64,000 bases of DNA from the NCBI GenBank assembly GCA_001770655.1, contig MERQ01000001.1, positions 32,739 through 96,738 of the forward strand, in the 5' to 3' direction. A program made the translations under genes and the position numbers. This document shows, one piece after another, positions 1-64,000 of this stretch. The notes under the pieces are model-generated. The model was not told the DNA's origin, ran no database searches, and saw only the letters and a program-made list of their open reading frames with translations. The number at the start of each line of letters is the position of its first letter. Positions within the stretch are counted from its first letter, which is position 1. The stretch is from Betaproteobacteria bacterium RIFCSPLOWO2_12_FULL_68_20 (GTDB taxonomy: Bacteria; Pseudomonadota; Gammaproteobacteria; Burkholderiales; SG8-39).

Positions 1-53
1 GCAACGCGTACTTCGCACGCCGGGCGCTCCTCGGCTGCGGCCTCGACGACCGC

Positions 54-917
54 ATGACGCACGCGAGCTATTTTCTCTACAAGCTGCCCTGGCTGCGCTG
101 GCTCGGCCAGCGGCACCTCGCGTTCGTCCTGCGTTGCCTCGCGAACGCGGCGGTTCTCACGCGCGATCCGCGCCGCATCGCCGCCTTCCTGCGGCAGGCG
201 GACTGGAGGAGCCTGCGGCTGCGCGACCTCGCCCGGCTGCAGGCGGTCGACTTCGAGGCGCTCGCAAAGCGGGTCCGGCGCATCCGGCCGAAGGCCTACG
301 CCACGGCATGGGGCGGTTATCAGGCCGCCTACCGCGGCGCCGGCGGCACGCGCCAGCTGCCCGGGCGCTTCGAGCGCGTGGCGGGGCTCCTCGAGTCGTT
401 CGGCGTGAAAACCGTCGTGGAGCTCGCGGGCAACCAGGGCGCGCTCTCGCGCCGCATCGCGCGGATCCCGGGGCTGGAGAAGGTCGCCTGCACGGACGCC
501 GACGAAAACGCCGTCGACAGGCTGTATCTCGACGCCGGCCGGACCGCGCGCATCGTTCCCGCCGTGCTCGACTTCATGTTTCCCATGACCAACTATGCGG
601 GCAACGCGCCGCCCTCCGAGCGCTTTCGCGCCGATGCGGTGGTGGCGCTCGCAGTCACCCACCACCTTCTGCTTGGCCAGCGCCTGTCGCTGGAGCACGT
701 GCTCGCCACCCTGCGGGCGTTCGCCAACCGGTATGTGCTGGTGGAGTTCATGCCGCTGGGCCTGCACGATGGCAAGGGGCCGGTCGAGGTACCGTCCTGG
801 TACACGATCGGCTGGTTCAGGCGGGCGTTCGAGACGGCTTTCGAGCCCGTGCTGGAAGATTCGCTGGAGGAAAACCGGGTACTTTTCGTCGGCAAGGTGA
901 GAAAGGGCCGCGAATGA
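54..917 (+). CDS. SAM-dependent methyltransferase-like protein (possibly 5'-partial; frame stays open to the window edge)
   Basis: 287-aa ORF. The stretch VVELAGNQGALSRRIA...ACTDAD resembles a class I methyltransferase nucleotide-binding region. No in-frame stop lies between nt 3 and the first ATG. Its stop overlaps the next start (ATGA, 914-917). Confidence 0.5.
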   Translation: MTHASYFLYKLPWLRWLGQRHLAFVLRCLANAAVLTRDPRRIAAFLRQADWRSLRLRDLARLQAVDFEALAKRVRRIRPKAYATAWGGYQAAYRGAGGTRQLPGRFERVAGLLESFGVKTVVELAGNQGALSRRIARIPGLEKVACTDADENAVDRLYLDAGRTARIVPAVLDFMFPMTNYAGNAPPSERFRADAVVALAVTHHLLLGQRLSLEHVLATLRAFANRYVLVEFMPLGLHDGKGPVEVPSWYTIGWFRRAFETAFEPVLEDSLEENRVLFVGKVRKGRE

Positions 918-1672
918 CCACGCCGGACGAGCGCGCCGAGCGCGAGCGTGCCGCCTACAACGGGGGCAAGATGCTCGCGGCCTCCAGCGCGCTGCACCGG
1001 CGCTTTTCCCACGCCTTCGAATGCCCGAACACCTGGTACGGCGAAGCATACTGGGCCGCGCAGCTGGCGCGCGTCGTACCGGCAGCCGATGCGCTGGAGA
1101 TCGGTTGCTTCGACGGACGGCGGACGATCGATTACCTGGAGCTCAAGCCGCGGCGCCTGATCGGCATCGACATTTCGGAAGTCATGGTTCGCAAGGCCGT
1201 CGGGCGCGGGCTGGACGCAAGGGTGATGGACGCCCAGCGGCTCGAGTTCGCCGACGCATCATTCGACGTCGTGCTCGGCCGCGCCATCCTTCACCACTTG
1301 GACTACCAGGCGGCCATCGGGCAGATCCACCGCGTGCTGAGGCCGGGCGGTACGGCCGTCTTCATGGAGCCGCTGCGCGACAATCCGGCGTGGCAGCTGT
1401 TTCGCGCGCTCACTCCCGAAGCCCGCACCCCGGACGAACAGGCGCTCTCGCGCCAGCAGCTGCAGTGGGCCGATCGCCTGTTCGGCCGCGCCGAGCACTG
1501 CTTCATCGGCCTCGCTTCGACGGCGGTCGGAATGCTGGCTTCGTTCCTGCCGGTCGCTCACGACAACGCGGCGGCGCGGCTTGCCGACGGGCTCGACCGC
1601 GCCCTGCAGCGCACGCCGCTGCGCTACTGGATGCGCTATGCGATCCTGGTGTGGGAAAAATCGCGCCGCTAG
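914..1672 (+). CDS. class I SAM-dependent methyltransferase
   Basis: In-frame ATG inside track ORF 134..1672. Motifs: ALEIGCFDGRRT, IGIDIS, VLRPGGTAVFMEP. ATGA coupling to the upstream gene. Confidence 0.8.
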   Translation: MTTPDERAERERAAYNGGKMLAASSALHRRFSHAFECPNTWYGEAYWAAQLARVVPAADALEIGCFDGRRTIDYLELKPRRLIGIDISEVMVRKAVGRGLDARVMDAQRLEFADASFDVVLGRAILHHLDYQAAIGQIHRVLRPGGTAVFMEPLRDNPAWQLFRALTPEARTPDEQALSRQQLQWADRLFGRAEHCFIGLASTAVGMLASFLPVAHDNAAARLADGLDRALQRTPLRYWMRYAILVWEKSRR

Positions 1673-1682
1673 CTAGCGCGAA

Positions 1683-1747
1683 AGGCACGGGAAATCACGA
1701 GATCGGACAAAAAACGAATGCCACGAATTTCCGACTCGGGACACTAG
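1683..1747. repeat. variant or partial copy of the intergenic hairpin-repeat family; its right end embeds the stop codon of the minus-strand GT4 gene
   Basis: GGCACGGGAAATCACGAGATCGGACAAAAAACG resembles the right end of the 171-bp repeat (GCGCGGAAATGACGAGATCGGATAAAAGCG). The terminal CTCGGGACACTAG (1735-1747) is identical to 16889-16901. Confidence 0.5.
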
Positions 1748-2937
1748 CCCATCCAGGCGCTGAAATCGCCCGCCGCGCCGGCGCGGCGGAATTCCAGCCA
1801 GTCGCCGTACGCGCCCTCGACAAAGGCCGAGAACTCCCTGCGGAAGCGCTCGGCCGAAAAGCGCTCGGCGTTCTCGCGGCACGCTGCTTCGCTGATGCGC
1901 TCGCGGCTGGCCTCGAACTCGCGCACGGCCGCGGCGAGCGCGGCCGGCGTCTGGGCCTCGAAGAACGCGCCCGTGGGCGCACCGTGCTCGAGTCCGCGCA
2001 CCGTCTCGGCGACGCCGCCGCGCGCGAGCGCGATCACCGGCGTGCCGCAGGCCTGGGCCTCGAGCGGCGCGATGCCGAAGTCCTCGACCGCCGCGAAGAC
2101 GAACGCGCTCGCGCGCTGCAGGTGCTCGCGCACGGCGTCGGGCTCGATGCGGCCGACCAGCCGCACGTTGGCGGGCGCAACGGCCTTCAGACGCGAAAGC
2201 TGCGGCCCGTCGCCGATGACGACCAGTTGCCGATCCGGCATCGCCGCGAACGCGTTCACGATGAGGTCGACGCGCTTGTAGGACATGAGCCGCGTCATCG
2301 TGACGTAGCCGTCCCGGGGACCGCGGGAGCCGCCCGGCCGGAAGAACTCCGTGTCGACCGGCGGATGGATCACCGTCGCGCTGCGGCGGTAGGCCTTGAG
2401 GATGCGGCGCGCGACGAACGCCGAGTTGGCGACGAAGCGATCGACGCCGGCGGCAGAGCGCTGGTCCCACAGGCGCAGGCGATGCAGGAGCCAGCGTCCT
2501 GCCACGCCGCCGAGGCCGCGGCCGAGCCGCTCGCCGGCGAGGTAGGCGTGCTGCAGGTCCCAGGCATAGCGCATGGGCGAATGCACGTAGCCGACGTGGA
2601 GCGCGTCGGGAGAGGGAATGACGCCTTTCGCGACGGCGTGGCTGCTGGAGATGACGAGCTCGTAGCCGGTGACGTCGAGCTGCTCGATGGCGAGGGGCAT
2701 CAGCGGGAGATAGAGCCCGAGATGACGGGCGGCGCCCGGCATGTGCTGCAGGAAACTCGTGCGAGCGGTGCGTGGCCCGAGCGCGGCGCGTTGCGCAACC
2801 GGCATGCGGTCGATTAGCGCGAACAGGTCCGCGTGCGGAAAACAGCACAGGATCTCCGCGAGCACCCGCTCGGAGCCGGCGAAGTCCACGAGCCAGTCGT
2901 GAACCACCGCGATACGGACGTTGCTCAAGCTCGACAT
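1744..2937 (-). CDS. glycosyltransferase family 4 (GT-B fold)
   Basis: Last 397 codons of track ORF 1744..4674, starting MSSLSNVRIAVVHDWL. GT4-type C-terminal motif VFAAVEDFGIAPLEAQACGTPVIA. The upstream 579 codons of that track ORF are the antisense shadow of gene 3007..4689. Confidence 0.85.
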   Translation of the reverse strand: MSSLSNVRIAVVHDWLVDFAGSERVLAEILCCFPHADLFALIDRMPVAQRAALGPRTARTSFLQHMPGAARHLGLYLPLMPLAIEQLDVTGYELVISSSHAVAKGVIPSPDALHVGYVHSPMRYAWDLQHAYLAGERLGRGLGGVAGRWLLHRLRLWDQRSAAGVDRFVANSAFVARRILKAYRRSATVIHPPVDTEFFRPGGSRGPRDGYVTMTRLMSYKRVDLIVNAFAAMPDRQLVVIGDGPQLSRLKAVAPANVRLVGRIEPDAVREHLQRASAFVFAAVEDFGIAPLEAQACGTPVIALARGGVAETVRGLEHGAPTGAFFEAQTPAALAAAVREFEASRERISEAACRENAERFSAERFRREFSAFVEGAYGDWLEFRRAGAAGDFSAWMG

Positions 2938-3006
2938 CTGCTCAGGGCCGACATTCGCTCCCGCACCACACGTTTCTTGTATCCTTCCCCGCCAATCGAC
3001 GCGCCC

Positions 3007-4689
3007 ATGACCCTCCGCCTGCCCGACCGTGCGTCGTGGTTTCTTCTCTGGTGCCTGCTCGGCGCGGGAGCCGTCCAGCTGTATCTCGCCGGCCCGCTGC
3101 AGCCCGCGCCGTCCGGGTTCAGCGCGATTTTCTGGTATCTCCTCAAATCGCTCGATCCGGCGAGCAACGTGCTTCTCCTCGTGCTCGCCGTCGTCGCCTT
3201 CGCGTTGCGCGACCGCCCCGGGTGGCAGCCGGTCCTGCGCTTCGCCGGATCGCGACCGCTTGCCGTGGCGACCGCCGTTTTCGTGCTTCTCAGCCTCGGC
3301 GCGCTGCTCGCCTACCGCGGGCGGCCGCTCAGCATGGACGAGTATAGCGCCGTGTTCCAGGCGAAGGCTTTCGCGGCGGGGCGGCTCTCCGGCGAGCTGC
3401 CGGTCGAGTTGCTCGACCGGCTCGTTCCGCGCGGCTTCCAGGGCCTTTTCATCACCGTGTCGCGCGCGACTGGCGAGGCGGCTTCGACCTACTGGCCCAC
3501 GTTCTCTCTGCTGCTTGCGCCGTTCGAGCGGTTCGGCGCGTCTTGGGCGCTCAACCCGGTGCTCGGGTCGCTCAGCCTCCTCGCGATCCATCGGCTTGCC
3601 AAGCGCGTTTCCGGCTCGCAGGAGGCAGGCGCGTGGGCGATGCTGTTCACGCTCGCCTCGCCGGCCTTCGTCGTGAACGCGATGTCGTACTACGCGATGA
3701 CCGCGCACCTCCTTGCGAACGCCGTCTTCGCGCTGCTGCTCGTCGATGCGACGCCGAGGCGCGCGCTCGCTGCCGGGTTCGTCGGCGCGCTCGCCCTCAC
3801 GCTCCACAATCCCCTGCCGCACCTGCTGTTCGCCGTGCCCTTCATCGTATGGCTCGCTGCGCGCGGCGGCTCGCTCCGCCTCCTCGCATGCCTCGCCGTC
3901 GGCTACCTTTCGGTCGGACTTTCCGTCGGACTGGGCTGGAAAATGTTCCTGAAGGCGCTGGCGAGCGCGGACAGCGGCGCCGCGCAGGCGATCGTCCCGT
4001 CGCAGGGCGCCGCCGCAGGCATCGTGAAGCTGGCGGCGGACCAGCTGGCGATCTTCGCGCCGCCCACGCTGCAGGTGCTGCAGGCGCGCATCTACGGGCT
4101 GACCAAGCTCTGGACCTGGGCCGCTGCGGGCCTCGTGGTCCTGGCGCTCTGGGGCTATTGGCTCACGCGCCATCGCACCGAGGTGCGCGTGCTCGCGCTC
4201 GCGCTTGTCGCCACCTTCGTCGGCTATCTTTTCATCCGCTTCGACCAGGGGCATGGCTGGGGCTTCCGCTACCTGCATTCGGCGTGGTTCGTCCTGCCCT
4301 TGCTGGCCGCGCTGGCGCTCACCGCGATGCCGCGCGACAAGCTGCCGGGGTCGAATGCCGGCCTGCACGGCATGGCAGGCTGGTGCCTGGTGCTCTCGCT
4401 CGTGCTCGCGAATGCGCTGCGCATCTTCCAGGTGGACACTTTCGTGCGCGCGCATCTCGGCCAGGTGCCGCCGCTTGCGAGCGGGGAAGCTGCGCGCGTG
4501 CCGAGCGTGGTGTTCGTCGACGCGTCGCGCGGCTTCTACGCCTACGACCTGGTCCAGAATCATCCGCTGCTGCGCGAGAGCCCGGTCGTCATGCTCGGCC
4601 GGGATTCGGACGGGCTGATGGCGCGGCACTTTCCCGGCTATGTCCGAGTCGCCTCCGGGCAGTGGGGCGAACACTGGGTGAAGAAATGA
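3007..4689 (+). CDS. polytopic membrane glycosyltransferase, GT-C fold (ArnT/PMT_2-like)
   Basis: 560 aa with many hydrophobic helices. The early loop motif RPLSMDEYSAVFQAKAF resembles the DE..Y motif of ArnT/PMT-type enzymes. Its stop overlaps the start of the next GT2 (ATGA 4686-4689). Confidence 0.6.
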   Translation: MTLRLPDRASWFLLWCLLGAGAVQLYLAGPLQPAPSGFSAIFWYLLKSLDPASNVLLLVLAVVAFALRDRPGWQPVLRFAGSRPLAVATAVFVLLSLGALLAYRGRPLSMDEYSAVFQAKAFAAGRLSGELPVELLDRLVPRGFQGLFITVSRATGEAASTYWPTFSLLLAPFERFGASWALNPVLGSLSLLAIHRLAKRVSGSQEAGAWAMLFTLASPAFVVNAMSYYAMTAHLLANAVFALLLVDATPRRALAAGFVGALALTLHNPLPHLLFAVPFIVWLAARGGSLRLLACLAVGYLSVGLSVGLGWKMFLKALASADSGAAQAIVPSQGAAAGIVKLAADQLAIFAPPTLQVLQARIYGLTKLWTWAAAGLVVLALWGYWLTRHRTEVRVLALALVATFVGYLFIRFDQGHGWGFRYLHSAWFVLPLLAALALTAMPRDKLPGSNAGLHGMAGWCLVLSLVLANALRIFQVDTFVRAHLGQVPPLASGEAARVPSVVFVDASRGFYAYDLVQNHPLLRESPVVMLGRDSDGLMARHFPGYVRVASGQWGEHWVKK

Positions 4690-5891
4690 GCGATGTGCGC
4701 CGCGGCGTCGCCACCGACCCGGACGTATCGGTCGTGTTGCCGTGCCTGAATGAGGAGGAGACGCTCGCCCATTGCGTCGGGCAGGCGCAGCGCGCCTTCG
4801 CCGCGCTCGGCGTGCGCGGGCAGGTGGTGGTGGCGGACAACGGTTCGACCGATCGTTCGGCCGAGATCGCGCGGCGCCTTGGCGCCAAGGTGGTGCGCGA
4901 GCCCGTGCGCGGCTATGGCGCGGCGCTGATGGCCGGTTTCGAGGCGGCGGACGCCGAATTCATCGTCATGGGGGACGCCGACGGCTCGTACGACTTCGGC
5001 TCGATCGGCCCCTTCCTCGACAAGCTGCGCAGCGGCTACGACCTCGTGCTCGGCAACCGATTCGCCGGAGGCATCCGCAAAGGCGCCATGTCGGTGCTGC
5101 ACCGCTATTTCGGCAACCCGGTGCTGTCCTTCCTTGGGCGCTCCATCTCCCGCGCGCCGGTGGGCGACTTCCATTGCGGCCTGCGCGCGCTCTCCAAGAC
5201 CGCCTACCGCAGCATGGGCCTGCGCACGCGCGGCATGGAGTTCGCCACCGAGATGGTGGTGGCCGCGGCCAAGCAGGGCTTGCGGATCACCGAAGTTCCC
5301 ACCGTGCTGCATCCCGACCGCCGCAGCCGTCCGCCTCATCTGCGCTCGTTCCGCGACGGCTGGCGGCATCTGCGCTTCATCGTGACCTGCGCCCCCGACC
5401 ACGTGTATGCCGTGCCAGGCGTCGTGCTTTTCCTCGCCGGCATGGTGCTGCAGACCGCGCTCGTCGCCGGCCCGATCGACGTGGGCGGCATGACGCTCGG
5501 CATCCATTTCGTCGCGCTCGGCGGGCTGCTCGCGCTGGTGGGCGTGAACATCCTCATGCTCGGAGTGCTCGCCAAGCTCGCCATCGCGCAGATGTACCCG
5601 AACCTCAGCAGCCGGACGGCGCGCTGGGTCCTCACGCGCTTCCGCCTGGAATGGGGGCTCGCCGCCGGCACCGTGCTCATCCTGCTCGGCGCCGCAGTCG
5701 ACGTCGTGATCTTCGTGCGCTGGGTGGGCTCCGGCCGCGGGCCGCTCGACGATACCGTTCACGCGGCGTTCGTCGCCACGACGGCCATGGTGATCGGCAT
5801 CAGCCTGATATTCTTTGCGTTTCTGCTCAACCTGTTCCGCCTCGCCGACCGCGAGCGCGAGGCGGCACCGGCCCGGGAGCCGAGAACATGA
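4686..5891 (+). CDS. polyprenyl-phosphate glycosyltransferase, GT2 with C-terminal membrane helices (ArnC/GtrB/DPM1-like)
   Basis: Motifs VSVVLPCLNEEETL, VVADNGSTDRS and IVMGDADGSYDF (DxD), followed by about 4 hydrophobic helices. Confidence 0.8.
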   Translation: MSDVRRGVATDPDVSVVLPCLNEEETLAHCVGQAQRAFAALGVRGQVVVADNGSTDRSAEIARRLGAKVVREPVRGYGAALMAGFEAADAEFIVMGDADGSYDFGSIGPFLDKLRSGYDLVLGNRFAGGIRKGAMSVLHRYFGNPVLSFLGRSISRAPVGDFHCGLRALSKTAYRSMGLRTRGMEFATEMVVAAAKQGLRITEVPTVLHPDRRSRPPHLRSFRDGWRHLRFIVTCAPDHVYAVPGVVLFLAGMVLQTALVAGPIDVGGMTLGIHFVALGGLLALVGVNILMLGVLAKLAIAQMYPNLSSRTARWVLTRFRLEWGLAAGTVLILLGAAVDVVIFVRWVGSGRGPLDDTVHAAFVATTAMVIGISLIFFAFLLNLFRLADREREAAPAREPRT

Positions 5892-6319
5892 TCGAAACCT
5901 ATCAGCACCAGAACCACACGCTCGCCATCGTGGTGCGGTGCGATTTCCGGCGCGACGGCATCGAGTTCTTCACGCCGCCTGAGTTCTCGCAGCAGCTCGC
6001 GTACATGAACCGGCCGGCCGGCTACGTGATCGCCCCCCACGTGCACAACCGGGTGCCGCGCGAAGTCCAGTACACGCAGGAGGTGCTGTTCGTGAAGAGC
6101 GGCCGGGTGCGGGTCGACCTCTACGACGAAGACCGGCACATCGTCCGCAGCCTGGAGCTGGGGCGGGGCGACGTGATCCTGCTCGCGAGCGGCGGCCACG
6201 GCTTCGAGATGCTCGAAGCCTGCGAGATGATCGAGGTCAAGCAGGGACCGCACGTCGGCGAGGGCGACAAGACGCGCTTCGAACCCGAGCTGCGCGGCGG
6301 CACCGGCGGTACGGAGTGA
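5888..6319 (+). CDS. cupin-fold protein, candidate sugar-nucleotide ketoisomerase or epimerase
   Basis: 143 aa. Cupin-like GYVIAPHVHNRV ... EVLFVKSGRVRVDLYD ... GGHGFEML. ATGA coupling to the upstream GT2. Confidence 0.5.
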   Translation: MIETYQHQNHTLAIVVRCDFRRDGIEFFTPPEFSQQLAYMNRPAGYVIAPHVHNRVPREVQYTQEVLFVKSGRVRVDLYDEDRHIVRSLELGRGDVILLASGGHGFEMLEACEMIEVKQGPHVGEGDKTRFEPELRGGTGGTE

Positions 6320-6326
6320 ACGCCAC

Positions 6327-7193
6327 GTGATCGGGCGCGTATCGAGTCTAGCCCGGAAAGTCGCGCGGCGCCTGCGCGGCGAGATGACGCTGCTCACGCA
6401 GCGCGACGCTCCGATCTACCGCTCTCCGGATGCCCCGGAGCTCGCGGCGATCGAGCGCGAGCTCGAGGCACTGGGCCTGGCGGTGCAGGACTGGCGCATC
6501 GATCCGGCGCGGCTCGCCGAATTCCGTCGGCTGCATCCGTTTCCGCCGCACTATCACGGCGGCGTCGGCTCGCGCGTGTGGGACGAGAAGCTGCTCGAGC
6601 ATTTCGCCGCCTGGAGCCTGCTCGACCTGGGCCGCCCGGGCGCCGTCTACATCGACGTGGCCGGCGCGTCGAGCCCGTGGGCGACGCTGCTGCGGCGCCG
6701 TGGCGTCGAGGCGCACAGCGTGGACCTGCACGTGCATCCCGCCTACCGCGCGCTCGACTACTACGTGGAATGCGATGCGACGCGCCTGCCGTGGCCCGAC
6801 GCCAGCGTGGACGCGATGTCCCTGCAATGCGCCTTCGAGATGTTCGTGGGCGAGGACGACGCGCGCTTCGTGCGCGAGGCGTGGCGCGTGCTGAAGCCCG
6901 GCGGGTCGGTCCTCGTGGTGCCGCTGTACCTGCACACGCACGCCTGCTACTACGCGACGCCCGAGTACTACGACCAGCGCCTCGGGGACCCGGGCGCCGC
7001 CCGGTATCTGTGGAAGGGCAGCTGGGGCGTGCCGGCGTCGCGCAAGTACTCCGCGCGCACGCTGCTCGAGCGGGTGGTCGCGCCGGCCCGGCAGCTCGGC
7101 TTCCAGGAGACCGTGCGGGCGCTGCGCAACGCGCAGGCGGGCGGCGAGGGCATCTACCTGCACTTCATCCTGCGCCTGGCGAAGCCCGCTTGA
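6327..7193 (+). CDS. SAM-dependent methyltransferase (Methyltransf_11-like)
   Basis: 288-aa ORF with a GTG start. Motifs AVYIDVAGASSPW, VLKPGGSVLVVPLY. Confidence 0.6.
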   Translation: MIGRVSSLARKVARRLRGEMTLLTQRDAPIYRSPDAPELAAIERELEALGLAVQDWRIDPARLAEFRRLHPFPPHYHGGVGSRVWDEKLLEHFAAWSLLDLGRPGAVYIDVAGASSPWATLLRRRGVEAHSVDLHVHPAYRALDYYVECDATRLPWPDASVDAMSLQCAFEMFVGEDDARFVREAWRVLKPGGSVLVVPLYLHTHACYYATPEYYDQRLGDPGAARYLWKGSWGVPASRKYSARTLLERVVAPARQLGFQETVRALRNAQAGGEGIYLHFILRLAKPA

Positions 7194-7356
7194 TTCAGGC
7201 GCACCCGGGGATCACGGTCGTCACGATCTGCCGCAATGCCGCGGGCGCTGAACGCAGGCGACGCGTTCATCGGCGCGCACGCCTTGCGCCGTCTCGCGCA
7301 GGGCTGCGCACGCGGCGCACGCAGCGTGTGATGATACCTTCGGTCCAACTGTGCCG

Positions 7357-8466
7357 ATGATCCCGGTCAACGAGCCGCTGCTCGACGGCAACGAGCGCAA
7401 GTACCTGCTCGAGTGCCTCGACACGGGATGGATCTCCTCGGAGGGCCCGTTCGTCGAGCGCTTCGAGGCCGCCTTCGCCGCGCGCGTCGGCCGCCGCCAC
7501 GGCGTCGCGGTGACCAGCGGCTCCGCGGCGCTCGAGCTCGGCGTCGCCGCGCTCGGCATCGGCCCCGGCGACGAGGTGATCCTGCCGGCGTTCACCATCA
7601 TTTCGTGCGCGGCGCCGGTGGTGCGCGCCGGCGCGCGCCCGGTGCTGGTGGACAGCGACCCTTTCACCTGGAACATGGACGCGGCGCAGGTCGAGGCGCG
7701 CATCACGCCGCGCACCCGCGCCGTCATGGCGGTGCATCTCTACGGCCTGCCGGTGGACATGGACCCAATCCTCGCCGCCGCCGCGAAGCGCGGCGTCGCG
7801 GTGATCGAGGACGCCGCCGAGATGCACGGCCAGACCTATCGCGGGCGAGCCTGCGGCAGCTTCGGCGCGCTCTCCGCCTTCAGCTTCTACCCGAACAAGC
7901 ACGTCACCACCGGGGAAGGCGGAATGGTCGTCACCGACGACGCGGCGCTCGCCGATCGGCTCAGGTCGATGCGCAACCTGTGCTTCCGGCCCGAGGCGCG
8001 CTTCGTCCACGAAGAGCTCGGCTGGAACTATCGCCTCACCAACCTGCAGGCGGCGCTCGGGCTCGCCCAGCTCGAGAAGCTCGACCGGACGCTCGCGCGC
8101 AAGCGCGCGATGGGCGCGGCCTACCGGCGCCTGCTGGAAGGGCTCGAGGGCGTGCAGTTGCCGCTCGATCGCACCGACTACGCCGAGAGCGTCTACTGGG
8201 TCTACGGGCTGGTGCTCGACGCGGCGCGCGGCCTCGATGCGCGCGAGGCGATGCAGCGGCTGGGCGCCGCGGGCGTGGGCACGCGCCCGTTCTTCTGGCC
8301 GATGCACCGGCAACCCGTGTTCGAGAAGATGGGCCTGTTCGCGGGCGAGCGTTACCCCGTCGCCGAGCGCCTTGGCACGCACGGCTTTTACTTGCCAAGC
8401 GGCGTGGCGCTGCAACCCGCGCAGATCGAGACGGTGGCGCGCGAGGTGAGAGCGCTTCTCGCATGA
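7357..8466 (+). CDS. DegT/DnrJ/EryC1/StrS-family sugar-nucleotide aminotransferase (PLP-dependent)
   Basis: N-terminus MIPVNEPLLDGNERKYLLECLDTGWISSEGPFV. PLP-lysine context SFYPNKHVTTGEGG. The ATG at 7357 is preferred over the GTG at 7351. Confidence 0.9.
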   Translation: MIPVNEPLLDGNERKYLLECLDTGWISSEGPFVERFEAAFAARVGRRHGVAVTSGSAALELGVAALGIGPGDEVILPAFTIISCAAPVVRAGARPVLVDSDPFTWNMDAAQVEARITPRTRAVMAVHLYGLPVDMDPILAAAAKRGVAVIEDAAEMHGQTYRGRACGSFGALSAFSFYPNKHVTTGEGGMVVTDDAALADRLRSMRNLCFRPEARFVHEELGWNYRLTNLQAALGLAQLEKLDRTLARKRAMGAAYRRLLEGLEGVQLPLDRTDYAESVYWVYGLVLDAARGLDAREAMQRLGAAGVGTRPFFWPMHRQPVFEKMGLFAGERYPVAERLGTHGFYLPSGVALQPAQIETVAREVRALLA

Positions 8467-9230
8467 GCGTCTTCGGCGCGTACGCGCGCTGCTACGACCT
8501 TCTTTACCGCGACAAGGACTACGCCGCGGAAGCCGGCTACGTCGCCGCCCGGCTGAGCGAAGCGGGCCCGGTGCGCTCCATCCTCGATCTCGGTAGCGGC
8601 ACCGGCCGGCACGCGCTCGAGCTTGCCCGTGCGGGCTTCGAGGTCACCGGACTCGACCTGAGCCCCGGCATGGTGGCCCATGCCGAGGCGCGGCGCCAAG
8701 CCGCGGGGGCCGCGCTGCAGCCGCGGCTGCGGTTTCTCCACGCCGATGCGCGCACGGCCCGGCTCGGACGGGCATTCGATGGGGTCGTTGCGCTCTTTCA
8801 CGTCCTCAGCTACCAGACGAGCGATGCGGACGTGGACGCGCTTCTCGCCACCGCGGCGGCGCACCTGCGTCCGGAAAGCCGTTTCGTATTCGATTTCTGG
8901 TACGGCCCGGCCGTGCTCGCGCAAAAGCCGGAAGTGCGGTTCAAGCACTTGGAGGATGCCTCGTTCGATCTGACGCGGCGCGCGGAGCCCACGCTGCGGG
9001 AGAGCGAGGACTGCGTGGACGTGCGCTACACGGTGCGCGTCCGAGAGAAGGACGGCGGCGCGGAGCAGGAGTTCGCCGAGACGCACTCGATGCGCTTTTT
9101 CTTCCTGCCGGCCGTCGAGGCCGCGCTTGAACGCGCCGGATTCGAGGCGGTCTCCGCGGCGGAGATGCCGGGCGGCGCGCCGCTCGGCGAACGCACCTGG
9201 TCGGCGTGCGTCGCCGCGAGGAGGCGCTAG
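8463..9230 (+). CDS. class I methyltransferase resembling TylM1/DesVI sugar N,N-dimethyltransferases
   Basis: 255 aa. The N-terminal YDLLYRDKDYAAEAGYVAARL is recalled to match the YDLFY..GKDYAAEA start of TylM1/DesVI. SAM motif ILDLGSGTGRHALELARAGFEVTGLDLS. ATGA coupling to the aminotransferase. Confidence 0.6.
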   Translation: MSVFGAYARCYDLLYRDKDYAAEAGYVAARLSEAGPVRSILDLGSGTGRHALELARAGFEVTGLDLSPGMVAHAEARRQAAGAALQPRLRFLHADARTARLGRAFDGVVALFHVLSYQTSDADVDALLATAAAHLRPESRFVFDFWYGPAVLAQKPEVRFKHLEDASFDLTRRAEPTLRESEDCVDVRYTVRVREKDGGAEQEFAETHSMRFFFLPAVEAALERAGFEAVSAAEMPGGAPLGERTWSACVAARRR

Positions 9231-9231
9231 C

Positions 9232-10419
9232 GTGCGCATCGGCGTTTACTCGGGCGACTTTCCGCCCACGGAAGGCGGCGGGCATACGTTCGTCTCCACC
9301 GTGCTCGATGCCTTCTTCGACGCGGCACCCTCCAGCGATCACGAGTTCGTCGCGTTCTGCGAGCCCGGCCAGCGCGAGGCGCTCGCGCAGCGCTGCACGG
9401 AGGCACGCGTCGAGCTCGCGATGCTCCCGTCCCACACCGCGCTCGGCATGGGGATCGCGACGCTCCGGCATTACGCGCCCTTCGCCTATCTCCTGCGCCG
9501 ATGGCCCGGCCGGCTGGAGCGCACGGGGCGCGAGCGCGGCGTCCAGGCCGTGTGGTTCGTTCCCGGGCTCGCCCACGACGCCCTCGACATTCCATACGTC
9601 GGAACCGTCTGGGATCTCCAGCATCGGCTGCATCCCTGGTTTCCCGAGGTCTGTTCGGACGGATACTGGGAGCACCGGGAGCTCGTCTACAGCCGCTTCG
9701 TGCGCCGGGCGACGCACCTCGTGACCGGCACGCGCGTCGGCGCGGAGCAGCTGAGCCGGCTCTACGGCGTTGCGCCCGAGCGGATCAGCGTGCTGCCGCA
9801 GCCCGCGCCGCGCGTCCTTGCGCAAGCCGAGCCGTCTCAGGCCGTGGCGGCCCTCGGCGCCGAGCGCTTCTTCCTCTATCCCGCGCAATTCTGGCCGCAC
9901 AAGAATCATGTCAACCTGCTGCACGCGCTGAAGCTGCTCGAGGAGCGGCATGGCGAGCGCTTGAGCCTCGTTCTTCCCGGCGCAGACAAGGGCAACGCGG
10001 CGCACGTCAGACGAACGTCGGAGGCGCTCGGCCTCGCCGCGCGAGTGCATTTGCCCGGCTTCGTCAGCGCGGCGGATCTCGCATGGCTCTATCGCCGCGC
10101 GGCCGCGCTTGTCTATCCGTCCTTCAACGGCCCGGACAACCTGCCGCCGCTCGAGGCATTCGCGCACGGCTGCCCGGTCGTGCTCGCCGAGTATCCCGGC
10201 GCGAGAGAGCAGGCGGGCGATGCCGCGCTGTTCTTCGATCCGCGCGATCCCGGGGAGCTGGCGGCGAAGCTCGCGTCGCTTCTGCGGGATGCGCCGCTCG
10301 CGCAGGAGCTCGCGCGTCGCGGCCGCGAGCGCGCGGCGCGCTGGACGGCCCACGACTACGTGCGCGGAATATTCGGCGTCCTAGACGCGCTCGAGCCGAT
10401 CCGGCGCTGCTGGCCCTAG
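9232..10419 (+). CDS. glycosyltransferase family 4
   Basis: GTG start preceded by GAGGAGG. VRIGVYSGDFPPTEGGGHTF; C-terminal LVYPSFNGPDNLPPLEAFAHGCPVVLAE. Confidence 0.8.
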   Translation: MRIGVYSGDFPPTEGGGHTFVSTVLDAFFDAAPSSDHEFVAFCEPGQREALAQRCTEARVELAMLPSHTALGMGIATLRHYAPFAYLLRRWPGRLERTGRERGVQAVWFVPGLAHDALDIPYVGTVWDLQHRLHPWFPEVCSDGYWEHRELVYSRFVRRATHLVTGTRVGAEQLSRLYGVAPERISVLPQPAPRVLAQAEPSQAVAALGAERFFLYPAQFWPHKNHVNLLHALKLLEERHGERLSLVLPGADKGNAAHVRRTSEALGLAARVHLPGFVSAADLAWLYRRAAALVYPSFNGPDNLPPLEAFAHGCPVVLAEYPGAREQAGDAALFFDPRDPGELAAKLASLLRDAPLAQELARRGRERAARWTAHDYVRGIFGVLDALEPIRRCWP

Positions 10420-11597
10420 CTTGCCGGCCGGCGCCCGGCTGCGGCAGCCAGCCCCTCGAGCAGCGCCGCGGTGTGCGCGCCGTGGCGAAAACGCGCTTCG
10501 AACGCCCGCCACGCGTTGCGCCGCAGCGCGTCGCGGTCGCCGAGGATGGCTTCGGCCGCCCGCGGCACGTCCTCCGGTCCGCTCACCAGCCGCGCGCAGC
10601 CGAACTCCGACACCAATGCCCGGTAGCTCGCGTTGTCGCGCGCGATGAAGGGCAGGCCGGCCTGGCAGTAGAGCGCCACCTTCTCGGAAGAGAAGGCCGT
10701 GAGCTCGTCATTCGCGCTGTCGGTACGGTAAAAGGCGAGGCCGATGTCCGCGGAAGAGACAAGCTCGGGCAGCCGCTCCGGAGGCACGAGGTCCGTGGAC
10801 ACGAAGGCCCGCCCGCCGCTCGCCTCGCGCAGGCGCTCGGCGCTGGTTGGCCCCGGATAGCCGTGAAAAACGAAGGCGAAGCGCTCGCCCGCGGCGCCGC
10901 GCGCGAGCTCTGCCAGGCGCAGGCAGCCGCGTGCCTCGTCGAAGCGCCCGAGGTACAGCAGGATCGGCCGCTCGGGAGGCAGGTTGAACCGCTCGCGCAG
11001 ACAGCGCCGCGTCGCGGTTACCGCGGGACCGTCCACCGATACGGGAAGGATGATCTGCGGTCCGGCGGCGAGGCCGTTGCTGCGGAAAAGCCACGCGCCG
11101 CGCGCCTCGTCCTGCACGATCGTTGCGCTCGCCCGGGGGTGATGGCGCTTCTCCAGTGCGCGCAGGCGGCGCGCGCCGGGAACGCGGCGGAACTCCGCAT
11201 GCTCGAGGTCGTACAGCTCGAGGCTGTAATAGACGAAGGGCACACCCGTGCGCTCGGAGACCGTTCCCGCCCAGACGAGCCCCCGCTTCTCAATGCCGAT
11301 ATAGAGGTCGTGCGCGCTCGCGCCCGGCGCTGCGGCCGCGGCGCGTGCCGCGAGGCCCCCGAAGCGCCGCTCGAAGCGCTCCAGCAGGCGCGCTAGGCGG
11401 CCTCGCGCGCTCACATCGTGCACGGCGATCCCAGGTGTCGAGGCAAGCGCCTCCGCGTCGATTAGCGTCGGCGCGCAATCCCTCAGGTACAGGTCCACCG
11501 CGACGCCGGCGTGGGCGAGCGTGCGCGCGAGGTTGACCGTTTGCGACTGCAGCGGCCAGTCGTATTGGAGCAGCGCGACGCGACGCAGGGCGGACAC
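10416..11597 (-). CDS. GT-B fold glycosyltransferase (GT1/GT4-like)
   Basis: Last 393 codons of track ORF 10416..12194; the only plausible start is GTG at 11597, 5 nt after the upstream stop. Motifs ILLYLGRFDEARG, SEKVALYCQAGLPFIA. Confidence 0.65.
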   Translation of the reverse strand: MSALRRVALLQYDWPLQSQTVNLARTLAHAGVAVDLYLRDCAPTLIDAEALASTPGIAVHDVSARGRLARLLERFERRFGGLAARAAAAAPGASAHDLYIGIEKRGLVWAGTVSERTGVPFVYYSLELYDLEHAEFRRVPGARRLRALEKRHHPRASATIVQDEARGAWLFRSNGLAAGPQIILPVSVDGPAVTATRRCLRERFNLPPERPILLYLGRFDEARGCLRLAELARGAAGERFAFVFHGYPGPTSAERLREASGGRAFVSTDLVPPERLPELVSSADIGLAFYRTDSANDELTAFSSEKVALYCQAGLPFIARDNASYRALVSEFGCARLVSGPEDVPRAAEAILGDRDALRRNAWRAFEARFRHGAHTAALLEGLAAAAGRRPAS

Positions 11598-11602
11598 CGA
11601 GG

Positions 11603-12595
11603 TCAGTCCTCGAGGTAGTCGGCGCGCAACACCCAGGCACGGACCTCCGGGTCGGTCTCGAACTTCTCGCGATGGAAGCGCATTCCTTGGGCATGGCCCT
11701 CCGCCATGGTCCGCTCGAGCCTGGCGATGTGGCGGCCGGCCGTCGTGAAGGCGCCGGCGATCCGGAAAAGGGCGCGCCCGATATGCAGGGGGGCGCAGTC
11801 GGCTGCTGATGCCGGGGTGTCTCCGAGATTGGCCTGGCGCAGTCGCGCAAACGAATCGGAAATCCCCTGCAGGAAGGCGCGCCGGCGGAAATAGTCGAAC
11901 GTCATTCTCTGCAAAGGCACGAGGTGACGCACTGACGCGCCGGGGTGAAACAGGCAACGGGCGCCGCTCGCGACGACGAAGCGCCCAAGCTGCATCTCGC
12001 CGTCGCCGCGGAACTTGATGAGATCGTCGGGCATCGCGTCCGGGTGAAAGCCGCGCGCGGCCTCGAGGACGCTCCTGCGCACGGAAAGATTGCAGCCCCA
12101 GACGAGCGCGGGGTCGATATCGCGCGCCTCGCCTCGCCACGCCAGGACGCTGAGCGACGGGATCGCATGGCCATCGCCGTACGGCCTGCGCCAAAGCCGC
12201 AACAGCCAGGGCGGCGGGGTGTCGACGAACGCCGGAAGAATGTTGCCGCCGACCATGGCGACCGAGTCATCGCGTAACGCTTCCCGCAGGCTGGCGATCC
12301 AGCCCGGAGACACCTCGACGTCGTCGTCGATGAACGCCAGCAAATCGCCTTTCGCCTCGCGCATGCCGCGATGCCGGCCGCGATGCAGGCCTGGCCTCGC
12401 CTCGTACGCATAGTGCAGCCCGGGAAGCGCCGTGCGCGCGTCCTCGGCAACCCGGCGGGTCGCGTCGGTAGAACCGTTGTCCACCACGATCACCTCGTAG
12501 GGGCCCGAGCCGGCCTCCTGGCGCGCCAGAGAGGCGAGCGCCCCCGCCAGCGCCGCGGCGCGGTTTCTCGTCGGCACGATGACGCTCACCAGCAT
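11603..12595 (-). CDS. glycosyltransferase family 2
   Basis: Motifs VSVIVPTRNRAAAL, VVDNGSTDAT, AFIDDDVEV (DxD). Confidence 0.85.
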   Translation of the reverse strand: MLVSVIVPTRNRAAALAGALASLARQEAGSGPYEVIVVDNGSTDATRRVAEDARTALPGLHYAYEARPGLHRGRHRGMREAKGDLLAFIDDDVEVSPGWIASLREALRDDSVAMVGGNILPAFVDTPPPWLLRLWRRPYGDGHAIPSLSVLAWRGEARDIDPALVWGCNLSVRRSVLEAARGFHPDAMPDDLIKFRGDGEMQLGRFVVASGARCLFHPGASVRHLVPLQRMTFDYFRRRAFLQGISDSFARLRQANLGDTPASAADCAPLHIGRALFRIAGAFTTAGRHIARLERTMAEGHAQGMRFHREKFETDPEVRAWVLRADYLED

Positions 12596-13354
12596 CTAGC
12601 GCGCGACCGCCTCCACGAAGATGCGCCGGCATTCCGCCTCGCCGCGGCAATGGAAGAGCCGCCGCTTGTACCAGCGGTAGAGCGTGTTCAGCGCGCCTGC
12701 ATGATTGAGGAGAAAGATCCGGTTGCCGAGAAGCGTGTCGAGGAGACTGCGCCGCCACCCCATGCGCTCGAACGGCACCACGGCGCACAACTCGAAATCG
12801 GATCGCAGCGCGTCGGAGAGCGTCTGCACGCTGAAGTGCCGGAAGTGCTTGGCCTGGAGCGGCGTGTTCCGATGCGGCACCGTGAGAAAGAGCCGCCCGC
12901 CTGGTCGCAGAAGCTTTCTCACCGCCCGCACCAATGCCGGAGCGTCGTCGATCGGAATGTGCTCGAGGACTTCCATCAGGACAGCTGCCTCGAAGGGTGG
13001 CTCCGACCATGCGGCCGTGATGTCGGCCTCGAGGAACCGGAGCGCGGGAAGGTCGTGGTTCATCGCCCGCGCAAGGGCGATGGCGCGCGGCGAGCGGTCG
13101 ACGCCAACGACCCGCTTCGCCCCTCGCAGCGCCAGCTCGCGCGTGAACCGTCCATCCCCGCAGCCCACGTCCACGATCTCGGAGACGCGCGCGGCGGCGA
13201 TGCGCTCGAGCAGAAACTCGATGGTCGAAGCGTAACTGATGCCCCAGGAGTCGTGGAAGGTCTGGCCGAACCCATGCGTGCCGTAGCGTGCGACATAGTG
13301 GTACGGGAAGGCATACTCGTCTTCCTGGATTTCCGCCGGATTTCGCGTCGGCAT
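12596..13354 (-). CDS. class I SAM-dependent methyltransferase
   Basis: Motifs IVDVGCGDGRFTRELALRGAKRVVGVDRS, LLRPGGRLFLTVP. The internal ATG at 13354 was chosen because it lies 7 nt past the upstream stop. Confidence 0.8.
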   Translation of the reverse strand: MPTRNPAEIQEDEYAFPYHYVARYGTHGFGQTFHDSWGISYASTIEFLLERIAAARVSEIVDVGCGDGRFTRELALRGAKRVVGVDRSPRAIALARAMNHDLPALRFLEADITAAWSEPPFEAAVLMEVLEHIPIDDAPALVRAVRKLLRPGGRLFLTVPHRNTPLQAKHFRHFSVQTLSDALRSDFELCAVVPFERMGWRRSLLDTLLGNRIFLLNHAGALNTLYRWYKRRLFHCRGEAECRRIFVEAVAR

Positions 13355-13361
13355 CAAGTGC

Positions 13362-14813
13362 TCATCGCGGATGCGTACCCCGTCGCACGAGCTCTGCCAG
13401 AAGCCGCAATTCATCGCGGCCGAAGCGTCGGACGAAGGCAAGCATGACGGTCAGGGACAGCACGCCGGCCACGACAACGTGCAACGCGATGGTCGCGGGC
13501 GTCCCCGTCAGGTCGACGGCCGCGAACAGCAGCATCGGGCTGCTTGCGAGCGCCACCCGGCCGACGAACGACAGGAGGGGAGCCAGCTGCAGCCCCAAAG
13601 CATGACGGGCGAGATACAGTTGAACGGCGACGCCCCAGAACACCACGGCGAAACGCGCCCAGATGAACTCCGCGAAGCCCGCCCGGATGGCCACCAGGTA
13701 GACCGGAAGGTACACCGCCATCGCGGCCAACATCGCGCCGGTTTCCAGCTGCGGCTTGCCTTGCGCGCGATAAGCCTCGCCGTTCGCGCCGACCAGCCAC
13801 GCGAGGCCGTGCGCGAGGCCGAGCGCCGCGATCACCTGGCCGATGCCAGTCCAGCGCTCGTCAAAGAGCAGCGCTTCTACAAGGCCCGCCAGCACCGCCA
13901 TCGCGAAGCTGCCGGGTATGGCCGCCAGCGCGATCACGCGTATCGCACGCGCCAAGGCCTCGCGCAGGCGAACTGGATTGTTCTGCAGGCCGGATAGATG
14001 GCTGTACAGGACCGGCAGCAAGGGCGAGAAAACCACTCCATAAGCGGCCAGTACTACCTGGCTTCCGGTACGGTAAATGCCGAGGTCGTGCGCCCCCAGG
14101 TAGTACGCGATCACCAGCGAGTCTGCCCAGAAGAATCCCCATCCGAGCAGCGCCGACGTCGAGGCCCATAGGCCGAAACGAACCAGCTCCCGCTGCTGGT
14201 CCAGCGCCGAGGGACGGCGCGGCCGCCATCGCACCGCGCGCCACGCCGCCGCCGCGCCGACGGCCTGCCCCGCAAGGCCGCCGACGACGAGCGCCCAATA
14301 GCCCAGTCCCGCCCACGCGAGCGGTAGCGCGATGAGTACCGGCAAGAGCCCTGTCGCGAGCTGAATCCAGAAGAGCTCCCTGAAGCGCATGTCCCGCTGC
14401 AGGAGCGCGCTGGGCACCGCCATCCAGGCGCCGAGCACCACGCTTGGCGACATGGCGCGCAGGACGCCCGCGACTCGGTCGTCCCGGAATACGCCCGCGG
14501 CAACTGCATCGGCGCCGACGAAGACGAGCAACGCTGTGGCCGCCGCGAGCACGAGATTGACCCAGAATGCGCAGGTTGCCACGGACTCGACATCGGTCCG
14601 CTCCCGCACGACCGCGCGGCTCAGCCCGGCGCCCCAGACGATCTGCGAGAAACTCACCACGATGGCGGCTGCCGCGACGACGCCGAAGTCCTCCGGCATG
14701 AGCATCTGAGCGAGCAACAGAAGCACGAGCGGCAGGCCACTCCGCGAAGCGATCTCGCCCGCGAGCGACCAGCGGAAAGCGCTGAAGAGCCGGCGGCCTG
14801 TAGGCTCTGCCAT
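13362..14813 (-). CDS. polysaccharide biosynthesis protein, Wzx-like MOP/PST flippase
   Basis: 483 aa starting MAEPTGRRLFSAFRWSLAGEI. Hydrophobic throughout, with about 12-14 helices. The start overlaps the upstream stop by 1 nt. Confidence 0.75.
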   Translation of the reverse strand: MAEPTGRRLFSAFRWSLAGEIASRSGLPLVLLLLAQMLMPEDFGVVAAAAIVVSFSQIVWGAGLSRAVVRERTDVESVATCAFWVNLVLAAATALLVFVGADAVAAGVFRDDRVAGVLRAMSPSVVLGAWMAVPSALLQRDMRFRELFWIQLATGLLPVLIALPLAWAGLGYWALVVGGLAGQAVGAAAAWRAVRWRPRRPSALDQQRELVRFGLWASTSALLGWGFFWADSLVIAYYLGAHDLGIYRTGSQVVLAAYGVVFSPLLPVLYSHLSGLQNNPVRLREALARAIRVIALAAIPGSFAMAVLAGLVEALLFDERWTGIGQVIAALGLAHGLAWLVGANGEAYRAQGKPQLETGAMLAAMAVYLPVYLVAIRAGFAEFIWARFAVVFWGVAVQLYLARHALGLQLAPLLSFVGRVALASSPMLLFAAVDLTGTPATIALHVVVAGVLSLTVMLAFVRRFGRDELRLLAELVRRGTHPR

Positions 14814-15757
14814 CACGAGGCGCGACTCGTTGAGGCGGCGAGATCGTATAGCTGCGCCAGGCGATGCGACAGCTCGCCGAGCGCTCCCGGGACGCACGAG
14901 CGCTCGAGCAGCGCGCGGCGCACGCCGCCGAGCCGTCCGAGCTCGACGGCCTCGGCTCGCAGCGCGGCCGCCAGGTCGGGCACGCCGAGCGACACGGCCC
15001 GCCGCACCAGCCATTGCAAATGCCGCCGCAGGCCGGCGCGTCCGTGGATGCGCGCGATGTCGGCGCCGTGCTTTCGCACGACTTGCGCGTAGCCGAGGAC
15101 ATCCCGGCGCGCGTCCGCGGAAATCGTGCCTGTTCCGCCCACCGAATAGCACAGCAGCGGCTCGCGCAAGTGCACGAAGCGGCAATGCTCGGCGAGCCGG
15201 ATCGCGGTGTCCCACTCGTGGTAGGCCGAGATGGCTTCATCGAGGAGGCCGATTCGCTCGAAGCTTTCGCGATGCGCCAGCATCGCCTGGAGCATCGGAC
15301 CCGGGCGCCGCAGAAGGCTCGCGTATGAGCGGCCGTGGGTATGGGGCAGCGCAAAGCGCTCGCGGGCGGCCTGCCGGGCATCGACTTTCAGGACGTCGCC
15401 ATGCACCACCAGGTCTTTCGCGAAGTCCTCCGCGCGCAGGACCGCGAGCTGCATGGCGAGCTTCCCCGGCAGCCATTCGTCGTCGCTGTCGTTGAAGGCG
15501 ATCCATTCGCCGCGCGCGGCCAGGATGCCAGTGTTGCGCGCGCCCTGCGCGCCCTTCGCGCGCGCGTTGGCGATCACGCGCACGCGCGGGTCGCCGCCCG
15601 CTCGCGCCGCCTCGGCGGTGCCGTCGGCCGAGCCGTCGTCGACGACGATCACCTCCAGCGGGTCGTACTGCTGGCGGAGCACGGAGCGCACCGCGGCGGG
15701 CACGGTCTGCGCGCGGTTGAAGGCCGGAACGACCACCGAGACGAGCGGCTGCTTCAT
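14813..15757 (-). CDS. glycosyltransferase family 2
   Basis: MKQPLVSVVVPAFNRAQTV, VVDDGSADGT, FNDSDDEW. GGGGAG lies upstream of the ATG. Confidence 0.85.
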   Translation of the reverse strand: MKQPLVSVVVPAFNRAQTVPAAVRSVLRQQYDPLEVIVVDDGSADGTAEAARAGGDPRVRVIANARAKGAQGARNTGILAARGEWIAFNDSDDEWLPGKLAMQLAVLRAEDFAKDLVVHGDVLKVDARQAARERFALPHTHGRSYASLLRRPGPMLQAMLAHRESFERIGLLDEAISAYHEWDTAIRLAEHCRFVHLREPLLCYSVGGTGTISADARRDVLGYAQVVRKHGADIARIHGRAGLRRHLQWLVRRAVSLGVPDLAAALRAEAVELGRLGGVRRALLERSCVPGALGELSHRLAQLYDLAASTSRAS

Positions 15758-15794
15758 GGGCTCCCCGCGACAGTATGCCGTGTCGCGGCGCCGT

Positions 15795-16835
15795 TCAGCG
15801 GAAGCGCGGCGCGGGCGACGGCCCGGTGGAAGGCCGGCCATGGTCGATGCGCGGCCAGCCATCCCGGTATTCGATCCGGTCCACCAGCATCACGCGGCTG
15901 CGCTCGCCGCGCCGAAGCTGCTCCGCGGAGTAGGCGTGGTACACGATCCAGTCGTTCCCCGCGTCGTCGGTCATGACGCTGTTGTGACCCGGAGCCCGCC
16001 AGGCGTCGCCCGCTTCGAGGATGGGCGTCTCCAGGACTTCGAACGGTCCGAACGGGCTGTCCGAGCGGGCCGCCATCACGGCGTAGCGCAGCTCCTTTCC
16101 GCAGCAGCGGTCGCCGGAGAAGAACAGGAAATAGCGGCCCTCGCGATGGTGGATCCAGGCGCCTTCGATCAGCGAGCGGTAGCGCCGGCCGCGGTCCGGA
16201 CCCAGCAGCTCCACGGCGACGCTGCCCGGCAGGAACGCCATCCCGTCGGGCGCGAGCTCGCGCAGGACGAGCGGCGCCCCGCCGGAGCCCCAGTAGAGGA
16301 AGCGCCGGCCGGTCTGCGGATCTTCAAACGCCATCGGATCGATGTGCTCGATGCCCTTGCCGCAGAGCAGGGGCTGTCCGGCGTCTACGAAGGGCCCCGG
16401 CGGGGCGGCGGAGGTCGCGACGGCCAGGCATCTGCCGGTCGCCTCGTCGGGCTCGGCCGAGTAATACATGACGTACCGGCCCCGCTCCCGGTCCTGCACC
16501 ACGTGCGGCGCCCAGAAATTCTGCTTGGTCGCCGCCCAGCGCGGCTTTTCGGGCAGCGCGTCTCCGAGGTATTCCCAATCGACGAGGTCGCGGGAGCGCG
16601 CGACCTGGATGTTCAGCATCGCGCCGCCCGCCGCGCCTTGCGTGGCGTAGGCGTAGATCCAGCCGTCGGGCGAGCGCAGGACGGCGGGGTCGGGAAAATC
16701 GCGGTCGAGCACGGGGTTGGAAAAGGCGCGCGGCTGCGGTTCCGGCGCGCTCGCGCACGCTGTCAGCAGCAAGGCCAGCGCGAGAGCCGGGCCGACCCGA
16801 GCCCGCCCGGCGTGGCTGTTCAAACCGGCTCGCAT
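15795..16835 (-). CDS. glycoside hydrolase family 43 lipoprotein
   Basis: Lipobox LLLTAC. GH43 N-terminal signature NPVLDRDFPDPAVL, then NFWAPHVV. ATG at 16835; the track start at 16868 is TTG. Confidence 0.8.
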   Translation of the reverse strand: MRAGLNSHAGRARVGPALALALLLTACASAPEPQPRAFSNPVLDRDFPDPAVLRSPDGWIYAYATQGAAGGAMLNIQVARSRDLVDWEYLGDALPEKPRWAATKQNFWAPHVVQDRERGRYVMYYSAEPDEATGRCLAVATSAAPPGPFVDAGQPLLCGKGIEHIDPMAFEDPQTGRRFLYWGSGGAPLVLRELAPDGMAFLPGSVAVELLGPDRGRRYRSLIEGAWIHHREGRYFLFFSGDRCCGKELRYAVMAARSDSPFGPFEVLETPILEAGDAWRAPGHNSVMTDDAGNDWIVYHAYSAEQLRRGERSRVMLVDRIEYRDGWPRIDHGRPSTGPSPAPRFR

Positions 16836-16846
16836 TGCGCCGCCGG

Positions 16847-16901
16847 CTAGTGTCCCGAGATCGAACAAAAGCGTTCAGACATTTCTGACTCGGGACACTA
16901 G
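16847..16901. repeat. 13-bp perfect inverted repeat (CTAGTGTCCCGAG ... CTCGGGACACTAG) with a 29-nt spacer; a variant of the hairpin-repeat family and a candidate terminator
   Basis: Arms at 16847-16859 and 16889-16901. The right arm contains the epimerase stop codon. The interior GAGATCGAACAAAAGCG matches GAGATCGGACAAAAAACG at 1699-1716. Confidence 0.6.
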
Positions 16902-17827
16902 CGCGCGGATCGCATCCACTCGCAGGTGCGGCGAAGCCCCTCGGCAAGCGTGGTCTCCGCTTTCCACGCGAGGTGTTGCCGCGCGAGCGAGCAATCCAGC
17001 ACGTTCGCCGGGACATCGAAGCCGCGCGCGGGCGAGTACTCGAGCGCGAGCGGGCGGCCGACCACCGCCTCGATTTCCTTGACCAGCCGGTTGACGCTGA
17101 CGCCCGCGCCGCATCCGATGTTGAACACCTTTCGCTCCCCGCTGTAGGCGAGCGCTTTGAGCAGCGCCTTGACGACGTCGCCGACATAGACGTAGTCCCG
17201 CACCACCGAGCCGTCGCCCCAGATCCGGATCGCCTCGCCGCGCAGGGCGCGCTCGAGAAACACCGCCACCGCTCCCTGCGCCACATCGGTCCTCTGCCGC
17301 TCGCCGTACGCATTGGCCACGCGCAGCACGCAGTAGTCGAGCCCGTGAAGCAAGTGGCTCAGGTGGAGGTATTTCTCGACCATCAGCTTGTGAATGCCGT
17401 ACGCGCAGGTCGGTTGCGTAGGGTGCGTCTCGTCGATGGGGAGGGTCGCGGGCGCGCCGTACACCGTTCCGCCGGAGGATATGAAGACGAGTTTCGCCAC
17501 CCGGTGCTGCCGGCACAGCTGCAACAGGCGCAGCGTGCCGAGCACGTTGGTCTCCGCGTCGTAGAGCGGATTGTCGTTCGAGGTCTTGGGCAGCGTGGTG
17601 GACACGAGGTGAAACACCGCCTCAGCGCCGGTCAGCGCGCGCGCCAGGTCCTCCGGGTTGAGGAAATCTCCCGAGAGGACTTCGCAGCCCCGGTGACCCA
17701 GAACCAGCGGCAGCGTGTCGAGATGCGGCCGGTCGAAGACCCTGACGCGGTGTCCTGCCCGAGCAAGGGCTTCGGCAAGGTGCGAGCCCATGAAGCCTGC
17801 ACCCCCCAGGATGAGACATGACGCCAT
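16898..17827 (-). CDS. NAD-dependent sugar-nucleotide epimerase/dehydratase (extended SDR)
   Basis: MASCLILGGAGFMGSHL (GxxGxxG); catalytic YxxxK in CAYGIHK. AGGGAGG lies upstream of the ATG. Confidence 0.85.
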   Translation of the reverse strand: MASCLILGGAGFMGSHLAEALARAGHRVRVFDRPHLDTLPLVLGHRGCEVLSGDFLNPEDLARALTGAEAVFHLVSTTLPKTSNDNPLYDAETNVLGTLRLLQLCRQHRVAKLVFISSGGTVYGAPATLPIDETHPTQPTCAYGIHKLMVEKYLHLSHLLHGLDYCVLRVANAYGERQRTDVAQGAVAVFLERALRGEAIRIWGDGSVVRDYVYVGDVVKALLKALAYSGERKVFNIGCGAGVSVNRLVKEIEAVVGRPLALEYSPARGFDVPANVLDCSLARQHLAWKAETTLAEGLRRTCEWMRSAR

Positions 17828-17850
17828 GCGCCTCCCTTCTGTCGGGAAGC

Positions 17851-19083
17851 TTACTCGAACCGCAGCGCCTCCACCGGATTGAGCCGCGCCGCCTTCCTCG
17901 CAGGGTAGAAGCCGAAAAAAACGCCGATCGCGAACGCGAACGCCACCGCGAGCGCCACCGCCTCGGGCGCAATCAGGATGCGCCAGCCGGCGAATCCGGC
18001 GATCGCGTAGGAGGCGCCGAGGCCGATCGTCACGCCGGCGATCCCGCCGATCAGGGACAGCGTCACCGCCTCGACCAGGAACTGGCCGAGGATGTCGCGG
18101 GTGCGCGCGCCCACCGCCATGCGCAGGCCGATCTCGCGCGTGCGCTCGGTCACCGACACCAGCATGATGTTCATGATGCCGATGCCGCCCACCACCAGCG
18201 ACACCGAGGCGACCGCGGCGAGCAGCAGCGTGAGGACGCGGCTCGAGGCTTCCTGCGCGGCCATCACCTCGGCGAGGTTGCGCAGCGAGAAATCGTCGTC
18301 GGCGCCGGGCTGCAGGCGGTGGCGCTGGCGCAGCAGCGACCTGACCTGCTCCTCCGCCGCCCTGGTGTCGTAGCCTTCGGCGACCTTCACCCAGATGGTG
18401 CCCACCGAGCGCTGCTTGGCGGCGCTCGCGGTGCCGAGCACGCGGCTGCGCGCGGTGGCGAGCGGCATCAGGATCAGGTCGTCCTGGTCGTGGCCCAGCA
18501 TGCTCTGGCCCTTGGCCTCGAGCACGCCGATCACGGTGAACGGCACGCGCTTGATGCGGATCACCTGGTCGAGCGGATCTGCCGAGCCGAACAGCTGCTT
18601 CGCCACCGTCTGCCCGAGGATGGCGACCTTGCCCGCGCCCGCCGTCTCGGCCGGCTCGAACACGCGTCCCGAGGCGAGCAGCCACTGCCGCGCGTCGAGG
18701 TACTCGGGCGTGACGCCGAAGATCTGCGTGGACCAGTTGGTGTTGCCCCACACCACCTGCGCGCCGCCGCGCAGCGCCGGCGCCGCGAGCGCCTCGGGGA
18801 TGTCGCGGTTGATCGCCGCGGCGTCGTCCTCGGAGAGCGTGAAGCCGGAGCCGAATCCCAGGCGCACGCCGCCCGAAGTCGTCGCCCCGGACATGACCAG
18901 AAGCAGGTTCGAGCCGAGCGCGCGGATCTGCTCCTCGACGCGCGCCTGCGCGCCCGAGCCGACCGCGATCATGACGATCACCGCGCCCACGCCGATGATG
19001 ATGCCGAGCATGGTGAGCGCGCTCCGGAGCTTGTTGACCGCGAGCGCGCGCAGCGCCAGCCTGAGGAGCGCCCCGAGGCTCAT
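17851..19083 (-). CDS. ABC transporter permease, MacB/FtsX type
   Basis: 410 aa: an N-terminal TM helix, a large periplasmic domain and 3 C-terminal TM helices. Begins MSLGALLRLALRALAVNKLRSALTMLGIIIGV. Confidence 0.85.
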   Translation of the reverse strand: MSLGALLRLALRALAVNKLRSALTMLGIIIGVGAVIVMIAVGSGAQARVEEQIRALGSNLLLVMSGATTSGGVRLGFGSGFTLSEDDAAAINRDIPEALAAPALRGGAQVVWGNTNWSTQIFGVTPEYLDARQWLLASGRVFEPAETAGAGKVAILGQTVAKQLFGSADPLDQVIRIKRVPFTVIGVLEAKGQSMLGHDQDDLILMPLATARSRVLGTASAAKQRSVGTIWVKVAEGYDTRAAEEQVRSLLRQRHRLQPGADDDFSLRNLAEVMAAQEASSRVLTLLLAAVASVSLVVGGIGIMNIMLVSVTERTREIGLRMAVGARTRDILGQFLVEAVTLSLIGGIAGVTIGLGASYAIAGFAGWRILIAPEAVALAVAFAFAIGVFFGFYPARKAARLNPVEALRFE

Positions 19084-19814
19084 GCCGCGAGCGCCTCGGC
19101 GCCGAGCAGGCGCCTCGCGTCGGCGGCGGCGTTGGCCTCGTCGCCGACCACGCGCCCGTCGAGGAATCGCAGCACGCGGCCCGCGAAGCGCGCGACGTCC
19201 GCCTCGTGCGTGACCAGCAAGATCGTCATGCCCTGGCGGTTGAGCTCCTGGAACAGGCCCATCAGCTCGAGGCTGGTCCTCGAGTCGAGCGCGCCGGTCG
19301 GCTCGTCGGCGAGGATGAGCAGCGGCCGCGTCACCAGCGCCCGCGCGATCGCCACGCGCTGCTGCTGCCCGCCGGAGAGCTGCGCCGGCTGGTGATACGC
19401 GCGCTCGCGCAGGCCCACGCGCGCGAGGATCTCGAGCGCGCGGTCGCGCCGCTCGCGCGTTGCCACCCCGGCGTACACCAGCGGCAGCTCGACGTTCTCG
19501 AGCGCCGTGGTGCGCGCGAGCAGGTTGAAGTGCTGGAACACGAAGCCGATGCTCCGGTTGCGCACCGCGGCGAGCTCGTCGCCGCCGAGGTCCGAGACGC
19601 GCTTTCCCGCGAGCGCGTATTCGCCAGCGCTCGGGCGGTCGAGGCAGCCGAGCAGGTTCATGAACGTCGACTTTCCCGAGCCCGAGGGGCCCATCACGGC
19701 GACGAATTCGCCGCGCGCGATGTCCACGCTCACCCCAGCGAGCGCGCGCACCTCGCCGTCGCCCATCGGATAGAGCTTGACCAGGTCCCGCGTATGGATC
19801 AGCGTCTCGGCCAT
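19080..19814 (-). CDS. ABC transporter ATP-binding protein (MacB/LolD-type)
   Basis: Walker A GPSGSGKST, signature LSGGQQQR, Walker B LILADEPT. ATGA coupling to the permease. Confidence 0.9.
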   Translation of the reverse strand: MAETLIHTRDLVKLYPMGDGEVRALAGVSVDIARGEFVAVMGPSGSGKSTFMNLLGCLDRPSAGEYALAGKRVSDLGGDELAAVRNRSIGFVFQHFNLLARTTALENVELPLVYAGVATRERRDRALEILARVGLRERAYHQPAQLSGGQQQRVAIARALVTRPLLILADEPTGALDSRTSLELMGLFQELNRQGMTILLVTHEADVARFAGRVLRFLDGRVVGDEANAAADARRLLGAEALAA

Positions 19815-21370
19815 CAGAACAGGCGAAAGCGCGGCAATCCGCCGCTCGCCGACCCGGGCGCGCCGCGGCTTTCGCCGAGGCCGACGACGACTTCGGCGCC
19901 TTCGGCGAGTGCGTTGCCGAGGATCTCGGTGCTCGTCCCGTCGGTGAGCCCGAGCCTCAGGTCCAGCGCCTTCGGCTGGCCGGCCTCGAGCACCCACACC
20001 CGGCCCGCGCCCGCCTGGCCGCGCGCGCCGAGCTCGCCGAGCAGCCGCTCGTACACGATTTTCTGCTCCGGGGCGAGGATCTCGGCGATGCGCGCGTTGG
20101 TTTCGCCGCGGATCCGCTCGACCTGCTTGCGCCGCTCGCCTTCGGCCTTCACGTCGCGCACGCGCGCGAACTTCTGCCGCGACTCGGCGAAGATCTCGTC
20201 CAGCTTCGCCTTCTGTCCCTCGTCGGGCTTGAGCTCGGCGACGAGCCGCTGGCGGAACTGCTGCGCCGCCTGGCCGCCCGCCTGCTGCGCGGGCGCCTCG
20301 GGTGCGGGCTTCGCCTCCTGCGCGTCCGGCGGACGGAAGCGCAGCGCCGCGTTCGGCACTTTGAGCGCGCCCGCGCGGCTATCGACCACGATGCGCACGT
20401 TGGCGGTCATCCCGGGCAGCAGCGCCAGGTCGGGATTTGCGGCCGAGATCACCACCGTGTAGCTCACCACGTTCTGCACCGTCTGCGGCGACTTGCGGAT
20501 CTGCCTGATCTCGCCCGAGAAGCCGCGCCGCGGGAAGGCGTCGACGTTGAACGTGACGGGAAGCTCGACGCGCAGCCTGCCGACGTCGGCCTCGTCGATC
20601 GCGGCCTCGACCTGCATGTCGCGCAGGTCGCGCGCGATGGTGAACAGCACCGGCGCCTGCAGGCTGGCGGCGACCGTCTGGCCGGCGTCCACGTTCCTCA
20701 GGATCACGGTGCCGTCGACCGGGGCGCGGATGATGGTGCGCTCGAGGTCCACCTGCGCCTGCTTGAGGAGCGACTCGCGCTGCTTGACCGCGGCGAGCGC
20801 GCTCCCGATCTGCGCCTCGCTGACCTGCATCTGGGCCTGCACCGCCTTCAGCTGCTCGCGCGTCGTGTCGAGCACGGTGCGCGCCTTGTCGAGCTCGGCG
20901 GGCGAGATGAAGTTCTTCTCGACCAGCGCCTTCTTGCGCGCGAGGTCGCGCTCGGCGTCGGCGAGCGTGATCTTCACCCGGCCGAGCTCGGCCTGCTGGG
21001 CCGCGAGGCCCGAGCGGGCCACCATCACCGCGCTCGCCGCCGCGTCGAGGTCGGCGCGCGTCTGGTTGACCCGCAGCTCGAAGGTCGCCGGGTCGATGCG
21101 CGCGATCACCTGGCCCTGCTTGACCGGGGTGTTGAAGTCGGCGTTGATCTCCTTGATCTGGCCGGAGATCTGCGAGCCGACCTGCACCGTGGTGACCGCG
21201 TTCAGCGTCCCGCTCGCCACCACCACGGCGTTGATCGCGCCGCGCTCGACCTTGGCGAGGCGGTACCTGACCTCGGCCCCGCCGTTGCGCGACTGCACCC
21301 AAACCCACCCCGCGGCCGCAGCGGCCAGCACGAGGAACGCGAGCAGGATCTTGCCTGTGGCGGGTTTCAT
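19814..21370 (-). CDS. periplasmic adaptor subunit (HlyD/MacA family) with a ~110-aa internal insertion
   Basis: N-terminal TM helix, coiled-coil hairpin, barrel segments, and C-terminal RVWVLEAGQPKALDLRLGLTDGTSTEI. ATG at 21370; the track start at 21382 is TTG. Confidence 0.85.
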   Translation of the reverse strand: MKPATGKILLAFLVLAAAAAGWVWVQSRNGGAEVRYRLAKVERGAINAVVVASGTLNAVTTVQVGSQISGQIKEINADFNTPVKQGQVIARIDPATFELRVNQTRADLDAAASAVMVARSGLAAQQAELGRVKITLADAERDLARKKALVEKNFISPAELDKARTVLDTTREQLKAVQAQMQVSEAQIGSALAAVKQRESLLKQAQVDLERTIIRAPVDGTVILRNVDAGQTVAASLQAPVLFTIARDLRDMQVEAAIDEADVGRLRVELPVTFNVDAFPRRGFSGEIRQIRKSPQTVQNVVSYTVVISAANPDLALLPGMTANVRIVVDSRAGALKVPNAALRFRPPDAQEAKPAPEAPAQQAGGQAAQQFRQRLVAELKPDEGQKAKLDEIFAESRQKFARVRDVKAEGERRKQVERIRGETNARIAEILAPEQKIVYERLLGELGARGQAGAGRVWVLEAGQPKALDLRLGLTDGTSTEILGNALAEGAEVVVGLGESRGAPGSASGGLPRFRLF

Positions 21371-21412
21371 CTCGGGATTCAACGCCCGGGGGGCCGGACG
21401 GTCGACACGCGA

Positions 21413-23116
21413 TTATCGCGCGATCCCGGGATTTCCTTCGACGCCGACGACGCGCGGCAGGTTCAGCCTGGCCGGGGCGAGCGTTTTCCGGTCACGCAGG
21501 TAGCGCGCGAGCACGTCCCAGACCGGCTCGCCGCTCGCGCCTTCGGCCACCGGTGCCCAGCCGGCCACCTTGTATCGCCTGGCCGGTCGAATCGGCAGCC
21601 CGTCGACGCGCAAGTCGAAGATGCGCGCGCCGATGTTCGCCAGCGGGTCGATGGCATAGGTCATGCCGCCGACGCGCACCATGTCGCCGCCCTGCTGGAA
21701 ATAGGGATCCGGGTTGAACAGGTTGTCGGCAACGTCCTCGAGGATGGCTTTGATCTGCGCGCCGGTCAGCTCGTTGAGCGTGGAGTAGGCGTAGGTGATC
21801 GCGGTCTGGTCCATCACGTGCTCGAGCGTGATCGCCTCGCCCGGCAGCAGCGTCGTGCCCCAGCGGAAGCCGGGCGAAAACGCGATCTCGGCGCCCTTCG
21901 CCTCGATCAGCGCATCCAGGATCAGCTGGTCGAAGCTGCCGGTGAAGTTGCCGCGCCGGTACAGCAGCCCCTCGGTGACCGCGAGCTTCTCCTCGAGCTT
22001 GGCGCGGTACGGCGCGCGCACCTTTTCGATGTACGCGGCCATCTGCGCGTCCGCGGGGAGCAGCCCGGCGAATACCGGCAGCAGGCGGTAGCGGTAGTCC
22101 GCGACGCGATTGCCCTTCACCTCGAGATCGAGCACCCCGAGGAACTTGCCGTTGGACCCTGCATTCGTGACCAGGGTCTTTGCGCCGCCGTTCGACACCA
22201 CGATCGGCGCCGGGACCCCGTCGTGCGTGTGGCCGCCGAGGATCGCGTCGATGCCGCGCACGCGCGAGGCGAGCTTGAGGTCCACGTCCATGCCGTTGTG
22301 CGAGAGCAGCACCACCGCGCGCGCGCCCCTGGCGCGGGTTTCATCCACCAGCTTTTGCAGCCGCGGCTCCTGGATGCCGAAGGTCCAGTCGGGCACGAAG
22401 TAGCGCGGATGGGCGATCGGCGTGTAGGGAAACGCCTGGCCGATGATCGCCACCGGCACCCCGTTCACCATGCGCAGCGCGTACGGCTTGAACACCGGGT
22501 CCTCGAAGTCCGCGGTCTTCACGTTCTGCGCCAGGAGCTCGACCGGCGCGAGCTCCTTCTCGGCCTGCTTCACTCGCTCGGCGCCGAAGGTGAATTCCCA
22601 GTGCGCGGTCATGAGGTCCACGCCGAGCAGCTTCTGCGCGCCGATCATGTCGGCGCCCTTGGTCCAGAGCGACGTCGCCGAGCCCTGCCAGGTGTCGCCC
22701 CCGTCGAGCAGCAGCGCGTGCGGGCGCGAGGCGCGCAGGCGCTTCACCAGCGTCGCGAGATGCGCGAAGCCCCCGACCTTGCCGAAACGCCGCGCCGCCG
22801 CTTCGAAATCGAGGTAGGTGAAGGCGTGCGCGGCGGCGCCGCCCGGCGCGATCCCGAAGCGCTTGAGCAGCGCCTCGCCGACCAGGTGCGGCGGCCGACC
22901 TGCGGCCTCGCCGATCCCGAGGTTGACGCTCGGCTCGCGAAAATGGACCGGCAGGAGCTGGGCGTGCGTGTCGGTGAAGTGCAGCAGCGAGACGTCGCCG
23001 AAGGGCGGCGCATCGTAGAGCTCGGAAGCGGCCTGCGCCTCGCTCGCGCGCGGCCTGAGCGTCGCGCCGGCCGCCGCGGCGAGCGCGAGAAGCCGGAGGA
23101 ATTCGCGCCTGCGCAA
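21413..23116 (-). CDS. soxB: thiosulfohydrolase SoxB
   Basis: Tat signal RRREFLRLLALAAAAGA. Metallophosphoesterase/5'-nucleotidase motifs HFTDTHAQ, GGDTWQGS, GGHTHD. 567 aa, with a TTG start directly after the soxX stop. Confidence 0.9.
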   Translation of the reverse strand: MRRREFLRLLALAAAAGATLRPRASEAQAASELYDAPPFGDVSLLHFTDTHAQLLPVHFREPSVNLGIGEAAGRPPHLVGEALLKRFGIAPGGAAAHAFTYLDFEAAARRFGKVGGFAHLATLVKRLRASRPHALLLDGGDTWQGSATSLWTKGADMIGAQKLLGVDLMTAHWEFTFGAERVKQAEKELAPVELLAQNVKTADFEDPVFKPYALRMVNGVPVAIIGQAFPYTPIAHPRYFVPDWTFGIQEPRLQKLVDETRARGARAVVLLSHNGMDVDLKLASRVRGIDAILGGHTHDGVPAPIVVSNGGAKTLVTNAGSNGKFLGVLDLEVKGNRVADYRYRLLPVFAGLLPADAQMAAYIEKVRAPYRAKLEEKLAVTEGLLYRRGNFTGSFDQLILDALIEAKGAEIAFSPGFRWGTTLLPGEAITLEHVMDQTAITYAYSTLNELTGAQIKAILEDVADNLFNPDPYFQQGGDMVRVGGMTYAIDPLANIGARIFDLRVDGLPIRPARRYKVAGWAPVAEGASGEPVWDVLARYLRDRKTLAPARLNLPRVVGVEGNPGIAR

Positions 23117-23710
23117 CTACTGGTTGACCGGCGAGGCCGGATCGAGCAGAAGGGCGACCAGGTCCTTGATCTGTTGCTCGGTCAGAGTGCCCGCGTGGCC
23201 CAGGCGCGGCATCTGCGAGCACAGGTTGTAGGCCTTCGCGTTGTAGATCTTGCCGTAGACGTACTTCTGCGTGTCCGCGCCGTTGCCGCGCGTCTTGCCG
23301 AATCGCAGCAGGCTGGGACCGATCGTGCCGTGCGACAGCTCCTTCGGCGAAAGCTGGTGGCAGTTGTAGCAGCTGCCGCCGGCCGCCGCGCCGGGCTTGT
23401 CGCTCCACATCGAGCCGCGGCCGCTCTGCGCGATTTTCTCGCCGTTTTTCCAGTCGCCCATCAGGCTGCCGCTCGGGAAGGCGATGGTCTTCATCTGGTC
23501 GGCTTCGAGCTGCTTGGCGAGCGCCGCGGGCGGCTGGTCGCGGGTCTCGGTGCACACGCGCTGTACCCCGTCCTGGGCCAGCCGCTCCATCGTCGCCTGG
23601 CCGCGCGGATGGAAGTCGCGCTGCAGGACCTGCTGCACGTCGCGCGCAGTCGGCTCGGCATATGCGGCGGTCGCAGCAAACGCCGCCAGAACGATCAGGT
23701 TTCGCTTCAT
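23117..23710 (-). CDS. soxX: c-type cytochrome SoxX
   Basis: 197 aa. Signal peptide MKRNLIVLAAFAATAAYA and a single heme motif CYNCH. ATGA overlap with the soxA stop. Confidence 0.85.
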   Translation of the reverse strand: MKRNLIVLAAFAATAAYAEPTARDVQQVLQRDFHPRGQATMERLAQDGVQRVCTETRDQPPAALAKQLEADQMKTIAFPSGSLMGDWKNGEKIAQSGRGSMWSDKPGAAAGGSCYNCHQLSPKELSHGTIGPSLLRFGKTRGNGADTQKYVYGKIYNAKAYNLCSQMPRLGHAGTLTEQQIKDLVALLLDPASPVNQ

Positions 23711-24501
23711 CGCTTGGTCCCCGGACCGCGGTAGGCCTCGCCTTTCGCTGTCACCGTCAGGTACGTGATCAGCGCCACTGTCGTCTCCGAGCCGAAATTC
23801 GGCTCCGGCGTGCGCATCTGCCGGTAGCAGTCGTTGATACGCCACTGCATGGTCACGAAAGTGCTGTTCGAGACGCGATACGCCGGCCAGGTCGCCATCA
23901 GGGGACGCGCCGCCTTCGGCTCGCTCAGCACCGGAAGCTCGGACATGCGGATGCGCTTGCCCGCCTCGCCGTGGCACGAGGCGCAGGAAAAATCCCACGC
24001 TCCGGTGCGGTAGAAGAACATCGTCTTGCCGAGCTCGTAGGCTTCCTTTTCCTTGGGATGCGCCGCGCCGGGGGCCAGCTTCGTGCCACGCGACTGCCCG
24101 GCGACGTAGGCCGACAGGTATTCCATCTCCGAGGGCTGGTTGGCGTCGCCGAACAGGCGCTTGGTGGCCTCCTCGCGCGTGCGGCCCTGCAATGTCGTCA
24201 TGCAGTGGAGCAGCCGCGTCTCGAGGTCCATCACCCGGTCGACGTCCTTGAAGTAGCGCGGCAGGGCGGCATACGCGCCCTTGAGCACTCCCGGCCCCTT
24301 GCCGAGGTCGCACTTCTCGAGCGACGCCTGCCTGGGGCCCTGCTTCTTCTTCCACAGCTCTTCGCCGGACAGCTCGAACAGCTCCACCGGGCTGCCCTCG
24401 GCGACCATTTTCTGGTACTTCTCGAATTGCGACTGCTGCGCCGCCGCCGGAGCCGCCGCGAGCGCCAGCGCCGTCGCCGCACCGTACACGAGCGCGCGCA
24501 T
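23707..24501 (-). CDS. soxA: cytochrome SoxA (single CxxCH)
   Basis: 264 aa. Signal peptide, heme motif CASCH, and C-terminal WRINDCYRQMR. Strong GGAGGAGG upstream of the ATG. Confidence 0.85.
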   Translation of the reverse strand: MRALVYGAATALALAAAPAAAQQSQFEKYQKMVAEGSPVELFELSGEELWKKKQGPRQASLEKCDLGKGPGVLKGAYAALPRYFKDVDRVMDLETRLLHCMTTLQGRTREEATKRLFGDANQPSEMEYLSAYVAGQSRGTKLAPGAAHPKEKEAYELGKTMFFYRTGAWDFSCASCHGEAGKRIRMSELPVLSEPKAARPLMATWPAYRVSNSTFVTMQWRINDCYRQMRTPEPNFGSETTVALITYLTVTAKGEAYRGPGTKR

Positions 24502-24527
24502 GTCTCCTCCTCCCTGATGCGCGGCGG

Positions 24528-24827
24528 TCAGGCGACCGCCGCTTCGGTCTTGTTCGACTCGCCCTTGTTGTCGAGCCAGCTCACCTCGATCTTGTCGCCC
24601 TTGGCGCCGCCCTTCAGGCGGAACGAGAACACCGGGTTGCGCGACACCGCCTGGCTGATCTGGCCCTCGACCACCGTCTTGCCGTTCACCTTCACCGTGA
24701 CGTTCTGGATGAAGTACGGAGCGCCCTTGGTCTGCTGCTCGGTCTCCATCGGGTGGGTCATCAGCACGCGTACGTCGGTGACGCCCCCCATGAGCGTCGC
24801 GCGCATCTTCATCGGTCCTGCCGCCAT
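24528..24827 (-). CDS. soxZ: sulfur compound chelating protein SoxZ
   Basis: 99 aa; MRATLMGGVTDVRVLMTHPMETE ... FIQNVTVKVNGKTV. Confidence 0.85.
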   Translation of the reverse strand: MAAGPMKMRATLMGGVTDVRVLMTHPMETEQQTKGAPYFIQNVTVKVNGKTVVEGQISQAVSRNPVFSFRLKGGAKGDKIEVSWLDNKGESNKTEAAVA

Positions 24828-24839
24828 GTCGTCCTCCTC

Positions 24840-25292
24840 CTATCCGCCGCAGCCACCGATGGTGACCTTGATTTCCCTGGTCGCGACGTAGTGCTTTCCG
24901 CCGGCGCTCGCGACCACGCGCACCTCGGAGGTTTCCGCCATCTTCACGTTCAGCTTCACGAACGGCAGCGCGCCCTCCATGAAATCGAACTTGCCGGCGA
25001 GCGGGTACGGGTTTTTCTCGATCAGCACCGCGATCGAGGTGGTGCCGGGAACGGTGCTCGCGATCTCGATCGGCACCACCGCGCCGTTCTCGGCGATCTG
25101 CGGCGCCTCGATCACGATGTCCTTGCTCGGCTCCGCGCCGGAGGCGCCCAGGCTCTTCAGCGCGTCGTCCGCCTTCTTGGCCGCGAACGCGTCCTTGCTC
25201 CACGCCGCGAGGGCGCGGATGGGCGCGAGCAGCCCGAGCGCGAGCGCCGCCGCCCCGGCCCTCACGAGCAGCAGCCTGCGTACGACATTCAT
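24840..25292 (-). CDS. soxY: sulfur carrier protein SoxY
   Basis: 150 aa with a Tat-like signal. Ends in the invariant VTIGGCGG carrier motif. Confidence 0.9.
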   Translation of the reverse strand: MNVVRRLLLVRAGAAALALGLLAPIRALAAWSKDAFAAKKADDALKSLGASGAEPSKDIVIEAPQIAENGAVVPIEIASTVPGTTSIAVLIEKNPYPLAGKFDFMEGALPFVKLNVKMAETSEVRVVASAGGKHYVATREIKVTIGGCGG

Positions 25293-25364
25293 GGTCTTCG
25301 CCTCCTTCTCCCGCCAGATTCGACAATGCTAATGTTAGCGCAGCGCGGCAAAAATCAAATCTCC

Positions 25365-25859
25365 TTATCGCTTCATGCGGCGGAACACGCCGGACTTGCC
25401 GCCGCGCTTCTCCTCCAGGCGCAACTCCGTGATCGTCATGCCGCGATCGACCGCCTTCAGCATGTCGTAAATGGTGAGCAGCCCGATCGCCGCGGCGGCG
25501 AGCGCCTCCATCTCGACCCCGGTCCGGCCGCGGCATTCGACCCTCGCGACCGCCTTCACCGACGAGCGGCGCGCGTCGAGCTCGAACTCGACCGAGGCGC
25601 GCGTGATCGCGATCGGGTGGGCGAGGGGGATGAGCTCGGCAGTGCGCTTCGCGGCCTGGATCGCCGCCACGCGCGCCACCGCGAGCACGTCGCCCTTTTT
25701 CGCGCGCCCGGAAGCGATGAGGCGAAACGTCTGCGCCCGCATCACGATCCGGCCCGACGCCACGGCGACGCGGTGCGTGCGCGCCTTCGCGCCGACGTCC
25801 ACCATGCGGGCGGCGCCGCGCGCGTCCAGGTGGGTCAGCTTCCGGGAGGAACTCGCCAT
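25365..25859 (-). CDS. moaC: cyclic pyranopterin monophosphate synthase MoaC
   Basis: Last 164 codons of track ORF 25365..26741. [18 protein letters not shown] ... IPLAHPI ... [20 protein letters not shown]. Confidence 0.9.
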
Positions 25860-25880
25860 GCCGGGCGTTATCATAAACGC

Positions 25881-27329
25881 ATGCGCTGGATGGCATATTT
25901 GGGCGCTCTTCTGGCGGCCGCCGCGTCGAATGTCTCGGGGCAGCAGCTGCCGGACCTGGGCGGAGCGAGCGACGCGGCTCTTCCCTACCAGCTCGAACGG
26001 CGCATCGGCGAGAGCATCATGCGGGAGGTCCGCGCCCGCGAGGCGTCCTACCTGGACGATCCGGAGATCGCCGCTTATCTCGGCGACCTGGGGGCGCGGC
26101 TGGCGCAGGCAACCCCCGGCGCGCGCCAGGACTTCGAGTTCTTCGCGGTGCGCGACCCGGCCGTGAACGCGTTCGCGCTGCCCGGCGGCTTCGTCGGCGT
26201 GCACTCCGGCCTGGTGACTACTGCGGAAACCGAATCGGAGCTCGCTTCGGTGCTCGCGCACGAGATCGCGCACGTCTCGCAGCGCCACATCGCGCGCATG
26301 ATCGCCCAGGAGAAGCAGATGCAGCTGCCGTCGATGATCGCGCTCGCGGCCGCCATCCTGCTCGGAGCCTCGCGCCCGGACCTCGCGGTGGGCGCCGCCG
26401 CCGCCGCCCAGGGAGTGCCGATACAGCAGCAACTCGGCTACTCGCGCGACTTCGAGCGCGAAGCCGACCGCGTCGGCCTGCAGGCGCTCTCGGGCGCCGG
26501 GTTCGACGCGCGCGCGATGTCGGTGTTCTTCGAGAAGCTGCAGCGCGCGACGCGCGTCAGCGACGACGGCAGCGTGCCCGGCTACCTGCGCACCCACCCG
26601 CTGACCACCGAGCGCATCGCCGACATGCAGAACCGCGCGGCGAGCCTGCCTTACCGCCAGCGCCTCGACAGCCTGGAATTCCACCTGGTGCGCGCCAAGC
26701 TGCGCGCCGAATCGCGCGATGCGCGCGACGCGGTGGCTCAATTCGAGTCCGCGGTGCGCGACCAGCGCTACGCGAGCGAAGCGGCGGCGCGCTACGGGCT
26801 GGTGACCGCGCTCGTCCGCGCGCGTCGCGCGCGCGAAGCCGAGGCCGAGCTATCCAAGCTGCGCGCGACGCGCGCGGCGAGCCCGATGCTCGAGACGCTC
26901 GCCGCGCGCGTGCGCCAGGCGCTCGGCGACAGCCAGGGCGCGCTCGCGATCCTCGCCGAGGCGAAGGCCCGTTATTCATACTGGCGGCCGCTCGCGTACG
27001 CGCAGGTCTCGGCGCTGCTCGACGCCGGGCGCAACGGCGAGGCGCTCGCGGCGCTCCAGGAGCCCCTGCGGCTCGATCCGCGCGATGCGCGGCTCTACGC
27101 GCTGCAGGCGAAGACCTACGCGGTGCTGGGGAAGCGCCTGCTGCAGCACCAGGCGCAGGCCGAGGCGTACGCGCTGCAGGGCAGCCTTCCCGCCGCGATC
27201 GAGCAGCTGCAGCTCGCCCAGTCCGCGGGCGACGGAGACTTCTACCAGCTCTCCGTGGTCGAGGCGCGCCTGAAGGACCTGCGCGGCCGCCACGCGCAGG
27301 AACTGCGCGACGAGCGGGGCCGGCGCTAG
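25881..27329 (+). CDS. bepA: periplasmic M48 metalloprotease with C-terminal TPR region (BepA/YfgC-like)
   Basis: Signal peptide [16 protein letters not shown], zinc motif HEIAHV, and a TPR-like helical C-terminal half. 482 aa. Confidence 0.7.
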
Positions 27330-27340
27330 CACGACTGTGC

Positions 27341-27511
27341 TTTCGGTTTTCTCCGATCTCGTCATTTCCGCGCCTTTTGTCTTTGCGGAAATGACGAGAC
27401 CTTGGTGCCGTCGCATAGCGAAGGCGCTCGCAGAGAAGCGACCGCCCCAAGGTCTCGCGACTTCCGGAAAAGAAAAGGCCCGGAAGTCGCGAGATCGATG
27501 AAAGGCAAACC
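27341..27511 (-). repeat. 171-bp double-hairpin intergenic repeat, copy A (inverted relative to copies B and C)
   Basis: Two perfect 15-bp stems: TCTCGTCATTTCCGC/GCGGAAATGACGAGA (27357-27399) and TCTCGCGACTTCCGG/CCGGAAGTCGCGAGA (27453-27494). An 11-bp outer stem CGAGACCTTGG/CCAAGGTCTCG is also present. It fills the gap between two convergent stop codons. Confidence 0.9.
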
Positions 27512-27514
27512 GGT

Positions 27515-28483
27515 CTACCGCTTCGCCGGCTCGCAGTAAGCTTCGTACAGCAGGTCGAAGGTCATTTCCGCCTCGCCGAGAAGCTCGTCCTCGCCCGCCG
27601 AGCGGCGCAGCGCCCCCTGCAGCAGCGTCTGCACGCCCGCCGCCTCGGGAACCGGCGCACCGCGCGCCTCCAGGAAGTGCACGATGCCGCCGATTTTCCC
27701 GAGCGCGAGATTCTTCGCCATGTCGAGCCGAGCGAGCATCTCCTCGAAGGTCACGCGGGTCGCGCTGTTGGCGAAACGCGCTCCGTCGAAGGCGAAGCCG
27801 ACGGCGCCCGAAGGCACGTCCTGGGTCTTGTCGAGCCACACCAGCGTCGCCTCGGGATCCACGAAGCGCCGGATCAGCCAGGCGCACGCCAGCCGGTCGG
27901 CCCACAGGGGTTTGCGCGTCGCCCAGGTGCGCCCGAGGAGCTTCTCGCCGGGCCCGATCGCGGCCTGGGTCTGCGCCGGGAACAGGAGCTTGCGCACCGC
28001 GGCTTCCGCCTCGGCGAGCGCCTCGCGCGCGCGATCGCGCGCCGCGGTCGGAAAGAAATCGAGCGCCGTGATGGCCTCGAAATCGCGCCGCTGCTTGTGC
28101 AGCACGCGCGAGATCGCGCCCGGATCGGACACGCCGTAGCCGACGCGCAGGCTTACCACGGTCTTCACCAGCTCCTGGTAGCGCGCCGTGCGGTCGAACA
28201 GCTTCCTCAGGGCCTCCTGCTGCGCCGGGGAGGTCGCGTCTGCGAGCAGCATGTGGGCGCTCCCGGCGCCCTTGGCGACGTATTCGGACAGGCTCTCGAG
28301 CGCCCGCCGGTTCATCGGCGTGTCCGGCAGCACGTACACGCCCTCGCGCATCACCGCGGCGCCCAGCGACTCCAGCGTGCGCAGCACCTTCATCCTGCTT
28401 GCCGGGTCGTCGGTCGGCAGTGCCGCGACGCACAACAGCCAGCGGCTCGCCGGATCGCGCTGATCGGCAGGTGTTCTTGGCAC
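27515..28483 (-). CDS. ChrB-family protein (chromate-resistance regulator-like)
   Basis: WLLCVAALPTDDPASRMKVLRTLESLGAAVMREGVYVLP and TWATRKPLWADRLACAWLIRRFVDPEA match the two ChrB domains as recalled. The GTG start at 28483 is inferred. Confidence 0.75.
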   Translation of the reverse strand: MPRTPADQRDPASRWLLCVAALPTDDPASRMKVLRTLESLGAAVMREGVYVLPDTPMNRRALESLSEYVAKGAGSAHMLLADATSPAQQEALRKLFDRTARYQELVKTVVSLRVGYGVSDPGAISRVLHKQRRDFEAITALDFFPTAARDRAREALAEAEAAVRKLLFPAQTQAAIGPGEKLLGRTWATRKPLWADRLACAWLIRRFVDPEATLVWLDKTQDVPSGAVGFAFDGARFANSATRVTFEEMLARLDMAKNLALGKIGGIVHFLEARGAPVPEAAGVQTLLQGALRRSAGEDELLGEAEMTFDLLYEAYCEPAKR

Positions 28484-28603
28484 GCGATGGCGAGTGTAAC
28501 AGCCTGAATCAGGGCCCCTTATCGGCAAATCAGAACATCGGCTTTGCGGTGCGCTGCGCGCCTGCCGACAATAACGCGCTGTTCTAACGATATTCGAAAT
28601 CGA

Positions 28604-29821
28604 ATGCCCGGCCTCGTTAAGCCCCACGGCGGCGGCCCGCTCAAGCAGCTGATGCTCGCGGGAGAGGCGCTGCGCGCAGAGCGCGCGCGCGCGAAGACCC
28701 TGCCGCAGGTGCGCGTCAGCTCGCGCGAGAAGGGCGACCTCATCATGCTCGGCATCGGCGGCTTCACGCCGCTCGACGGGTTCATGACCCGCGCCGACTG
28801 GGAGGGCGTGTGCGACGGCTGCCGCACGGCGGCGGGGCTGTTCTGGCCGATCCCGATCACGCTTTCCACCGACACCGGCACCGCGGCCGCCTTCAGGACC
28901 GGAGCCGACATCGCGCTGGTGGACGCCGAAGACGGCGAGACGCTCGCCACCATGACCGTCACCGAGAAGTACGCGATCAACAAGGCGCACGAATGCGCGA
29001 CCGTGTTCCGCACCACCGACGCGACGCATCCGGGCGTGCAGATGGTCATGGCGCAGGGCGAGGTGAACCTCGCGGGTTCGGTCAAGGTGCTCTCCGACGG
29101 CGGCTTCAAGGCGCGCTACGGCGCGCTGTTCATGACCCCCGCCGAGACGCGCGCCGAGTTCGAGCGCCTCGGCTGGTCGCGCGTCGCGGCGTTCCAGACG
29201 CGCAATCCCATGCACCGCTCGCATGAGTACCTCGCCAAAGTGGCGATCGAGACCTGCGACGGCGTGCTGGTGCACTCGCTGCTCGGGAACCTGAAGCCGG
29301 GCGACATTCCCGCCGAGGTGCGCACCAGGGCGATCTCGGTCCTGATCGAGAAATACTTCCTGGCCGCCACGGTGGTCCAGGCGGGCTATCCGCTCGACAT
29401 GCGCTACGCGGGGCCGCGCGAGGCGCTGCTGCACGCGCTGTTTCGCCAGAACTACGGCTGCTCGCACCAGCTCATCGGGCGCGACCACGCGGGGGTGGGC
29501 AGCTACTACGGGCCGTTCGACGCGCACCGGATCTTCGACGAGATCCCGCACGACGCGCTCGAGACGCGGCCGATGAAGATCGACTGGACCTTCTGGTGCT
29601 ACAGGTGCGGCGGAATGGCCTCCGGACGCACCTGCCCGCACGAGGACAAGGACCGGCTGCTCGTCTCGGGCACCAAGCTGCGCAAGTGGCTCTCCGAGGG
29701 AAGCCCGGTGCCGGCCGAATTCTCGCGGCCGGAGGTGCTCGAGATCCTGCGCGAGTACTACGCCGGGCTGGAAGCGCACGAAAAGGTCGAAGTGAAGCTC
29801 GCGGGCCATTCCGCGCGCTAG
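28604..29821 (+). CDS. sat: sulfate adenylyltransferase (ATP sulfurylase)
   Basis: Motifs [13 protein letters not shown] and GRDHAGVG. 405 aa from the ATG at 28604. Confidence 0.9.
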
Positions 29822-29834
29822 ATCCGAGGTAACG

Positions 29835-30578
29835 ATGCTCACAAACAATCCATTTGCCGCGTTGACCGATTTCCTGCCGGCGGCGGCCATGCAGGTCTAC
29901 GTCGTCCTGATGGCGTTTGCGGTGATCGCCGGAACGCTCGCCGACGTGGCTCACAAGGGCAGCGCCAGGTTCTTCGCGCAACGCAGGGAAGAGTCGCAGG
30001 CGCGCGCGAAGCGGCGGCTGGATGCCGGCGACACGATTTCGGCGGCGATCGCCACCGTCGCGGAGGCCTCCGTCTCGGGCGAGTTCTGCAAATGGCCGCG
30101 GCGGATCTCGCATCTGTTCATGATGTACGGGTTCTTCCTCTACATCGTCACGACCGTCCTGATGGTGTTCGCCTACACGGCGGCCGTCCTGCCGGCGCTG
30201 TGGACCCTGGGCGCGGTGATGATCCTCATCGGGGCGCTGTGGTTCTTCTTCTTCCTGCGGGTGAACGTCGCGTACGACGGCGCTTCGCCGTTTCACCTCG
30301 GCCGCGCCGACCTCTTCGTGGGCTCGCTCATCGTCAGCGTCGTGTTCGCGCTCGTCTGGCAATACATGCAGGCGAGCGGCGCCGGGGTGACCGCGGCCCG
30401 GATCGTGTTCGGGATCTACATCTTCTTCACGACGCTGCTCTTCGTTTCGGTGCCGTGGTCCAAGTTCGCCCACATGTTCTTCAAGCCGGCGGTGGCGTTC
30501 CAGAGAAGGATCGAGGAAGCCCAGGGCTCCTCCGATCTCCCCGGCCCGGCCGTCCAGAGCCACATCGTCAGGAGCTAG
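29835..30578 (+). CDS. aprM: APS reductase membrane anchor AprM
   Basis: 247 aa with about 5 TM helices, located between sat and aprB. This is the sat-aprMBA order known from Allochromatium-type sulfur oxidisers. Confidence 0.7.
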   Translation: MLTNNPFAALTDFLPAAAMQVYVVLMAFAVIAGTLADVAHKGSARFFAQRREESQARAKRRLDAGDTISAAIATVAEASVSGEFCKWPRRISHLFMMYGFFLYIVTTVLMVFAYTAAVLPALWTLGAVMILIGALWFFFFLRVNVAYDGASPFHLGRADLFVGSLIVSVVFALVWQYMQASGAGVTAARIVFGIYIFFTTLLFVSVPWSKFAHMFFKPAVAFQRRIEEAQGSSDLPGPAVQSHIVRS

Positions 30579-30580
30579 AG

Positions 30581-31021
30581 ATGCCGACCTACACCGACAT
30601 GACGAGATGCGACGGCTGCGGGGACTGCGTCGACATCTGCCCCTCGGACATCATGCACATCGACCCGGTGTACCGCCGCTCCTACAACATCGAGCCGAAC
30701 TTCTGCTGGGAGTGCTACTCCTGCGTGAAGGCCTGCCAGCAGCACGCGATCGACGTGCGGGGCTATGCGGACTTCGCGCCGCTGGGGCACAAGGTGCGGG
30801 TGCTGCGGGAACCGGAAAAGGGGTCGATCTCCTGGAAGATCAGGTACCGCGACGGGCGCATCAAGGAGTTCACGTTCCCGATCCGGACCACCCCCTGGGG
30901 CTCGATCAAGGCCGCGCAGGATTACGAGAAGCCGGACTTGAGCGCTCTCGGCTCGCCGCTGCTCGCGCACGAGCCCGAGGACCTGCACGTCGGCGCGCTT
31001 CCCACGATCAAGAAAGCTTAG
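30581..31021 (+). CDS. aprB: adenylylsulfate reductase beta subunit
   Basis: MPTYTDMTRCDGCGDCVDICPSDIMHID ... CWECYSCVKACQQHAI (two ferredoxin-type Cys clusters). 146 aa. Confidence 0.9.
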   Translation: MPTYTDMTRCDGCGDCVDICPSDIMHIDPVYRRSYNIEPNFCWECYSCVKACQQHAIDVRGYADFAPLGHKVRVLREPEKGSISWKIRYRDGRIKEFTFPIRTTPWGSIKAAQDYEKPDLSALGSPLLAHEPEDLHVGALPTIKKA

Positions 31022-31039
31022 AGAGAAGGCAATAAGGCC

Positions 31040-32890
31040 ATGGCCAGAAGAACCAGGTTCGTCGATTCGGACATCCTCATCGTAGGCGGCGGCTTCGGCG
31101 GCTGCGGCGCCGCCTACGAGTCGCGTTACTGGGGGCGGGATCTCAAGATCGTGCTGGTCGAGAAGGCCAATGTCGAGAGGAGCGGCGCCGTGGCGCAGGG
31201 ACTCTCGGCGATCAACTGCTACATGGGCATGCAGTGGGGCGAGAACCAGCCCGAAGACTTCGTGAAATACGCGCGCGGCGATCTCATGGGCCTCGTGCGG
31301 GAGGACCTCGTCTACGACATCGCCCGGCACGTGGACTCCACGGTGCACAAGTTCGAGGAGTGGGGCCTGCCGATCCTCAAGAACGCGAACGGCCGGTACA
31401 TGAGGGAAGGCAAGTGGCAGATCATGATCCACGGCGAGAGCTACAAGCCGCTCGCCGCCGAGGCGGCGAGGAAGTCCGCCACCGAGGTCTACAACCGGAT
31501 CATGGTGACGCACCTGCTGATGGACCAGAAGCGCCCCAACCGCATCGCGGGCGCCGTCGGCTTCAACGTGCGCAACGGCGATTTCTACGTCTTCAGGGCG
31601 AAGGCGGTGATCGTCGGCGCCGGCGGCGGCTCGCACATCTACCGGCCGAGGGCGGTCGGCGAAGGCATGGGAAGGACCTGGTATGCGCCGTGGAGCACGG
31701 CTTCGGCCTACGGTCTCATCATCCCGACCGGCGCCACGATGACGCAGATGGAGAACAAGATCGTTCTCACCCGCTTCAAGGACGGCTACGGTCCGGTGGG
31801 TGCCTGGTTCCTGCTCCTGAAGGCGGTGGCGACGAACGCCGCCGGGGAGTTCTACGAGAAGGACCGCTATCCCGAGATCAAGGAGCGCGTCGGGCACTAC
31901 GTGGACATCGTGCCGATGCCGACCTGCCTGCGCAATCACGCGATGCTGGAGGAGATCAAGGCCGGCAAGGGCCCGATCTACATGCATACGCAGAAGGTCC
32001 TCGACACCAGGGAGAAGGAGGAGATCGGCTGGGAGGATTTCCTCGACATGACGATCGGCCAGGCGGTCGTCTGGGCGGCGCAGAACATCGATCCCAAGGA
32101 AAAGCCCTCCGAGCTGATTACCTCCGAGCCCTACATCATGGGCTCTCACGCCACCTGTTCCGGTGCCTGGGCAAGCGGGCCGGAGGACTGCGCACCGGCC
32201 GAGTACCAGTGGGGCTACAACCGCATGACGACCGTCGAGGGCCTCTTCGGCGCCGGCGATACGATCGGCGGCTCCGCGCACAAATTCTCCGCCGGCTCCT
32301 TCACGGAAGGTCGGTTGGCTGCGAAAGCGGCCGTCCGATACGTCATGGATCGCAAAGAAGAGTCGCCCGAGGTCGACGACGACCACGTCGAGAGCCTCAA
32401 GCAGGCGGTATTCAAGCCGCTGGAAACCTACCGGGTCGGCAGGAACGAGATCGTCGCCGGGACCGTGGCGCCGGGCTACATCAACCCTCTCCAGGGCCTG
32501 CAGCGGCTCGAGAAGATCATGGACGAGTACGTGGGCGGCGTCGGCATGTTCTACGTCACGAGCGAGAACCTGCTCAACCGCGGCCTGGAGCATCTCGCCA
32601 TGCTGCAGGAGGATTTCGAGAAGATCGGCGCCGAGGACCTGCACCAGCTCCAGCGGGCCTGGGAGCTGCAGCACCGCATCCTGACCGGCGAGTCGGTGGC
32701 GCGGCACACGCTCTACAGGAAGGAAACCAGGTGGCCGGGCTACTACTATCGCGGCGACTATCCGAAGCTCGACGACAACGAGTGGCACTGCTTCACCGGA
32801 TCCGAATACGACCCCAGGTCACGCGAGTGGAAGATGTCGAAGCTTCCCGTTCACCGCATCGTCCCGGGCTTCGAGCTATTGCGAACCTGA
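31040..32890 (+). CDS. aprA: adenylylsulfate reductase alpha subunit
   Basis: FAD fold DILIVGGGFGGCGAA. 616 aa. C-terminal RKETRWPGYYYRGDYPKLDDNEWHCF. Confidence 0.9.
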   Translation: MARRTRFVDSDILIVGGGFGGCGAAYESRYWGRDLKIVLVEKANVERSGAVAQGLSAINCYMGMQWGENQPEDFVKYARGDLMGLVREDLVYDIARHVDSTVHKFEEWGLPILKNANGRYMREGKWQIMIHGESYKPLAAEAARKSATEVYNRIMVTHLLMDQKRPNRIAGAVGFNVRNGDFYVFRAKAVIVGAGGGSHIYRPRAVGEGMGRTWYAPWSTASAYGLIIPTGATMTQMENKIVLTRFKDGYGPVGAWFLLLKAVATNAAGEFYEKDRYPEIKERVGHYVDIVPMPTCLRNHAMLEEIKAGKGPIYMHTQKVLDTREKEEIGWEDFLDMTIGQAVVWAAQNIDPKEKPSELITSEPYIMGSHATCSGAWASGPEDCAPAEYQWGYNRMTTVEGLFGAGDTIGGSAHKFSAGSFTEGRLAAKAAVRYVMDRKEESPEVDDDHVESLKQAVFKPLETYRVGRNEIVAGTVAPGYINPLQGLQRLEKIMDEYVGGVGMFYVTSENLLNRGLEHLAMLQEDFEKIGAEDLHQLQRAWELQHRILTGESVARHTLYRKETRWPGYYYRGDYPKLDDNEWHCFTGSEYDPRSREWKMSKLPVHRIVPGFELLRT

Positions 32891-32911
32891 CCGCCCGAGC
32901 GATACGCGCGG

Positions 32912-33427
32912 GTGAGAATCTGCATCGTCTCGGATAGCCACGACCGCGCCGATGCGCTCGGTCGCGCCGTGCGCGAAGCGGCCGCGCAGGGTGCTCAGGC
33001 GGTGATCCACTGCGGCGACCTCATCGGCACGCAGACGCTGCGCCCGGCAATGGACGCCGGGCTCCCGATCCACGTCATCCACGGCAACAACCTGGGCGAC
33101 CCCAACTCGCTTTCGCGATGGGCGCACGAGAGCGGCGGCCGGCTGCGCTACCACGGCGCCGACGCCCGCGTCGAGCTCGGCGGACGGCGTATCTTCGTGG
33201 TGCACTACCCGGAGTACGGCTACGGCATGGCCTGCACGGGGGACTGGGATCTCGTGTGCTGCGGGCACTCGCATCACGCGGCCGTCGAGCGCGTGGCGAA
33301 CGTCAAGGGCGGTGCCACCTGGCTCGTCAACCCCGGGACGGTCGCGGGCCTTGCGGCGCCCGCAACCTGGATGCTGGGCGATCTTGCGGCGATGCGCTTC
33401 GAGATCCGCGAGCTCGGCACAGCCTAG
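32912..33427 (+). CDS. YfcE/MJ0936-family metallophosphoesterase
   Basis: MRICIVSDSHDR, HCGDL, GNN, CCGHSHH. The GTG start lies 21 nt after the aprA stop. Confidence 0.75.
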   Translation: MRICIVSDSHDRADALGRAVREAAAQGAQAVIHCGDLIGTQTLRPAMDAGLPIHVIHGNNLGDPNSLSRWAHESGGRLRYHGADARVELGGRRIFVVHYPEYGYGMACTGDWDLVCCGHSHHAAVERVANVKGGATWLVNPGTVAGLAAPATWMLGDLAAMRFEIRELGTA

Positions 33428-33520
33428 AAGCAGCTGATCAAGGACTGACTCTGTCGTCGTCCCCGCGCAAGCGGGGAACCGTTCTCGAGAACCCCGCCCG
33501 GGAAATCGCGCGGGGTTTTT
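33428..33520 (+). repeat. left copy of a ~93-bp direct repeat (aprA-like gene tail + CRISPR-repeat-like hairpin + terminator)
   Basis: AAGCAGCTGATCAAGGACTGA... aligns with 34997-35090 with about 5 mismatches. It starts at the first base after the phosphoesterase TAG. Confidence 0.9.
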
Positions 33521-33525
33521 GTTTT
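33492..33525 (+). terminator. intrinsic terminator inside the left direct repeat
   Basis: GC-rich stem CCCCGCCCG/CGCGCGGGG with loop GGAAAT, followed by TTTTTGTTTT. Confidence 0.6.
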
Positions 33526-33663
33526 GCCGTCGCCGGGCGCTTCAAGCTACCGGAGGGGCGGTTCGCATTGTCGCCTGTCGCCGCAATGCCTAAGATCGCG
33601 GCATGGACCGTTTCCACCGCTACTACACGCTGAAGCTCGACGCGGGGGTCATTAAGCGCCGCG

Positions 33664-33903
33664 GTGCGGAGTGCGCCGCGCGCATTTTCCGAGCCTGAGA
33701 TCCTCGTGGGCAAGCCGGTGGTGAAGGGCACGCGACTGTCGGTGGATCTGATTCTCGACCGTCTCGGTGACGGGTGGACGGCAGATGATCTGTTCAAATC
33801 CTATCCGCGCCTGACGCCCGAGGCGCTGCAAGCGGTATTCGCGTTTGCCGCCGAGGTGTTGAAGGATGAGGACTACGTCGCTCCTGCCAAAGCGGCGGCA
33901 TGA
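33664..33903 (+). CDS. DUF433-family antitoxin-like protein
   Basis: EPEILVGKPVVKGTRLSVDLILDRLGDGWTADDLFKSYPRLTPEALQAVFAFAAE fits the DUF433 pattern (GKP.I.GTR...YP.LT.E.I.AA..YA). The GTG start is uncertain. Confidence 0.6.
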   Translation: MRSAPRAFSEPEILVGKPVVKGTRLSVDLILDRLGDGWTADDLFKSYPRLTPEALQAVFAFAAEVLKDEDYVAPAKAAA

Positions 33904-33968
33904 AGCTGCGGCCGCTCGCCAACGATGTTTTTCCACGCCTTAGCGCCAGTTCGACGGCCGTAGTTTGA
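33900..33968 (+). pseudogene. possible truncated remnant of the DUF433 partner toxin (DUF5615-like)
   Basis: ATGA-coupled 22-codon ORF MKLRPLANDVFPRLSASSTAVV. It only weakly resembles the MKLL.DENFP start of DUF5615 proteins. Confidence 0.25.
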
Positions 33969-34021
33969 GTTCGGCGCGTGCTACGATGGTTTTTTCAGGC
34001 ATGGCAAGCCGTGGAGGCATC

Positions 34022-34345
34022 ATGGATGCGATTTCGGTGGAACAGCTCATCAGGAGTCCGGGCAAGCTGATCGAGGATGCCGAGAACGGTCAGCTTGCGG
34101 TAATCACCAAGGCGGGCCGCCCGCTGTTTCTCGCCGTGCCTTTCGACGCGCGCCTGGCCGGGGAGGATGTGCACGTCGTCGTCGCGGTGCGTCTGTACGA
34201 GAGCGACGCCGTGAGCCTCGGCAGGGGCGCGAGAATCGCGGGGCTCTCGATCAGCGAATTCATCGACCGGCTCGGTGCGCTGCAGATTCCCGTCATTCGC
34301 TATTCCGTCGAGGAGCTCGAGCGGGAGCTCGCCGCGTTTGGCTGA
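34022..34345 (+). CDS. antitoxin-like protein: Phd/YefM-like N-terminus fused to a UPF0175 domain
   Basis: ISVEQLIRSPGKLIEDAENGQLAVITKAGRPLFLAVP is Phd-like. AVRLYESDAVSLGRGARIAGLSISEFIDRLGALQIPVIRYSVEELERELAAF is UPF0175-like. Confidence 0.6.
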   Translation: MDAISVEQLIRSPGKLIEDAENGQLAVITKAGRPLFLAVPFDARLAGEDVHVVVAVRLYESDAVSLGRGARIAGLSISEFIDRLGALQIPVIRYSVEELERELAAFG

Positions 34346-34667
34346 AATCGTCGTCGCGGATGCGGGGCCGCTGATCGCGTTCGGACTGAAACTTTTGCCG
34401 CCCGATGTGGAGCTGGGGGAAGGAGAGGCGGTTGCAATCGCCTTGGCCGCTGGTCGTGGGCACGGCGTCCTGATCGACGAGAAACTCGGCCGCGCGGTGG
34501 CGGAGGGGCTCAGTCTCAAAGTCATCGGAACCGTGGGCGTTCTTCTCATCGCACGCAAGCGCGATCTGATTGCGGCGGTGAAGCCGTTGCTGGAGGACCT
34601 CAAGGCATCCGGGCATCGGCTGTCCGAGGATTTGGTTGTAGAGGCCCTTCGCCGTGCCGGTGAGTAG
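34338..34667 (+). CDS. DUF3368/PIN-like toxin, apparently internally shortened
   Basis: The TTG start overlaps the antitoxin stop. EIVVADAGPLIAF, then GEGEAVAIALAAGRGHGVLIDEKLGRAVAEGLSLKVIGTVGVLLIARKRDLIAAVKPLLEDLKASGHRLSEDLVVEALRRAGE (DUF3368 pattern). At 109 aa it is shorter than I recall for this family. Confidence 0.55.
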   Translation: MAEIVVADAGPLIAFGLKLLPPDVELGEGEAVAIALAAGRGHGVLIDEKLGRAVAEGLSLKVIGTVGVLLIARKRDLIAAVKPLLEDLKASGHRLSEDLVVEALRRAGE

Positions 34668-34693
34668 TTGCTCTGCCAACTTCGTCGAGATTG

Positions 34694-34777
34694 ATGGCAA
34701 ATCTTCTTCCACCCCTCAAACCGATCCCGATTAAGGAACGGCTGTCGGTTCTCTACATCGAGAAGGGCCATCTGGAC
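34694..34777 (+). pseudogene. cas1: cas1 (type I-E) 5' fragment, codons 1-28 only
   Basis: MANLLPPLKPIPIKERLSVLYIEKGHLD compares with the recalled E. coli Cas1 start MTWLPLNPIPLKDRVSMIFLQYGQIDV. The frame then runs directly into a CRISPR repeat. Confidence 0.7.
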
Positions 34778-34778
34778 G

Positions 34779-34860
34779 CCCGCGCGCGCGGGGATGAACC
34801 GCGATCGAGATCGGCGATCTGCCGGCGTGGGAAGTGTTCCCCGCGCGCGGGGATGAACCT
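34779..34860 (+). CRISPR. CRISPR remnant: 5'-truncated repeat (23 nt), one 32-nt spacer, degenerate terminal repeat (27 nt); type I-E repeat class
   Basis: CCCGCGCGCGCGGGGATGAACCG (34779-34801), spacer CGATCGAGATCGGCGATCTGCCGGCGTGGGAA (34802-33), then GTGTTCCCCGCGCGCGGGGATGAACCT (34834-60). The GTGTTCCCCGCG...CGGGGATGAACCG form is the I-E consensus type. Confidence 0.65.
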
Positions 34861-34861
34861 C

Positions 34862-35017
34862 CGCGAGGAAACCCGCTACCCGGGCTTCTACTACCGGATG
34901 GACAAGAACTACATCGACGACGAGAACTGGAAGTGCTTCGTCAACTCGACCTACGACCGCAACACGCACCAGTGGGCGCTGAAGAAGGTGCCGTACAAGC
35001 AGCTGATCAAGGACTGA
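34862..35017 (+). pseudogene. aprA: 3' fragment (about 52 codons) of a second, divergent aprA
   Basis: REETRYPGFYYRMDKNYIDDENWKCFVNSTYDRNTHQWALKKVPYKQLIKD aligns with the intact AprA tail RKETRWPGYYYRGDYPKLDDNEWHCFTGSEYDPRSREWKMSKLPVHRIV. Confidence 0.75.
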
Positions 35018-35090
35018 CCCCGTCGTCGTCCCCGCGCAAGCGGGGAACCGTTCTCGAGAGCCCCGCCCCGGAAATCGCGCGGGGTGTTTT
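34997..35090 (+). repeat. right copy of the ~93-bp direct repeat
   Basis: Aligns with 33428-33520. It includes hairpin GTCGTCCCCGCGCAAGCGGGGAACCG (35025-35050) and a GC stem plus T-run (35061-35090). Confidence 0.9.
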
Positions 35091-35137
35091 CTGGCTACAA
35101 TCCATCGACGCGTTTGTTGTCTCCTGGACGCAGCGAC

Positions 35138-37336
35138 GTGAGGATCGGGAAACCGGAGAATCTGGCAGGCGAGCTGTGGGGCGGGCTGGCAGCGATGCTG
35201 GTCGCGCTGCCCTCGGCGATCGCCTTCGGGGTGACGATCTTCGCGCCGCTCGGCGGCCAGTACGCGGCGCAGGGCGCGGTGGCGGGAATTCTCGGCGTGG
35301 CCGCGCTCGGCATCGTTGCTGCGTCGCTCGGCGGTACCGCGCGCCTGATCACCGCGCCGTGCGCGCCCGCGGTGGCGGTGCTGGTGGCGCTGGCGATCGA
35401 GCAGACGCAGCGCGGCGTCGCGCCGGAATCGATTCTTCTCACGCTCACTCTGGTCGCGCTGCTGTGCGGCCTGCTCCAGTTCGTGTTCGGGGCGATCGGG
35501 CTCGGGCGGCTGATCAAATACATGCCGTATCCGGTCGTGAGCGGCTACCTCAGCGGCGTCGGCTTGATCATCATCGTGAGCCAGATTCCGAGGCTGCTGG
35601 GCGTTCCGAACGACACGCGCCTTCTCGATGCGCTCACCATGCCCGCGCTCTGGCAGTGGCAGGGTGTCGCCGTCGGCGTGGCGACCATCGCCGTGATGGC
35701 GCTGGCGCCGCGGCTCACCAGGGCGGTCCCCGCGGCGATTCTTGCGCTTTTCGCCGGGGTCCTCGCCTATCTTGCTCTCGGCCTGGGCGATCGCCAGCTC
35801 TACCAGGTGGCCGGGAACCCGCTGCTGGTCGGCCCGCTCGGCGGCCCGGGCGGCGGTTTCCTCGACGCGATCGCCTCGCGCTGGAGCGCGATCGGTGCGC
35901 TGAGCCTCGGCGAGCTGCGCTACGTGGTGATACCGGCCCTGACGCTCGCGGTGCTGCTTTCGATCGACACGCTGAAGACCTGCGTGGTGCTCGACGCGCT
36001 CACGCGCTCGCGTCACGACCCCAACCGCGAGCTGATCGGCCAGGGGCTCGCCAATCTCGCCTCGGGGGCGGTCGGCGGCGTTCCGGGCGCCGGAACGATG
36101 GGTGCGACGCTGGTCAACGTCGCGAGCGGGGCGCGCACGCGGCTGGCGGGCGCGCTCGAGGGAATATTCGCGCTGGTCGCGTTCCTCGCGCTCGGCAGCC
36201 TGATCGCCTGGGTGCCGATCGCCGCGCTCGCCGGAATCCTGATCGTGATCGGGGTGCGCATGTTCGACCGCCACAGCCTGCAGCTGCTGCGCTCGCGCTC
36301 GACGGTGCTCGATTTCTTCGTCATTCTGACGGTGGTGGCGGTCGCGCAGTTCAACTTGGTCGCCGCCTCCGGTGTCGGCATCGCGCTCGCAATCGTGCTG
36401 TTCATCCGCGAGCAGGTCGGCGGCTCGGTGGTGCGCCGCAAGGCCTACGGCAATCAGGTGTTCTCCAAGCGGGTGCGGCTGCCCGAGGAGATGGCGATCC
36501 TGGAAAAGCACGGCGGGCGCTGCGCGATTTTCGAGCTGCAGGGAAGCCTGTTTTTCGGCACCGCGGACCAGCTCTTCACCGCGCTCGAGCCCGAGCTGAA
36601 GACGCGCGAATACGTGATCCTCGACATGCGCCGCGTGCAGTCGGTCGACGTGACCGCGGCGCACATGCTGGAGCAGATCGGCGACATGCTCTCCGAGCGC
36701 AAGGCGCTGCTCATCTTCAGCCAGCTGCCGCGGGAGGTGGCGAGCGGCAGGGACATGCGCGACTACTTCGAGCAGGTGGGGCTGACGCGCGCCGAGCAAA
36801 AGGGCAGGACTTTCGGCGAGCTCGACGAGGCGCTCGAGTGGGTCGAGGACCGCATCCTCGAGCAGGAGCGCCTCGAGCGCGCGCTGGAAAAGCCCCTCGA
36901 GCTGCGCGAGCTGGAGGTCTTCAAGGTGCGCAAGGAGGAGACGCTGGCGGCGCTCGAGGCGTGCATGGACAAGCGCTCCTACAAGGCCGGCGAGAGAATC
37001 TTCGCGCGCGGCGAAAGCGGCGACGAGATGTTCCTGATCCGGCGCGGCCAGGTGCGCATCGTGCTGCCGATCGGCGAGGGGCAGACGCACCACCTTGCGA
37101 GCTTCGGGCGCGGCGACTTTTTCGGCGAGATGTCGTTCCTCGATCGCGACGCGCGCTCGGCCGACGCCGTGGCCTTGACTGACATCGACGTCTACGCCTT
37201 GTCGCGCGGCCGCTTCGACAGGATCGCCGAGGAGCACAAGAAACTGGCGCTCGGGCTGCTCGAGGGAATCGCGCGCGTGCTGGCGATCCGCCTGCGGTTC
37301 ACCGACACCGAGCTGCGCGCACTGGAGCGCGCGTGA
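35138..37336 (+). CDS. SulP-family anion permease with C-terminal STAS and cyclic-nucleotide-binding domains
   Basis: About 11 TM helices (LWGGLAAMLVALPSAIAFG...), a STAS-like segment (CAIFELQGSLFFGTADQL) and a cNMP-binding motif (FGEMSFLDRDARSADAVA). A GTG start at 35138 is preferred because 35084 lies inside the upstream terminator. Confidence 0.8.
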   Translation: MRIGKPENLAGELWGGLAAMLVALPSAIAFGVTIFAPLGGQYAAQGAVAGILGVAALGIVAASLGGTARLITAPCAPAVAVLVALAIEQTQRGVAPESILLTLTLVALLCGLLQFVFGAIGLGRLIKYMPYPVVSGYLSGVGLIIIVSQIPRLLGVPNDTRLLDALTMPALWQWQGVAVGVATIAVMALAPRLTRAVPAAILALFAGVLAYLALGLGDRQLYQVAGNPLLVGPLGGPGGGFLDAIASRWSAIGALSLGELRYVVIPALTLAVLLSIDTLKTCVVLDALTRSRHDPNRELIGQGLANLASGAVGGVPGAGTMGATLVNVASGARTRLAGALEGIFALVAFLALGSLIAWVPIAALAGILIVIGVRMFDRHSLQLLRSRSTVLDFFVILTVVAVAQFNLVAASGVGIALAIVLFIREQVGGSVVRRKAYGNQVFSKRVRLPEEMAILEKHGGRCAIFELQGSLFFGTADQLFTALEPELKTREYVILDMRRVQSVDVTAAHMLEQIGDMLSERKALLIFSQLPREVASGRDMRDYFEQVGLTRAEQKGRTFGELDEALEWVEDRILEQERLERALEKPLELRELEVFKVRKEETLAALEACMDKRSYKAGERIFARGESGDEMFLIRRGQVRIVLPIGEGQTHHLASFGRGDFFGEMSFLDRDARSADAVALTDIDVYALSRGRFDRIAEEHKKLALGLLEGIARVLAIRLRFTDTELRALERA

Positions 37337-37343
37337 GGCGCCC

Positions 37344-37973
37344 CTAATAGGTGAGCAACGGCGTCTGCCCGAGATAGCGGTTCGACTCGAGCTCTTTCAA
37401 CATGAAATGGGCGACGTCCGCGCGCGAGATCCGGCGCGCCGTGACGCCGCTCAGGTCGGTGAGAGCCCTGTAGTTCCCGGTCAGCGGACCGTTGCTGAGA
37501 ATTCCGGGCCGAACGATCGTCCAGTCCGTGTCGCTCGCCCGGACGAGCGACTCCTGCCGGTCCTTGTCCGCGTAGACGGCCTTCAGCAGCAGAGGGAAAA
37601 AGACGCGGTCGAAGAGGAAGCCCCCGTGTCCCCGGCTGTCGCCTGCGCCGATACCCGTAATGCATACCAGGCGCCGCACGCCCGAGCGCTTCATCGCCTC
37701 GAGCAGCCGTCTGGTGCCTTCGGAGAACACGCTCGGCTGCTCCCACGGCGTCTTCACGCCGATCGTGCAGCACACCGCGTTCTGCCCGGCCATCGCCGCG
37801 GCGACCGAGGCCGGATCGAGCACGCTGCCCTGCACGATGCGCAAGCGTTCATGCGCCGCCGCGAGCTTCGACGGATCGCGGGCCAGCGCCGTCACCGCAT
37901 GCCCGGCCGCGAGCGCCTGCTCGACGAGCTGCCGGCCGATGCCCCGGCCTGCGCCTGCGACCAGGATGTTCAT
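37344..37973 (-). CDS. NAD(P)-binding oxidoreductase (atypical SDR / NmrA-like)
   Basis: MNILVAGAGRGIGRQLV Rossmann motif. 209 aa. Confidence 0.75.
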   Translation of the reverse strand: MNILVAGAGRGIGRQLVEQALAAGHAVTALARDPSKLAAAHERLRIVQGSVLDPASVAAAMAGQNAVCCTIGVKTPWEQPSVFSEGTRRLLEAMKRSGVRRLVCITGIGAGDSRGHGGFLFDRVFFPLLLKAVYADKDRQESLVRASDTDWTIVRPGILSNGPLTGNYRALTDLSGVTARRISRADVAHFMLKELESNRYLGQTPLLTY

Positions 37974-38053
37974 GTCTGATACTAGCCCCGGGGCCGGCTT
38001 GGCTCAACAATCCAAAATCCACGATAAAATCCGACCCCACGACGAGGGAATGC

Positions 38054-38281
38054 ATGAACTTCGACAAGGAACTCGACACCCGCGGCCTCAACTGCCCGCT
38101 TCCGATCCTGCGCGCCAAGAAGACGCTGACCGACCTCCAGTCGGGCCAGGTGCTGAAAGTGCTCGCGACCGATCCCGGGTCGGTGAAGGACTTCCAGGCG
38201 TTCTCCAAGCAGACCGGCAACGAGCTGCTCGAGCACGCCGAGGCGAACGGGGAATACACCTTCTTCATGAAGAAGAAGTAA
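38054..38281 (+). CDS. tusA: sulfurtransferase TusA family protein
   Basis: 75 aa. Active-site context LDTRGLNCPLPILRAKK (CPxP). Confidence 0.85.
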   Translation: MNFDKELDTRGLNCPLPILRAKKTLTDLQSGQVLKVLATDPGSVKDFQAFSKQTGNELLEHAEANGEYTFFMKKK

Positions 38282-38283
38282 AG

Positions 38284-38310
38284 CCGGACGCCCCTTTGGG
38301 GCGCCGGTTT
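38284..38310 (+). terminator. intrinsic terminator after tusA
   Basis: CCGGACGCCCC-TTT-GGGGCGCCGG followed by TTT. Confidence 0.55.
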
Positions 38311-38371
38311 ACTTCTGCGCAGTTCTGATCGAGATCAAACGCGGCGCCGGGCCGGGTCCCATACTCGGCCC

Positions 38372-40282
38372 ATGTCCCCGCGCCCGCCCGGCGTTTCGAC
38401 GGCGAAAATCGGCTGGAAGGGCGGCAGCCCCGACATCCGGGGGCTGCTCGGGCGCATGCTGCAGTTGCGCGGCGCCGTCACGCGCGCCGGGAGCGCGTTG
38501 CTGCGCGGCTGGCGGCCGCAGCTGCGCCGGCCGGGGTACTTCGCGAGCGCGGCGAACCTCGCAGCCTATATCGGGCTCAGGCGCCACGATCTGCGCGCGC
38601 TCCAGGGCATTCTCGCGACCCTCGGCCTTTCCTCGCTCGGCCGCAGCGAGGGCCACGTGAGGGCGACGCTCGACGCGGTGATCCACGCGCTCAAGCGCAT
38701 GACCGGGGCACGCGTGGCGCGCCAGGAGATCGCGCGCGTCGCGCTCGCCATGGGCCGCGACCAGGTGCTGCTGCAGCGGCACACCAACCAGCTGTTCGGC
38801 CCGCCGCCGGCGAAGCGCTGGACGCGCTTCATGGTGACGCTGCCAACCGAGGCCGCCTCGGACTACGCCTTCGTGCGCGAGCTCGTCAGGCACGGCATGG
38901 ACTGCGCGCGCATCAACTGCGCGCACGACGGCGACGCGGCGTGGGGCGCGATGATCCGCAACGTCAGGCGCGCCGCGCGCGAAACCGGCCGCGCCTGCCG
39001 CGTGCTGATGGACCTGGGCGGGCCGAAGCTACGCACCGGGCCGGTGAAGGCGGGCGAGGCGCTGCTTCGCGTCAAGGTCGGGCGCGATGCGCGCGGCAAG
39101 CTCGTTTCTCCGGCGCGGATCGTCCTCGACGCCTCGGGCAAGGAGGCGCCGGCTGCGCCCGCGGGCAAGGCCGCGCCGGGCGCGCCGATCCGGCTCGCGG
39201 TCGAGCGCGCCTGGCTGGACCGGGTGAAGGCCGGCGATGCGATCCGCTTCACCGACATGCGGGGGCGCGAGCGGCGCCTCACAATCGACAAGCGCCTGAA
39301 CGCGCACCGCGCGGTCGGGGCGCTGGCAAAGGGCGCGTGGATCGGCGAGACGCTGAACCTCGAGCGCATGCCGAGGCGCGGCGCGCATTGCGCCTGCGCG
39401 GCGCGCTGCGCGATCGCGCCTCCGCCGCTCGCGATCCGCGTCGAGCGGGGCGACACGCTTCTCCTCACGCGCGAGCCGGCGCCGGGCGAGCCCAGGCGCA
39501 CCGACCGCCGCGGCAAGTCGGTCGCGCCGGCGCGCATCTCCTGCAGCGAGCCCGCCGTATTCGGCGCGCTCAAGGTCGGGCACCGCGTCTGGATCGACGA
39601 CGGCAAGGTCGGCGCTGTGGTCGAGGCGCTGGACGAGCACGGCGCGTGGCTGCACGTCACCCACTCGCGCGAGGGCGGCGAGCGCATCGCCGCGGAAAAG
39701 GGCCTCAATTTCCCGGACACCGCCCTGCCGCTGCCGGCGCTGTCGCCCTCCGATCTCGCCGACCTCGATTTCGTGGCGCGGCACGCCGAGCTCGTCGGCT
39801 TCTCGTTCGTGCGCGGCGCCGCCGACATGGACCGGCTGGCCGAGGAGCTGGCGCGGCGCGGCCGCGAGGACGCGGGCATCATCGCCAAGATCGAGACCTA
39901 CGAGGCGGTGAGGAACCTGCCCGAGATCATCGTGCACGGCGCCGGGAGGCACCCGTTCGGCGTGATGATCGCGCGCGGCGACCTGGCGGTGGAGATCGGC
40001 TACGAGCGGCTGGCCGAGATCCAGGAGGAGATCCTGTGGCTGTGCGAGGCGGCGCACGTGCCGGTGGTCTGGGCGACCCAGGTGCTGGAAGGACTGGTGA
40101 AGCGCGGCCGGCCTTCGCGCGCCGAGATCACCGACGCGGCGTTGTCGCAGCGCGCGGAGTGCGTGATGCTGAACAAGGGCCCGTACCTGCTGCAGGCGCT
40201 CGAAGTGCTGGACAACGTGGTCGCGCGCATGCGCGCGCACCAGCGCAAGAAGACCGCGCAGTACCGGGCGCTGCACTGGTAG
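38372..40282 (+). CDS. pyruvate-kinase-family protein, atypical (long N-terminal extension, no C-terminal regulatory domain)
   Basis: PK barrel motifs GMDCARINCAHD, VLMDLGGPKLRTG, IIAKIETYEAV and VMIARGDLAVEIG...RPSRAEITDAA. 636 aa. Confidence 0.65.
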   Translation: MSPRPPGVSTAKIGWKGGSPDIRGLLGRMLQLRGAVTRAGSALLRGWRPQLRRPGYFASAANLAAYIGLRRHDLRALQGILATLGLSSLGRSEGHVRATLDAVIHALKRMTGARVARQEIARVALAMGRDQVLLQRHTNQLFGPPPAKRWTRFMVTLPTEAASDYAFVRELVRHGMDCARINCAHDGDAAWGAMIRNVRRAARETGRACRVLMDLGGPKLRTGPVKAGEALLRVKVGRDARGKLVSPARIVLDASGKEAPAAPAGKAAPGAPIRLAVERAWLDRVKAGDAIRFTDMRGRERRLTIDKRLNAHRAVGALAKGAWIGETLNLERMPRRGAHCACAARCAIAPPPLAIRVERGDTLLLTREPAPGEPRRTDRRGKSVAPARISCSEPAVFGALKVGHRVWIDDGKVGAVVEALDEHGAWLHVTHSREGGERIAAEKGLNFPDTALPLPALSPSDLADLDFVARHAELVGFSFVRGAADMDRLAEELARRGREDAGIIAKIETYEAVRNLPEIIVHGAGRHPFGVMIARGDLAVEIGYERLAEIQEEILWLCEAAHVPVVWATQVLEGLVKRGRPSRAEITDAALSQRAECVMLNKGPYLLQALEVLDNVVARMRAHQRKKTAQYRALHW

Positions 40283-40293
40283 ACGCGGTACTT

Positions 40294-40465
40294 GGTTCTT
40301 TCGCCTTTCATCGATCTCGCGACTTCCGGGCCTTTTCTTTTCCGGAAGTCGCGAGACATCGGGGCGGTCGCATTTCTGCGGACGCCTTCGCTATGCCGAG
40401 GCACCAATGTCTCGTCATTTCCGCAAAAACAAAAGGCGCGGAAATGACGAGATCGTGGAAACCCC
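40294..40465 (+). repeat. 171-bp double-hairpin intergenic repeat, copy B
   Basis: Roughly 9 in 10 positions are identical to the reverse complement of copy A by eye, with the same two 15-bp stems. It lies between convergent stops at 40282 and 40492. Confidence 0.9.
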
Positions 40466-40491
40466 AAAAAACCCAACGACACCGAAAACCG

Positions 40492-42009
40492 TTACTTCTT
40501 CTTCGCCTTCTTCGCCTCCTTGGCGACGCGATCGAGCGCGTCCTCGACCGCCTGGGTGAGCGTCTTCAGCACCTTGAGCCGCGCGTGGTACTTGTTGTTG
40601 GCCTCGACCAGCGTCCAGGGCGCGTTCGCGGTCGAGGTGCGGTCCACCATGTCGCACACCGCGGTCTCGTAGGCGTCCCACTTCTTGCGGTTGCGCCAAT
40701 CCTCCTCGGTGATCTTGAAGCGCTTGAACGAGGTTTTCTCGCGCGCCTTGAAGCGCTTGAACTGCTCGTCCTTGCCGATGGCGAGCCAGAATTTCATCAC
40801 CACCACGCCGTGGCGAAGCAGCGCGCCCTCGAAGTCGTTGATCTCGGTGTAGGCGCGCATCCAGTCGGCTTCCTTGCAGAAGCCCTCGACGCGCTCGACC
40901 AGCACGCGCCCGTACCAGGAACGATCGAAGAACACGAAGCGGCCGCGCCGCGGGATGTGGCGCCAGAAGCGCCACAGATACGGCTGCGCGCGCTCCTCCT
41001 CGGTCGGCGCCGCCACCGGAACGTTGAAGTAGCTGCGCGCATCGAGCGCGCTGGTGACGCGCCGCACCGCGCCGCCCTTGCCGGCGGCGTCGTTGCCCTC
41101 GAAGACGCACGCCACCGAGATGTTCCTGAAATTCGGGTCGCGCGAAGCGAGGTTCAGGCGCCCCTGCCACTTCTGCAGCTGCTTCTGGTATTCGGGCTTG
41201 GTGATCGGCTGGTCGAGCTGGAGCGCGCGCAGCACGTTGGTGCTGTTGGCCGACGAAAGCAGCGGCGGATTCCTGTCCGGAAGCTGCTTGACCGGCTTCT
41301 CGTCCAGGCGCTCGCGCATCGCGGCGAGCAGGTGCTTGCCCGCGGTGAGCGCGCGGTAGCGCGCGTCCGCGCCCGGCACCACGATCCACGGCGCCTCGCC
41401 CGTGGAGGTGCGCCGCAGGAACGGCTCGCACACGCGGATGAACTTCTTGTAGACCTTGAAGTACTCCCACTCGCGCTCGGTCACGCGCCAGCGCGTCGCG
41501 GGGTCCTTTTCCAGCGACTTGAGACGCTTCTTCTGCTGGGACTTGGAGAGGTGGAACCAGTACTTGAGCAGCAGCACGCCCTCGTCGGTGAGCATCTTCT
41601 CCAGCCGCACCACCTCGTGGATCGCGTGCCCGAACTCGCCCTCGCTGATCAGGCCCTGCACGCGCTGGATGATCGGCATGGTGTGCCAGGCGCCGAAGAA
41701 GATGCCGATCTTGCCTTTGGGCGGCAGCGCCCTCCAGAAGCGCCACAGCGCCGGCCGCTCGCGCTCCTCGTCGGAAGGCTCGAAGAACGCATGCGTGTAG
41801 ATGTGCCGGGGGTCCATCCACTCGTTGAGCAGGTTCACCGCCTCTCCCTTGCCGGCGCCCTCGACGCCGGCAATGAGGATCAGCACCGGAAACCGGCCGT
41901 GCTGGTTGAGGTCGAATTGCGCGTTGAGCAGCGCCTCGCGCAGCTTGGGCATCTCGCGCAGATAAGCCGCCTTGTCGACGCGGTGATCGAGATTGGCCGA
42001 TTCGAACAT
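40492..42009 (-). CDS. pap: polyphosphate:AMP phosphotransferase (two-domain PPK2)
   Basis: Two PPK2 modules with P-loops GVEGAGKGE and GNDAAGKGG, and repeated WRFW motifs. The start could be ATG 42009 or ATG 42060. Confidence 0.8.
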   Translation of the reverse strand: MFESANLDHRVDKAAYLREMPKLREALLNAQFDLNQHGRFPVLILIAGVEGAGKGEAVNLLNEWMDPRHIYTHAFFEPSDEERERPALWRFWRALPPKGKIGIFFGAWHTMPIIQRVQGLISEGEFGHAIHEVVRLEKMLTDEGVLLLKYWFHLSKSQQKKRLKSLEKDPATRWRVTEREWEYFKVYKKFIRVCEPFLRRTSTGEAPWIVVPGADARYRALTAGKHLLAAMRERLDEKPVKQLPDRNPPLLSSANSTNVLRALQLDQPITKPEYQKQLQKWQGRLNLASRDPNFRNISVACVFEGNDAAGKGGAVRRVTSALDARSYFNVPVAAPTEEERAQPYLWRFWRHIPRRGRFVFFDRSWYGRVLVERVEGFCKEADWMRAYTEINDFEGALLRHGVVVMKFWLAIGKDEQFKRFKAREKTSFKRFKITEEDWRNRKKWDAYETAVCDMVDRTSTANAPWTLVEANNKYHARLKVLKTLTQAVEDALDRVAKEAKKAKKK

Positions 42010-42152
42010 CGTTTCCCCCCTGGAGCTTCCCCAGGGGCTATTGTCCTCCGATGCGCTCATTCCTGCTCATGACCTGGATCAAACCACGCCCCGCCGCCGG
42101 CCGGGCGGCGCGCGGATGGACACGGCGCGCGGGCTGCGAAATAATCCGCGGC

Positions 42153-42659
42153 ATGATCGCAGCGCGCTGGATTCGTCTCGGCCGCGTCGAGCCGCTCGAG
42201 CTGCGGGCCGCGTACACGGGCCTCGCCGCTGCGCAGTCGAGCGGCGCGGCGCCGATCCTGCTCTGGGGGAGCACCGCGATGCGCTGCGCGTTCGCGCTCG
42301 TCACGCCGAGGAAATTCGCGCCCGGCCGCGCATCGCGCTGGAGCGCGTGGGCGCTCGCGCCCGCGGTCGCCGCCTGCCGCCGGCTCGGCGTTCCGGCCTA
42401 CCTCGAAGGCGGCGAGATCTGGCTGCACGGGCGCAGCGTCGCCCGCAGCCAGGTCGCGGCGATCGGGGAATGCGCCGTCGCGGTCTCGGGCTTTCCCGCC
42501 CGGCTCGCTCCCGATGGCGCGCTGGAAGAGGGGTTGCGCCTGCGCCTCGAGGCGCAGCACGGCTGGCAGTTCGACCATTCCTGGCCGGACAGGGCCGAGG
42601 CGGCGTCGATTGCCCGCGCGCGCGAAGCGCTTTCCGAGCCGGTGCTGAAAGTCGCATGA
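42153..42659 (+). CDS. hypothetical protein, weakly LplA/BPL-fold-like
   Basis: 168 aa. RRLGVPAYLEGGEIWLHGRSVARSQVAAIGE loosely resembles the lipoate-ligase segment around the catalytic Lys, but without the Lys. ATGA coupling to the next gene. Confidence 0.35.
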   Translation: MIAARWIRLGRVEPLELRAAYTGLAAAQSSGAAPILLWGSTAMRCAFALVTPRKFAPGRASRWSAWALAPAVAACRRLGVPAYLEGGEIWLHGRSVARSQVAAIGECAVAVSGFPARLAPDGALEEGLRLRLEAQHGWQFDHSWPDRAEAASIARAREALSEPVLKVA

Positions 42660-43306
42660 CGACGCGGCGCGACTGGCTGCTCGCCGCGTCGGTCCTGCCG
42701 CTCGCCCGGGCGGGCGCGCTGCTCGCTTCGGGAACGGTGGAGAAGGGCGTGTACCGCGTGCGCGGCGACGTGCGCGTCAACGGCAGGCCGGCGGTGCCGG
42801 GGATGGACGTGAAAGCGGGAGACGTCGTCGCTACCGGACCCGACGGCGAGGCGGTGTTCGTCGTGTACCGCGATGCCTTCCTGGTGCGCGCGAATTCGCG
42901 CGTCGAGATGCAGGGCACGGCCGGCGCTCTGCTCGTGACCGGGCTGCGCCTGGCGACCGGCGCGATCCTGTCGGTGTTCCCGCCGGGCGAGCGCAAGACC
43001 ATCCGCACCGCCACCGCCACCATCGGCATCCGCGGCACCGGGGTCTACGTGGAGGCCGAGCCCGCGAGGACCTATGTCTGCACCTGCTACGGTGAGGCCG
43101 ATCTGGAGCCGGCGGACGACCCGGCGGAGCGCGAAACCGTGAGGACCGTCCATCACGACGAGCCGCGCTACGTGATGGCCAAAGGCATGCCGCAAATGAT
43201 CATGAAGGCGCCGGTGGTCAACCACACCGACGCAGAGCTGACGCTGCTCGAAAGCCTGGTCGGCCGCGAGCCCGCGTTCGCCGGCAAGGGCTACAAGTCC
43301 TACTGA
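42656..43306 (+). CDS. exported FecR-domain-like protein (Tat-type signal)
   Basis: MTTRRDWLLAASVLPLARAGA, then a beta-rich region with RVNGRPAVPGMDVKAGDVVATGPDGEAVFV. Also a CTCYGE motif. Confidence 0.5.
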   Translation: MTTRRDWLLAASVLPLARAGALLASGTVEKGVYRVRGDVRVNGRPAVPGMDVKAGDVVATGPDGEAVFVVYRDAFLVRANSRVEMQGTAGALLVTGLRLATGAILSVFPPGERKTIRTATATIGIRGTGVYVEAEPARTYVCTCYGEADLEPADDPAERETVRTVHHDEPRYVMAKGMPQMIMKAPVVNHTDAELTLLESLVGREPAFAGKGYKSY

Positions 43307-43307
43307 A

Positions 43308-46085
<2,778 letters not shown>

Positions 46086-46466
46086 TTACCCGGTTTTCCG
46101 CTGCGAGAGGGCGCGCGCGATCGACGCGGCGACCGCCTCGCGCACCATCTGCGTGACGGTCACGGTGAGCTCCGCGCGAACGGCTTCGAGCGAGCGCCCG
46201 AGCACCTCGGTCAGGGTGCGCGCCAGGCGCTCCTCGATCAGCCTGTCCACCTCGGGGCCGAGCCGCTCGAGCACCGCGTCCTCGAGCATCCGCGCCAGAG
46301 CCTCCACGGTGGCCTCGTCGACGCCCGGGCCGGCGCTCGCCGCCGCCTCCGGATCGACCACTTCGGTGAGCACCGGAAGCTCGCCGCCGCCGGGATCGTG
46401 CCGGCGCAGCAGCGCGTTCACCCGCTTCACCAGCGGATTGGGTTCGCGCGGCTCGCCGTCACTCAC
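46086..46466 (-). CDS. hypothetical protein between holC and valS
   Basis: Acidic, Leu-rich ORF with coding-type codon bias. The start is uncertain (GTG 46466 or TTG 46484). Confidence 0.3.
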   Translation of the reverse strand: MSDGEPREPNPLVKRVNALLRRHDPGGGELPVLTEVVDPEAAASAGPGVDEATVEALARMLEDAVLERLGPEVDRLIEERLARTLTEVLGRSLEAVRAELTVTVTQMVREAVAASIARALSQRKTG

Positions 46467-46893
46467 TGCGCGCCTGCCCGGCAAGATCGTGGTGGCTTAC
46501 CTGGTAGCCGCGGCTGCGGTACTCGCGGTAGCGCGCTCGGGCCCCTTCGCGGTCGGCGCTCTCGGTCGACACCACCTCGAGCAGCCGATCGAAGCGCTCG
46601 AAATGCGGCGGGCACTCGGCCGAGAGGTTGAGCAGCATCTCGCAGCCCTCGGGGACCTCGGTGCCCGAGGCGATGAGCACCGGCGTATCGGGGGCGAGCG
46701 GGTCGTGCGCGGCGCAGTGCGGCACGAAGCCGATCGCGGGCCAGGTCCACAGCATGCGGTCGATGCGCTGCGCGGTCTCGGGCTGCGGCGCATACACGAG
46801 CACGCGCTTGTTCCTTGCGATCGCCTGGCCGGCCAGGCGGCAGGCGACCTGCATCCTGTCATCCGCGTTGAAATAGAAATCTATTTCCGTCAC
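46459..46893 (-). CDS. holC: DNA polymerase III subunit chi
   Basis: TEIDFYFNADDRMQVACRLAGQAIARNKRVLVYA ... FVPH. GTGA overlap with the pepA stop. Conserved pepA-holC-valS order. Confidence 0.8.
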   Translation of the reverse strand: MTEIDFYFNADDRMQVACRLAGQAIARNKRVLVYAPQPETAQRIDRMLWTWPAIGFVPHCAAHDPLAPDTPVLIASGTEVPEGCEMLLNLSAECPPHFERFDRLLEVVSTESADREGARARYREYRSRGYQVSHHDLAGQARSE

Positions 46894-48377
46894 TTCTTTC
46901 CGGCGTGCCGCAGCACGAAGCGAACGAGCAGCGGCACCGGCCGGCCGGTCGAGCCTTTCTCGCGGCCGCTCTTCCACGCGGTGCCGGCGATATCGAGGTG
47001 CGCCCAGCGCAGCTTGCTTGCGAAGCGCGAAAGGAAGCAGGCCGCGGTGACGCTGCCAGCAGGGCGGCCGCCGATGTTCGCCATGTCGGCGAAGTTGGAG
47101 CGCAACTGCTCCTGGTAGTCTTCCCACAGCGGCATCTGCCAGACCCGGTCCCAGGCGTCCCCGGCCGCTTCGCGGATCTCGTCGGCGAGCGTCTGGTCGT
47201 TGGCGAACAGTCCCGTCGCCACGTGGCCGAGAGCGATCACGCACGCGCCGGTAAGCGTCGCGATGTCCACCACTGCCTCGGGATCGAAGCGCGCCGCGTA
47301 CGTGAGCGCATCGCACAGGATCAGCCGCCCCTCGGCGTCCGTATTGAGGATCTCGACCGTCTGGCCCGAGAGCGTGGTGACGATGTCGCCGGGCTTCGAG
47401 GCGGCGCCGCCCGGCATGTTCTCGCAGGCCGGGATTATGCCGACCACGTTCACCGGCGCGCGCATGGCCGCGAGCGCCCGCAACGCGCCGAGCACGCTGC
47501 CCGCGCCCGACATGTCGAACTTCATCTCGTCCATCTCGCCCGAGGGCTTGAGCGAGATGCCGCCGGTGTCGAACGTAATGCCCTTGCCGACGAACGCCAC
47601 GGGCTTGCGGCCGCGCGCGCCCCCCGAGTACTTGAGCACGATCAGCTTGGGCGGCTGGCGCGAGCCCCTGGTCACCGAGACCAGGGCTCCCATGCCCAGC
47701 TTTTCCATGTCGCGGCGCTCGAGCACCTCGATCGCCAGCTTGAACTGCCGCGCGAGCTTGCGCGCCTCCTCGGCGAGGTAAGCGGGGGTGCAGATGTTGG
47801 ACGGAAGGTTGCCGAGCGTGCGGGCAAGGGCGGCGCCGTCGGCGGTCGCGACCGCCTCCCTCAGGGCCTCGCGCAGCGGCGCGGTTGCGGCGGCGGCGAT
47901 CGTCACCGACGCCAACGCCGGCGCGGGAGATTTCTTCTGGGTCTTGAGCTGATCGAATCGGTAAAACGCTTCGCGCATCCCGAGCACCAGGTGGCGCAGG
48001 TTCCACGCCGGCGGCCGCGCGCCCGCCTTGAGCTCGGCGAAGAACACCGCGGCGTCCTTCGCGCCGAGGTCCTTCAGCGCGTTCGCAGCGCCGCGCACCG
48101 CGTCGCGGTAGGCGGCTTCGGCGAACTCCTTGCGCTCGCCGAGCCCGACCAGCAGGATTCGCTCGGCGGCGAGCCCCGGCACGCGTCGCAGCAGCAGCGT
48201 CGAGCCGGTCTTGCCCGAGACATCGCCGAGCGCTTCGCGCAGCGCGCCGCGCGCGGCGCGGTCGGCGAGCTGCGCGGCGCGCGTGAGCTCGGCGCCGCGC
48301 GCGCCGCGGTACACGCCGAGCACGAGGCAGCCGGTTTTCGCCTTCCCGGGCGAGAGCGTCTTTATGCTAAATTCCAC
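46890..48377 (-). CDS. pepA: leucyl aminopeptidase (M17)
   Basis: VEFSIKTLSPGKAKTGCLVLGVY start; NTDAEGRLILCD signature. GTG 48377 is preferred to ATG 48413, which would overlap the divergent lptF start. Confidence 0.9.
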   Translation of the reverse strand: MEFSIKTLSPGKAKTGCLVLGVYRGARGAELTRAAQLADRAARGALREALGDVSGKTGSTLLLRRVPGLAAERILLVGLGERKEFAEAAYRDAVRGAANALKDLGAKDAAVFFAELKAGARPPAWNLRHLVLGMREAFYRFDQLKTQKKSPAPALASVTIAAAATAPLREALREAVATADGAALARTLGNLPSNICTPAYLAEEARKLARQFKLAIEVLERRDMEKLGMGALVSVTRGSRQPPKLIVLKYSGGARGRKPVAFVGKGITFDTGGISLKPSGEMDEMKFDMSGAGSVLGALRALAAMRAPVNVVGIIPACENMPGGAASKPGDIVTTLSGQTVEILNTDAEGRLILCDALTYAARFDPEAVVDIATLTGACVIALGHVATGLFANDQTLADEIREAAGDAWDRVWQMPLWEDYQEQLRSNFADMANIGGRPAGSVTAACFLSRFASKLRWAHLDIAGTAWKSGREKGSTGRPVPLLVRFVLRHAGKK

Positions 48378-48411
48378 CGCGAGCTCCCTCGAATCCGGGC
48401 GCAAGTATCGC

Positions 48412-49488
48412 ATGATCTTTCACCGCGCGCTGCTGCGGGAATTCGCCAGCCTCGCCGGCGCGGTGTTCCTGACGCTGTTCGCGATTTCTCTCACCACGCG
48501 GCTCATCCGCCTGCTCGGACAGGCGGCCGGCGGCAGGATTCCCTCGGACGCGGTGATCGCGTTGCTCGGTTTTTTCGCGCTGTACGCGCTGCCGGTGCTG
48601 CTCTCGCTCACCATGTTCATCTCGGTGCTGCTCACGCTGACGCGAAGCTGGCGCGACTCCGAGATGGTGATCTGGTTCAACTCCGGGCTGTCGCTCGCCG
48701 CCTGGCTGAAGCCGGTGCTGATCTTCGCCACTCCGCAAGTGGCGCTGATCGCGGCGCTGTCGCTTTTCATCTCGCCGTGGTCGGCGCAGATGAGCGAGCA
48801 GTACCGCACCCGGGTCGAGGCGCGCGACGACGTCTCGCGCGTGAATCCGGGGGTGTTCGGCGAGTCGTCGAACCGCGAGCGCGTGTTCTTCGTCGAGTCG
48901 GTCGCGGGCGATCGGAGCACGGTCCAGAACGTGTTCGTGAGCTCGGTCCAGCACCAGAGGCGCGGCATCAGCATGAGCCGCAGCGGCCGCAGCGAGACCG
49001 CGCCGAACGGCGACCGCTTCCTCGTGCTCGAGGACGGCCGGCGCTACGAGGACGTGCACGGCGAGGAGCGCTACCGCGTGATGGAGTTCCAGCGCTACGC
49101 GGCGCGCATCGCGTCGAAGGAGGGCGTCGAGCCGGTTCCCACGCACAAGAACCTGCCGACCTGGGCGCTGATCCAGGCGCCGACCAGCGCCAACCTGGGC
49201 GAGCTGCTGTGGCGCATCGGCGTGCCGATCTCGGCGCTGGTGCTGGCGCTGTTCGCGATTCCGATGAGCTTCGTGAACCCGCGCGCCGGGCGCTCGATCA
49301 ACCTGCTGTTCGCCCTGTTCACCTTCATGGTGTACTCGAATCTGCTCACCGTGAGCCAGGCGCGCGTCGCGCAGGGCAGGCTCGACTTCTCGCTCGGGTG
49401 GTGGCTGGTGCACGCCGTCATGGTGGCGCTGCTGCTTGTCATGTTCGCCCGGCGCATGCAGCTGCTGCGGTTGCGGCTGGGACGCTAG
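48412..49488 (+). CDS. lptF: LPS export ABC permease LptF
   Basis: MIFHRALLREFASLAGAVFLTLFAISLTTRLIRLLGQAAGGRIP. Divergent from pepA, as in E. coli. Confidence 0.85.
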   Translation: MIFHRALLREFASLAGAVFLTLFAISLTTRLIRLLGQAAGGRIPSDAVIALLGFFALYALPVLLSLTMFISVLLTLTRSWRDSEMVIWFNSGLSLAAWLKPVLIFATPQVALIAALSLFISPWSAQMSEQYRTRVEARDDVSRVNPGVFGESSNRERVFFVESVAGDRSTVQNVFVSSVQHQRRGISMSRSGRSETAPNGDRFLVLEDGRRYEDVHGEERYRVMEFQRYAARIASKEGVEPVPTHKNLPTWALIQAPTSANLGELLWRIGVPISALVLALFAIPMSFVNPRAGRSINLLFALFTFMVYSNLLTVSQARVAQGRLDFSLGWWLVHAVMVALLLVMFARRMQLLRLRLGR

Positions 49489-49498
49489 CAGCGCGCGC

Positions 49499-50581
49499 GT
49501 GGCCGCGATCCGCACCCTGGAGCGCTACCTCGCCGCGCAGATCTACGGCGCGGTCGTCTTCGTGCTGGTGGGATTCCTCGCGCTGTTCGCGTTCTTCGAC
49601 CTGATCCGGGAGCTCGGCGATCTCGGCAAGGGCGACTATCAGTTGCGGCAGGTGTTCACCTTCGTGCTGCTGTCGGTGCCGGCGCACGCCTACGAGCTGT
49701 TCCCGGTGGTGGTGCTGATCGGCACGCTCTACGTGCTGGCTCATCTGGCGAGCAATTCCGAATACACGGTGATGCGCGGCTCGGGGCTGTCGCCCCGCCA
49801 GGCGGGCTGGGCGCTCGCCAAGATCGGGGTGGCGTTCGTGGTGGCGACCTTCGTCATCGGCGAATGGATCGCGCCGGTGGCGGAACAGGCAGCGCAGAAG
49901 GTGCGCCTGCGCGCGATGAGCTCGCTCATCGGGCAGGACCTCGACTCCGGGCTGTGGTTCAAGGACGAGCGCTCGTTCATCAACGTGCGCGAGGCGCGCC
50001 AGGCGAACTCGCTCGCCGGCGTGCGCATCTACGAGTTCGACGCCGCCTACCGCCTGCGCACGGTGCGCACTGCCGAGCGCGGCGAGTACCGGGGCGAGGG
50101 GCTGTGGGCGCTGACCGGCGTGGTGCAGACGCGGTTCACCCCCGGCGGCCCGCAGACCACGCGCGTTGCGGAGGCCGATTGGCGCAGCGCGATCACCCCG
50201 GACATGCTGGACGTCCTGATCGTGGCCCCGGACCGCATGTCGGCGTGGCGGCTGTACAAGTACATTCAGCACCTGGCGGAGAACCGCCAGAAGACCGAGC
50301 GCTACGAGATCGCGCTGTGGAAGAAGCTGTTCTATCCGCTCGCGACGCTGATCATGATGGCGCTCGCGCTGCCGTTCGCCTACATCCAGGCGCGCGCCGG
50401 CATGGTCGGCGTCAAGGTGTTCCTCGGCATCATGCTCGGCATCTTCTTCCACATGCTGAACAGCCTGTTCTCGCACGTCGGGCTGCTGCAGAACTGGCCG
50501 CCGATCAGCGCCGCGGCGCTGCCCAGCGCGGCGTTCTTCCTCGCGGCGCTGGCGATGATGTGGTGGGTGGAGCGTAGGTAG
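49499..50581 (+). CDS. lptG: LPS export ABC permease LptG
   Basis: GTG start. LERYLAAQIYGAVVFVLVGFLALFAFFDLIRELGDLG. 360 aa. Confidence 0.85.
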   Translation: MAAIRTLERYLAAQIYGAVVFVLVGFLALFAFFDLIRELGDLGKGDYQLRQVFTFVLLSVPAHAYELFPVVVLIGTLYVLAHLASNSEYTVMRGSGLSPRQAGWALAKIGVAFVVATFVIGEWIAPVAEQAAQKVRLRAMSSLIGQDLDSGLWFKDERSFINVREARQANSLAGVRIYEFDAAYRLRTVRTAERGEYRGEGLWALTGVVQTRFTPGGPQTTRVAEADWRSAITPDMLDVLIVAPDRMSAWRLYKYIQHLAENRQKTERYEIALWKKLFYPLATLIMMALALPFAYIQARAGMVGVKVFLGIMLGIFFHMLNSLFSHVGLLQNWPPISAAALPSAAFFLAALAMMWWVERR

Positions 50582-50753
50582 GGTTTTCGCTTTTCTACGA
50601 TCTCGCGATTTCCCGCGCCTCTTGCCTTTGCGGGAAATCGCGAGACATTGGTGCGATCGCGTTTGGCAAACGCCTCAGCTATGCGACGGCCTCAATGTCT
50701 CGTCATTTCCGCAAAAGAAAAGACGCGGAAATGACGAGATCGGATAAAAGCGC
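50582..50753 (+). repeat. 171-bp double-hairpin intergenic repeat, copy C (divergent, with compensatory stem changes)
   Basis: TCTCGCGATTTCCCGC/GCGGGAAATCGCGAGA and TCTCGTCATTTCCGC/GCGGAAATGACGAGA. It starts at the base after the lptG stop and ends 6 nt before the convergent RDD-gene stop. Confidence 0.9.
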
Positions 50754-50759
50754 AATAAC

Positions 50760-51149
50760 CTACACCATCACCAGCCGCGTGCCGGCAAGCCGATCGTGCA
50801 GGAACATCCGCTCGCGATCGAACAAGGCCCACACGAGCGAGATCCCTGTGGGCACGAGGATCGCCGCGAGCGCGAGGCGCACGAGCGCCGTGCGCGGCGT
50901 CGCGCCCTGCAGCCGGATGCGCCAGGCCTTCATGGCGAGCGTCTGCCCGCCGCGCAGCCAGCACCACAGGAAATAGGCGGCAAACGCCGCGGCGATGAAC
51001 AGCTGCAGCGCGTGGCGAATCCACCCGAGCGTGGCGTCGCGCCCGCCGCTCGCGAAAAAGAATACCCAGGCGGCGAAGAAGGCGACCGCGGCGAGCAGTA
51101 GCGCCTCGTAGAGCATGCTTGCAAGGCGCCGCGCCAGGCCGGGCGTCAC
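50760..51149 (-). CDS. RDD family membrane protein
   Basis: RRLASMLYEALLLAAVAFFAAWVFFF ... GQTLAMKAWRIRL. The GTG start overlaps the upstream stop. Confidence 0.65.
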   Translation of the reverse strand: MTPGLARRLASMLYEALLLAAVAFFAAWVFFFASGGRDATLGWIRHALQLFIAAAFAAYFLWCWLRGGQTLAMKAWRIRLQGATPRTALVRLALAAILVPTGISLVWALFDRERMFLHDRLAGTRLVMV

Positions 51150-51604
51150 TTCTTGGACGACCTGGTGGATTTCGCCCGTGGCTTCAGTTGCGGCTCGGGC
51201 GTCCACAGCCGCTCGCGCTCGTGCGACGGCAGCGCCAGATACTCCGCCCACTGCTGGCGCAGGTCGCCGCGCTTGGCGCGCGCCGCCTCGCTCATGCGCT
51301 TGTAGCGCTCGCGCACGTGCTGGCGCTCCTGCGGGCTCAGGTTCGCCCAGGTCTGCATGCGCCGCTGCACGCGCTGCTGCTCCTCGGGCTTCATCTTCGG
51401 ATAGCGCTTGGCGATGCCGATCCACTTGCGCCGGCGCTCCGGGGCCAGGCTTTCCCAGTCGGCCTTGAGCGGCGCGAGGACCTGCTGCTGCTCGGCGGTG
51501 AGCTCGGCCCAGGCGGGGCGCTTGGCGCCCGTCTGGGCGAGCGCGCCGCCGGCAACGGCACACAGCGCCGCCACCAGCAGGGCGCCGAGAAGGACGCGGC
51601 GCAT
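51146..51604 (-). CDS. DUF3106-family exported protein
   Basis: Signal peptide. Repeated W..L..E.Q / RW motifs (AWAELTAEQQQVLAPLKADWESLAPERRRKW, QTWANLSPQERQ). Confidence 0.65.
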   Translation of the reverse strand: MRRVLLGALLVAALCAVAGGALAQTGAKRPAWAELTAEQQQVLAPLKADWESLAPERRRKWIGIAKRYPKMKPEEQQRVQRRMQTWANLSPQERQHVRERYKRMSEAARAKRGDLRQQWAEYLALPSHERERLWTPEPQLKPRAKSTRSSKK

Positions 51605-51984
51605 CACTCCTCCGCCGCGCGCTTCTTGAGCCAGTTCTGGAAGCCGCGATCGAGATACGCGTCGATCGGCAGCTCGTCGGTGAGCAGCCGGGCGTCCAGC
51701 TCCTCGATCTCGGCCGCGCGCTGGTTCTGCTGCCAGCCGTAGAGCGCCGCCGCGGCGATTGCGAGCGCCGCGGCGGGGAGCAGCACGCGCAGCGAAAGCC
51801 CGCCGAACCCGCCGACGCGGCCGAGGACGTTGTCGGCCCATTGCAGGGCGGGCGCGCGCTCGGGACGCTGGCGCTCCAGCGCGCGTTCGCGCGCCGCGCG
51901 CAGCCTCGCGGCCGTGCGCTCTTCGAGCCTCAGCCCCTGGTTGAGGATCTGCCGGATCCTGTTGGCGAATTGAGGTTCGTTCAT
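51604..51984 (-). CDS. DUF3619-family membrane protein (putative anti-sigma partner)
   Basis: 126 aa with a single TM helix. It sits directly downstream of the ECF sigma gene, in the usual sigma-DUF3619-DUF3106-RDD order. Confidence 0.6.
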   Translation of the reverse strand: MNEPQFANRIRQILNQGLRLEERTAARLRAARERALERQRPERAPALQWADNVLGRVGGFGGLSLRVLLPAAALAIAAAALYGWQQNQRAAEIEELDARLLTDELPIDAYLDRGFQNWLKKRAAEE

Positions 51985-52009
51985 GGCTTGATCGGGACGC
52001 GCGCCGCGC

Positions 52010-52540
52010 TCAAAGCGTGATGCCTCGCGCCTTGAGCGCGCTCGCCAGAGCGTGCGCAGCCCGGGAGCAGTGCGTTTTCACGCTGCCCTCCGAGCAGCCC
52101 ATCACCCTGGCGGTTTCGGCGACGTCCAGTTCCTCCCAGTAACGCATGATAAAAGCCTGACGTTGACGGGCCGGCAAGTTCGCGATCTCTTGGTCAATGA
52201 TTTCAAGGACTTGAGATCGTTCGAGGCGTTCTGCCGGCGCCTCTTCGGAATTCGAGTCGCTAGCCGGCCGCAAGGTTTCCAACGGGTCGGCATCTTCGTC
52301 ATCCCCGCGTCCCGGCACAAGCGAGGACAGGAGCGTCGTCCACAACGAGCGCACCCTCTGGCGCCGGAAAAAATCGCGGATCGCATTCTGCAGGATACGG
52401 TGGAAGACGAGCGGCAACTCGGCCGCCGGCAAATGACCGTAGCGCTCGGCGAGCCGCAACATCGCGTCCTGCACGATGTCGAGCGCCTCCTCCTTGTCGC
52501 GCACGGCGAATACCGCCTGCTTGAACGCCCGGCGCTCCAC
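52010..52540 (-). CDS. ECF-type RNA polymerase sigma-70 factor
   Basis: Region 2: EEALDIVQDAMLRLAERY. Region 4: LPARQRQAFIMRYWEELDVAETARVMGCSEGSVKTHCSRA. GTG start. Confidence 0.85.
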   Translation of the reverse strand: MERRAFKQAVFAVRDKEEALDIVQDAMLRLAERYGHLPAAELPLVFHRILQNAIRDFFRRQRVRSLWTTLLSSLVPGRGDDEDADPLETLRPASDSNSEEAPAERLERSQVLEIIDQEIANLPARQRQAFIMRYWEELDVAETARVMGCSEGSVKTHCSRAAHALASALKARGITL

Positions 52541-52660
52541 CCCCTCGAGGAATGCCGAAAGCTCGGTGCGGGATGCCAGGGTGAACCCTCTGTCAGGGGC
52601 GTCGTTGTCGGGCAGTCGATGTTACCATCATGGTTTTCAACGCTTTTTGCCGAACGCCGC

Positions 52661-54373
52661 ATGGATCGGGTCAAGGGGAAATCGCTCACCGGCGCCGAGA
52701 TCGTGGTGCGCTGCCTCCAGGAGGAGGGGGTCGAGTACGTCTTCGGCTATCCCGGCGGGGCGGTCCTGTTCATCTATGACGAGCTGTTCAAGCAGGACAA
52801 GGTGCGCCACGTGCTGGTGCGCCACGAGCAGGGCGCCGCGCACGCCGCCGACGGCTATTCGCGCTCCTCGAACAAGATCGGCGTGTGCCTGGTGACCTCG
52901 GGCCCCGGCGTCACCAACGCGGTGACCGGGATCGCCACGGCATACATGGACTCGATCCCGATGGTGGTGCTCACCGGCCAGGTGCCGACGCATGCGATCG
53001 GGCTGGACGCTTTCCAGGAGTGCGACACCGTCGGCATTACGCGGCCCTGCGTGAAGCACAACTTCCTGGTGAAGGACGTGAAGGACCTCGCGACCACCAT
53101 CAAGAAGGCGTTCTACCTCGCGACCACCGGGCGCCCCGGGCCGGTCCTGGTCGACATCCCGAAGGACGTCACCGCCGCGACCTGCGAGTTCCACTACCCC
53201 GGGACCATCGCGTTGCGCTCCTACAACCCGGTGAAGAAGGGCCACGCCGGGCAGATCAAGAAGGCGGTGCAGCTGCTCACGGAGGCCGAGCGCCCGATGG
53301 TCTATACCGGCGGCGGCGTGATCCTGTCGAACGCGGCGCCGCAGCTCACCGAGCTGGTGCGGCTGCTCGGGTTTCCCTGCACCAACACGCTGATGGGGCT
53401 GGGCGCGTATCCGGGAACGGACCGCCAGTTTCTCGGCATGCCCGGCATGCACGGCACCTACCAGACGAACATGGCGATGCAGCATTGCGACGTGCTGCTC
53501 GCGATCGGCGCGCGCTTCGACGACCGCGTGATCGGCAACCCGGCCCACTTCGCGCAGAACCCGCGCAAGATCATCCACATCGACATCGACCCGTCGTCGA
53601 TCTCGAAGCGGGTGAAGGTCGACGTGCCGATCGTCGGCAACATCCCGGATGTGCTCGACGATCTCCTGAAGCTTCTGAAGAACGAGAAGCCCCGCGACAT
53701 CAAGGCCTGGTGGAAACAGATCGAGGAATGGCGCGCCAAGGACTGCCTGAAGTACGACCGCAAGTCGAAGATCATCAAGCCGCAGTTCGTGCTGGAGAAG
53801 CTCTACGAGGTGACCAAGGGCGACGCGTTCGTGACCTCCGACGTCGGCCAGCACCAGATGTGGGCGGCGCAGTTCTACAAGTTCGACAAGCCGCGGCGCT
53901 GGATCAATTCCGGGGGCCTGGGCACGATGGGCTTCGGCCTGCCCGCGGCGATGGGCGTGCAGATGGCGAACCCGGGCGCCACGGTCGCGTGCGTGACCGG
54001 GGAATCGTCGATCCAGATGTGCCTGCAGGAGCTCTCGACCTGCAAGCAGTATCGCCTGCCGATCAAGATCGTCAACCTCAACAACAAGTACATGGGCATG
54101 GTGCGCCAGTGGCAGCAGTTTTTCCACGGCAACCGCTACTCCGAGTCCTACATGGACGCGCTGCCCGACTTCGTGAAGCTCGCGGAGGGCTACGGGCACC
54201 GCGGCATGCTGGTCGAAAAGCCCGGCGACGTGGAGCCCGCGCTGCGCGAGGCGTTCGCGCGCACGAACGAGCTGGTGTTCCTCGACTTCATCACCGACCA
54301 GGCGGAGAACGTGTATCCGATGATCCCCGGCGGCAAGGGGATCACCGAGATGATCCTTTCCGAAGACCTGTGA
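52661..54373 (+). CDS. ilvB: acetolactate synthase large (catalytic) subunit
   Basis: LTGAEIVVRCLQEEGVEYVFGYPGGAVL; TPP motif GGLGTMGFGLPAAMG. 570 aa. Confidence 0.95.
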   Translation: MDRVKGKSLTGAEIVVRCLQEEGVEYVFGYPGGAVLFIYDELFKQDKVRHVLVRHEQGAAHAADGYSRSSNKIGVCLVTSGPGVTNAVTGIATAYMDSIPMVVLTGQVPTHAIGLDAFQECDTVGITRPCVKHNFLVKDVKDLATTIKKAFYLATTGRPGPVLVDIPKDVTAATCEFHYPGTIALRSYNPVKKGHAGQIKKAVQLLTEAERPMVYTGGGVILSNAAPQLTELVRLLGFPCTNTLMGLGAYPGTDRQFLGMPGMHGTYQTNMAMQHCDVLLAIGARFDDRVIGNPAHFAQNPRKIIHIDIDPSSISKRVKVDVPIVGNIPDVLDDLLKLLKNEKPRDIKAWWKQIEEWRAKDCLKYDRKSKIIKPQFVLEKLYEVTKGDAFVTSDVGQHQMWAAQFYKFDKPRRWINSGGLGTMGFGLPAAMGVQMANPGATVACVTGESSIQMCLQELSTCKQYRLPIKIVNLNNKYMGMVRQWQQFFHGNRYSESYMDALPDFVKLAEGYGHRGMLVEKPGDVEPALREAFARTNELVFLDFITDQAENVYPMIPGGKGITEMILSEDL

Positions 54374-54864
54374 CGCGTCACATCATCTCGGTGCTGGTCG
54401 AGAACGAGGCCGGGGCGCTGTCGCGCATCGCGGGGCTGTTTTCCGCGCGCGGCTACAACATCGAATCGCTCACCGTCGCGCCGACGGAGGATGCGTCGCT
54501 GTCGCGCATGACCGTCGTCACCTCCGGCTCCGAGGACGTGATCGAGCAGATCACCAAGCAGCTCAACAAGCTGGTCGACGTGGTGAAGGTGGTCGATCTT
54601 TCCGAGGCCGAGCACATCGAGCGCGAGCTGATGCTCATCAAGGTGCGCGCCGGGCAGAAGGACCGCGAGGACATGAAAAGGATGGCCGACATCTTCCGCG
54701 GCCGCATCATCGACGTCTCGGACAACACCTACACCATCGAGCTCACCGGCGACGGCAGGAAGCTCGACGCCTTCATCCAGGCGCTCGACCAGGCCGCGAT
54801 CATCGAGACGGTGCGCACCGGCACCAGTGGAATAGGCCGAGGCAACCGGGTCCTTAGAATCTAG
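54370..54864 (+). CDS. ilvN: acetolactate synthase small (regulatory) subunit
   Basis: GTGA coupling. RHIISVLVENEAGALSRIAGLFSARGYNIESLTVAPTED (ACT domain). Confidence 0.9.
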   Translation: MTRHIISVLVENEAGALSRIAGLFSARGYNIESLTVAPTEDASLSRMTVVTSGSEDVIEQITKQLNKLVDVVKVVDLSEAEHIERELMLIKVRAGQKDREDMKRMADIFRGRIIDVSDNTYTIELTGDGRKLDAFIQALDQAAIIETVRTGTSGIGRGNRVLRI

Positions 54865-54903
54865 GGACGGACCATGGGTCCGGCCCGAGGGTTTTTAGCG
54901 TAG

Positions 54904-56107
<1,204 letters not shown>

Positions 56108-56110
56108 CGC

Positions 56111-56764
56111 GTGCGGCCGGCGTATCCGCACCCGATCGTTGCCCGCGAAGGCTGGCCCTATCTAGGGATCTCGGTCGCGGCCTCCGCTGCGGCGGGATTG
56201 CTCCTCGGCTGGTGGTGGTCGGCGCCGTTCTGGCTCGCCGCGCTGTTCGTGCTGCAGTTCTTCCGCGATCCGCGGCGCGAGGCGCCGGACGATCCGCGCG
56301 CGGTGCTCGCGCCGGCGGACGGCCGCGTGGTCGAGGTCGGCCGCGCGCGCGATCCGTACCTGGAGCGCGAAGCGCTCAAGCTGAGCGTATTCATGAACGT
56401 GTTCAACGCGCACTCGAACCGCTCGCCGGTGGACGGGACGGTCGAGCGGCGCTGGTACCACGCGGGAAGCTTCCTCAACGCCTCGCTCGACAAGGCCTCG
56501 CTCGAAAACGAGAGGAACGCCCTATGGCTGCGCACCCGCGACGGCCAGGATGTGACCTGCGTGCAGGTGGCGGGACTGATCGCGCGCCGCATCCTGTGCT
56601 ATGTTGAGGCCGGGGCAGGGCTGGGGCGGGGAGAGCGATTCGGGTTCATCCGCTTCGGCTCGCGGCTCGACGTGTACCTTCCGCTCGACGCCGAAGCAAC
56701 AGCGGCGATCGGCGAGAAAGTGTACGGGGGAGAAACGGTCATCGCTCGACTCGCCGACGGGTGA
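56111..56764 (+). CDS. psd: phosphatidylserine decarboxylase family protein (short Asd-type proenzyme)
   Basis: 217 aa with N-terminal TM helices. Self-cleavage site context [15 protein letters not shown]. Confidence 0.8.
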
Positions 56765-56765
56765 C

Positions 56766-57548
56766 GTGAACGAAACGCTGCCGGAACCGTCGCAACTGCG
56801 CCCGACGCAGCTCGGCGCGCTGCGCCGCCGCGGCATCTACCTGCTGCCGAACCTGTTCACCACCGGGGTCCTGTTCGGCGGATTCTTCGCCATCGTGCAG
56901 GCGATGAACGGTCGCTTCGAGATCGCGGCGGTGGCGATCTACGTCGCGATGGTGCTCGACGGACTGGACGGGCGCATCGCGCGCTGGACCCACACGCAGA
57001 GCGAATTCGGCGCCGAGTACGACAGTCTCGCCGACATGGTCGCGTTCGGCGCGGCGCCGGCGCTGGTCGCCTACGAATGGGCGCTCAAGGACCTCGGGCG
57101 CCTCGGCTGGATCGCGGCGTTCGTCTACTGCGCCGGGGCGGCGATCCGCCTCGCGCGCTTCAACGTGAACATCGAGGTCGTCGACAAGCGCTTCTTCCAG
57201 GGGCTGCCGAGCCCGGCGGCGGCGGCGGTGGTCGCGGGGCTGGTGTGGGTGCTCAGCGATTTCGAGGTCGTCCGGCACGACTGGATGGCGGCGCTCGCCT
57301 GGGCGATCACGGTGTTCGCCGGGATCACCATGGTCTCGAACGTCCCCTTCTACAGCTTCAAGGAGATCAACTTCAAGAAGCGGGTGCCGCTGTGGGTGAT
57401 CCTCGCCAGCGTGGTCGGCATCACGGTGGTCGCCTCCAAGCCCTCGCTCGTCCTGTTCGCGCTGTTCGTTGCCTACGCGCTCTCCGGCTACGTCATCTGG
57501 GGGCGCGGGCAGCGCGTCAAGCCGCTCCCCGAGGACGAGTCCCCTTGA
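56766..57548 (+). CDS. pssA: CDP-diacylglycerol--serine O-phosphatidyltransferase
   Basis: CDP-alcohol phosphatidyltransferase motif DGLDGRIAR...GAEYDSLAD. GTG start 1 nt after the psd stop. Confidence 0.85.
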   Translation: MNETLPEPSQLRPTQLGALRRRGIYLLPNLFTTGVLFGGFFAIVQAMNGRFEIAAVAIYVAMVLDGLDGRIARWTHTQSEFGAEYDSLADMVAFGAAPALVAYEWALKDLGRLGWIAAFVYCAGAAIRLARFNVNIEVVDKRFFQGLPSPAAAAVVAGLVWVLSDFEVVRHDWMAALAWAITVFAGITMVSNVPFYSFKEINFKKRVPLWVILASVVGITVVASKPSLVLFALFVAYALSGYVIWGRGQRVKPLPEDESP

Positions 57549-57594
57549 TCTGAAGCAAGGGTCGGGCGCGCACCCCGCTTACGATGCGCGGGCG

Positions 57595-58719
57595 ATGTCC
57601 GCGCTGTTCGCCCTCGCTTTTCGCCCGTTCTACCTGCTCGCGGCGCTCGGCGCCGCCGCGGGCGTCGTCGGCTGGGTGGCGATGCTGGAAGGCCGTATCG
57701 ACGCGGTGAGCTTCCTGCCGGGGGTGCTCTGGCACCAGCACGAGATGGTGTTCGGATTCGCGCTCGCGGTGATCGCGGGGTTCCTGCTCACCGCGGGCCG
57801 GGTGTGGACCGGGTTGCCGACGCCGACCGGCGGCCCGCTCGCGGCGCTGGCGCTGCACTGGCTCGCCGCGAGGGTCTTCATGATCACCGGGCCGGCGCCG
57901 CTCGCGGCGGCGGTGGACGGCGCGTTCCCGTTCGTGCTGGCGGCGGTGGTGGCGCGAGTCATCTTCGGCTCGAGGAACGCGCGCAACTATTTCGTGGTGG
58001 CGCTGCTCGTCGCGCTCGGTTCGGCCGATCTCGCGTTCCACCTCGGTTTCGAGGAGCTCGCGGTGCGAGTCGCGCTCTACCTGGTGCTGACGCTGGTGGT
58101 CGTGATGGCCGGGAGAGTGGTGCCGTCGTTCACCGCCAACGCGCTTCCCCGGGCGCGCGTGGTGCGCCGCCCGCGGCTGGACCGCTGGTCGGTCGCCGCG
58201 ACGCTCGCCGCGTTCGCCGGCGACGCCCTCGGGCTCGGCGCGTGGGTCGTCGCGCCGGCGGCGCTCGCCGCCGCGGGGCTGCACGTCGCGAGGCAAGCCG
58301 GCTGGGCGCCGCTCGCGACCCGGCGCGAGCCGCTGCTGTGGAGCCTGCACGCCGCGCACGCCTGGTTTCCCGTCGCGTTGGTGCTGCTCGCGCTCGCCTC
58401 GATGGATATCGTCCCGCGCGCGGCGGCGCTGCACGCATTCGGGGCGGGGGTGCTCGGCGGCACGGTGATCGCGATGATCACGCGCACCGCGCTCGGCCAT
58501 ACCGGACGGGCGCTCGCCGCCGGGCGCGCCGAGACGCTCGCTTACGTCCTGGTGCACGCCGGCGCGTTGCTGCGCCTGCTCGCGACGCTCGCACCGGGGA
58601 TCGGCTACATGGAGCTCGTCGGCGCGTCCGGGCTTGCCTGGTCGGCGGCGTTTCTGGTCTATTTCGCGGTCTACCTGCCGCGTCTCATGCGGCCGCGACC
58701 GGACGGCAAGCCGGGCTAA
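57595..58719 (+). CDS. NnrS family membrane protein
   Basis: 374 aa with about 12 TM helices. FRPFYLLAALGAAAGVVGWV ... WHQHEMVFGF. Confidence 0.75.
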   Translation: MSALFALAFRPFYLLAALGAAAGVVGWVAMLEGRIDAVSFLPGVLWHQHEMVFGFALAVIAGFLLTAGRVWTGLPTPTGGPLAALALHWLAARVFMITGPAPLAAAVDGAFPFVLAAVVARVIFGSRNARNYFVVALLVALGSADLAFHLGFEELAVRVALYLVLTLVVVMAGRVVPSFTANALPRARVVRRPRLDRWSVAATLAAFAGDALGLGAWVVAPAALAAAGLHVARQAGWAPLATRREPLLWSLHAAHAWFPVALVLLALASMDIVPRAAALHAFGAGVLGGTVIAMITRTALGHTGRALAAGRAETLAYVLVHAGALLRLLATLAPGIGYMELVGASGLAWSAAFLVYFAVYLPRLMRPRPDGKPG

Positions 58720-58803
58720 AATGGGGTCAGATCAACATTTCCTTGGGGTAACTCGAGGGTCTCTGCCGGGTGCGGAAAAGTTGATCTGACCCCATTTTTC
58801 GAG
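58718..58803 (+). terminator. 19-bp perfect inverted repeat with a 43-nt spacer and a T-run; candidate terminator or miniature IR element
   Basis: AAAATGGGGTCAGATCAAC (58718-36) and GTTGATCTGACCCCATTTT (58780-98), followed by T. The left arm overlaps the nnrS stop. Confidence 0.6.
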
Positions 58804-58816
58804 CTATAGTCCGCGC

Positions 58817-58909
58817 ATGACCCCGGCGACCGCACTTCTCGTCGCGTCGCTCACCAGCCTGGCTCTCCTGCCGGCTGGCCTGCTGCTGCGCCTCGCGCGC
58901 ACACACTAA
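58817..58909 (+). promoter_or_regulatory. Leu-rich 30-codon upstream ORF, candidate leuA leader peptide
   Basis: [30 protein letters not shown] has 10 Leu including an LLL run. It ends 73 nt before the leuA ATG. There is no clear SD and no obvious T-run terminator. Confidence 0.3.
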
Positions 58910-58982
58910 ACCCTCCAATTCGGCAGCACCCTTCCCGCCTACCCGGCGGCAAGGACTATTCGCATTCCCACGAGGAGCGGCC

Positions 58983-60530
58983 ATGAGCAAGCACAAGCTG
59001 ATCATCTTCGACACCACCATGCGCGACGGCGAGCAGAGCCCGGGCGCGTCCATGACCAGGGACGAGAAGCTGCGCATCGCGCGCGCGCTCGAGCGCATGC
59101 GCGTGGACGTGATCGAGGCGGGCTTCCCGGCGGCCTCGAACGGCGATTTCGAGGCGGTGCGCGCGATCGCGGGCGTGGTCAGGGACTCGACCGTCGCCGG
59201 CCTGTGCCGAGCCAACGACCGCGACATCCAGCGCGGCATCGACGCGCTGAAGGGCGCCAGGTCCTGGCGCGTCCACACCTTCATCGCCACCAGCCCGATC
59301 CACATGGAAAAGAAGCTGCGCATGAGCCCCGAGCAGGTGCTGGAGCAGGCGAAGCTCGCGGTGCGCTACGCGAGAAACGCTTGCCCGGATGTGGAATTCT
59401 CGCCCGAGGACGGCAGCCGCTCCGAGATCGACTTCCTGTGCCGGGTGCTCGAGGCGGTGATCGACGAGGGCGCGACCACCATCAACATCCCGGACACCGT
59501 CGGCTACGCGGTGCCGCAGCAGTTCGGCGAGCTGATCCGCGGGCTGCGCAGCCGCATCCCGAACTCCGACAAGGCGGTCTGGAGCGTGCACTGCCACAAC
59601 GATCTCGGCATGGCGGTGGCCAATTCGCTCGCCGCGGTGATGATCGGCGGCGCGCGCCAGATCGAGTGCACGATCAACGGCCTGGGCGAGCGCGCCGGCA
59701 ACGCCTCGCTCGAGGAGATCGTGATGGCGGTGCGGACGCGCAAGGACTTCTTCGGCGTGGAGACGCGGCTCGACGCCACGCAGATCGTGCCGACCTCGCG
59801 GCTGGTGTCGCAGATCACGGGTTTCACCGTGCAGCCCAACAAGGCGGTGGTGGGAGCGAACGCATTCGCTCACGCCTCGGGCATCCACCAGGACGGGGTG
59901 CTGAAAGCGCGCCAGACCTACGAGATCATGACCGCCGAGGACGTCGGCTGGACCACCAACAGGATCGTGCTCGGCAAGCTCTCCGGCCGCAACGCGTTCC
60001 GCCAGCGCCTGAAGGAGATCGGCGTCGAGCTGGAATCCGAGGACGCCTACAACAAGGCGTTCCAGCGCTTCAAGGACCTCGCCGACAAGAAGACGGAGAT
60101 CTTCGACGAGGACCTGCTGGCGCTGGTCGCGCAGGAAGCGGGCATTTCGTCCGACGAGCACTGGAAGCTCGTCACCATGAGCCAGGCGAGCGGCATGGGC
60201 GAGCGGCCACACGCCGCGGTGGTGCTGAAGGAAAACGGCGCCGAGAAGCACGCCGAGTCGCAGGGCGACGGGCCGGTGGACGCCACCTTCAAGGCGATCG
60301 AGGCGATCGCGAAGAGCGGGGCCGACCTGCTGCTCTACTCCGTGAACGCGGTGACGCAGGGCACCGAGTCCCAGGGCGAAGTGACAGTGCGCCTCGGGCG
60401 CGGCGGGCGTATCGTGAACGGGGTGGGCGCCGATACCGATATCATCGTGGCCTCGGCCAAGGCCTATATCGGCGCGCTCAACAAGCTGGAGAGCAAGATC
60501 GAGCGGCTCAATCCGCAGCACCAGCTCTAG
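58983..60530 (+). CDS. leuA: 2-isopropylmalate synthase
   Basis: [18 protein letters not shown]; [14 protein letters not shown]. 515 aa. Confidence 0.95.
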
Positions 60531-60546
60531 GGAGGGGAGAACACCG

Positions 60547-61005
60547 ATGACGATGATCGAGGGGACCGAATCGCTTCGCCGCGTGGTCAACCGGTTCTCG
60601 GAGGCGGTCGGGAGCCTGCTGGTGGACGGCTTTCATTACCTGGCGCTGTTCGCCATCGGCGGCGCGATCGTCTGGTCGGCAGTGGTCGCGTTCCTGGGCA
60701 TGGCGGCGAAGGGCCACGCCTCCATCGAGGACATCCTGCTGCTTTTCATCTATCTCGAGCTCGGAGCGATGGTGGGGATCTACTTCAAGACCAACCATAT
60801 GCCGGTCCGCTTTCTCATCTACGTGGCGATGACGGCGCTCACCCGCATGCTGATCGCCGAGATCCAGGCGCATCAGCGGCCGGACTGGGGAATACTCCTG
60901 GTTTCGGGGGGAATCCTGCTGCTTGCGCTCGCGACGCTGGTGATCCGCTACGGCTCGGCGCGCTTTCCTTCCGCGATCACCGGCGCGGAACCCGGCGTCC
61001 GGTGA
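60547..61005 (+). CDS. psiE: PsiE-family membrane protein
   Basis: 152 aa with 4 TM helices. IEDILLLFIYLELGAMVGIYFKTNHMPVRFLIYVAMTALTR. Confidence 0.7.
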   Translation: MTMIEGTESLRRVVNRFSEAVGSLLVDGFHYLALFAIGGAIVWSAVVAFLGMAAKGHASIEDILLLFIYLELGAMVGIYFKTNHMPVRFLIYVAMTALTRMLIAEIQAHQRPDWGILLVSGGILLLALATLVIRYGSARFPSAITGAEPGVR

Positions 61006-61430
61006 GGGCGATCGCGCTGGCGCTTCTCCTTGCCGCAGCCGGCGTGGCCCACGCGCAGACGTACAAGTGCGTGGACGAGCGGGGCGTGACGCATTACACC
61101 GACAAGCCGCGGCCGGGCTGCAAGGGCGGCGAGGTGGACATCCGGCCCATTGCGCCGCTCGGGGGCAAGGTCAAGGCGCCGAGCGACGACCTCAAGAGCC
61201 AGGATGCGGAGTTCAGGCGCCGCCAGATCAGCCGCGAGCAGGCGGAATCGAAGGACCGCAAGGCGCTCGAGCAGCGCTGCCGGCGGGTGCGCAGCGAGCT
61301 GATGCGGCTGCAATCGGCCGGGCGCATCGCCAAGCTCAACGAGAAGGGCGAGCGCGTCTACATGGGCGATGCCGCGCGGCAGCAGCGCATCGAGCAGTTG
61401 AAGGGTGAATTCCGGGGGTGCCCGGAGTGA
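61002..61430 (+). CDS. DUF4124-domain exported protein
   Basis: Signal peptide, then the YKCVDERGVTHYTDKP motif. GTGA coupling. Confidence 0.65.
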   Translation: MRAIALALLLAAAGVAHAQTYKCVDERGVTHYTDKPRPGCKGGEVDIRPIAPLGGKVKAPSDDLKSQDAEFRRRQISREQAESKDRKALEQRCRRVRSELMRLQSAGRIAKLNEKGERVYMGDAARQQRIEQLKGEFRGCPE

Positions 61431-62389
61431 GGCTGCGCCAGGTGCCGAACTGCGGGTTGACGGTCTCGCTCGTCGGCCTGGGCTGCAACAACCTGGGCGG
61501 GCGGCTCGATGCCGAGTCGTCGGTCGCGCTGGTGCGCCACGCGCTCGATCGCGGCATCACCTTGTTCGACACAGCGGATATCTACCCGCTGGGAAAACCG
61601 GGAGTATCGGAAGAATGCCTCGGCCGCGGGCTCGGCGATCGCCGCAAGTACGTCGTTGTCGCCACGAAGTTCGGCAAGCCGATGGATCAGGGGAACACGC
61701 TGCGCGGCGCGTCGCGCCGCTACATCGCGCAGGCGGTCGAGGCGAGCTTGAAGCGCCTCGGCACCGACTGGATCGATCTGCTCCAGATCCATGAGCCGGA
61801 TCCCGCGACACCGATCGAGGAGACGCTGCGCGCGCTGGACGATCTGATCCGGGAGGGAAAGGTCCGGTACATCGCGTGCTCGAATTTTCCCGCCTGGCGA
61901 GTGGTCGAGGCGCAGTGGACCGCGCGCCACCACAACCTGAACGGCTTCGTCGCCTGCCAGGACGAGTACAGCCTGGTCCACCGCGCGCTCGACCGCGAGC
62001 TCGCGCCGGTGCTGACGGAATATCGTCTCGGGCTGCTGCCGTTCTTTCCGATCGCGGGCGGCCTGCTGACCGGCAAGTACGCCGGCAGGTCCATTCCCAA
62101 GGGCTCGCGCTTCGACAAGGCGCCCGTGTTCCAGGATCTGTTTCTCACCGAGGAGAAGCTGCGTCTGGTCGGCGAGCTCCAGGCGTTCTGCGCCAAGCGC
62201 GGCAAGAGCCTCGTCGAGCTCGCGTTCAGCTGGCTCGCGCGGCGGCCGTTCGTGTCGAGCGTCATCGCGGGGGCCTCGACGCCCGCGCAGGTCGAGCAGA
62301 ACGTGCGCGCGGTGGGGTGGGAGCTGACGGCGGACGACATGACGGAGATCGATCGCCTCACTCTGCCGACCGAACGGCCGAGGCACTAG
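61427..62389 (+). CDS. aldo/keto reductase
   Basis: GLGCNNLGG, GITLFDTADIY, LLQIHEPD. The GTG at 61427 overlaps the upstream stop; GTG 61418 is an alternative start. Confidence 0.85.
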   Translation: MRLRQVPNCGLTVSLVGLGCNNLGGRLDAESSVALVRHALDRGITLFDTADIYPLGKPGVSEECLGRGLGDRRKYVVVATKFGKPMDQGNTLRGASRRYIAQAVEASLKRLGTDWIDLLQIHEPDPATPIEETLRALDDLIREGKVRYIACSNFPAWRVVEAQWTARHHNLNGFVACQDEYSLVHRALDRELAPVLTEYRLGLLPFFPIAGGLLTGKYAGRSIPKGSRFDKAPVFQDLFLTEEKLRLVGELQAFCAKRGKSLVELAFSWLARRPFVSSVIAGASTPAQVEQNVRAVGWELTADDMTEIDRLTLPTERPRH

Positions 62390-62717
62390 ACCGGCTCAAC
62401 CGGGCGTACGCCACCGCCGCCGAGTAATAGGCGAGGCTCAGGACGATCTCTGCGGCGGCGAGCCATTGCGAAGCGCCGCGCTCGCTCCAGGCGCGCGTCA
62501 CGCCCTCGGCGAGATACGCGAGGATCAGCATGCTCGACCACTGGAAGGTGTAGCGCCGGCCGGCGAGCACGCCGGCGAGCGGCGCAACGAGCGGCAGCGC
62601 CTTCAGCGCGAGCAGCGAACCGCCCGGCCGCAGCGGCGCGAGCCACAGCTCCCATCCGAGGCACAGCAGGATCAGTCCCAGCAGCGAAACGAGCGCGGCG
62701 AGCCTGGTGATTTTCAA
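62358..62717 (-). CDS. DUF2069-family membrane protein
   Basis: 119 aa with 4 TM helices. TTG start. The 3' end overlaps the convergent AKR gene by 32 nt. Confidence 0.55.
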   Translation of the reverse strand: MKITRLAALVSLLGLILLCLGWELWLAPLRPGGSLLALKALPLVAPLAGVLAGRRYTFQWSSMLILAYLAEGVTRAWSERGASQWLAAAEIVLSLAYYSAAVAYARLSRSSASAVRSAE

Positions 62718-62739
62718 GCCACGGTATCATAGCGCCGGG

Positions 62740-63984
62740 ATGCAACTTCCCGACGCGCTGCCGAAGGATTTCAACGAGATTGCGCTGTTGGCGCGCGCGG
62801 TGGCGGCGCGCTTTCACGAGGAGCGCTGCTTCCAGCTCGCCGCGAGCCTCGCCTACACCACGTTGCTCGCGCTGGTGCCGTTGATCACCGTCGCGCTCGC
62901 GCTGATCACGGCGTTCCCGGTGTTCGGCGAATTCACCAGCCGGGTGGACGACTGGCTCACCGAGAACCTGCTGCCCGAGCAGGTCGCCGGAATCATCGCC
63001 GACTCGATCGGCCAGTTCACGGAAAAGGCCGGACGCCTCACCGCGCTCGGCATCGCCGGCCTCGCGCTCACCGCGGTGATGATGATGCTCACCATCGACC
63101 GGGGGATGAACCAGATCTTTCGCGTCACGCGCCCGCGCACCCTGGTGCAGCTGCTGGTCATGTACTGGGCGGTGCTCACGCTCGGGCCGATCCTGATCGG
63201 ACTGAGCGTCTCGATGACCACCTACCTGGTCTCGGAATCGCTCGGTCTGGCGAAAGGTCTGCCTCTGGTCGGCGACATGATCCTGCGCGTCACACCGGTG
63301 ATCCTCACCAGCGTTGCCATCATGCTGCTCTACCTCCTGGTGCCCAACCGCAGGGTGCGCATCCGCCATGCGCTGATCGGGGGCGTGGTCGCCGGAGTGC
63401 TCTTCGAGCTGACCAAGCGCGGCTTCGCGCTCTACGTGACGAAGTTTCCGACCTACACGCTGGTCTACGGCGCGTTCGCCGCGCTGCCGATCTTCCTGGT
63501 TTGGCTTTATGTCTCCTGGCTGGTGGTGCTGCTCGGCGCGTCGGTGACCGCCATCCTGCCCGGATATTCGCGCACGGAGCGCCGCGGGCGGCCCGCGGGC
63601 CTGCATTTCTTCGAGGCGCTGGACGTGCTCGGGCAGCTTGTCGCCGCGCAGCGCCACGGCCACGTCACGGCGCTCACGCCGCTCGCCCGGGGGCTGCTGC
63701 TTGCGCCGGAGCAGTGCGAGCGCATGCTCGAGCGCATGGCGGCGCTCGGCTGGGCGACCCGTACCGCGGGCGAGGGCTGGGTGCTCACGCGGGAAGCCGG
63801 TTCGCTCACCGTGGGCGACGTGTACGCGGCTTTCGTCTTCGACCCGCAGGCCGCGGCGGCGCGATACCAGGGCGCGGAGAAGCGCCCGGACACGCCGCTT
63901 TCGCAGCTCTTCGAAAGCACCGAGGAGACGCCGCCGGAGCGGCGCCGCTTCGAGCTGTTCACGATGCGCCGCGACCGCGCGTGA
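62740..63984 (+). CDS. YihY/BrkB (virulence factor BrkB / RNase BN-like) family membrane protein
   Basis: CFQLAASLAYTTLLALVPLITVALALITAFP ... YGAFAALPIFLVWLYVSWLVVLLGA. ATG at 62740. Confidence 0.8.
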   Translation: MQLPDALPKDFNEIALLARAVAARFHEERCFQLAASLAYTTLLALVPLITVALALITAFPVFGEFTSRVDDWLTENLLPEQVAGIIADSIGQFTEKAGRLTALGIAGLALTAVMMMLTIDRGMNQIFRVTRPRTLVQLLVMYWAVLTLGPILIGLSVSMTTYLVSESLGLAKGLPLVGDMILRVTPVILTSVAIMLLYLLVPNRRVRIRHALIGGVVAGVLFELTKRGFALYVTKFPTYTLVYGAFAALPIFLVWLYVSWLVVLLGASVTAILPGYSRTERRGRPAGLHFFEALDVLGQLVAAQRHGHVTALTPLARGLLLAPEQCERMLERMAALGWATRTAGEGWVLTREAGSLTVGDVYAAFVFDPQAAAARYQGAEKRPDTPLSQLFESTEETPPERRRFELFTMRRDRA

Positions 63985-64000
63985 GCGCAAACCCGATCCC

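What the first reader, a model, noticed from the sequence alone, without database searches (positions are those of the whole stretch)
27341..27511. Family of ~171-bp double-hairpin repeats filling convergent gene junctions (copies at 27341-27511, 40294-40465 and 50582-50753)
Seen: there are three full copies in 64 kb. Copy A is the reverse complement of B, with roughly 9 in 10 positions identical by eye; C is more divergent. Each has two long perfect stems: TCTCGCGACTTCCGG/CCGGAAGTCGCGAGA and TCTCGTCATTTCCGC/GCGGAAATGACGAGA. An outer stem (CGAGACCTTGG/CCAAGGTCTCG in A) closes the central ~45 nt. The ends are similar in inverted orientation (..TTTTC..CGATCTCG / CGAGATCG..AAAA..). All three sit exactly between convergent stop codons: bepA-like/chrB-like, PK-like/pap, and lptG/RDD gene. 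The other convergent pairs in the window have no intergenic space, apart from the 1673-1743 junction, which holds a variant copy. No ORF is associated. Inference: a high-copy REP/BIME- or MITE-like element that doubles as a bidirectional terminator, or a structured small RNA family.
Basis: partly seen in the sequence, partly recalled or inferred. Interest (0 to 1): 0.65.

Follow-up and report, generated by a model that had tools for sequence, protein, structure and literature searches.

The report
Transposon relics wedged between converging genes
The three ~180-bp double-hairpin repeats are old copies of a small non-coding transposon (a MITE of the IS630/Tc1-mariner type) that inserted into the "TA" of overlapping stop codons of converging genes and rebuilt both stops; this is a tidy but essentially ordinary kind of bacterial junk DNA.

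Summary
A (27329-27515), B (40282-40492) and C (50581-50760) are copies of one family. Each has two perfect 15-17-bp hairpins and fills a convergent junction exactly. Two truncated relatives sit at 1673-1747 and 16847-16901.

The family occurs on about 60 metagenome contigs. Many copies there are a longer ~220-bp form. Its outer inverted repeat (CTAGTGTCCCGAGTCAGAAAT) matches the ends of annotated IS630-family insertion sequences in Cupriavidus and Rhodococcus, which always sit between CTAG...CTAG.

Relatives without the element show empty sites. ChrB/BepA and LptG/RDD overlap by a shared CTAG. In the window lineage the element lies in that TA, the TA is duplicated, and the G...C termini restore TAG for both genes.

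CTAG is about 8-fold depleted in the window, and 15 of 22 occurrences are at stop codons. This explains the placement.

Long-form copies are 99-100% alike, so they moved recently. The window's short forms are 87-92% alike, lack the IS630 repeat, and are fixed in two sister species. They evolve by patchy gene conversion.

There is no Rfam match, no U-tract terminator and no strand bias. A terminator or sRNA role is unproven.

Verdict: a new MITE family of a known kind.

The parts
27329..27515 (-). Copy A (short form, 187 bp), reverse orientation relative to B. It is flanked by the duplicated TA at 27327-27328 and 27516-27517. Its hairpins are at 27357-27399 and 27453-27494. The first base G completes the BepA-like stop TAG (27327-27329). 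The last base C completes the ChrB stop (CTA 27515-27517).
   Evidence: Sequence. Repeat. Empty CTAG site in relatives L084 and L085 against the occupied site in L070 and the window. Orthologue in the sister species.
40282..40492 (+). Copy B (short form, 211 bp) between the pyruvate kinase stop TAG (40280-40282) and the PAP stop (TTA 40492-40494). It is flanked by TA at 40280-40281 and 40493-40494. Its hairpins are at 40315-40356 and 40410-40452. The last base is T here and C in the sister species.
   Evidence: No empty site was available, so the TA duplication is inferred by analogy with A and C.
50581..50760 (+). Copy C (short form, 180 bp) between the LptG stop TAG (50579-50581) and the RDD-protein stop (CTA 50760-50762). 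It is flanked by TA at 50579-50580 and 50761-50762. Its hairpins are at 50601-50645 and 50698-50739.
   Evidence: Empty shared-CTAG site at the LptG/RDD junction of relative L086.
1673..1747 (+). Remnant D: CTAG, then the loop and 3' arm of the second hairpin, then the right IS630-type terminal repeat ending GGGACACTAG. The terminal CTA (1744-1746) is the stop of the minus-strand glycosyltransferase gene.
16847..16901 (.). Remnant E: a 55-bp internally deleted long form, CTAGTGTCCCGAG/ATCGAACAAAAGCG...ATTTCTGACTCGGGACACTAG. Its terminal CTA (16898-16900) is the stop of the minus-strand epimerase gene. It lies in a tandem junction.
   Evidence: Present in all same-species assemblies.
10416..10419 (.). 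Unoccupied target-type site: a CTAG shared by the stop codons of two convergent genes (4-nt overlap).

Best explanation
[quoted passage not shown] They were moved by a DDE transposase of the IS630/Tc1-mariner family supplied in trans.

The full, recently active form is about 220 bp. It has an IS630-type terminal inverted repeat of about 27 bp at each end. Inside these lie T-rich subterminal segments, two perfect 15-17-bp hairpin modules in inverted orientation, and an asymmetric centre of about 50 bp.

Integration is into the TA of CTAG. The TA is duplicated, and the element's terminal bases G...C turn each TA back into TAG when read inwards. In this 69% G+C genome CTAG is rare and lies mostly at stop codons. 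In particular it occurs where two convergent genes overlap by CTAG. Insertions therefore land exactly between convergent genes and leave both reading frames intact.

The window's A, B and C are old, fixed copies that no longer carry the IS630-type repeat. They have most likely lost it by decay or deletion and are now immobile. This step is an inference.

Their hairpin modules stay perfectly palindromic because whole modules are exchanged between copies by gene conversion. Possibly hairpin DNA or RNA is also tolerated or useful there.

Any effect on transcription (a hairpin roadblock or 3'-end protection for both converging mRNAs) would be a by-product. It is not shown.
For: Shown:
1. The family is real and dispersed. 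There are 63 metagenome loci and 44 full copies (34 distinct), with an orientation-specific centre.
2. Many copies carry outer repeats CTAGTGTCCYGAGTCMGAAAT...CTAG.
3. These 21-27 nt match the ends of annotated IS630-family ISs. One is Cupriavidus sp. KK10 p1 (L069:2501-3669, 24/25 identical over the aligned 25 nt). Another is on Rhodococcus jostii pRHL3 (L068, transposase WP_011600393.1). The transposase carries HTH and DDE_3 domains and is widespread in Burkholderiales.
4. Six independent copies of a related IS are each flanked by CTAG...CTAG.
5. Empty sites exist. In relatives L084 and L085, ChrB and BepA share ...GCG CTAG CGC.... In the window lineage the same codons read ...GCGG TA[G...187 bp...C]TA GCGCC. 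At LptG/RDD, relative L086 has ...CGCCG CTAG GCG... and the window has ...AGG TA[G...C]TA CACC, with both proteins ending at the same residue.
6. Stop codons next to copies are TAG in 46 of 61 cases against 119 of 331 elsewhere (p = 1e-8). In 19 of 32 IS630-type termini the terminal TAG is a gene's stop.
7. CTAG occurs 22 times in the window against 185 expected, and 15 of the 22 are at stops.
8. Long-form copies at different loci are 98.6-100% identical. The nearest neighbours of short forms are only 87-92% identical, and the two forms are intermixed in the core tree.
9. A and remnant E are present in every same-species assembly. A, B and C are all present in the sister species.
10. The hairpins covary: 97% of cells are paired, 16 pairs show double changes, and 0 of 500 shuffles reach this. 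There is almost no G-U.
11. Orthologous copies differ by replacement of whole modules with compensated stems.

From the literature: IS630-family elements cut and paste into TA and duplicate it, and IS630 prefers CTAG (PMC2170065, citing Tenzen & Ohtsubo 1991).
Against: - A, B and C lack the IS630-type terminal repeat. Their ends (G, then 0-20 variable nt, then GGTTTTCGCYTTTCATCGATCTCG) are similar across many loci. This could mean that the short form is a mobile unit of its own, recognised by another enzyme.
- No transposase gene of this type was found in the window or in about 0.5 Mb of fetched loci.
- No empty site was available for B or for any long-form copy.
- The origin of the double-hairpin core is unknown.
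- Retention of the core while the ends decay hints at selection that this explanation does not require.
Confidence: 0.75

Rival explanations
1. A REP/REPIN-type element: pairs of REP hairpins in inverted orientation, mobilised as single-stranded DNA by a REP-associated tyrosine transposase (RAYT). The IS630-type ends of the long form would be a secondary capture.
For: - Inverted hairpin doublets with a conserved spacer can fold either as two hairpins or as one long hairpin.
- Single modules also occur (L001, L002, L005, L007, L023).
- Short forms have no sharp sequence-defined ends.
- A RAYT-like gene lies 1.9 kb from a copy in L053 (PF01797 at 36.9 bits; NF047646 at 70.7 bits, below its cut-off of 80).
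- REP dimers nested in longer palindromes are described (PMC3733652).
Against: - There is no GTAG or CGTC tag at the hairpin foot. Stems of 15-17 bp with 10-14-nt loops lie outside the reported ranges of 5-13 bp.
- A and C show a TA target duplication, which the single-strand RAYT/IS200 mechanism does not make.
- The L053 RAYT is flanked on both sides by a different repeat, GAGAAAAATGGTGACTGTCMC. That repeat forms its own doublets in L036, L045 and L053 and is absent from the window.
- The only near-identical, recently moved copies are the ones with IS630 ends.
Confidence: 0.1
2. The conserved core is primarily a functional RNA or DNA signal. It could be a bidirectional transcription terminator or insulator, or an mRNA 3'-end stabiliser for convergent genes that otherwise have no spacer. 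It could also be a small RNA. Transposition would only be its delivery route.
For: - The fold is very stable (z = -7.4 and -6.5 on the two strands).
- The stems are kept perfect through compensatory changes, while the outer repeats decay.
- The element is the entire spacer at three convergent junctions, whereas other such junctions have -4 to +7 nt.
- At the LptG/RDD junction another relative (L067) carries an unrelated 15-bp hairpin.
- 28 of 44 scored contexts are convergent and nearly all abut a gene's 3' end.
Against: - No T-run follows either hairpin on either strand, and the terminator scan finds none inside the elements. Canonical terminators with T-runs do exist in this genome (33490-33520).
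- There is no orientation bias in tandem contexts: about 6 copies in the gene's direction and 3 against.
- Almost no G-U pairs occur, so there is no sign of constraint on one transcribed strand.
- Orthologous copies are 86-87% (A, B) and 96% (C) identical, against 93-97% at third codon positions. There is no purifying selection beyond the palindromy.
- Relatives manage with zero spacer at the same junctions.
- The placement is fully explained by CTAG availability.
- There is no Rfam family.
Confidence: 0.12
3. Chance similarity or an assembly artefact.
For: One metagenome contig (L058) is identical to window 27368-28297 and then diverges inside a hairpin loop of copy A. This looks like an assembly chimera at the repeat.
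Against: The same three insertions occur in independent assemblies of the species and of a sister species. The family is found in dozens of unrelated contigs. Pattern counts far exceed shuffles.
Confidence: 0.01

Closest known systems
IS630/Tc1-mariner-derived bacterial MITEs, for example Correia elements of Neisseria and RUP of Streptococcus pneumoniae (from my own knowledge; IS630 mechanism from PMC2170065)
   Same: - Small (about 100-220 bp) and non-coding.
- Terminal inverted repeats like those of an IS630-family IS.
- Insertion into TA with TA duplication.
- Many dispersed copies, mostly intergenic and close to gene ends.
- Can fold into long hairpins.
   Different: - Unrelated in sequence.
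- Carries two internal perfect 15-17-bp hairpin modules.
- Strong CTAG and stop-codon placement in a high-G+C genome.
- A large class of copies, including all three in the finding, lacks the terminal repeats.
- The parent IS was seen only in other organisms.
IS630-family insertion sequences of the Cupriavidus/Polaromonas/Thauera/Rhodococcus group (for example NZ_CP073678.1 902.3-907.3 kb; NC_008271.1 with WP_011600393.1)
   Same: - The terminal 21-27 nt are shared (CTAGTGTCCCGAGTCAGAAATTCGT).
- CTAG flanks both ends.
- The terminal G plus the target TA forms a TAG. In the IS this TAG is the transposase's own stop codon.
   Different: - The IS is 1,169 bp and encodes the transposase (HTH plus DDE_3 domains).
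- Nothing inside it resembles the double-hairpin core.
REP/BIME/REPIN elements with RAYT transposases (PMC3733652, PMC3116915)
   Same: - Hairpin modules occur as inverted doublets with a conserved spacer and as singletons.
- Extragenic, often at 3' ends of genes.
- Compensatory stem variation between copies.
   Different: - No GTAG/CGTC tag.
- Longer stems and loops.
- A TA target duplication is present.
- The RAYT found nearby belongs to another repeat family.
ERIC/IRU elements of enterobacteria (from my own knowledge)
   Same: Imperfect palindromes of about 127 bp in transcribed intergenic regions, able to form long hairpins, and old and largely immobile.
   Different: Unrelated sequence. 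No twin perfect hairpins. Different host group.

Membership tests
MITE of the IS630/Tc1-mariner superfamily | Short and non-coding | tested here: met
   The units are 180-221 bp. No ORF lies within them, and they sit between the stop codons of flanking genes.
MITE of the IS630/Tc1-mariner superfamily | Terminal inverted repeats matching those of an autonomous IS630-family element | tested here: inconclusive
   Met for the long form and for window remnants D and E: 24/25 identical to the Cupriavidus IS end over the aligned 25 nt. Not met for window copies A, B and C, whose ends do not resemble it and match no IS end in the plasmid collection.
MITE of the IS630/Tc1-mariner superfamily | Insertion into TA (preferably CTAG) with duplication of TA | tested here: met
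   Empty against occupied sites for A and C. Long forms and IS copies are flanked by CTAG...CTAG. The tandem pair in L014 shares one CTAG. B is consistent, but no empty site was found.
MITE of the IS630/Tc1-mariner superfamily | Multiple dispersed copies, some nearly identical (recent transposition) | tested here: met
   Long-form copies in different flanks are 98.6-100% identical. Short forms are 87-92% identical.
MITE of the IS630/Tc1-mariner superfamily | Autonomous partner (transposase) in the same genome | not testable with these tools
   Only 64 kb of the genome is held. tblastn found no homologue in the window or in about 0.5 Mb of loci. The transposase subfamily is abundant in metagenomes and Burkholderiales.
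REP/REPIN (RAYT-mobilised) | 20-40-nt palindrome with a conserved GTAG or CGTC tag at its foot | tested here: not met
   The invariant foot is GATCTCG.../...CGAGA(T)C. Stems are 15-17 bp and loops 10-14 nt. Family definitions are from PMC3733652.
REP/REPIN (RAYT-mobilised) | Cognate RAYT gene flanked by the same REP | tested here: not met
   The single RAYT-like gene found (L053:1959-2594) is flanked by a different repeat. The window's whole genome could not be examined.
REP/REPIN (RAYT-mobilised) | Inverted doublet able to form one long hairpin | tested here: met
   The minus-strand fold pairs the two halves. Doublets spaced about 54 nt apart occur in many loci.
Intrinsic (Rho-independent) terminator | G+C-rich hairpin followed directly by a U-tract | tested here: not met
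   No site lies inside A, B or C on either strand. The T-rich tracts lie 5' of the hairpins and in their loops.
Any curated RNA family (Rfam 15) | Match at or above the gathering score | tested here: not met
   There are 0 hits in the window. Only far sub-threshold hairpin matches to miRNA models were found.

The most novel reading that the evidence does not exclude
The double-hairpin core is not mere cargo. It would be a host-useful module delivered by an IS630-type MITE into zero-spacer convergent junctions. Candidates are a U-tract-independent bidirectional transcription barrier, an mRNA end-protector, or a binding site for a nucleoid or recombination protein. Selection would then keep the core while stripping the transposon ends. 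This would be a case of serial domestication of a MITE as intergenic punctuation. Alternatively, the core is a REP-like module with its own enzyme, which would make the long form a hybrid of two mobility systems.
Probability: 0.15. Interest if true: 0.6.

Novelty: new member of a known kind. Interest (0 to 1): 0.35.

Why it matters
The finding gives a clean, base-by-base example of how a transposon's target preference can create a pattern that looks functional.

In a G+C-rich, CTAG-depleted genome the preferred target survives mainly as overlapping stop codons of convergent genes. Insertions therefore pile up exactly there. The element's G...C ends rebuild both stops, so the insertions are nearly harmless.

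This is useful for annotating uncultured sulfur-oxidising Burkholderiales. These repeats break assemblies and mimic terminators or sRNAs. It is also a caution against reading function into position alone.

It does not change the understanding of MITEs or of IS630-family transposition.

Tried and rejected
- Rfam at gathering threshold on the whole window and at E-value threshold on copies: nothing real.
- BLAST of whole short and long elements against 72,556 plasmids: no match. BLAST of the short-form end: only chance hits in genes.
- Scan of viral contigs for the outer repeat: 0 hits.
- Strict hairpin pattern in one genome per species (GTDB): only two hits, both in one Burkholderiales MAG. The family is therefore absent from nearly all representative genomes.
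- Full-text search for the element's sequence strings and for IS630-MITE papers in Burkholderiales: nothing relevant.
- Canonical terminator and promoter scans: negative.
- RAYT hypothesis: one RAYT was found, but it belongs to a different repeat.
- Search for empty sites of long-form copies among the fetched loci: none found.
- Presence/absence polymorphism within the species: none, because all assemblies carry A and E.
- I could not decide whether short forms arose from long forms by loss of ends or the reverse. I favour loss for three reasons: the forms are intermixed in the tree, intermediate decayed ends exist (L042, L041, L027), and short copies also sit in TA/TAG.

Full report
**1. What is in the window**

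The three regions were read directly. A (27341-27509) is the reverse complement of B (40300-40468) at 91% over 169 nt. C matches both more weakly.

Each copy has two perfect stems of 15-17 bp with loops of 10-14 nt. The modules face each other in inverted orientation around an asymmetric centre of about 50 nt.

The 16-nt module foot GGAARTSRCGAGATCG occurs seven times exactly in 64 kb. With up to 2 mismatches there are 11 matches against 0.65 expected.

B folds at -84 kcal/mol (z = -7.4). The opposite strand folds as one long hairpin, with the two halves paired.

The flanking genes are BepA-like M48 protease/ChrB, pyruvate kinase/polyphosphate:AMP phosphotransferase, and LptG/RDD protein. All three pairs are convergent. 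Other clear convergent pairs in the window are separated by -4, +1 and +7 nt.

A profile search finds two further partial copies, at 1673-1747 and 16847-16901.

**2. The family elsewhere**

Rfam has nothing. A strict hairpin pattern hit only one Burkholderiales MAG among 185,579 representative genomes. A looser pattern hit 63 metagenome contigs.

nhmmer recovered 44 full-length copies, 34 of them distinct. They score much better in one orientation, so the centre is conserved and directional. At least nine contigs end inside a copy, as expected of a multi-copy repeat.

The window organism is an uncultured sulfur-oxidising member of the Burkholderiales. It carries sox genes and an apr/sat cluster. 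Its best-named relatives are 'Burkholderiales bacterium' MAGs.

**3. A longer form with transposon ends**

About half of the metagenome copies carry some 27 extra nt at each end: CTAGTGTCCYGAGTCMGAAAT... and its inverse ...CTAG.

Window remnant D is the right half of such a copy. Remnant E is a 55-bp internal-deletion derivative.

BLAST of the outer repeat against plasmids hit the ends of annotated IS630-family insertion sequences.
- In Cupriavidus sp. KK10 p1 the IS is L069:2501-3669 (1,169 bp). Its ends are CTAGTGTCCCGAGTCAGAAAT / ATTTCTGACTCATGACACTAG.
- In Rhodococcus jostii pRHL3 the IS carries transposase WP_011600393.1.

The transposase has HTH and DDE_3 domains. It belongs to a very widespread subfamily found in Cupriavidus, Polaromonas, Thauera and Paraburkholderia.

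Six independent insertions of a related IS are each flanked by CTAG on both sides.

IS630-family elements cut and paste into TA and duplicate it, and IS630 itself prefers CTAG (PMC2170065, citing Tenzen & Ohtsubo 1991).

**4. Empty sites**

Two relatives have SoxB 78% identical to the window's. In them, ChrB and the M48 protease overlap by four bases:
- L085: ...GAGCCGGTGAAGCG CTAG CGCTGC...
- L084...GAGCGCGC CTAG CGCCGC....

In the window lineage the same codons read ...GAGCCGGCGAAGCGG TA [G ACCGGTTTGCC ... CACAGTCGTG C] TA GCGCCGGCC.... Both proteins end at the same residue. Copy A is therefore a 187-bp insertion into the TA of a shared CTAG. The TA is duplicated, and the element's first G and last C complete TAG for each gene.

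The same holds for C. Relative L086 has ...GAGCGCCG CTAG GCGTTGAT... with LptG and RDD overlapping by four bases. The window has ...CGTAGG TA [G GGTTTTCGC ... GCAATAAC C] TA CACCATC....

B has the same TA|G...|TA layout. Its last base is C in the sister species and T here, which turns TAG into TAA. No empty site was available for B.

The window itself holds an unoccupied site of this kind at 10416-10419.

**5. Why between convergent stops**

CTAG occurs 22 times in the window against 185 expected from base composition. Fifteen of the 22 overlap a stop codon of a plausible gene.

Genes that end next to a copy use TAG in 46 of 61 cases, against 119 of 331 elsewhere (Fisher p = 1e-8). In 19 of 32 distinct IS630-type termini, the terminal TAG is the stop of an inward-reading gene.

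Of the 44 copies with both neighbours scored, 28 are in convergent junctions, 14 in tandem junctions and 2 (doubtful) in divergent junctions.

Target availability plus the harmlessness of such insertions explains the placement. No function need be invoked.

**6. Age and dynamics**

Long-form copies in different flanks are 98.6-100% identical (for example L012, L014 twice and L016; also L054, L055, L008, L043 and L009). Short forms have nearest neighbours at only 87-92%. The two forms are intermixed in a tree of the cores. Decayed intermediates exist in L042, L041 and L027.

Every assembly of the species (99.5-100% identical to the window) carries A and E. The sister species GCA_040961535.1 carries A, B and C. 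More distant relatives, about 96 kb in all, carry no copy.

Orthologous copies are 86.1% (A), 87.3% (B) and 96.0% (C) identical, against 93-97% at third codon positions. The differences are patchy. One whole hairpin module is replaced by another variant whose stem is already compensated. This points to gene conversion between copies.

I infer that the long form is the active MITE. I also infer that the window's short forms are old copies that lost their terminal repeats and are now fixed. The reverse order (an older short element later captured between IS630 ends) is not excluded.

**7. Structure and possible function**

Across 33 copies, 97% of cells in the consensus structure pair. Sixteen pairs show double changes, and none of 500 shuffles reaches that.

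The changes are CG, GC and UA swaps with almost no G-U. The palindrome is therefore kept on both DNA strands, and there is no sign of constraint on one transcript.

No T-run follows either hairpin in either direction, and the terminator scan finds nothing inside the elements. Orientation relative to genes in tandem contexts is mixed.

A role as a hairpin barrier or mRNA end-protector cannot be excluded. The core outlives the ends, and another relative has an unrelated 15-bp hairpin at the LptG/RDD junction. But relatives function with zero spacer at the same junctions, so such a role is not required.

**8. The REP/RAYT rival**

The doublet-plus-singleton architecture resembles REPINs and REP dimers (PMC3733652). 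However:
- There is no GTAG/CGTC tag.
- The stems are longer than those reported.
- A TA duplication is present.
- The one RAYT-like gene found (L053:1959-2594; PF01797 at 36.9 bits) is flanked on both sides by a different repeat, GAGAAAAATGGTGACTGTCMC. That repeat forms its own doublets in several loci and is absent from the window.

**9. Verdict**

This is a new family of IS630/Tc1-mariner-type MITEs in an uncultured Burkholderiales lineage.

The three copies in the finding are fixed relics without terminal repeats. They sit in the TA of formerly overlapping convergent stop codons.

It is a new member of a known kind. Interest is modest, and lies mainly in the clean demonstration of stop-codon-restoring insertion and in the caution it gives against reading terminator or sRNA function from position and hairpins alone.

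Noticed in passing
window 33425-33520 and 34994-35089: A 96-nt direct repeat (94% identical) follows two gene ends. It contains a small hairpin and a canonical terminator (CCCCGC...GCGGGG plus a T-run). Metagenome loci L015 and L040 carry the same sequence directly abutting an element copy whose left end it replaces.
   Followed up: partly
L058 (Ga0209343_10144312) against window 27368-28297: The contig is 100% identical to the window for 930 bp. It then diverges in the loop of a hairpin of copy A into unrelated sequence. This is probably an assembly chimera, or an alternative junction, at the repeat.
   Followed up: partly
L053:1959-2594 (minus strand), with repeats at L053:1966-1986, 2638-2658, 3748-3810 and 5083-5160; also L036:2266-2328 and L045:131-193: A RAYT-like Y1 transposase gene is flanked by inverted copies of a second, unrelated repeat (GAGAAAAATGGTGACTGTCMC). 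This repeat forms perfect 29-nt-arm hairpin doublets elsewhere. It is a separate REPIN-like family in the same communities and is absent from the window.
   Followed up: partly
window, whole; for example 10416-10419: CTAG is about 8-fold under-represented (22 against 185 expected), and TA about 2-fold (728 against 1566). Fifteen of the 22 CTAGs are at stop codons, including one shared by two convergent genes.
   Followed up: yes
L068:2501-3595, L078:1501-2586 and other IS copies: The IS630-family transposase reading frame runs through the terminal inverted repeat. It stops at the TAG formed by the element's last base plus the flanking target TA, so the IS depends on its TA target for its own stop codon.
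   Followed up: no
L086:1574-1644: In another relative, the same M48/ChrB junction holds a different 65-nt insert flanked by CTAG...CTAG. It has an 8-bp hairpin (GTTCCCGC/GCGGGAAC) and one end reading GGTTTTC. It may be a much-reduced relative of the family or another small TA-inserting element.
   Followed up: no
L066:11265-14590 against window 50760: The sister species has about 3.3 kb of extra DNA (a PTA_PTB fragment and an FMN oxidoreductase) between the right end of copy C and the RDD gene. The RDD protein is one residue longer there and ends in TAA. This is an indel exactly at the element boundary.
   Followed up: partly
L014:12941-13378: Two long-form copies lie in direct tandem and share a single CTAG. 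This is as expected if the second copy inserted into the TA duplicated by the first.
   Followed up: partly

Follow-up and report, generated by a model that had tools for sequence, protein, structure and literature searches.

Positions 33428-35090 of the 64,000-nt stretch of DNA analysed here (hereafter, the window) are occupied by a real but ordinary genomic scar, in which approximately 1.5 kb of broken TA and CRISPR fragments lies between two 96-base repeats, nearly identical to each other, that derive from the end of an aprA gene since lost (Table 1). We propose that the patch is the non-functional evolutionary remainder of a second, lineage II apr locus, which would have been entered at its aprA 3' end by an island in a Campbell-type event and later reduced by deletions; in our estimate, this history stands about an even chance of being the right one. 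The main value of the finding lies in the annotation and the evolutionary history of the locus: an uncultured aquifer betaproteobacterium (Burkholderiales; nearest named relatives Casimicrobiaceae MAGs) appears to have lost an SRB-like lineage II APS reductase by deletion and to have kept the aprM-linked one. The patch shows no sign of mobility today.

Table 1 Features of the aprA-tail patch and its flanks (positions in the window).
Feature	Position	Strand	Evidence and content
YfcE-type metallophosphoesterase gene (PE)	32912..33427	+	Pfam Metallophos_2, E 2e-28; NCBIfam yfcE; length and stop position as in relatives
Left repeat unit	33425..33520	+	PE stop TAG; last 6 lineage II aprA codons and stop (33428-33448); hairpin 1 (33460-33477); terminator-like hairpin 2 with T-run (33486-33529)
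DUF433 ORF, start unconvincing	33664..33903	+	Pfam PF04255, E 1.7e-18; gene callers begin at 33706; GC3 0.71
22-codon ORF, supposed stub of a DUF433 partner	33900..33968	+	Overlaps DUF433 stop (ATGA); putative
UPF0175 antitoxin-like gene, PDC-S70 component	34022..34345	+	Pfam PF03683, E 1.4e-13; PADLOC PDC-S70, E 3e-9
DUF3368 PIN-like toxin remnant	34338..34667	+	Pfam PF11848; PADLOC PDC-S70
cas1e N-terminal stub, ~28 codons	34691..34775	+	Joined to CRISPR repeat R1; adjoins type I-E repeats
CRISPR remnant	34773..34859	+	R1 5'-truncated, end 34801; 32-nt spacer 34802-34833; R2 34834-34859
Lineage II aprA 3' fragment, 52 codons and stop	34860..35017	+	TIGR02061 match; GC3 0.96
Right repeat unit	34994..35089	+	TAC; last 6 aprA codons and stop; hairpin 1 (35029-35046); hairpin 2 (35061-35084); interrupted T-run
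SulP-STAS-cNMP transporter gene, downstream flank	35150..37336	+	Pfam; gene calls

Extent, content and copy number of the direct repeats

The repeat pair, first put at ~93 bp with about five mismatches, spans 96 nt, of which 90 are identical; the six mismatches fall at positions 33427, 33450, 33452, 33491, 33500 and 33517 of the left unit, and the longest uninterrupted match between the two units is 38 nt. When the window was compared with itself by BLAST, the pair was recovered at E 2.3e-35, which rules out chance similarity as its source. The sequence-only reading had also described the content of the copies correctly: both units carry AAGCAGCTGATCAAGGACTGA, i.e. the 21 coding nucleotides of aprA that are translated as K-Q-L-I-K-D-stop, then hairpin 1 (TCCCCGC-GCAA-GCGGGGA) and, 3' of it, another GC stem that leads into a T-run. 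The non-coding parts of the two units are ~94% alike. The left unit is predicted to fold at -45.5 kcal/mol (z = -2.3) with a stem of 12-15 bp and then TTTTTGTTTT; a simple terminator consensus scan gave no call there. For the right unit, in which the T-run is interrupted, the predicted fold is weaker (z = -0.7). At present, the left unit probably does no more than terminate the sat-aprMBA-PE transcript. The right unit is situated upstream of sulP.

A search of the 64-kb window for further copies found the unit exactly twice: three sub-patterns of it, allowing up to three mismatches, each occurred two times (chance expectation 0). The other loci that were retrieved (1.59 Mb in total) contained no copy, and in the JGI metagenomes the full unit was found at this locus alone. 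These counts bear on the idea that we are dealing with a generic terminator or REP-like element, present in many copies, whose duplication was unrelated to insertion. The idea draws on hairpin 1, since 10 unrelated contigs from metagenomes also have its exact 21-nt core and one of these (L026) shares 45 nt at 87% identity; however, each copy also includes 21 nt of aprA coding sequence, the same in both, and together with the copy numbers in the sequences searched this makes a generic element highly doubtful. As the core occurred in the JGI metagenomes only in the population studied here or in those unrelated contexts, no donor emerged from the search.

Lineage of the aprA tail

That the right copy is the natural end of a 52-codon aprA fragment was confirmed by the aprA model TIGR02061, in which the fragment corresponds to positions 565-616 of 616 (E 1.4e-17), the extreme C-terminus; its score of 63 bits is far under the model cut-off of 642. 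At the nucleotide level, the fragment is 87% identical to locus L118 and 83.6% identical to locus L011. The encoded peptide shares 80-90% identity with the lineage II-type AprA tails of sat-aprB-aprA loci (L011, L118 and P0001), compared with 43-55% for the aprM-linked AprA proteins of the window and its relatives (43% for the window's own AprA). The AprB of locus L011 has the KGxDK loop, a feature described for lineage II (PMC2211403). Judged by these sequence comparisons, the fragment corresponds exactly to the C-terminus of a lineage II, SRB-like AprA and is unrelated to the aprM-linked lineage I aprA that belongs to an intact aprM-aprB-aprA set upstream in the window. The same identities support one element of the alternative offered from the outset, the former presence of a second apr locus, and they place this locus in a different lineage from the first.

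Of this second aprA, only the tails survive: 52 codons in the right copy and 7 in the left one, so that the right copy holds 45 aprA codons beyond those of the left. There is no full-length gene, FAD-binding domain or partner aprB, and no qmo genes were found among the called genes of the neighbourhood examined (22912-43427). In locus L118, the nearest outside homologue (87% in the coding part), similarity to the unit ends entirely at the stop codon. A search with the 51-aa tail protein returned short proteins only; many of the matches were 56 aa long, being ORFs called from a conserved Met at -56 of truncated or frameshifted genes (e.g. L011), and for this reason their lengths say nothing about deletion endpoints.

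The locus resembles those sulfur oxidisers in which Apr lineages I and II coexist (e.g. Thiobacillus denitrificans), in that an intact aprM-aprB-aprA is accompanied by a remnant grouping with aprM-less sat-aprB-aprA, but differs from them in that lineage II is reduced to the two tails and the neighbourhood examined has no qmo. It is also similar to the aprBA deletion remnants L012-L019 and P0015, where most of aprB and aprA was lost internally and the last 57-61 aprA codons were left 3' of sat or of an aprB stub; those remnants, however, have a single tail, with neither a duplication nor a foreign insert. Marker-gene surveys may be affected by such remnants, as short aprA-positive reads or amplicons derived from them could be miscounted as functional aprA.

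TA and CRISPR debris between the repeats

Most of what the sequence-only reading had placed between the repeats was recovered: DUF433, UPF0175 and DUF3368 by Pfam, the CRISPR remnant by its matches to type I-E arrays and, weakly, the cas1 stub, which aligned with residues 5-26 of E. coli Cas1 at E ~0.03. The supposed stub of a DUF433 partner did not hold up to the same degree, the 22-codon ORF having no Pfam match. The UPF0175/DUF3368 pair corresponds to the PADLOC candidate system PDC-S70. Its antitoxin-like protein matches, but the toxin is not full length: it aligns only to positions 72-159 of the 161-position PDC-S70 profile, and the N-terminal part is gone.

In the CRISPR part, R1 is 5'-truncated onto cas1 codon 28, while R2 has a 2-nt deletion in its loop and lacks the last base, the point at which the aprA fragment starts. 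Both repeats are damaged yet fit the I-E consensus, with a 32-nt spacer between them. They match the type I-E arrays located beside cas7e-cas2e in Ideonella, where the repeat is GTGTTCCCCGCGAGCGCGGGGATGAACCG, and a plasmid search with the patch gave matches to I-E CRISPR arrays only. No exact match to the spacer was found in viral contigs. Other cas genes (cas3, Cascade, cas2) were absent from the neighbourhood examined (22912-43427), the cas1e-like stub being the only one. In having two I-E-consensus repeats, a 32-nt spacer and the start of cas1e alongside, this part is like degenerate or orphan type I-E arrays; it differs from them in the damage to the two repeats, the interruption of cas1 at codon 28 and the lack of any other cas gene, and because of these features it is a remnant rather than a functional orphan array. 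The patch indicates that CRISPR-Cas and TA islands can shrink to a few hundred bases within a core sulfur-oxidation neighbourhood.

No integrase, transposase or recombinase domain was found in any ORF on either strand of 33428-35090, and no integrase or transposase among the called genes of 22912-43427, just as had been stated from the letters and the ORF list. Rfam gave nothing at gathering thresholds in the window and nothing convincing at E values up to 10 in 33300-35300.

The lower GC content noticed within the patch was borne out by GC and codon-usage profiles. With a GC fraction of 0.632, the patch belongs to the lowest 1% of same-sized windows, and its genes have a GC3 of 0.63-0.82 versus 0.88-0.96 in the neighbouring genes; the GC3 of the aprA tail (0.96) is host-like. 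The insert therefore looks foreign, whereas the aprA tail looks native.

Each of the 16 contigs from the same population shows the full structure, and SNPs within the patch number 0-1. Because these contigs were assembled independently, the structure is not an assembly artefact. An apparent extra divergence of the patch in scaffold L002 was explained by 22 consecutive Ns.

Junctions and related loci

The left aprA tail begins directly after the PE stop codon TAG (33425-33427), as had been claimed, and comparison with relatives adds that this stop codon is native, being found at the same position in them. In 5 of 5 relatives' loci, PE is followed by aprM-aprB-aprA and heads its own aprMBA operon. 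Since the PE stop is native and aprMBA follows PE in all these relatives, DNA has been lost immediately 3' of PE. The aprA genes located 3' of PE in the relatives end with ...VYHIID and were not the source of the left tail.

Together with the left edge of the left unit, the joins between cas1 and R1 and between the CRISPR repeat and aprA are read, from their sequence context, as probable deletion junctions. The left edge is a join to the PE stop, and the junction from which the right aprA fragment starts is located within a CRISPR repeat. This suggests that the present 96-nt length of the repeats was set by later deletions and is not that of an att core. These joins also bear on annotation: the 107-aa 'hypothetical protein' reported by gene callers (34694-35017) is a chimera of the cas1 stub, CRISPR repeats and the aprA tail.

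An empty site was sought by three routes. The best 80 sulP loci in species-representative genomes were at most 71% identical, and none had apr, PE or patch genes upstream. All five relatives' PE loci showed PE followed by aprMBA and never PE, unit and sulP in succession. Through the lineage I AprA, a relative with 91% identity (L122) was reached, which has aprMBA without sat or PE. Neither an arrangement of the second aprA, a single unit and sulP nor one of PE, a single unit and sulP was found in the relatives examined (best 80 sulP loci, at most 71% identical). Direct observation covers the duplicated ends, what each fragment is, the foreign make-up of the insert and where the junctions lie. 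As these searches yielded neither an empty site nor an integrase nor a further copy, the recombination mechanism, and with it the order of events, is what we infer.

Proposed history of the locus

According to the history that we propose, the ancestor would have carried a second APS reductase locus of lineage II (SRB-like, aprM-less), whose aprA ended with ...KKVPYKQLIKD and was followed by a two-hairpin terminator just 5' of sulP. A foreign segment with a type I-E CRISPR-Cas system and small TA or defence modules (DUF433; UPF0175/DUF3368, i.e. PDC-S70) may then have entered the aprA 3' end by a Campbell-type single crossover. The crossover could have been homologous, with a circularised fragment bearing its own aprA 3' end, or site-specific, like that of e14 at icd; either route would yield the aprA 3' end and the terminator in two direct copies flanking the insert. 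One later deletion would have taken out everything from the PE stop as far as codon -7 in the left aprA copy, and another the DNA from the CRISPR array to codon -52 of the right copy. Others presumably took cas2, the leader and most repeats (at the cas1-R1 join), as well as the cas genes upstream and the N-terminal portion of DUF3368. Deletions leaving an aprA tail are also seen in unrelated lineages (L012-L019, P0015), and e14/icd is a known precedent for the duplication. Against this history it must be said that at least four separate events are needed and that no relative with a single-unit arrangement, no integrase remnant and no donor were found among the searches made.

In E. coli K-12, integration of e14 at icd leaves a displaced 3' pseudo-copy of 163 bp (PMC6379469). 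The likeness to our locus consists in a gene 3' end (~160 nt of coding sequence) that occurs twice, in direct orientation, around foreign DNA, with one copy being a non-functional fragment (PMC6379469). In the present locus, however, the body of the target gene is gone, the copy on the side of the gene body is trimmed to 7 codons, neither integrase nor excisionase is present, and the insert consists of TA and CRISPR debris instead of a prophage.

These differences weigh on a strict version of the option listed first in the sequence-only reading, in which the aprA 3' end was the target of an island with its own integrase, attL and attR are represented by the 96-nt repeats, and the island subsequently decayed. 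One part of it stood, as direct repeats of a gene 3' end do bracket compositionally foreign defence and TA cargo, with e14 at icd to show that such an outcome occurs. The remainder fared worse: neither a recombinase nor a fragment of one exists on either strand of 33428-35090, the native stop codon of the unrelated PE gene takes the place of the aprA body upstream of the would-be attL, the right copy has 45 aprA codons that the left one lacks, and on the element side the junction falls within a CRISPR repeat, where it resembles a deletion endpoint more than an att edge. We consider an att duplication in this strict sense quite improbable. To our knowledge, no element that targets aprA has been described.

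The edges of the patch can also be accommodated if two paralogous lineage II aprBA loci, derived from a segmental duplication, once resided a few kb apart with a defence island between them and were both deleted down to their 3' ends. Each edge would then be a deletion junction, as seems to be the case, both tails would be expected to share the same host-like sequence (they are 94% alike including the UTR), and more than one apr locus does occur in some sulfur oxidisers, e.g. Thiobacillus denitrificans. Nevertheless, tandem lineage II loci were seen in no relative examined, and the island would have had to land exactly at the terminator of the first copy. Such a history is not more parsimonious than Campbell insertion, where a single step gives both the duplication and the insert, and we regard it as rather unlikely.

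Two further explanations derive the left unit from the right one or from its transcript. In the first, the left unit is a patch templated by the right unit 1.5 kb away, through gene conversion, template switching or filler synthesis, during the repair of a break that deleted the genes 3' of PE. The left unit is indeed short and its junctions are blunt on both sides, TA being the only possible microhomology at the left one. The units differ by 6%, however, whereas the patch as a whole shows no variation in the population, so any copying would be old; moreover, on its right side the copy stops where the terminator stops, a coincidence not expected from repair synthesis. We judge this explanation very unlikely. 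In the second, the left unit would have been templated, by retro-copying or otherwise, from the transcript of the second aprA, at its 3' end: a short cDNA primed at the mRNA 3' end would have been captured at a chromosomal break. A cDNA shape is suggested by the 3' boundary of the unit, which lies in the terminator T-run, where the mRNA is expected to end, and by its arbitrary 5' boundary 21 nt into the ORF. If true, this would mean that DNA derived from mRNA had been inserted in a bacterium; we find it extremely improbable.

In a related speculation, repeat-like hairpins might have guided the joins; hairpin 1 (GTCGTCCCCGCGCAAGCGGGGAACCG) resembles the local type I-E CRISPR repeat. Hairpin 1 was itself considered as a true CRISPR repeat and rejected: its 3' handle is 3 nt short, its distance of 191 nt from the R2 start does not fit the register of the array, and in both units it accompanies the aprA stop codon.

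The flanking repeats and the aprA tail

The DNA behind PE, a YfcE-type metallophosphoesterase gene, is bracketed by a 96-nt direct repeat whose copies are identical at 90/96 positions (mismatches mapped) and matched each other at E 2.3e-35 in a self-BLAST of the window. Three sub-patterns of this unit occur exactly twice each in the 64 kb at ≤3 mismatches, the chance expectation being none. As the sequence-only reading had described, both copies carry an aprA-like 3' end (AAG CAG CTG ATC AAG GAC TGA), a hairpin of 18 nt whose loop is GCAA, and a further GC stem with a T-run behind it. As RNA, the left copy forms two well-defined hairpins (-45.5 kcal/mol, z = -2.3). In the right copy, a point change affects hairpin 2 and the T-run is broken up, and this copy's fold does not outdo shuffled sequence. 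A simple terminator scan called 0/2 terminators in the copies. Transcription termination is a probable present function, and no other is indicated. Sixteen independent contigs (ENA, JGI, NCBI) assemble the same structure with 0-1 SNPs in the interval, so that it is genuine and the population is fixed for it; the sole apparent divergence, in locus L002, was explained by a run of 22 Ns. Hairpin 1 (GTCGTCCCCGCGCAAGCGGGGAACCG) is similar to the CRISPR repeat of type I-E that lies 165 nt upstream (GTGTTCCCCGCGCGCGGGGATGAACC), probably through convergence of GC hairpins.

Features of the locus and its surroundings
Feature	Coordinates	Remark
~170-nt repeat, copy 1	27341-27509	- strand
~170-nt repeat, copy 2	40299-40468	+ strand
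~170-nt repeat, copy 3	50585-50760	both orientations match
Indicated recombination breakpoint	about 28544-28620	start of sat
sat, aprM, aprB, aprA	aprA 31040-32890	upstream of PE and both unit copies
PE	32912-33427	directly after aprA
Unit, left / right copy	33425-33520 / 34994-35089
Hairpin 1, left / right	33456-33481 / 35025-35050
DUF433 ORF		between unit copies; start not convincing
UPF0175/DUF3368 pair		between unit copies; PADLOC candidate system PDC-S70
Chimeric 107-aa ORF	34694-35017
Surviving spacer	34802-34833	CGATCGAGATCGGCGATCTGCCGGCGTGGGAA
Divergence inside sulP	36478-36650
Inverted segment in L002	36543-36643	101 nt

The 52 codons entering the right copy match positions 565-616 of the 616 in the aprA model TIGR02061 (E 1.4e-17). 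They are 80-90% identical to the tails of sat-aprB-aprA loci without aprM (L011, L118, P0001), but only 43-55% identical to aprM-linked tails, the window's own included. The intact AprA belongs to the aprM-linked group, and its unusual C-terminus, ...PGFELLRT, is kept in relatives at 88-92% identity. A KGxDK loop in AprB is a feature of the SRB-related 'lineage II' (Meyer and Kuever, PMC2211403); it is present in the AprB of L011, and the window's AprB is without it. By the tail identities and this loop, the fragment is thus what remains of a second aprA, of lineage II. Of the earlier proposal that a second apr locus was replaced by recombination, the second locus is thus borne out by the TIGR02061 match and the tails. 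The closest outside homologue of the lineage II gene, in L118, shows 87% nucleotide identity, and all similarity is gone at the stop codon. The 107-aa 'hypothetical protein' called by gene finders in public assemblies is chimeric: it joins the cas1 stub and the aprA tail through a translation of the CRISPR repeats and their spacer, and the protein collection groups it with true AprA C-terminal fragments.

Content and junctions of the patch

The 1.34-kb patch between the copies has a GC content of 63.2% (vs 68.7% for the window), which places it in the bottom 1% of windows of its size. In its ORFs, GC3 is 0.63-0.82; it is 0.88-0.96 in neighbouring genes and 0.96 in the aprA fragment; these values bear out the lower-GC stretch noticed earlier. 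By these values, the toxin-antitoxin and CRISPR material has the look of imported or long-decayed DNA, and the aprA tail, given its GC3, that of resident DNA. All three parts are remnants, each failing the full-length criteria of its own family. Of the 161 positions of its profile, the DUF3368 member retains only 72-159; a stretch of about 28 codons weakly resembles the N-terminus of Cas1e (residues 5-26 of E. coli Cas1, E about 0.03); and two damaged type I-E repeats (R1, R2) enclose a 32-nt spacer. Their sequences match those of genuine I-E arrays, one of which adjoins cas7e-cas5e-cas6e-cas1e-cas2e on an Ideonella plasmid; the collection of viral contigs contained nothing that matched the sole surviving spacer exactly. 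The putative stub of a DUF433 partner, suspected earlier, had no Pfam hit.

The left copy starts directly 3' of the TAG of PE. This stop codon is native, since the relatives' proteins finish at the corresponding residue and the likeness to them goes no further. cas1 codon 28 joins directly to about position 6 of R1, and R2, without its last base, joins directly to aprA codon -52. All three joins read as deletion-type junctions; the left limit of the 96-nt repeat is thus set by a deletion endpoint, and its right end is the terminator T-run. In five relatives' loci, PE (83-89% identical) leads an operon of the order PE-aprM-aprB-aprA, so DNA was lost directly downstream of PE in the window's lineage. 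Because AprA has the C-terminus ...VYHIID in these relatives and shares only 72% identity with that of the window, the intact operon and tails are not simply the relatives' operon rearranged. The PE-headed order was seen in 5/5 Burkholderiales/Casimicrobiaceae loci (L036, L037, L119, L120, L121, P0027 contig), and the window differs in placing PE after aprA. To our knowledge, a functional link between YfcE-type phosphoesterases and APS reductase is undescribed.

Proposed history of the locus

The locus is a decayed insertion scar, of a kind already known. We give about an even chance to a Campbell-type insertion, a single crossover at the 3' end of an aprA of lineage II that was already resident, followed by deletions; it is the simplest history that yields repeat and insert together. 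The incoming DNA would have carried either its own aprA 3' end, so that one homologous crossover sufficed, or a sequence that imitated this end as an att site, used site-specifically as by e14 at icd (PMC6379469). Later deletions would have taken away the aprA body, part of the toxin and, from the CRISPR-Cas locus, cas2, the leader, most of the repeats and the upstream cas genes.

The e14/icd duplication is similar in topology. Unlike it, the locus shows no recombinase domain in any ORF of 33428-35090 or in the called genes of 22912-43427, and the gene body expected at attL is missing; on these two points it falls outside that class. A strictly integrase-mediated insertion is unlikely, and of the att-type duplication first suggested, the repeats and the foreign-looking insert stand. 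No empty site was found among the sulP, PE and AprA relatives compared, and no donor in the JGI metagenome and fetched-locus searches. Among species-representative genomes, none of the 80 best sulP relatives (≤71% identical) had apr upstream; in a relative whose AprA is 91% identical, aprMBA is present but sat and PE are not.

An island lying between two paralogous lineage II aprBA loci is somewhat less unlikely than the integrase version, and a templated repair copy is improbable. A dispersed repeat element is very unlikely: the unit has two copies in the 64-kb window and none in 1.59 Mb of other fetched loci, which held no further likeness to unit or patch genes. In JGI metagenomes, the 21-nt core of hairpin 1 occurred only in two contigs of this population, at the right copy, and in ten unrelated contexts where the hairpin stands alone. 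Deletion of the lineage II locus is unremarkable, since other lineages have independently lost aprBA down to the tail (L012-L019, P0015). Downstream of sat, L012-L019 have a decayed ~46-codon aprB stub fused to the last 59 aprA codons (about 9806-10174 in L012); in P0015, 25 aa of AprB are fused in frame to 61 aa of AprA.

Wider neighbourhood

From 28618 on, one strain variant (L004) agrees with the window at 99% identity, with SNPs clustered in 28.6-29.2 kb; upstream of sat its genes are entirely different, DUF6866 and a TusA-like gene standing where the window has ChrB, which indicates a putative recombination breakpoint at the start of sat. Inside sulP, L002, L008, L030 and L003 end or diverge with a common SNP cluster, and in L002 a segment is inverted and sulP is called shorter; the cause is either variation between strains or faulty assembly at a repeat within the gene. 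A ~170-nt repeat family of three copies (77-91% alike), with a long hairpin at each end and terminal inverted repeats (CGATCTCGCGA...TCGCGAGATCG), looks MITE-like. The copies are intergenic (M48 peptidase-ChrB, PK-PPK2), and two inverted ones flank the whole ChrB-sat-apr-PE-patch-sulP-TusA-PK block.

Follow-up and report, generated by a model that had tools for sequence, protein, structure and literature searches.

The window analyzed here, a stretch of 64,000 nucleotides from Betaproteobacteria bacterium RIFCSPLOWO2_12_FULL_68_20, carries at 33633-34859 a series of genes and gene fragments on the plus strand: a scrap of a DUF4011 helicase gene, a DUF433 antitoxin-type gene, a DUF5615 scrap, a UPF0175 antitoxin gene, a DUF3368 toxin gene, the head of a cas1 gene, and a repeat-spacer-repeat unit. 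An earlier note, made from the sequence alone, had read the right-hand part of this series as a fossil type I-E CRISPR-Cas locus, and the features that it described (a cas1 ATG at 34694 and two repeats with a 32-nt spacer between them) are all present.

The cas1 head (34694-34778) consists of codons 1-28 and the first base of codon 29, and the peptide encoded from the ATG at 34694 is MANLLPPLKPIPIKERLSVLYIEKGHLD. When this 28-residue peptide was compared with 18,950 NCBIfam models, the single match was indeed cas1_ECOLI (TIGR03638), but the match was weak (E 0.2, model positions 2-22). The fragment is instead identified by its relatives in other genomes and by collinearity. When the peptide was padded with X and searched against proteins, eight short sequences 81-96% identical to it were recovered, two of which had been named Cas1 by their source. 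A profile built from an alignment of the Cas1 parts of these proteins was then used to scan one genome per species, and 270 genomic cas1 genes were found to encode the N-terminus seen in the window, at 74-94% identity; 80 loci were kept out of these 270 stretches.

The closest intact relative, L039, lies on contig SCTY01000028.1 of a Betaproteobacteria MAG and has the gene order cas3-cse1-cse2-cas7-cas5-cas6e-UPF0175-DUF3368-cas1-cas2-array, with the genes confirmed by Pfam and 130 repeats in the array. The window is collinear with this locus from 33949 to 34778 at 82-93% DNA identity, window positions 33949-34384 corresponding to L039 9100-9535 (92.7%) and 34395-34778 to L039 9708-10085 (81.8%), and the collinearity ends at cas1 nucleotide 85. 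L039 thus supplies the undeleted state that the earlier note had proposed to look for in relatives; no such state was found on contigs of close AprA relatives. In tblastn comparisons with the window, the intact Cas1e of L039 had a sole match at 34694-34780 (26 of 29 residues identical, E 8e-12), and none of the seven other I-E proteins of L039 matched. All cas1 alignments end at 34776-34778. Since the L039 Cas proteins find the cas1 head only, the locus is a remnant rather than a working member of type I-E, in agreement with the previous statement that no other cas gene is in the window; cas3, cse1, cse2, cas7, cas5, cas6e, a full cas1, cas2, and the leader, that is, the effector and adaptation set, are absent from it. 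The 26 nt that precede the cas1 ATG were considered as a possible cas6e tail, but this was ruled out, as they are the native spacer between the PIN gene and cas1 and are collinear with L039.

The repeat similarity to loci of the clade begins at 34779. Position 7 of the repeat there directly follows nucleotide 85 of cas1, and no microhomology is evident at the join. At this junction the window reads CATCTGGACG followed by CCCGCGCG, while intact genes read CATCTGGACG followed by TGCTCGAC, so that the reported run of cas1 into a repeat at codon 29 holds base by base. Repeat 1 (34779-34801, CCCGCGCGCGCGGGGATGAACCG) covers positions 7-29 of the inferred 29-nt repeat GTGTTCCCCGCGCGCGCGGGGATGAACCG, an exact copy of which is present in L032, and the arrays of the clade use repeats of this family, with the form GTGTTCCCCGC-NNNN-GCGGGGATGAACCG; its description as the 3' 23 nt of a 29-nt I-E repeat was therefore correct. 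The spacer (34802-34833) has the 32-nt length typical of type I-E and occurs once in the window. Repeat 2 (34834-34859) covers positions 1-28 with a loss of 2 nt in the (GC)n palindrome. The stretch 34834-34860 reads GTGTTCCCCGCGCGCGGGGATGAACC(T), i.e. GTGTTCCCCGCGCGCGGGGATGAACCT, and while the 2-nt loss had been recognized previously, the T at 34860 had been taken for a changed last base of the repeat. Intact aprA genes from L096 and L102 align with the window from 34860 on, and therefore this final T is base 1 of an aprA remnant (aprA'), in which it opens a TTC codon. As repeat 2 is fused at position 28 to this remnant, the assignment of the two units as the penultimate and the trailer-end repeat is not demonstrable. 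The order of cas1 and array on one strand matches the layout of 40 related loci, in which the arrays begin ~1.3 kb downstream of the cas1 start codon, after cas1-cas2.

Alternatively, the repeats could belong to a dispersed palindromic family and the peptide could resemble Cas1 by chance. CCCCGCG-type hairpins are numerous in this GC-rich genome, one of similar form, CCCCGCGCAAGCGGGG, is found at 33461 and 35030 (the only other stem-motif sites in the window), and Rfam, used as the repeat classifier that had been suggested, returned no match to a CRISPR family. However, the 12-mer CGGGGATGAACC has no exact match in the 64 kb other than the two repeats, with 0.37 matches expected in 64 kb even when one mismatch is allowed, and a search of the window for further copies of the repeat or spacer, or for another array, found none. 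Moreover, intact I-E loci are collinear with the DNA on either side of the junction, arrays of the clade contain an identical repeat, and 270 relatives share the Cas1 N-terminus. Neither a lack of Cas1 similarity nor a dispersed repeat family was thus observed, and we regard a non-CRISPR origin as practically out of the question. The hairpin GTCGTCCCCGCGCAAGCGGGGAACCG, which lies in a 96-nt direct repeat described below, might be a third degenerate CRISPR repeat; it is confined to this population and folds no better than shuffled sequence.

To the left of cas1, the remnant consists of toxin-antitoxin (TA) genes and scraps. The DUF3368 PIN toxin gene (34338-34667; Pfam PF11848) has an in-frame 162-nt deletion between 34386 and 34387, seen relative to both L039 and L035 and associated with a GAC microhomology, that removes residues 17-70 (54 codons), including the near-invariant E40. 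Its partner, the UPF0175 antitoxin gene (34022-34345; Pfam PF03683, E 1.4e-13), is intact and encodes 107 residues, 100 of which are identical in L039; across the 7 differences the frame is maintained and dN/dS is 0.19. This pair therefore retains a whole antitoxin without a full-length PIN toxin. Upstream lies a non-coding part of the same cassette (33949-34021), inside the 92.7% match to L039. It is preceded by the 5' scrap of a DUF5615 PIN-like toxin gene (33900-33948), which matches the L011 gene start ATGAAGCTGCGGC..CTCGCCAACGA for ~16 codons and then breaks off, and by the DUF433 antitoxin-type gene (33686-33903; Pfam PF04255, E 1.7e-18), which aligns from codon 9 of the L011, L012, and L014 genes at 90-91% DNA identity. 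The DUF433/DUF5615 pair is thus likewise incomplete, keeping the DUF433 domain without its ~8 N-terminal codons. The leftmost piece, the helicase scrap (33633-33685), is 53 nt long with a breakpoint on either side and matches residues 1199-1216 of the helicase at the border of L012 (96% DNA identity, 18 of 18 residues), the gene directly upstream of the L012 fossil. Between it and the first copy of the direct repeat is a 112-nt segment (33521-33632) with no match in the compared loci or elsewhere in the window. Promoter and terminator consensus scans of 33300-35300 yielded nothing. The TA genes upstream of cas1 are part of the remnant rather than bystanders, as they belong to this kind of I-E locus.

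The earlier note had proposed that a single deletion, from cas1 codon 29 to the penultimate repeat, emptied the locus. The cas1-repeat junction by itself fits one deletion, but the remnant contains at least seven breakpoints, the two repeat junctions included. Since at least six of these come in addition to the cas1-repeat junction, the locus has a multi-step history and is not the product of one deletion.

On its right side, the remnant is not merely adjacent to sulfur-metabolism genes, as had been noted, but is joined to the dead 3' end of a second aprA gene. This aprA' fragment (34860-35017, plus strand) comprises 52 codons and a stop codon and matches TIGR02061 at positions 565-616 of the 616-position model (E 1.4e-17), full-length AprA flavoproteins being ~600-620 residues long. 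The cas1 ATG opens a 107-codon ORF that runs through the repeats and ends with 52 C-terminal residues of AprA. The whole is bracketed by a 96-nt direct repeat whose two plus-strand copies are 94% identical (6 mismatches) and enclose everything from the 112-nt segment (from 33521) to the aprA' fragment. Copy 1 (33425-33520) begins at the metallophosphoesterase stop codon and contains the last 7 aprA' codons (KQLIKD and stop) and two hairpins; copy 2 (34994-35089) contains the aprA' tail, the hairpins, and a T-run, and lies upstream of a SulP transporter gene.

These flanks raise the question of whether the piece decayed where it now lies. It could have been already decayed when it was recombined into this position, with or after the sat-aprMBA-metallophosphoesterase genes, so that a type I-E system was never active here. 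In favor of this, the island is flanked by the direct repeat, its GC content is 60-65% compared to ~70% in its flanks, and the aprMBA-phosphoesterase module also occurs in different genomic surroundings. The island is also a mosaic, with a helicase scrap and DUF433 gene 91-96% like those of L012 and a UPF0175-DUF3368 pair of the L039 type, and extra cas6e-tail scraps on the TA cassettes of L039, L012, and L041 suggest movement between loci. However, no integrase or transposase is present nearby, and the fusion of the last repeat to aprA is equally explained by a deletion in place. Furthermore, 3 contigs were obtained in a search for an empty-site haplotype or for an intact ancestral aprA ending in this tail, but they showed neither, nor was a donor haplotype found. 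We consider arrival as a finished wreck to be the less probable history, though one to be taken seriously.

Since CRISPR arrays often disrupt metagenome assemblies, the join of cas1, array, and aprA could also reflect a chimera of unrelated reads. The 107-residue chimeric ORF was nevertheless recovered unchanged, with identical flanks, on contigs in 39 blocks of the sequence collection that were produced by several assemblers in different pipelines and reach up to 135 kb. Because the same ORF and flanks recur in these 39 blocks, the arrangement is real and fixed in that population, and the probability of an assembly artifact is negligible. The island was invariant in 14 contigs, which fits a recent clonal population and is no evidence of neutral decay.

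Window positions 33633-34859 are thus very probably an eroded, non-functional remnant of a type I-E locus whose parent clade carries type II TA cassettes between cas6e and cas1. The reading of a fossil I-E locus is borne out by the collinearity with an intact locus up to cas1 nucleotide 85 and by the repeat family shared with the arrays of the clade. Type I-E immunity was thus once present, and has since been lost, in this Rifle-type sulfur-oxidising betaproteobacterium or in its DNA donor. With E. coli K-12-type I-E systems (TIGR03638, 29-nt repeats, 32-nt spacers) it shares the Cas1e N-terminus, the spacer length, the CCCCGC..GCGGGG stem, the A(T/U)GAACCG handle, and the position of cas1 and array on one strand, but only 28 cas1 codons and two damaged repeats are left. 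The E. coli I-E locus, unlike those of the parent clade, is not known to have TA genes between cas6e and cas1.

Whether the small array still works deserves separate consideration, as the TA promoter could drive its transcription and Cas6e could process the RNA, which would then enter a Cascade whose genes lie elsewhere in the genome and act as a crRNA or a regulatory cr-like RNA. The stem-loop is kept in both repeats, the 8-nt 5' handle ATGAACCG is kept in the upstream repeat, the array lies downstream of same-strand genes, and near-identical repeats are common in I-E systems of related bacteria from similar habitats. Regulatory mini-arrays with the same repeat-spacer-repeat structure and imperfect repeats are also known from I-E loci (10.1101/2023.03.03.530964); these are intergenic elements of intact loci and partially target cas promoters, in contrast with the window array, which sits in a wreck. 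The spacer search that the earlier note had recommended gave no target: no protospacer better than chance was found in phages, plasmids, IMG/VR (where every sixth base was left free), or the window, where partial matches reach 11-12 nt and do not exceed chance. In addition, the 64 kb contain no cas gene, the palindrome of the downstream repeat is shortened, every adjoining piece is a scrap, and other fossils described below have zero or one repeat, a state that no function would call for. A working orphan array is accordingly quite improbable, and both the repeat-spacer-repeat unit and the 107-codon chimeric ORF of cas1 head, repeats, and aprA tail are likely to have no function of their own.

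As a degenerate CRISPR-Cas locus, the remnant adds one case to a recognized category. Strains of E. coli that have lost their cas genes are familiar. Orphan and degenerate CRISPR loci and isolated cas remnants have been surveyed (PMC7145637), and CRISPR2 of E. faecalis is another case (PMC5491264). In these loci, too, cas genes are lost and a small array without assignable function is retained; the stump in the window differs in being fused to a cas1 head and to the remnant of a foreign gene and in being attached to the TA genes of its locus.

The TA genes connect the window to a wider pattern. Distances between cas6e and cas1 were taken among the 80 genome loci, 58 of which were placeable, and were at least 300 nt in ~33 of these 58 and less than 250 nt in ~25. 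Plus-strand ORFs in the gaps belong to DUF433 (12), DUF5615 (11), ParE (8), UPF0175 (7), and DUF3368 (7), less often to MNT-type nucleotidyltransferases (4), Unstab_antitox (3), and Phd (2), and once each to HepT, MazE, Fic, and PrlF; six apparent gaps are mis-placements of cas6e and are the source of the Cas7 and Cas5 matches among the gap ORFs. DUF433/DUF5615 or UPF0175/DUF3368 pairs end ~30 nt or less from the cas1 start in 21-22 loci. Taken together, TA cassettes belong to the usual make-up of loci in this I-E clade, over half of which carry inserts that are mostly TA genes. In the portions of the literature accessible to our search, we found no description of the cas6e-cas1 junction as a TA site; the same portions already report that TA genes and cas loci are associated in general, as well as RNA-based CreTA guards (PMC9458426, PMC8501985, PMC10097628).

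Five other truncated cas1 heads were found in metagenomes, each directly after a TA pair, and three of the five are fused to repeats. L011 consists of a cas6e tail, DUF433, DUF5615, 31 codons of cas1, and repeat positions 1-21; L014, which shares its chromosomal site with L011, has 36 cas1 codons and no repeat. L012/L013 carries the helicase, a cas6e tail, DUF433, UPF0175, DUF3368, 47 cas1 codons, and then a partial repeat separated from another repeat by a 32-nt spacer. L015 has UPF0175, a DUF3368 gene with an internal deletion, 51 cas1 codons, and one full repeat, while L106 has DUF3368 and 54 cas1 codons. Full-length toxin genes are kept in four of the five. Since the cas1 breakpoint is different in every fossil, including that of the window, these are separate events, and at least six independently wrecked loci of this kind are marked by the same TA cassettes. 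The fossils come from the search with the X-padded peptide, which recovers only proteins of about the query length and so yields a biased set; the clustering of cas1 breakpoints at codons 28-54 may stem from this ascertainment and does not establish a hot spot. Three P0006 loci (L107-L109) were ruled out as fossils, as their cas1 gene call is split in two, probably by a frameshift.

The junctions of these loci tend to fall at repeat borders. In the intact locus L041, a cas6e-tail scrap with a UPF0175-DUF3368 pair lies at the far end of the array, exactly between two complete repeats. In the fossils, 4-5 of 7-8 junctions between repeat and non-array DNA lie no more than 1 nt from a repeat border, compared to ~10% expected per junction for an even spread of breaks, although the count is post hoc and small. 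The border junctions are those of L015, of L011, of L041 (left and possibly right), and of the right end of the window remnant. This excess, which is as expected from aberrant strand transfer by Cas1-Cas2 or from breaks at integrase nicks, hints at an involvement of Cas1-Cas2 or of nicks at repeat borders. Recombination of a self-derived spacer with its protospacer in cas1 was also considered as the origin of the cas1-repeat fusions; in the two that begin at repeat position 1 (L011 and L015), inspection by eye showed no AAG 32-33 nt upstream of the junction, and the idea was set aside.

A history that would accommodate these observations starts from an active type II toxin. Loss of the antitoxin would be lethal, so that deletions would be tolerated only if they spared the cassette. 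A CRISPR-Cas system that had become useless or harmful would then be removed in several deletion steps nibbling at the flanks of the cassette, leaving the cassette with a cas6e tail, a cas1 head, and an array stump of one or two repeats. The toxins would decay later, as in the window, which lost both, and in L015, which lost one, while the antitoxin genes linger. The cassettes thus probably outlived the immune system as former, putative addiction modules. TA cassettes are known to protect gene arrays and islands from deletion, the superintegrons of Vibrio being one example. There, likewise, TA pairs are interspersed in accessory DNA and deletions that remove them are counter-selected, as is putatively the case here, but in the clade of the window the host structure is a cas operon.

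The CreTA modules cited above are also addiction modules located between cas genes, and the idea of a penalty on locus loss is the same. However, CreTA is an RNA pair with Cascade as co-antitoxin, whereas the modules of this clade are protein type II pairs independent of Cascade; they would guard only themselves and can outlive the cas genes. The window itself has neither the cas locus that goes with CreTA nor, for comparison with regulatory mini-arrays, spacer matches above chance.

More broadly, exchangeable type II TA cassettes may land preferentially at the cas6e-cas1 junction in a large I-E clade. The cassettes would hinder loss of the locus and, where it is lost anyway, would persist flanked by scraps of the cas6e tail and cas1 head, with Cas1-Cas2, or nicks at repeat borders, joining in the rearrangements that erase it. 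We offer this combination of landing site, addiction with TA-anchored fossils, and integrase- or nick-assisted erasure tentatively, and as a whole it is more likely to be wrong in some part than right throughout. Should the cassettes act as addiction modules, they would be relevant both to the persistence of costly CRISPR-Cas systems and to the way in which these are lost, and the fossils would provide a sequence signature by which past losses could be counted in CRISPR-less genomes. Alone, the window adds one more dead CRISPR-Cas system; the comparative pattern of a TA hot spot, TA-anchored fossils, and repeat-border junctions has the wider value and is the more interesting lead.

The aprA fusion bears on a different part of the genome's past. 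The working genes of the window are arranged as sat-aprM-aprB-aprA followed by the metallophosphoesterase gene, with the working aprA at 31040-32890 (OGA71162.1) scoring 967.7 bits against a cut-off of 641.75, and aprA' is of a lineage with the order sat-aprB-aprA, without aprM. AprA C-terminal proteins of 56 residues found elsewhere were rejected as similar fossils, the piece in L096 being a split gene call of a full aprA. The fusion of the array stump to a dead aprA is a record that the APS reductase genes were replaced in this lineage.

Recombination in flanking cas sequences appears to swap toxin-antitoxin (TA) cassettes between type I-E loci. An extra scrap of the cas6e 3' end precedes the UPF0175-DUF3368 cassette, which carries the antitoxin and PIN toxin genes, in L039 (the intact I-E locus closest to the window; scrap at 9060-9114), in L012 (a fossil with a truncated cas1 head next to a TA pair; 6207-6235) and in L041 (another intact I-E locus; 14498-14560), and L039 has a complete cas6e of its own besides this scrap. 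The cassette lies between cas6e and cas1 in both L039 and L012, and at the distal array end in L041. When the window was compared with L039, dS varied along the block: the antitoxin gene has a value of 0.16, the 3' part of the PIN gene 0.47 and the cas1 head 0.72.

The TA cassette of L041 (~950 nt with its cas6e-tail scrap, 14480-15466) is found in an otherwise intact I-E locus, where it takes the exact place of a spacer, flanked by one complete repeat and by the degenerate repeat that ends the array. Deletions that break inside repeats are also seen in loci that still have cas genes. A Rifle betaproteobacterium has a small I-E array that looks functional (L034), and within it, at 11790-11830, one spacer is joined to repeat positions 14-29. 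Directly upstream of the I-E fossil in L011 (1-600) lies another CRISPR array, whose repeat differs from the I-E one and which is visible only as periodic translated motifs; this raises the possibility that the fossils are part of CRISPR or defence islands.

In the window, the last CRISPR repeat is joined to the dead 3' end of a second aprA (52 codons, 34860-35017), which belongs to the lineage without aprM. The last seven codons of this remnant, together with two hairpins, form a 96-nt duplication whose copies (33425-33520 and 34994-35089) differ by six mismatches, with the upstream copy lying 1.5 kb 5', at the stop codon of a metallophosphoesterase gene. The presence of a second, dead aprA 3' end and of its duplicated tail suggests that APS reductase genes have been replaced in the window's lineage.

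The first hairpin of the duplication, GTCGTCCCCGCGCAAGCGGGGAACCG (33455-33480 and 35024-35049), is similar to an I-E repeat minus 3 nt and lies 164 nt beyond the last true CRISPR repeat on the same strand. It may be a degenerate repeat, the third of the locus, or simply a GC-rich terminator hairpin, and it was seen in the window's population only.

The metagenome contig L004 carries the same block as the window, with the fossil island between the apr genes and the SulP transporter gene, and its genes upstream of sat (DUF6866, TusA) differ from those of the window. When L004 was compared with window positions 28500-29500, 98 of the 107 differences fell in the 5' half of sat, which marks the edge of a recombined segment or else a chimeric assembly. 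Elsewhere in the window, a dispersed palindromic element of ~170 nt that looks MITE- or REP-like is present in three copies (27341-27509, 40300-40468 and 50584-50760), which are 75-90% alike and all intergenic.
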